From Zygophlyctis sp. KS116 (taxonomy: Eukaryota > Fungi > Chytridiomycota), in the NCBI GenBank assembly GCA_054661495.1, contig BAAFSQ010000187.1:1-19646 (forward strand): a stretch of DNA of 19,646 nt, read 5' to 3'. Position numbers and translations under genes: made by a program. Positions 1 through 19,646 of this stretch are shown in pieces; positions within the stretch are counted from its first letter, which is position 1, and every line of letters begins with the position of its first letter. The notes under the pieces are model-generated. The model searched no databases. It was not told where the DNA came from and saw only the letters and a list, made by a program, of their open reading frames with translations.

Positions 1-833
1 GAAATTAATGCCTTGTTAAAGTTGATCAGAAATACTGCTGGGCTAGAAGTATTAATTGAACCAGAAGTAAGCCAGCTAAGAAAACGAGCAGCTTCTCGAC
101 CTAGTTCGTATCCAGAAGTAAAAAAAATCGATTCTGAAGGATCAGGGACTAGATATTGTATATGCCGTGAAATATATACAGCTGATAAACCAATGATTGG
201 CTGTGATCAATGTAGTGAATGGTACCATTGGGAGTGCCTCGGTTTAAGTGCCACAAATGTTGCAGCCATGAGGGACGTAGGATTTATTTGTACAATATGT
301 AGTTCAGAAAGAAAGGAAAATCTCGGAACTGAGTCCTCTAAACCTCTTGCATATTTAGCATCTCACAATAAATGGGATGGTGGATCTTATAGTAAAGATC
401 TGCCTAGTTTGGTAACAATTGATAAAGAAAATGCCCTTGGAAAGGATGAAACACTCAGTGATGACGATTTACCCGTCCAGGTCACAAAGGTAATTTATAA
501 AATATAAGAATTTAACTCTTATAGAAATCCAAAATTTCAAATGGCCCTTTAAATCCCCATAGGGACAAAGAGAACATGCCCTTTACGAGCAAGATGCATG
601 AGGAACAGTTTTTGCTGGATATTTATGATACAGATGATAACCAGCATCTTTTGCCTCCACCACCACTCTCATGGCCTACTGTTCCTATACATACAGATTC
701 AGTAGCATCTTTATCTGCCTCTCAACAACCTCTTAGTGTTAACTATCCTGCCCATTCGTTCTTGTATTCACCTTTTGCGATGAACAATATTCCTCAGGAT
801 TTTTTAAATGAGGAGATGATGGGTTTGGAATAG
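1..833 (+). CDS. 3' part of a PHD-finger chromatin protein (possibly KDM5/JARID1-like); 5' end lies outside the window
   Basis: Frame open from base 1. C4HC3 PHD motif YCIC...MIGCDQCSEWYHWEC...FICTIC. Intron 490-524 (GTAATT...ATAG, 35 nt, phase 0) joins ORF 13..507 in frame (KSKISNGPLNPHRDKEN) to ORF 576..833. The KDM5 assignment is a guess from a C-terminal PHD followed by a disordered tail. Confidence 0.8.
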
Positions 834-876
834 TTGGCGCAATATTTAATTCATAGTAAAATATATTTTTTTGAAT

Positions 877-1155
877 TTACGTTGCATCTTCTCTATCGAT
901 ATCATGATTGAAGTTGTATTTTTCACCAGCCTTTTCTTATTTATAAGTAGGATACCTTTTTGGTTGTGCAACCGAGCGGAGGATTGGATGTTTCATGAGT
1001 CCGAATTTCTAAATTCTGGAATTAAATAGAAAATTTACATCGTCTTCCAGCTCCTTTTCAGCCTTTTCAATTTCCAAGAGCCGTTGGGACATTGTTTTAG
1101 GCTTATACCATATCTGATTAATTTTGATTAGCCCATCTATACTGGACATCCTCAT
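877..1155 (-). CDS. 76-aa APC15 (anaphase-promoting complex subunit 15)-like microprotein, three exons
   Basis: Not in the ORF track. Exons 1155-1039, 1015-956, 930-877; introns 1016-1038 (23 nt, GTAAAT..CCAG) and 931-955 (25 nt, GTATCC..AAAG). Protein MRMSSIDGLIKINQIWYKPKTMSQRLLEIEKAEKELEDDNLEIRTHETSNPPLGCTTKKAGEKYNFNHDIDREDAT. The spacing W-x11-E-I-x3-E-x9-I-x8-PLG matches, without gaps, the LWF...EL...E...I...PIG core of animal ANAPC15 as I recall it. Confidence 0.55.
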
Positions 1156-1359
1156 TTCTTGAAATTTAATTTAAAAGATTAGTCTTCGGACAAAAAATGG
1201 ACTTAAAAATCTCTGGATACTCAATTCATTGAAATGTTTAGGACACAAAAGAGATTATTGATGTATTCAGTTTATTTTAAGAAAATAACTAATCATAGAA
1301 TGGTGTCAGAGATATAGATCGGCTGATTTTATCTTCGAATTGCATTTCAGAGAGCTTTA

Positions 1360-2408
1360 TTAAATAATGATCCAAACTAAAACTATAATCATTAAAGATG
1401 AATGAAAAGCTGCTGCTGATCCATCATTACTATTCACTGGCTCTAATAATTAATGATACAATACTTACTTGTAACGCTATTATTGTTTCTTTCCAACTTA
1501 AGAATTTCCTCAATAACAGAATTTCCATAACTTTCAAAGCCTGCACATTGTGGTACAGTAGTAGAAAAAGTATAGGACGTATTTCTAAGAATATCCAGCA
1601 CTGGAGCAATTTGTTGGGCACTATACGGGAAAAAATCATGCTGCAAAGAAATTGTCCCTTTGCGGGGGAGTTGGGTTTGATTTCTTATCACTCCCGGAAT
1701 GGCAATGCTCGGATCAGTTATATTCCTGTTACCAGGAGTGTAATTTTCATATCTCCAATCATTTGTATCAACATTCCAAGACACGACTTTAAGTCCGAGA
1801 GCCTGAATCACAGCCCGGGAACGAGGATCGATATCTGCGACTAAATTATTAGACTATTCAACTTTATTACATGGGGGGCGGAGATGGGTTGGTATAACAC
1901 CAACAATATCTCGAATAATGGAAGCCGTCCATACTATTTCTGAAACGATTTCAGCGTTTGTTAGCGTGGACAATGGCTTATGCGACCTACTAATGAGACA
2001 ACAAGAAAGTTACCAGGTGTGAATACCTATTGAATGCCCATCATCGTATATTTGTTTTAAAATTTCAGGATACATTGCCACTTGCTGGCCAGTGACATAA
2101 AAGGTAGCCTTAATATTTCGATCTTTAAGTGGCTTAAGAGCGTTATCGACTGTAAAGGGGCCTGGACCATCATCATAAGTTAATGCCCATGTATTTTGAT
2201 CATTGCATGCTGTAATATCAGATGGGGAAGTAATCGGCGGGGTGAAGGGAGCCCTTGGTGGAATGTCAGGAATGTTTGCATCTTTTAAAGCTCTGGATGC
2301 CCAAGAATTGTAGATTGGTGGCACCTTGAATCCTTCTGGCCACACACTGCGATCAAAACAGTGTACATAAGATGTAGAAATTACAGCAAATATGACGATC
2401 GAATTCAT
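1360..2408 (-). CDS. Secreted, probably GPI-anchored chitin deacetylase (CE4/NodB polysaccharide deacetylase), 321 aa
   Basis: Signal peptide MNSIVIFAVISTSYVHC. CE4 motifs TYDDGP, ATFYVTG, HTWSH, LRPPF, WNVDTNDW, ISLQHD. Introns 1987-2013 (27 nt), 1841-1870 (30 nt) and 1443-1468 (26 nt) restore HTWSH and RPPF. The last exon gives a GPI-like tail NSNDGSAAAFHSSLMIIVLVWIII*. Confidence 0.93.
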
Positions 2409-2500
2409 TTAAATTATATCGGGATGACGTTCATCTGACGTGGCCTTGTCGTGATCGTGTCATCATAACTACTGAAATGAATATTCAAAAAACTTCATTT

Positions 2501-3916
2501 TTACTTTGGTACACCAAACAATAATATTCTCAACTTTCCCTCTTCATGAAACATGAATCGCTTTCTAAATTCTAATGCGAGGGCTATCACTTCTTGTCTG
2601 GATGCTGTATTAGGCCCCTTATTTAATAATATATTCATCTTTGATTTCAGTTTCTGATCTTGAATGTCTAAATTTTTGCATGTATCTGGCAGACCATATT
2701 TGTCCTGATACATTCTACAAAGCTTTTGAGCGACTCTTTCACGTCCAGGAATGGCTCTAACAACCAAAATGTAACGATATAAATCATCCTTTGTGGAATT
2801 TTCAGCATCATAAAATGCCCATGTCACCCAACAATACAATTCTAATCGCGCATAATCATACTCTGTTTGATCAGCTTCAACAGACCCAAATAAGCTAGGT
2901 TTACTTTCACCAAGATCAATAAGTTCCATGATATCATCTGGCCTAATGATGACATTTAATGGTCTTATATCACCGTGAATAAGGCCATATTGATCCCTGA
3001 ATCTTTTCCCGAGAGAAAGATATTCATTTAACTTTTTAAAAAGATGTTGACGTGCAGAATTAGACAATCCAATCTCTGATTTAAATTTTCGTACTGTATG
3101 AGATAAATATTCCGCAAAAGTTATTCCAGGAATCATTTTATAAATCATGATTTGGTTTTTAGAATCTGCATGCACCAATCTCTTTGTAATTTTCAAATTT
3201 TCGACTTCTCTTTTAAACGTTTCATTACTATCAGTCCAACCATGTTCATAAAGTACTTTAACAACAACATCATATTTCCCATCACATATTTGTGCTTGAA
3301 ATGAAGATCCACTGACTCCCGAGCCCAAATGTTTTATCAATATGTATACCGTGCCATTGTAAATCAGCTTTACTGGCAGATCAAGCCTGCCTACTGTTAC
3401 TGTTACTGCTACTATTTTAGGCAAAATACTAATACCTTTTGAATTATTAATTATTCTCTGCAACTTGAATCCTGTGACAATTGGAATATCATTTTTCGAA
3501 TCTAATCCATCTTGTACATGAACCAAATGTTTTTGAATTTTTCTAATAATTTCAGACAATTCATGTCCATCTACCCACACTTTAAATTCCTCAATCAATT
3601 GTAAAATATCCTTGATTGAATCCTTTGATAGCGATCCCAATGCCTGTTTTTGCAACAAATCAACAATATTCTTAAAAATAATCTTCAACTGTTCCAAATT
3701 AAAGCCATATCTATATAATTTCTTTGGATGTTTATAAGGATTGTTTAGAATTTCTAAAATTGACCAAACAGATGATTTGATTGGATAAAATCCAAATTGT
3801 GGCACTAGATCAGTTAATGCCGATTGTATAATTGGTAAAACTATTTCTGATTGGTGAGTTGAAAGAGAATAAACGGATGTTACAATGAATAAAGTCAAAA
3901 ATCTACTGATTATCAT
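2501..3916 (-). CDS. Signal-peptide-bearing atypical protein kinase-like protein, 471 aa, single ORF
   Basis: Hydrophobic N-terminus MIISRFLTLFIVTSVYS. Gly loop LGSGVSG, VVVK lysine, alphaC Glu (FKREVENL), catalytic loop IHGDIRPLNV, metal-binding LIDLG; no clear APE motif. Confidence 0.85.
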   Translation of the reverse strand: MIISRFLTLFIVTSVYSLSTHQSEIVLPIIQSALTDLVPQFGFYPIKSSVWSILEILNNPYKHPKKLYRYGFNLEQLKIIFKNIVDLLQKQALGSLSKDSIKDILQLIEEFKVWVDGHELSEIIRKIQKHLVHVQDGLDSKNDIPIVTGFKLQRIINNSKGISILPKIVAVTVTVGRLDLPVKLIYNGTVYILIKHLGSGVSGSSFQAQICDGKYDVVVKVLYEHGWTDSNETFKREVENLKITKRLVHADSKNQIMIYKMIPGITFAEYLSHTVRKFKSEIGLSNSARQHLFKKLNEYLSLGKRFRDQYGLIHGDIRPLNVIIRPDDIMELIDLGESKPSLFGSVEADQTEYDYARLELYCWVTWAFYDAENSTKDDLYRYILVVRAIPGRERVAQKLCRMYQDKYGLPDTCKNLDIQDQKLKSKMNILLNKGPNTASRQEVIALALEFRKRFMFHEEGKLRILLFGVPK

Positions 3917-3974
3917 CCACTAAAATCCCCAAAATCTACAATTCCAGGAAACAAGAAATAGAAAATCCCAAAAA

Positions 3975-3982
3975 ACGCGAAA
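3975..3982. promoter_or_regulatory. ACGCGAAA: SCB/MCB/E2F-like cell-cycle element in the divergent kinase/RTT109 intergenic region
   Basis: Exact ACGCGAAA (reverse complement TTTCGCGT) in an otherwise CpG-free spacer, about 165 bp upstream of the RTT109 ATG. Confidence 0.35.
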
Positions 3983-4146
3983 TATTTCCTTTTTACAATT
4001 GTTCCATTTTCCCAATGAGCAAAGCAGTTAAATTTGTAATATCTAATTATAAATTGTAAGAGTATTTTGTAGTATTTTGTAGTTTAGAGTATGATTTATA
4101 AAAAATATAAAGTTGAATCTAACAGTTGAGTTTAAACCCTAAAAAA

Positions 4147-5148
4147 ATGCTTGAAAGAATTTCACATTTTTTAAAAGAAAAAGGATTTAAAGACTTGGAA
4201 ATTTATAGTATTAATACAAGTCCTTTAGAAAAATCATGGATTTTACCTGATAATATCGGACTATTAACTCTAGAAGCAAGTCTTTTTCTAGTGCATAAAG
4301 GGATTTTTATTTTTGCAGTCACATTTTACTTGTATGATAATAATGTAATTTACATTGAAAAAATCGATTCTTCTGGATACTATAATCTAAAAAATAACTT
4401 GTACAAGTCTGTTATTCAAGCTCTTTTAGAGAATTTTGGAGATAAAACTCTATATTTATTTGCAAGAGCTCAACCACAACTCTTGTTTCCTGAATCTAGT
4501 AAAAATCCCTCCAAATCAATTAAAAAGGTACATTTCAACTTTAAGATTTAGGAGCGTGATCTTGTTAAATGGTGGGCATCAACCTTGTCAGAATCTTGTT
4601 TAAAAGGACATTTTTATGTTCCAGGGGAATCAGAGAAATCTATACAAGATATTTCTAAACTTTTAAACTGTAATTGGAAATTTGGAATTCCATGGGACTC
4701 AAACTTGAATGCAAATCAAGTCATTCCTTCTTTTCCTGATGATGTTAAAGTCAAAGCTTTAAAATTATTAGACTCTTACTCTAGTATAAAAGATTTTGAA
4801 AATATTTTACAAGTGACTGGAGAATGTGGATCTGGAAGATTTTCAGGATTTTTTTCCTGCAAATTAAAAAAATTCAAGAATGAATTGATAGATTTAAAAA
4901 ATATCAGTTACAGTGACTATATTAACCTCTTCAAAACCTTGATGGACTCTGATTTTTCTACTAGAGAATTAGCTTTAAAAAGTAGTCAAAAATTGTTGGA
5001 TTTTCTCTCTAAATCAGGAATTTCCAGTCAATCTCTACCAGTGACAATGACTGGAGAGATTTGTGTAAAACAAGAAAAAAAGCGTGAATCTACTAGTGAA
5101 CCAGTCTTGATTTTATCGTCAAATTTGATAAAGAAGACTAAACGTTAA
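4147..5148 (+). CDS. RTT109: Histone H3K56 acetyltransferase RTT109 (KAT11), 325 aa
   Basis: Motifs YIEKIDSSG, LFARAQPQLLFPES, LVKWW, IPSFPDDVK, GECGSGRFSGFF. Intron 4528-4551 (24 nt, GTACAT..TTAG, phase 0) joins the two ORFs; ATG at 4147. Confidence 0.88.
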
Positions 5149-5185
5149 AACCTTGAATTAGTCCTAAAGGTGTAAAAAAATTTAA

Positions 5186-5778
5186 ATGTCAAACTCAACT
5201 CTAATTCCACTTCATTATGCCTGGGTCTTTTGGTACATGCACAGATCTCCTGGATCAAAAGTCCATGACTATAATTCATCAATCGTTCAAGTCTCTTCCT
5301 CATTTAAATCTATCCAAGACTTTTGGGCAGTGTACGCTCATCTAAAAAGACCATCAGAACTTGCCCATGTGACAGAATATCATCTGTTCAAGTCTGGAAT
5401 TAGACCGATATGGGAAGACGAAGCTAATTTGACTGGAGGAAAATGGATTTTAAGACTAAAAAAAGGTTTAGCGTCTAGATTTTGGGAAGGACTTGTGCTT
5501 GCATTGGTCGGCGATCAATTTGAAGGTTCGATCGGAGATGAAATCACTGGAATTGTGGTTTCTATTCGTCACGGTGAAGATATTATCTCTGTATGGAATA
5601 AAACTGCTACAGATGGAAGAGTAACTATTCGTATTAGGTAATTTAAAATTTCTTAATATTTAGGGATACGATCAAGAAAGTTTTAAATCTTCCTTCTAGT
5701 TGCATTATGGAATATAAAGCTCATAAAGCATCTGTAGAGGATAAAAGTTCTTTTAGAAATACATCTAGTTACATGTAA
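5186..5778 (+). CDS. EIF4E2: Cap-binding eIF4E-family protein, class II (4EHP/eIF4E2-like), 188 aa
   Basis: Motifs WVFWY, FWAVYAHL, YHLFKSGIRPIWEDEAN-GGKW, SRFWE, ISVWN. Intron 5638-5663 (26 nt) adds RDTIKKVLNLPSSCIMEYKAH, typical of the 4EHP C-terminus. Confidence 0.88.
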
Positions 5779-6258
5779 TACTAGTCCTTTAACTCTATTT
5801 TGAGCAAGAGGAAGATCCTACTTAACTTATGCTGATTCTAAACACTAGATAAAGTGAGGGCCAGGTTAAGTCGATGCCTGAATCCATAAAAGCCACGGCT
5901 ACCCAATTACTGTGTTTTATACCACGGAAAAAGCGTGAAAAACTTGCTTCTTATCAGTATGAGTCACGGAAAAATGATTCATAAAATCTCATTGCGCCAA
6001 ACTTGGATCCGAAAATCTCCTGTATTTTTTTTACATTGAAAATTTCGCCAAATGTATCCAGAAATGTTTCAGGGAAAAACAGATAATCCTTTGGCGTCCG
6101 AAAGTCAAGATCGGACATTTGATAAAAATCATCAGGCAGATCTTACTCATTCCGCTCAGTAGCAGAGAAGAAAAGGCGCATAAACATTAACTGCATTGAT
6201 ATTTCTGAATTGGATTAAATATTTGTTTTAAATCTTTTTATCTTGATTTTCTTGTACA

Positions 6259-8199
6259 TTATTTATCAATGTTTGGCTCCTCTTCAAAGCTGAATACAAA
6301 TGTGCTGAGTAAGGCCCAGTCCCAAAAAATAAGAGCATATGCTAATCTCCTCCAAGCAAAATTAATGCCATCTGCTCTCCTATGGAAATAATCAAATAAC
6401 CAATTATCTATCAGGTGAGATGATGGTATTAAATTGACAAATTTATCAGTGTAATAATCTCGTCTATAGTCAATTCTTTGAAGAGAGATATGTTCAAGTG
6501 AAGAGCAAGAGTTGAATACAATAGGATTTAATTGGCGAGGTGCTCCTAATATTTCCATAGTAAGCGATTTTAGAGTTTTAGATTTACAAACACTTTTAGA
6601 GAATTTTATCCAATTTTTACGGCTAAATTGTAAATCTACCAATCCAAGAATAAATAAATCAGTTAAACTTTGAGTCCAGGTTCCCATTCTTGTGAGAGGA
6701 ATATTAATTTTATGCAGAGCTAATTGTCTTAATTTTGGAACCAATTTATCCAAAACTTTCAAGGTAGTAGGAGAAACTGTCCAAAGACTCATAAATCCTT
6801 CAGCAATTTCAGTCGAGGAGCTAAAAAACAATTTAGAAATTATAGGGCATTCTACTGAGAGTGTTTTGAGAATCTTCATAAAATGTTCATCATCATTTAT
6901 AGACCAAACCGCCAATCCTGTGAGTTTCTTGAGGCCTTTTAGATAAGATGCATTTATAGATACGTTTATATCTGTAATGATTGAAAGACTTTTCAAATTC
7001 TTTAATGAAGAAATTGATTTATAAAGCTTATCAAGTCCATTGGTATTAAAAATTTGATAATCAAACGAAAAAGCTTCCAAATTCTTTAGACGCTTCAAAG
7101 ACATTGCCAATAATTCACATTGCGCAAAAGGAGTACAAAATGCCAGTTTTTTTAGATTTTTACCATAAAATAAGTTTGCTTCTAGAGGAGAAAGACTATT
7201 ACTGAAAATGAGCTGAGCCGTAGAGCAAAAAATGAATTCTTCCAATTGATTTTTCGAAATTAGTTGTATTAATTCATCTCCAGACATACTTTCAGCAACA
7301 GTTTCTGTCATAGAAAAGCTATGTAGTAGAGGTATTTCCAAAAGAGTCGAGAAGAGCAAAGTTCTAGAGTTATAAGAAACATGTATATTTTCAAAAGTCA
7401 CATTCTTTAGTCCCACTGCAGATTTTAAGAATGTAGAAAAAACTTGTACAAAATCATCAGACATTGAACAATGTGAAATACTCACATCCTTTACTTGTAA
7501 ACCATTTGCAGCTTTAAATATAGAAAAATGATCTTCAATATTTAATCTTGATTCGAGGCTTGCATTTTCCGTAAAACTTATCCCATTAATTTCCAGTTTA
7601 TCTAATTTTGTATCATTACTCTTTAATGCATAAATTATCTGATCAACATTCCCAAAAGTCTGTATTCCTCTATGATCCAATACCAAAACATTTGCCAAGT
7701 CTGCATATTCCCAATCATGAAGTTTTACTGATTTTAAACGTAAATCAAAACTAGAATTAAAACTAGAATCAAAACTCTCATCCATGACCTCATTTCCACT
7801 AATCTGATGTATTAAGCCAATACATTTATGATTGATTGCATTTGATATTTCCAAATTCGGGTAAAGATATATTGGCTTACAAAATCTTTCAATTTTCATA
7901 ATTGGACTGATAACATTATAAAAAGATTTCGAAACCAATCCCAGTCGCATATAATCCCCAGCTCCCAGATAATCCCCCAAAAGATTTACTATGAGATGGC
8001 TGGAATCAAACGATTCTAGCAGTCTCTTATAATTGTCCTTTCTACCTATTTTCTTGAACCGATTATGAATATTTTTAGGTCTTTAACATTAGCATTATAA
8101 ATCTTACCTTGCGATCAATGCATCTTGTAAACCAATAGCATTGGCAGAATTGAGTAAAATGAAGAAACTCAATAGACCACAAAACAATCGCAAGCACAT
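6259..8199 (-). CDS. Signal peptide + F-box-like motif + RNI-like leucine-rich repeats, 637 aa
   Basis: The frame of ORF 6259..7980 stays open to 8080. Intron 8081-8107 (27 nt, GTAAGA..GCTAAT..AAAG) links it to exon 8199-8108 encoding MCLRLFCGLLSFFILLNSANAIGLQDALIA. F-box-like LIVNLLGDYLGAGDYMRLGLVSKSFY, then many LxxLxL units (LDKLEI, LKNVTF, LKKLAF, LKSLSI, LRQLAL, LEHISL). Confidence 0.78.
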
Positions 8200-8250
8200 A
8201 AAATTTTCTTTGCCGAGGAAATTTTTACTACGAGCGCCAGACACAGACAC

Positions 8251-9115
8251 TTATTCTTTAGAAATTATATTTAGAAATTCCTGTTCTGTAAATCCTAAAA
8301 GCCCTACAGACTCTAAATGCATCTTTTGTCTTTTTAAAACATCAATCAACTGTCCTTGTTTCTTAAATCCAAGTAATAAATCTCCTTTTTGTTTAATTAA
8401 TTTCTGATTTTCCAAGAATAAAACATCAAATCTAGACTTGTACGTATCTTGAGACTCTTTAACTTGACTAGAAGCCTTTGATAATAATATTTTTAATTTT
8501 TCAATTTCATTTAATGCCCTATTTAACCTTGATTCTTTTGAATTTCCATCTGAAATCACATTTTTCTTTTCTCTAGAGAGTAATTCCAATTCTTTAGAGA
8601 GTTCTGAATTTCTAAATTCTAAATCTGTCCTTGCCTTTTTTAAATCCTGTATAAAACTAGTATTTTTTTCCAAATTCAACTTTTGTAAACCAATTGTTTT
8701 ACTAGTTTTTTTTTCCTGATCTTGAAAATTCTTGATTTGTAATTGTAATTCCTTTATAATAAGATCTTTTTCAGAATTTAATCCTAGATAATCATCAATT
8801 TCCTTTTGTAATAGAGTAATTTTAGTTTTTAGAATCTTGATTACAGCTTCCAACCCATTTTTTTCCTTTTTACTAGTCCATTCAGTCTGTAAATCCACGG
8901 TAGTAAGTCCAATAAAAGGACCAATTCCATTCTCTGCAGCACAAGAGACTTTAAAAGGTTTATTAAGAGTTTCCAGGCTCTCTGTGACATCCTTTTCTAC
9001 TTTTAACACAATCTAGAAATATAAAATTTAAAAAAAATACATTTGCACATTCTTTAGAGAGTAGAGAATTTCTTACTCTTAATTCCTGTTCTTTTTGTAA
9101 TAATTCCTTGAGCAT
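8251..9115 (-). CDS. TEX9: TEX9-like coiled-coil centriolar/ciliary protein, 278 aa
   Basis: C-terminal signature GFKKQGQLIDVLKRQKMHLE...FTEQEF and a long coiled coil. Intron 9013-9040 (28 nt, phase 0) joins the first exon MLKELLQKEQELRVRNSLLSKECAN. Confidence 0.8.
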
Positions 9116-9214
9116 TATCACTTAATTCTTTTGGATTGATTTTTGGATAGGAAATTTAAATAGAAAATCACTAGAAAATTAGAAAGAGTAGAGAGTTTAT
9201 TCATAGACACTGTG

Positions 9215-9424
9215 TTACAGTAATTTAGCCATAATACAAACTTTAGCCATCAACATTAAAAACAAATACACTGGCAGTGAAATTAGAAAACAAAAAACTT
9301 TGTATATCCAAGATGATTTTGATGATTTCCTATTAGGAATTATAAATTCTGGATTTGTTTGATTTGGTTCTTGAATAATTGACTGTAGTGTTTTCAAGAG
9401 AATGAATTCATCAGATTTTTCCAT
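9215..9424 (-). CDS. Hypothetical 69-aa protein with a C-terminal hydrophobic segment (tail-anchored-like)
   Basis: ATG in AAAATGG context. Fills the gap between ataxin-3 and TEX9. Polar N-half, then VFCFLISLPVYLFLMLMAKVCIMAKLL. No family recognised. Confidence 0.4.
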   Translation of the reverse strand: MEKSDEFILLKTLQSIIQEPNQTNPEFIIPNRKSSKSSWIYKVFCFLISLPVYLFLMLMAKVCIMAKLL

Positions 9425-9442
9425 TTTCCACTTTATAACCTA

Positions 9443-9985
9443 CTAGGACAAACCAAGACTTGATGCAATTGCAGTCTCTAAATCTACATCTACATCCTTG
9501 TCAGACTCTTCAAAAGTCTGTAATTCTCTAGGTAAATTTCCTCTAATTACAAATATTGTATATCCAGAATTCTTTAATTCTAGTAAATACAATTCTAAAA
9601 ATGTATCTGATAGTTTTTTAGGATATTGTAGAGTAGAATCTAAATTATACCATCCATCTATAAATTTACGAAATGTAAACCAATGATTTTCATAATTGCA
9701 TATAAATGCATTTTCTGATTTAAAAATTATTCCATTTACTAAATTAGAGTCTATATGTATTAATTCTAAAGACCAAATTTCTAAAGCTTTTGAAATTACT
9801 TGAACAGAAAAATATCCAGTGTCGTCCATGTTTTCTTTTACAAGTAAAGAACAAGTTTGGGATTCTTGAGAATCTAATTTAGATGCAATTTCTCCTAGAT
9901 CTATTGGAGTAAAATATGGGCCTTGTAGAAGTGAATTAAGAGCATGTTGAGCGCATAATTGTCCTTGTTGTTTCTCAAAATACAT
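9443..9985 (-). CDS. ATXN3: Ataxin-3-like Josephin deubiquitinase with one UIM, 180 aa
   Basis: YFEKQQGQLCAQHALNSLLQG (catalytic Cys), NMDDTGYFSVQVI, ENHWF (His), WYNLDS; C-terminal UIM-like DVDLETAIASSL. Confidence 0.92.
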   Translation of the reverse strand: MYFEKQQGQLCAQHALNSLLQGPYFTPIDLGEIASKLDSQESQTCSLLVKENMDDTGYFSVQVISKALEIWSLELIHIDSNLVNGIIFKSENAFICNYENHWFTFRKFIDGWYNLDSTLQYPKKLSDTFLELYLLELKNSGYTIFVIRGNLPRELQTFEESDKDVDVDLETAIASSLGLS

Positions 9986-10070
9986 TAGGTTTTACATTGG
10001 CTGCAAGGGTTTCCAATAAATACTCTAGGTTTATTCTCCGGTGAAAACCTAATCGGCTAGTAAATTTAGA

Positions 10071-10568
10071 ATGCAACCCTCAAATCAAGATTATTCACAA
10101 TCTTCATACAATGACCAAAAATCTTATTCTGCGTATCCAGAGACTCATCAGTCTCTACAAGGAATAGTAAATTATCAAGGAGTTGTCACTGGACTAAGTG
10201 GTTGGAATGATGCTCCAAATTTAAATGATAAATCAAGTAATAAAATCATTCTAGAAACTCAAAATCCATCTAAACTAATCTTGGAAACATTGTCAAATAT
10301 TTTAAATTCTCTAAAAACTGTTAATATTCCGGGGAAAATATTTGCAGATACGGAAAAAAGATGTTTAATTTTATTTGAAAAATTGGAAAAAAAAGAGCTA
10401 GACTCTACAGTTTTAGGACTATTAATACACTTATCAAATGCTGTAAATGTTAAAGATAATAGTAAAGCTGGTCAGATTTCTGTGGAATTAATGCAAAAAG
10501 GGACTCCTGGGGATTCTAAATGGATTGTTGGAGTAAAGAGATTAGTTGAACTATATTCAAAATTTTAA
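10071..10568 (+). CDS. Stand-alone SRA1/Sec31 C-terminal-domain protein, 165 aa
   Basis: GWNDAP motif, DTEKRCLILFEKL and terminal KWIVGVKRLV match the SRA1/Sec31 helical domain. Confidence 0.75.
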   Translation: MQPSNQDYSQSSYNDQKSYSAYPETHQSLQGIVNYQGVVTGLSGWNDAPNLNDKSSNKIILETQNPSKLILETLSNILNSLKTVNIPGKIFADTEKRCLILFEKLEKKELDSTVLGLLIHLSNAVNVKDNSKAGQISVELMQKGTPGDSKWIVGVKRLVELYSKF

Positions 10569-10672
10569 AAAATTCTAGAATTTCAAGACTCTTTAGACTC
10601 CTTGAAATTAAGCCTAAACATAGCCCTGAGCTTAGATGTAGACTCAAAAGACATGATTTTCTAAAGTTTATT

Positions 10673-12305
10673 CTATTGCCGATGGATTTTATATACATAA
10701 AACTTGTTGAGAATCGCTTGAAATATTCCAGCCATAAAGCAAATAATTGCAATCAAGTAAAAATACGAGGATCTGGTCCAGTCTTTAGTTGCTTCAAAGA
10801 AAGCAACAGCCTAAATATAAAAAAGATTAAAAATATACCAAAAGATTTCCAATAGCAACTGTCAATAGCCATATTGCAGCACAGCTAGATTTCATTCTAG
10901 GTCCAACTTCAGTATAAGTGAAATTAAGCCCAGAAACAGAAAATAAAACTTCACCAATTGTTACAAGTACATATGGGATAAGGAAATACGCTGTTGAAAA
11001 TCCTTTTGATTTACAGACCTGGAATGTGATGCCATTAGATATAATAGTGGTATCTTCACAGATCAAGTCTACACGAGATTGTAAAATTCCACAGACAATA
11101 TATGCTAGTCCAGAAATAATCATTCCCAATACCATACGATTCAGTGAGCCAAACTTGTCTGGAAAACGTTTGTCAATAGCCGGATATAGGTAATTGGCGA
11201 ATAAAGGCGATATTATCACTATAAGTATTGGATTCGTAATTGTATTAATCATTACTGAATCGAGAAAATTGGTGGAATCCATTTGATCAGTTAATTCCTG
11301 CCAACTACTACCACTTTGATCAAAAGCCATCCTACAGGGTAAATTTGTCTAATTTCAAAGATACCAGAAAAATGGGGCAGGCAAGAGTACACCAATAACT
11401 CTAATCATTTCCAAGTACTCATTTAAAAGTTCCTTCCCGTGAATCTCTTCCACAGCTTCCTTTGCAAGAGTAGAATCACCTCTAAACTTGATCAAATGAA
11501 ATAAATAACTCGAACCAGTTTTTGCAATCTGTCCAGGCAAAAAAACTCCAGCGGGTGGTACTATCCGATAACATGGTTTACCAATCATGAAAATAAAAGT
11601 TGCTAGTCCCAATACTCCAGCACATAATCCAAATACAACTGGATATCCATCCCCATCATTCCCATAAAAATTCTTTTCTTGAATTAGAGGTGCCACGCCA
11701 GCTAAAATCGCACCTACATTTATTGCCATATAGAAATAGTTGTAGAATTTATTCAATCCATGTTTTTGAATTGAGAGAAATTGATCTCCTCCCAGAGCTG
11801 AGACACATGGTTTTATACCACCTGTACCAATAGCAATCAGCAGTAGTCCGATTAACGACGGCCATGCGGGTATATTTGGTGGCACGCCCAACCAATCTGG
11901 AACAGCAGTTGTGGCTAATAGTATAGTACCAGCAACATAAACTGATGATAGTATACTGATTGTCCAGAATTTATTCAAGAATGAATCTGAAATAGCGGCC
12001 CCAACAAGAGGGAAAAAGTAACACAACATATTAAATGAATGATACAGTTCCTTTGCTTCATTCATTGTGTATCCCAGCGAAGTCACAAAGTAATTTCGTA
12101 ATAGAGGCCTGATCCCATAGAAACAAAATCGCTCTGCTAATTCATTTGGAATAATGAAGAATACAGCTTTCGGCAAAGATAATGAATTATCGTGAATTTC
12201 GTGGACTAGATCATCAATTTCAAGCTCCTGATATACAATTTCTGATTTAGAAGATCTATCTACTTTCTATGATTAATCATCAAACGTTACAGATTTTGGA
12301 TTCAT
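10673..12305 (-). CDS. POT/PTR2-family proton-dependent oligopeptide transporter, 515 aa
   Basis: Motifs NELAERFCFYG (ExxERFxYYG), GTGGIKPCVSALGGDQF, FYNYFYMAINVGA, GEVLFSVSGLNFTY. Introns 12267-12290 (24 nt), 11332-11364 (33 nt) and 10811-10838 (28 nt) give one continuous frame. Confidence 0.93.
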
Positions 12306-12376
12306 TTTGAACAGAAGCCGCTTCAAGCGTATCAAGCAATGCGATCAAAGCAAAGAAACAAACAAACTGCATAGTT

Positions 12377-13693
12377 TTATTGAATTTTCTTAATATCTAG
12401 TCTCATTTGTTGATAATCATAACAAACTGAATTCTGTATGATTGGATCTTGATACTTTTCTGATATAACCATTTGATACACTGATAATAAATCATCAACG
12501 GCTCTTTCAACTCCAAATTGTTGAATTGCATGATGGCGAGCTACTTGACGTGCACCATGTCCTAAATCGACTACATTTACCAACTTATTGACGTAATCTT
12601 CTGTATGATTTGGAGTAAACATCCAATCAGATATACAAGAATAAACTGTTTCAAATGCTCCAGATCTAACAACAACAGCTGGAATTCCACAAGCCATTGC
12701 TTCAGCAACAGTAAACCCAAAAGTTTCAGAAGCAGAAGCAGATACAAAAACATCTGCATGACCATAATGTTGAGCCACAAAATCTTCTGAATGAATCATT
12801 CCAGTAAAAACAATTCTTGCTCTTTTAACATCTTGATTATATTTCCATGAGTCTTGAGAATTTTGATCCATAAGTCTCGAAAATACATTTTTCTTTCCTA
12901 CAATAGAAGTTGCTAATTTCTCTAATGATTTTCTACTTGGACCATCTCCTACTAATACTAGAGTATAGTCTTGTAATTTTTCATGTGAAAGTGCATGAAT
13001 CAAAAATTCCACATTTTTTTCTCCAGCTAATCTTCCTACATATACAAGTGTTGGACCTAATTTTTTTGAGACTAAATGATTCCAAGGAGATGTAGATAAG
13101 TTTCTATCTAGAGGTTTGAATACCTCCATTTGAAGTCCTGATTTCATAACATGAATCCGTTTAGAGTAGTTAAAAACTAGAGAATCTGCAGTCTGTGATG
13201 GAATACCTACTACATCTGCCCACATTACAAAAGGAATAAAATATAAAACTGAAAAAATCCATTCAATCAGGAAGCTAGCGATCGGATTTTGTAGATAAAT
13301 CTTTTTGTAAAAGTTCAAATAGACATGATAAGAGACATAAATTTTGACAGATCTCAAGTAGAATAGTGGTAAAAGAGGAACCATAGCCAAACACATTGGG
13401 CCAAATACATGCAAAATATCCCAAGGAAGAGGTTTCCAGGGATTCAATAGGTCCTTGACTAATTTCAATGGAGGAAGTATCATGACTCTTAACATTAATA
13501 AAACAATTTACCTTTGTTGGTTATAAAATGGATTAGAAAAACTAGTGCCATGCAAATCGGCATCAGTTCCAGTTACAGAGATCACAGTCACTTCATGTCC
13601 CTTTTCCTTGTATCCCGATATCAGATTCTTGCAGCGATTGGCTATTCCAGAGACATAGGGAGGAAGATACTCTGTAGCAACAAGAATTCTCAT
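12377..13693 (-). CDS. GT4 (GT-B) retaining glycosyltransferase, SqdX/SQD2-like glycolipid-synthase type, 430 aa
   Basis: N-terminus MRILVATEYLPPYVSGIANR, VSYH, YVGRLAGEKN, LVGDGP, SETFGFTVAEAMACGIP. Intron 13488-13511 (24 nt). The GT4 call is firm; the substrate is inferred. Confidence 0.88.
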
Positions 13694-13758
13694 TTTTTAA
13701 CGAAATCAACGATAAAATTTTATGAAACCACAACGGAAACGGATCAATTCTAGACCGT

Positions 13759-16061
13759 TCAAATGTTTATTAGGAGCCATAAAACAAGACTGATTAGTAA
13801 TAAATTTATCGGAGATCCAAATACAAATCTGATCCATTTGAAATTCAAACTAGGAAGGCTAGGATATTTAGATTTTAAAGTAGCATAGTGAGATTCACAA
13901 AAATTTGTACTAGATAAACAGAGGCGGACCAAGAGACGAGATTCATAGGTTTTTAATATATATTCAGAGCGAGAGGATGTTATCAGTGGAACATCAAGGT
14001 TTGTAGATTTACGTAGTCCGTGTTTAATCTAATCTTTAATAAATATGTGTACCTGTTCTTTTCCTCTCCAGGTTAGAATATTTGATTCAGAAACTTGTGG
14101 TGCCCAGACTCCAGGTCCAACGGGTTGGAAATTGGTTTCTTCTTCAATAGAGGAAGACAGTAGAGGTTCTTCAGTTGGTAAAGTTGGCTCTGGGAAAACA
14201 TCATCCGCTTCAAGACAAAAGGGCCAGACTAAAAGTAATAAATGTGATAAATTGTGTAAAGACTCAATGTCACGAGTCATTCGAAGTGTATCATAGTGGG
14301 AATATAGTTCTCTAGAGGAAGTACTGCTACCAAATATCTCTGAAAACCAAGTATTCCAGGTTTGAGGCTTCTTTGGAGGGTGTTTTGGTGTTATTGGGCT
14401 ACGGCCATGAGGTGTAGGAGATGTACTTCTAGGTGTGACAGGTTCTGGGCGATCATTATCCAGTAATGTTTCTAATCTACGAGCGGCCTCATTAATATTC
14501 ATATAGAGTCTTTTTGCCTAAAATTAAATTCAGAAAAATTTACAAGATCATGAACAGTGTCTGTTATGGTAGAATCAACTACAGATAAGAAGACTGGGAC
14601 ATATTCACATTTTCCTTCAAAAAAGATGACTTGCGCCCTAATCAGAGGTCCACAGTTTGAATATCCAGGATCTACAAAGGTACCAGCAACAGGCGTTCCA
14701 ATTGAAGTATTTCTAAAACAAGTTTTACTAGGAGTCACAATACTCCCAATTACTTGAGGTTGTCTAGAGTCTGATCTAGCACCTCCAGAATAACTTTCCA
14801 AAGAATCCAGAGCAGATTCTATAATTTGCAAATGTTTTAATAGTTTAGAATCTGAAAACACATTTAATACTTTTAGAATTATCTCTAGCGGTTTAAGTTT
14901 TTGATTTATTGACTGTATGCTTGTACAAGGTCTAACAGAAGCATAAATATCAAACTTTTTCGCGCATTTCAAGAATTCAAACAAAAGTCTAGAATAGTAC
15001 ATAAAATTATCTCTGACATAGTCTCCCCTAAATTTTTAAAATTCATCTTCTTAAAATACCACAACTCAGAGTAATCTTCTCCCCTCTTTTTCCAAGGAGT
15101 CAAATATGTAATCCATAAATCAACAACCACCTCAAAATCTTGTAAATTCCCATACTCAAAATCCAATTTTAAAAAAGGATAGAGAGACTGCCTTGTTAAC
15201 CTGTACGCCAATGTCTGAATACCCTGCAGCCCTTGCCCTTGACCTGTAGATTTGAGTATTGTTGTATTTTCCACTGTTTGACGAGTTAAATCCACAGCAG
15301 ACTGTACATGCACGATATAAATTTTAATAGAATGCAATGTTTCATTAGAGGGCTTATTATAAGACCAAAAAGACATTGGTTCTCTTTCATTTCCTATTAT
15401 ATACTCATTTTGACAAGTCCAAACTTCCAAAAAAGCCCCAATTATAAATTCCGCAACATTAATAATCCTTTGAGAATCCATTTTTCTAAAATTAAAATTA
15501 TCAAACATACTTGTAAAATGAATAAATCCCCTGTTCTTGTGACTGAACTAAACTTGAGCTTAAATCTTTTCCAACTACAGCTCCAGTTGGGAGTACAAAC
15601 CCTAAATATGAAGCTACTAAATCATAGTATAGAGACCCTTGTTCAATTTTAAATTTTGCCAAAACAGGAGCATAAGCAAAAGAAAAAATATAATATTCCA
15701 ACATATTAAACATGACTTTTGGCGCCTGATTTTGAATTTTGTAAATATAGGAAATATGATTATACTTTTGTTCTCTCAACAATTTCCTAGTTGTTTGAGG
15801 CAAAACATCCAAATTCATCCCATATTTGAACAGATTATTTTGTAATTTTAGAAAAAAATTCCCAAAAGGAATCAGAAAATTGAACAAAATTTCAGAATTT
15901 TCCTTTTTAAAAATCAGTCCAGACTTGACTTCATTTCCAAAAAACACTAGACAGACAACTGGAAGCTGAGAATGTAAATCTACCAGAGATTCTAGTTGTA
16001 AAAGTAATTTTCTAAATATTTTAGGGTCTTTTTCCAGCGATAGTTTATTTGCAATTTCCAT
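13759..16061 (-). CDS. SMPD4: SMPD4-like (sphingomyelin phosphodiesterase 4 / nSMase3 family) protein, 731 aa
   Basis: Motifs FNMLEYYIFSFA, VVDLWITYLTPW, WGDYVRDNFMYY, GKEQIKHGLRK, KTYESRLLVR and a C-terminal TM helix. Introns 15486-15510 (25), 15028-15059 (32), 14518-14543 (26) and 14029-14052 (24). The last exon 14028-13759 is missing from the ORF track. Confidence 0.78.
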
Positions 16062-16067
16062 TTTATA

Positions 16068-16325
16068 TTGAATTTCTTGAATTTCTTGAATTTCTTGAAA
16101 TTTAAGGGATTTAGGTTTCAGAAATTTAAAGGTTTTAGGTTCCAGAAATTTAAGGGTTTTAGGTTCAAGAAATTTAAGGGTTTTAGGTTTCTTGAATTTC
16201 TTGAATTTCTTGAAATTTAAGGGATTTAGGTTCCAGAAATTTAAAGGTTTTAGGTTTCTTGAATTTCTTGAATTTCTTGAAATTTAAGGGTTTTAGGTTC
16301 CAGAAATTTAAGGGTTTTAGGTTAC
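16068..16325. repeat. Compound minisatellite of 9-bp (TTGAATTTC) and ~24-bp (GAAATTTAAGGGTTTTAGGTTCCA) units
   Basis: Read directly from the sequence: layout A3-B4-A2-B2-A2-B2 (7 A units, 8 B units), with variants GGGATTTAGG and TAAAGG. Confidence 0.95.
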
Positions 16326-16368
16326 ACTCTTTGTTAGTTGTAGGTTACTATCGGTGGCACCAACCCAA

Positions 16369-19249
16369 ATGCAAGTACAAAATCTGTCACTAGTGCTCCT
16401 TCAAATAGAAAAACTTGCAAATGCTAAAATCTTGAAATCTCAACTCCTGAGATCAGAAAAAGTATTAGATTGTCTTTATAGCAAAGAGTCAAAGTTTATT
16501 ACTGCTAAATGGATTTGTGATTTATTAGATGACTTTAATAATTCCAAGTTGGAATATTCTACAAGATTAGATGCAATCAAGGATTTGAATTTTCTTCTAG
16601 ATGCACTCTTGGATTCAGAGTATGTAAGTGATTTGTTTCCTGGAATAATTTCATCTGTTTTGAAAATTGTGGATTCAAATGGAAAAGTGGTGCTTAGAGA
16701 TCAAGGATTAAGAGTTTTTAGAAAAATTCTTTTAAATCAAAAGTCGGAGATTTATAAAGAGAAAATTTTACGGCTCTTTCAAGGGTATTTGTCAAGACTG
16801 GTGAATGATTACTCTCAAATAATAAGGAAAAGTTATGGGGAATTATTGGTGTCTTTGATTAATCATGGAAAGGCGGTCTATCTTGAAGATTATATTTATA
16901 AAGGATTGTTGGAATTATCATTGGATGAATACTCTGAAATTGCAATTATGGCAAAATCTGGGCTAAGGTAAAAGATTTAAAAAATAATTTACAAGAAATT
17001 CTAGTCTCAAGCCAATTTTACTTGAAAAATTTAGTCTAGAGATTCAATATTTGAATTTTGGGTTAGACAAAAATAAGAGTAACAAGAATATTAAAGTTTT
17101 AAAAGGGATTTTGGGGATTTTTAAAGACTCGGAGCAATTTCAAGATTTACAGAAATTAGAATTGGGGTTCTCGCTAGAATATGTGGAGAATTTATTGAAA
17201 GGATTAGACATTAAATTATCTAGGAAAATAGATGTTTTGGAAATTCCAATCAAGGAGTATCAGATGCCAGTGAATTTTCTAGAAATTAATAGGATTTTGC
17301 AATTTCAGAATTTGTCAAGTCTGCAAGTTTCGAGTTTTTTTCAATTGTGGAGTCAAAGTATGTCGTTTTCTCAATTACAAGAATTTATAATCAATTTAAT
17401 TCCCTTTGCAAATGCAGATTCTACGCTGTTTTATCAACCTCAGGCCCTTTTTGTTCTTGGTTCTGTAATTCAAGGCATGAAAAAGGAAAAAGGACTAGAC
17501 AAGGAAGAAATTAGGTTTTTGAAAAAGGTTTTCAAGGATCTTGTTGGTTTTAAACTTTGCAATCTTCCGCTAAATAAAAATCAACAAATATTGCAAATAG
17601 AATTGGAAGATTCAAGTCCTTGGAATCATTTAGCAAATTTTTATAGCTTGGAAATCTCAAAATCAGAACATGGGCAAAGATTATTACTTTCAAATGATGA
17701 TTATCAAAGGAATGCTCTGATTTCTTGTCTTTTTTTATCAATATTGTCAGATTTATCATCTGTTTTGCTTGAGCAATTTGAACCTTTTTTAATTGATGGA
17801 CTGTACCCTATTTTAGAAAAGTTGGGTAACTCAAACGGTGTAGTCTCTCTAGCCGCCTGGAAGTCTTTATCTGAAATCGCTAATAATATGTCATGTAGAG
17901 GAGCTCAAAATGACGATAAAGTAAAAGCATTGTTGATTAATAATGTGGACTATGTCATTAATCATGTATCAAGGAATTTAAGAAGCTTTCAATCTCATCC
18001 TTATGCCCCAAATGTATTATCGGCGACCATTCGAATCGTAGGACTAAAAATATTAGACTTTATGGATGATTCAATTCTAGAACTATTAGACTTACTTGGA
18101 GAGTATCATAATGTAAATGGAAACGTAATTCAAGTCATTCTTTCCGTATTTCATTCGCTTGCGGATGTTATGGAGAAAACGAATTCCAAGCAGGAAATAT
18201 TACAGGCTCAAGATTCTAGTTCAAAAATGGATTTTTCTGGAGAATTTGGAAATGCTTCTGCCGAAATTATCGAGTTTTTTATTAAGAACCGTAATTCTCA
18301 TATAAAAAACGAATCGGATGATAATGGATCGATAAATAGTGCAAAAGAGTTTTTCTTGAACTCAAAGAGTGGACAAGATGTTGAGAATGAAGAAGAAGAG
18401 AATGTTGATGACCAAGTCATTCCTACATCCAACCATACAGATGTTTCTAAACAATGTAAATTTGCTGGACAAATCCTTCCTAAACTGATTCACTTTCTCA
18501 CTGTTGATTCTCCACAACTTCGAAAATATGTCATCGAGATTTTAGGCAAATTAGTGCCTTTCCTTAAAGAACGGGAACCATTCATCCACACTGTGTGGTC
18601 TAGTTTAGCAAATCGCTTAAATGACACTGAATATTATGTTGTAAAAGAAGCTTTTTATGTGATTTCAGTGATTTCTAATCTTTCACCAGAATTTGTATCT
18701 AAAAGAATATCTGATGATGTGATTTCAAAGATTCTGGTTCTTTTGACAACCATGGATAAGGATTTAAAAGAAAGCATATTGTTAAAGGCTAATTGTATGA
18801 GCAGCTCAGCTGTGTCATCTAGTGTTCTTACCCCCCAAAAATATAGTAAAAAATTAAACATCATGGTTGGTATTTTGGGTCATATTCAGTCTCTTTTAAG
18901 ATCAATATCTGTAAATTATCTAGACACGAAGAACTTAACTCTTGCCTTAATACCATTATTGCACCAAGACTACCCAAAAGACATCAGTCTCTTCTCTATA
19001 TCAATTCTGCGCAATCTGATGTCTAAAAATCATAGTGACCTTGTATATCTACTTTTATGGATTTCTTGTTCAGCTTCAGAACTTGTCCCATTCAATTCAA
19101 ATCTGAAGAGCCTATCTATACCTTTATCAATGATTCAGAAAAGTGATAGATATTTAGTAAATTCTAGCTCAATTTTGGAATGTCCGCTTTCTTTGGATTG
19201 GAAAGAGACAAAAATTATCAATGGAACTTGGAAAAAGAAAATATATTAG
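16369..19249 (+). CDS. TTI1: TELO2-interacting protein 1 (TTT complex, HEAT repeats), about 950 aa
   Basis: Motifs LFPGIISSV, LIDGLYPILEKLG, LLINNVDYVINHVSRNLR..HPYAPNVL, PFIHTVWSSLANRL. One intron from 16968 ends at 16995 (AAG) or 17004 (TAG); both are in frame. Confidence 0.82.
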
Positions 19250-19328
19250 TATCCTTAGATTTTATGATTCATTTAATGAAGCGTCCCGTGGTTTTCGCTG
19301 TGCTTCAAGCAATCGATTGAATTAGATT

Positions 19329-19341
19329 AAAAATAAAAAAA
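19329..19341 (-). terminator. RNA polymerase III oligo-T terminator of the 5S gene
   Basis: TTTTTTTATTTTT at the 5S 3' end on the minus strand. Confidence 0.8.
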
Positions 19342-19457
19342 CTACAGCACTCAGTATTCCCATGTGGTCACCCACCATAGTACTAACTGAGCCATTACCA
19401 GCTTGACTTCGGGACCCAAACGGGATCTGGTAGGTTCTAGTATGTATGGCCGTAGCT
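19339..19457 (-). rRNA. 5S ribosomal RNA gene (solitary copy)
   Basis: Minus strand reads AGCTACGGCCATAC...GAAGTCAAGC (box A)...TTAGTACTATGGTGGGTGACCACATGGGAATAC...GCTGTAGTT. The termini pair as stem I; length about 119 nt. Confidence 0.95.
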
Positions 19458-19646
19458 GGAAAAAGATTGGTTAATTCGGTAATATATTATTTACAAAATG
19501 CAGCATATAATGACCTAAATCGCTAGAATTTGTTAATTTATCAGTAAAATTTGTGTTTGGAGTCTAAAATTTTACTTGTTGAGCACACAAATTTACAATT
19601 TTCCTCCGGTTTCAAGTCGTGGATTTTAGTCGTAGGTTGTTTAACA

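Follow-up and report, generated by a model that had tools for sequence, protein, structure and literature searches.

A conserved signal-peptide-like leader on a chytrid F-box-like/LRR protein suggests export, perhaps into a host cell

The gene described here raises a simple question of where its product works. A conserved signal peptide on a cytosol-type F-box-like/leucine-rich repeat (LRR) module is the core puzzle of the locus, which occupies positions 6259-8199 on the minus strand of a 19,646-nucleotide stretch of chytrid DNA (the whole stretch analyzed, referred to as the window). To our knowledge the molecular basis of chytrid-host interaction is almost unknown, and we know of no fungal case in which exported F-box proteins redirect the SCF ubiquitin ligase of a host. 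F-box/LRR proteins with an export signal are already known in bacteria and in one insect. The combination of leader, F-box-like motif and LRRs, common to this gene and a few relatives, suggests on the strength of sequence that the protein is exported, perhaps into a host cell.

The gene model consists of two exons and a predicted product of 637 amino acids, with all parts of the gene on the minus strand. Exon 1 (8108-8199, ATG at 8199-8197) is 92 nt long, corresponding to 30 codons plus 2 nt (phase 2), and encodes the signal-peptide-like leader and ~10 further residues. The leader itself spans 21 codons (8137-8199), with one Arg in the n-region, a hydrophobic core of 12 residues and a c-region of Ala-Asn-Ala. 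A predicted spliceosomal intron of 27 nt (8081-8107) follows, with the donor AG|GTAAGA and a GCTAAT 10 nt before the acceptor AAG. Exon 2 (6259-8080) supplies the third nucleotide of the split codon, then 606 codons and, at 6261-6259, a TAA stop; the junction creates the split codon AGA (30 + 1 + 606 = 637 aa). The first 14 residues of exon 2 form a basic linker (8038-8079). A preliminary description of the locus had joined the 92-nt exon in frame to the F-box/LRR reading frame through the 27-nt intron, and every feature of that model is present at the positions given; the leader, the basic linker and the C-terminal hydrophobic stretch likewise read as described. Searches and folding used exon 1 (window:8110-8199:-) and, as a separate sequence, exon 2 (window:6262-8079:-).

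The first consideration is whether so short an exon and intron are real. An in-frame TAA lies immediately 5' of exon 2. Within the exon-2 reading frame, ATG first occurs at codon 44 (7948-7950), which falls inside the conserved F-box-like motif, and a start there would cut it. In comparison to the ~35%-identical orthologue P0002, the best-conserved 20-residue block comprises exon-2 residues 19-38 (75% identity), and since this block lies 5' of the ATG at 7950, translation must begin further upstream. Enumeration of all ATG/GT/AG combinations returned a single in-frame alternative, which pairs a 2-codon exon with the poor donor GTTAAA and was rejected as it would delete conserved residues. Read-through from the upstream coiled-coil gene was also considered and rejected: the stop of that gene shares the frame of exon 1 in this stretch, but in the relative this region contains additional stops and a 1-nt indel. 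The gap between the gene and the stop of its upstream neighbor is 51 nt, which is normal for this locus, where the nearby KAT11-like gene and the eIF4E gene are spaced by 37 nt.

Comparison with L004, a 95% identical relative found in a different metagenome, provides further support for the model. The ATG and an open 92-nt exon are retained (L004:3746-3837) with eight substitutions, half of them silent or conservative; the intron is again 27 nt, with two substitutions and GT/AG intact; and exon 2 carries a 6-nt in-frame indel 5' of its first ATG. Among DNA contigs from four freshwater metagenomes, which are fragmentary, the only indels in the coding sequence are of 12 nt, in frame and within exon 2, while a further 6-nt deletion occurs in the spacer 5' of the ATG. 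Introns of this size also occur in the adjoining genes. In eIF4E, removal of a 26-nt intron (5638-5663) recovers the conserved C-terminus, and a 24-nt intron (4528-4551) joins both halves of the neighboring KAT11/Rtt109-like gene. As a control, a hydrophobic mini-exon model was possible for 4 of 45 ORFs of the genome, consisting of the window gene, one other plausible real case and two that are not signal-like.

The alternative in which the intron is unused and translation starts at the ATG at 7950, yielding a cytosolic LRR protein of 563 residues, is very improbable. Its basis is that the public automatic gene call for a relative starts at the equivalent ATG and that a search for RNA runs containing the stretch returned none, such that the exon junction stays a prediction. 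Against this, the shorter protein would lose the best-conserved block of the family, the 6-nt in-frame indel and the low divergence mark the region 5' of 7950 as coding, four lineages have an in-frame leader exon of their own, and the public gene calls disregard the introns of these leader exons. The two-exon gene is thus well supported as real, with its junction predicted from sequence.

Relatives of the protein are few. An exhaustive search of 1.84 billion protein representatives recovered five family members, P0001 (93% identity), P0002 (~35%), P0004 (26%) and the fragments P0003 and P0005, with exon 2 aligned over its full length to P0001 and P0002. A word search found one near-identical protein, a profile word search for more relatives added generic LRR proteins and nothing else, and a search of JGI metagenome contigs returned no relatives. 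Within the same genome, contig C124 carries two paralogues in tandem and C86 a fragment, which brings the total to three copies and a fragment. P0002 is an orthologue in a rearranged neighborhood, because its contig also carries the adjoining eIF4E and KAT11 genes. The family is very small and lineage-restricted, an orphan that Pfam does not recognize and whose starts are misplaced in public gene calls.

A leader is a trait of this whole small family, with each lineage having its own, which extends the earlier observation of a signal-peptide-like N-terminus in the window gene. In L005 the leader exon is 32 nt (2228-2259), is followed by a 35-nt intron with a perfect TACTAAC and is in frame with the public start of P0002; L007 has an exon of the same length (48-79), also with a 35-nt intron, and the variant CACTAAC. 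The paralogues on C124 (L003) use a 50-nt exon (1888-1839, minus strand) and a 28-nt intron. All four of these leader introns, including that of the window gene, are phase 2. L006, the locus of P0004, has neither leader exon nor intron and its protein opens directly with the hydrophobic leader. Every leader in the family combines one basic residue near the start with a hydrophobic core of ~9-13 residues; in the window gene and both orthologues, the core gives way to small residues at -3/-1. The downstream linker is free to vary from one relative to the next, in its length as well as its sequence, and a Lys-rich patch is present in each.

The leaders were assessed by rule-of-thumb criteria, namely a positive n-region, a hydrophobic core of 7-15 residues and small residues at -3/-1. 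By inspection and hydropathy, a heuristic approach, these signal-peptide characteristics occur in the window gene and in four other lineages. The window leader reaches a KD 9-residue maximum of 2.68, compared to 2.60 and 2.11 in the leaders of the two calreticulin-family genes of the genome, which it matches in length and build. The short hydrophobic cores and the charge balance, also heuristic measures, favor a cleavable signal over a membrane anchor, and the leader looks like a cleavable signal peptide. Two other assignments were rejected. A mitochondrial presequence would be amphipathic and basic, where this leader is hydrophobic, and for a reverse signal anchor, with the repeats facing the cytosol, the cores (~9-13 residues) are too short and the flanking charges favor an N-terminus-in orientation.

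The conserved F-box-like three-helix region covers exon-2 residues 22-67 (7879-8016), with the invariant Cys67 as its last residue. At E ≤ 10 neither Pfam F-box model (PF00646, PF12937) matches the window protein. Searched genome-wide at E ≤ 1, PF12937 returned 47 candidates without the window locus, in a genome that contains at least 30 canonical F-box genes by PF12937 search as well as Skp1 genes. In the orthologue P0002 an F-box-like Pfam match is detectable in register (residues 89-120, 15.4 bits, E 0.016), below the cut-off of 24.3. A profile comparison using hhalign aligned the N-termini of the family (A5) in register with 14 canonical F-boxes of the same genome (A4) at a probability of 45%, a P of 2.2e-4 and a score of 22.7. 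None of 200 column shuffles reached that score (9.1 ± 2.1, maximum 18.4), and the reversed alignment scored 8.9.

The start of helix 1, normally Leu-Pro, is Asp-Pro in four of the six A5 rows, Asp-Ser in the window copy and Asp-Leu in a paralogue. At the position of the V-[CS]-K-[RK]-W junction the protein has Val-Ser-Lys-Ser-Phe, with Phe replacing Trp. The model of exon 2 places helices at residues 26-34, 40-49 and 51-67, the order of an F-box (pLDDT 61-81), and puts the Val-Ser-Lys where helix 2 meets helix 3. The equivalent of helix 1 is the most conserved segment of the entire protein. When the N-terminal 186 residues were modeled alone (pLDDT 69.5), no significant fold match was obtained (Foldseek against PDB, E > 0.2; VIA; atlas), and the best VIA match was to an unrelated chain (Z 5.9), with FBXL3 at Z 4.2. 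The nearest named language-model neighbors are all F-box/FBXL clusters (0.93-0.95), which serves as a lead only. With the in-register match to the F-boxes of the same genome on one side and the lack of Pfam and fold matches on the other, the F-box identified earlier is weakly supported, and the motif is probably a diverged derivative of an F-box.

The body of the protein is an LRR solenoid (6430-7731, exon-2 residues ~117-550) composed of ~15 strand/helix units of the ribonuclease-inhibitor/FBXL type. A profile search of PDB returned ribonuclease inhibitor (RI)-like LRRs at E 3.5e-11 to 1e-5, while the Pfam LRR_14 model remained below cut-off in the four family members it matched (best E 1.5e-8). 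The full-length AF2 model of exon 2 (pLDDT 73.4) also has ~15 repeats; in VIA, FBXL2, FBXL17, NLRC4, RanGAP and RI are tied at Z 19-21 over 300-400 residues, and Foldseek aligned TIR1 and COI1 over almost the full length (TIR1 over 587 columns). Both profile and fold confirm the LRRs proposed previously and place them in the ribonuclease-inhibitor/FBXL class of intracellular repeats, a class characteristic of cytosolic proteins.

The C-terminal hydrophobic helix (6286-6345, exon-2 residues 579-598) is preceded by Arg-Arg and followed by an acidic tail of 8 residues. The KD19 of the segment is 1.52 in the window protein and P0001 and 1.82 in P0002, in each case 8-12 residues from the end, and the segment has an acidic residue at its middle and a low model pLDDT. 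It is kept in the orthologues and absent from the paralogues and P0004. A GPI anchor is unlikely given the 8-12 polar or acidic residues after the hydrophobic segment.

In a possible reading, though one on the unlikely side, the protein is a type I membrane or secreted LRR protein that belongs to the surface or secretory pathway of the fungus itself, for example as a receptor or an adhesin. The signal peptide would be cleaved, the repeats would be lumenal or outside the cell, the C-terminal helix would span the membrane and the F-box-like helices would form an N-terminal cap without a link to ubiquitin ligases. Type I proteins most commonly have just such a layout, a signal peptide together with a hydrophobic segment that here lies 8-12 residues before the end, and the F-box goes unrecognized by Pfam and fold searches. 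Additionally, two Cys just after the helices, residues 67 and 86 of exon 2 (the latter at 7822-7824), are invariant across all seven family sequences, as would be expected for a disulfide. Against this, repeats of the RI/FBXL class typify cytosolic proteins, and the helix-1 equivalent, the best-conserved block, aligns in register with F-box profiles. The C-terminal helix has its flanking charges the wrong way round for a type I anchor, and it is missing from the paralogues and P0004.

The same charge asymmetry, together with the position of the segment, is that of a tail anchor, and would fit an endogenous SCF substrate receptor held on the cytosolic face of a membrane. The N-terminal stretch would then not be a working signal peptide and could instead be a second membrane-associating segment or a feature of a single isoform. 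An F-box-like motif and RI/FBXL-type repeats are cytosolic modules, and the genome supplies both Skp1 and canonical F-box genes. The leader weighs against this role, as all five lineages retain it whether or not they have the C-terminal helix, it resembles the leaders of the calreticulin-family genes and its flanking charges favor N-terminus-in, i.e., translocation of the downstream part. A tail-anchored receptor of the fungus's own SCF is accordingly quite unlikely.

The reading ranked first is export. The leader would route the protein into the secretory pathway, from which it follows that the F-box/LRR module would act outside the fungus's own cytosol. For an exported protein with a Skp1-docking helix and LRRs of cytosolic type, the most likely job would be inside another cell, where the adaptor would dock on host Skp1 and present host proteins to the host SCF ubiquitin ligase. 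Export for action in the cytosol of another cell by docking on host Skp1 is put forward tentatively, by analogy, at a probability somewhat short of even. It is placed ahead of the alternatives because the helix-1 equivalent is the best-conserved segment, the repeats are of a cytosolic class, the leader is present in all lineages regardless of the C-terminal helix and there are precedents in other organisms. In the orthologue group to which the window gene belongs, the C-terminal helix, flanked by basic residues on its N-terminal side and by the acidic tail on the other, may serve as a membrane tether. The most specific version, a putative fungal export into a eukaryotic host, perhaps a planktonic alga, with docking on host Skp1 redirecting the SCF and the helix tethering the adaptor to a host membrane, is doubtful when taken as a whole.

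Several observations count against an effector. The expansion and diversifying selection expected of effectors of the SSGP-71 or GALA type were not found in this family; unlike expanded effector families, it has three copies and a fragment, and the dN/dS of the gene is 0.56 compared to 0.16-0.50 for neighboring genes, barely above the highest of these and with no sign of positive selection. The window protein fails the Pfam F-box models and has Ser in place of a proline conserved in its relatives, and the predicted structure of its N-terminal part has no significant fold match. The C-terminal helix could act as a stop-transfer anchor, keeping the protein on the fungus's own membrane, and the invariant Cys pair is also what a lumenal or extracellular protein might have without any part in an SCF. 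In favor of membership in the SSGP-71/GALA-type class, every lineage carries the leader on an F-box-like/LRR protein, with weak support for the F-box itself.

Apart from the question of function, the case shows that gene callers that ignore introns of 24-35 nt cut off signal peptides, and public calls for the relatives of this gene start inside the protein. The secretomes of such fungi are therefore likely to be underestimated. Should the family prove to be exported and to bind Skp1, it would provide a concrete, testable set of candidate effectors.

The part order of the protein, three N-terminal helices followed by an LRR solenoid of RI/CC type, is that of the cytosolic FBXL receptors FBXL2, FBXL17, Skp2 and TIR1, which differ in having no signal peptide. 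The top VIA row is FBXL2 from the FBXL2-SKP1 complex (6o60_C; Z 20.8, rmsd 3.8, 367 aligned), tied with the non-F-box proteins NLRC4, RanGAP and RI, and that alignment begins at model residue 54, such that it does not superpose the family motif on the F-box of FBXL2. Ribonuclease inhibitor-like LRR proteins (RNH1, RanGAP and the LRR domains of NLRs) have the same repeat type, with a helix on the convex side (VIA Z 19-20), and lack the N-terminal F-box-like motif, the signal peptide and the C-terminal hydrophobic helix.

Closer in proposed function are proteins that enter the SCF ligase of another organism. AnkB of Legionella and VirF of Agrobacterium are F-box effectors, as are the GALA/RipG proteins of Ralstonia solanacearum, which share with the chytrid family the pairing of an F-box or F-box-like motif with LRRs and differ in being bacterial, in using type III/IV secretion rather than a eukaryotic signal peptide and in having a recognizable F-box. 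The type III effector RipG7 binds Arabidopsis SKP1-like proteins (PMC4617103). A search of the full-text literature found no fungal or chytrid example of an F-box/LRR protein with an export signal, which is not proof of absence.

The closest analogue is the SSGP-71 family of the Hessian fly (Mayetiola destructor), whose members have a signal peptide, an F-box and ~13 LRRs, are believed to enter the cells of the host and bind wheat Skp1-like proteins through the F-box (PMC4617103, PMC7330099). No sequence relationship between SSGP-71 and the chytrid family was detected. The likeness is one of architecture, as both are eukaryotic and combine an N-terminal signal peptide with an F-box or F-box-like motif and LRRs. 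SSGP-71 is hugely expanded and fast-diversifying, with a recognizable cyclin-like F-box and shown Skp1 binding, whereas the chytrid family, known here from sequence alone, has three copies, a sub-threshold F-box and a C-terminal hydrophobic helix. If the export reading holds true, the chytrid family would represent a second independent case of eukaryotic F-box mimicry beside that of the Hessian fly.

The leader exon of the F-box/LRR gene is joined to the main ORF by an intron at 8081-8107 of the window, and introns following a leader exon were also found at L005 (2260-2294), the locus of an orthologue (~35%), at L007 (80-114), the locus of another family member, and at L003 (1811-1838), a paralogue in the same genome. 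All four are in phase 2, and the leader exons that precede them (92 nt in the window, 32 nt at both L005 and L007, and 50 nt at L003) differ in length by multiples of 3. Based on this shared phase and frame, the four introns may go back to a single ancestral intron whose flanking sequence has since changed in length without loss of frame. The gene of a more distant homologue (26%; L006) has no intron at the leader position.

Upstream lies a coiled-coil gene whose stop codon (8251-8253) shares its frame with exon 1 (ATG at 8199), and no further in-frame stop separates the two in this genome. Read-through into exon 1 was rejected as not conserved because the ~95% identical relative carries additional stops and a 1-nt indel between them.

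Within exon 2, related strains represented by freshwater metagenome contigs have 12-nt in-frame deletions or insertions at 7759-7776 (minus strand), in a loop that is rich in Ser, Phe and Asn, is modelled with low confidence (exon-2 residues about 96-110) and separates the F-box-like helices from the start of the repeats. The two tandem paralogues on contig C124 of the same genome (L002, 523-2064, and L003, 214-1836; both minus strand) are identical over the N-terminal ~170 residues and divergent thereafter, which points to recent partial duplication or gene conversion. For the downstream copy, the profile match extends past the ORF through one TGA and one TAA.

Ultra-short introns occur in neighbouring plus-strand genes: removal of 26 nt (5638-5663) restores the conserved eIF4E C-terminus, and a 24-nt phase-0 intron (4528-4551) connects both halves of the ORF in a KAT11/Rtt109-like gene. 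Spacing between same-strand genes in this region is only 37-51 nt. On the minus strand, a glycosyltransferase gene is followed, 4 nt past its stop, by a hydrophobic 27-codon mini-exon (region about 12262-12372), which a candidate 28-nt intron (GTAACG..AAAG) would fuse in frame to ORF 11355-12176. That ORF has a PTR2-like counterpart on the contig of the relative, and the mini-exon may be another hidden N-terminal exon.

Additionally, the minus-strand ORF at 2501-3916 begins with a signal-peptide-like leader (Kyte-Doolittle-type hydropathy maximum over 9 residues of 2.34) and matches a protein-kinase profile weakly (Pkinase, E 1e-4, below the cut-off), so that, besides the F-box/LRR gene, the window holds a further putative cytosol-type domain behind what looks like an export signal.
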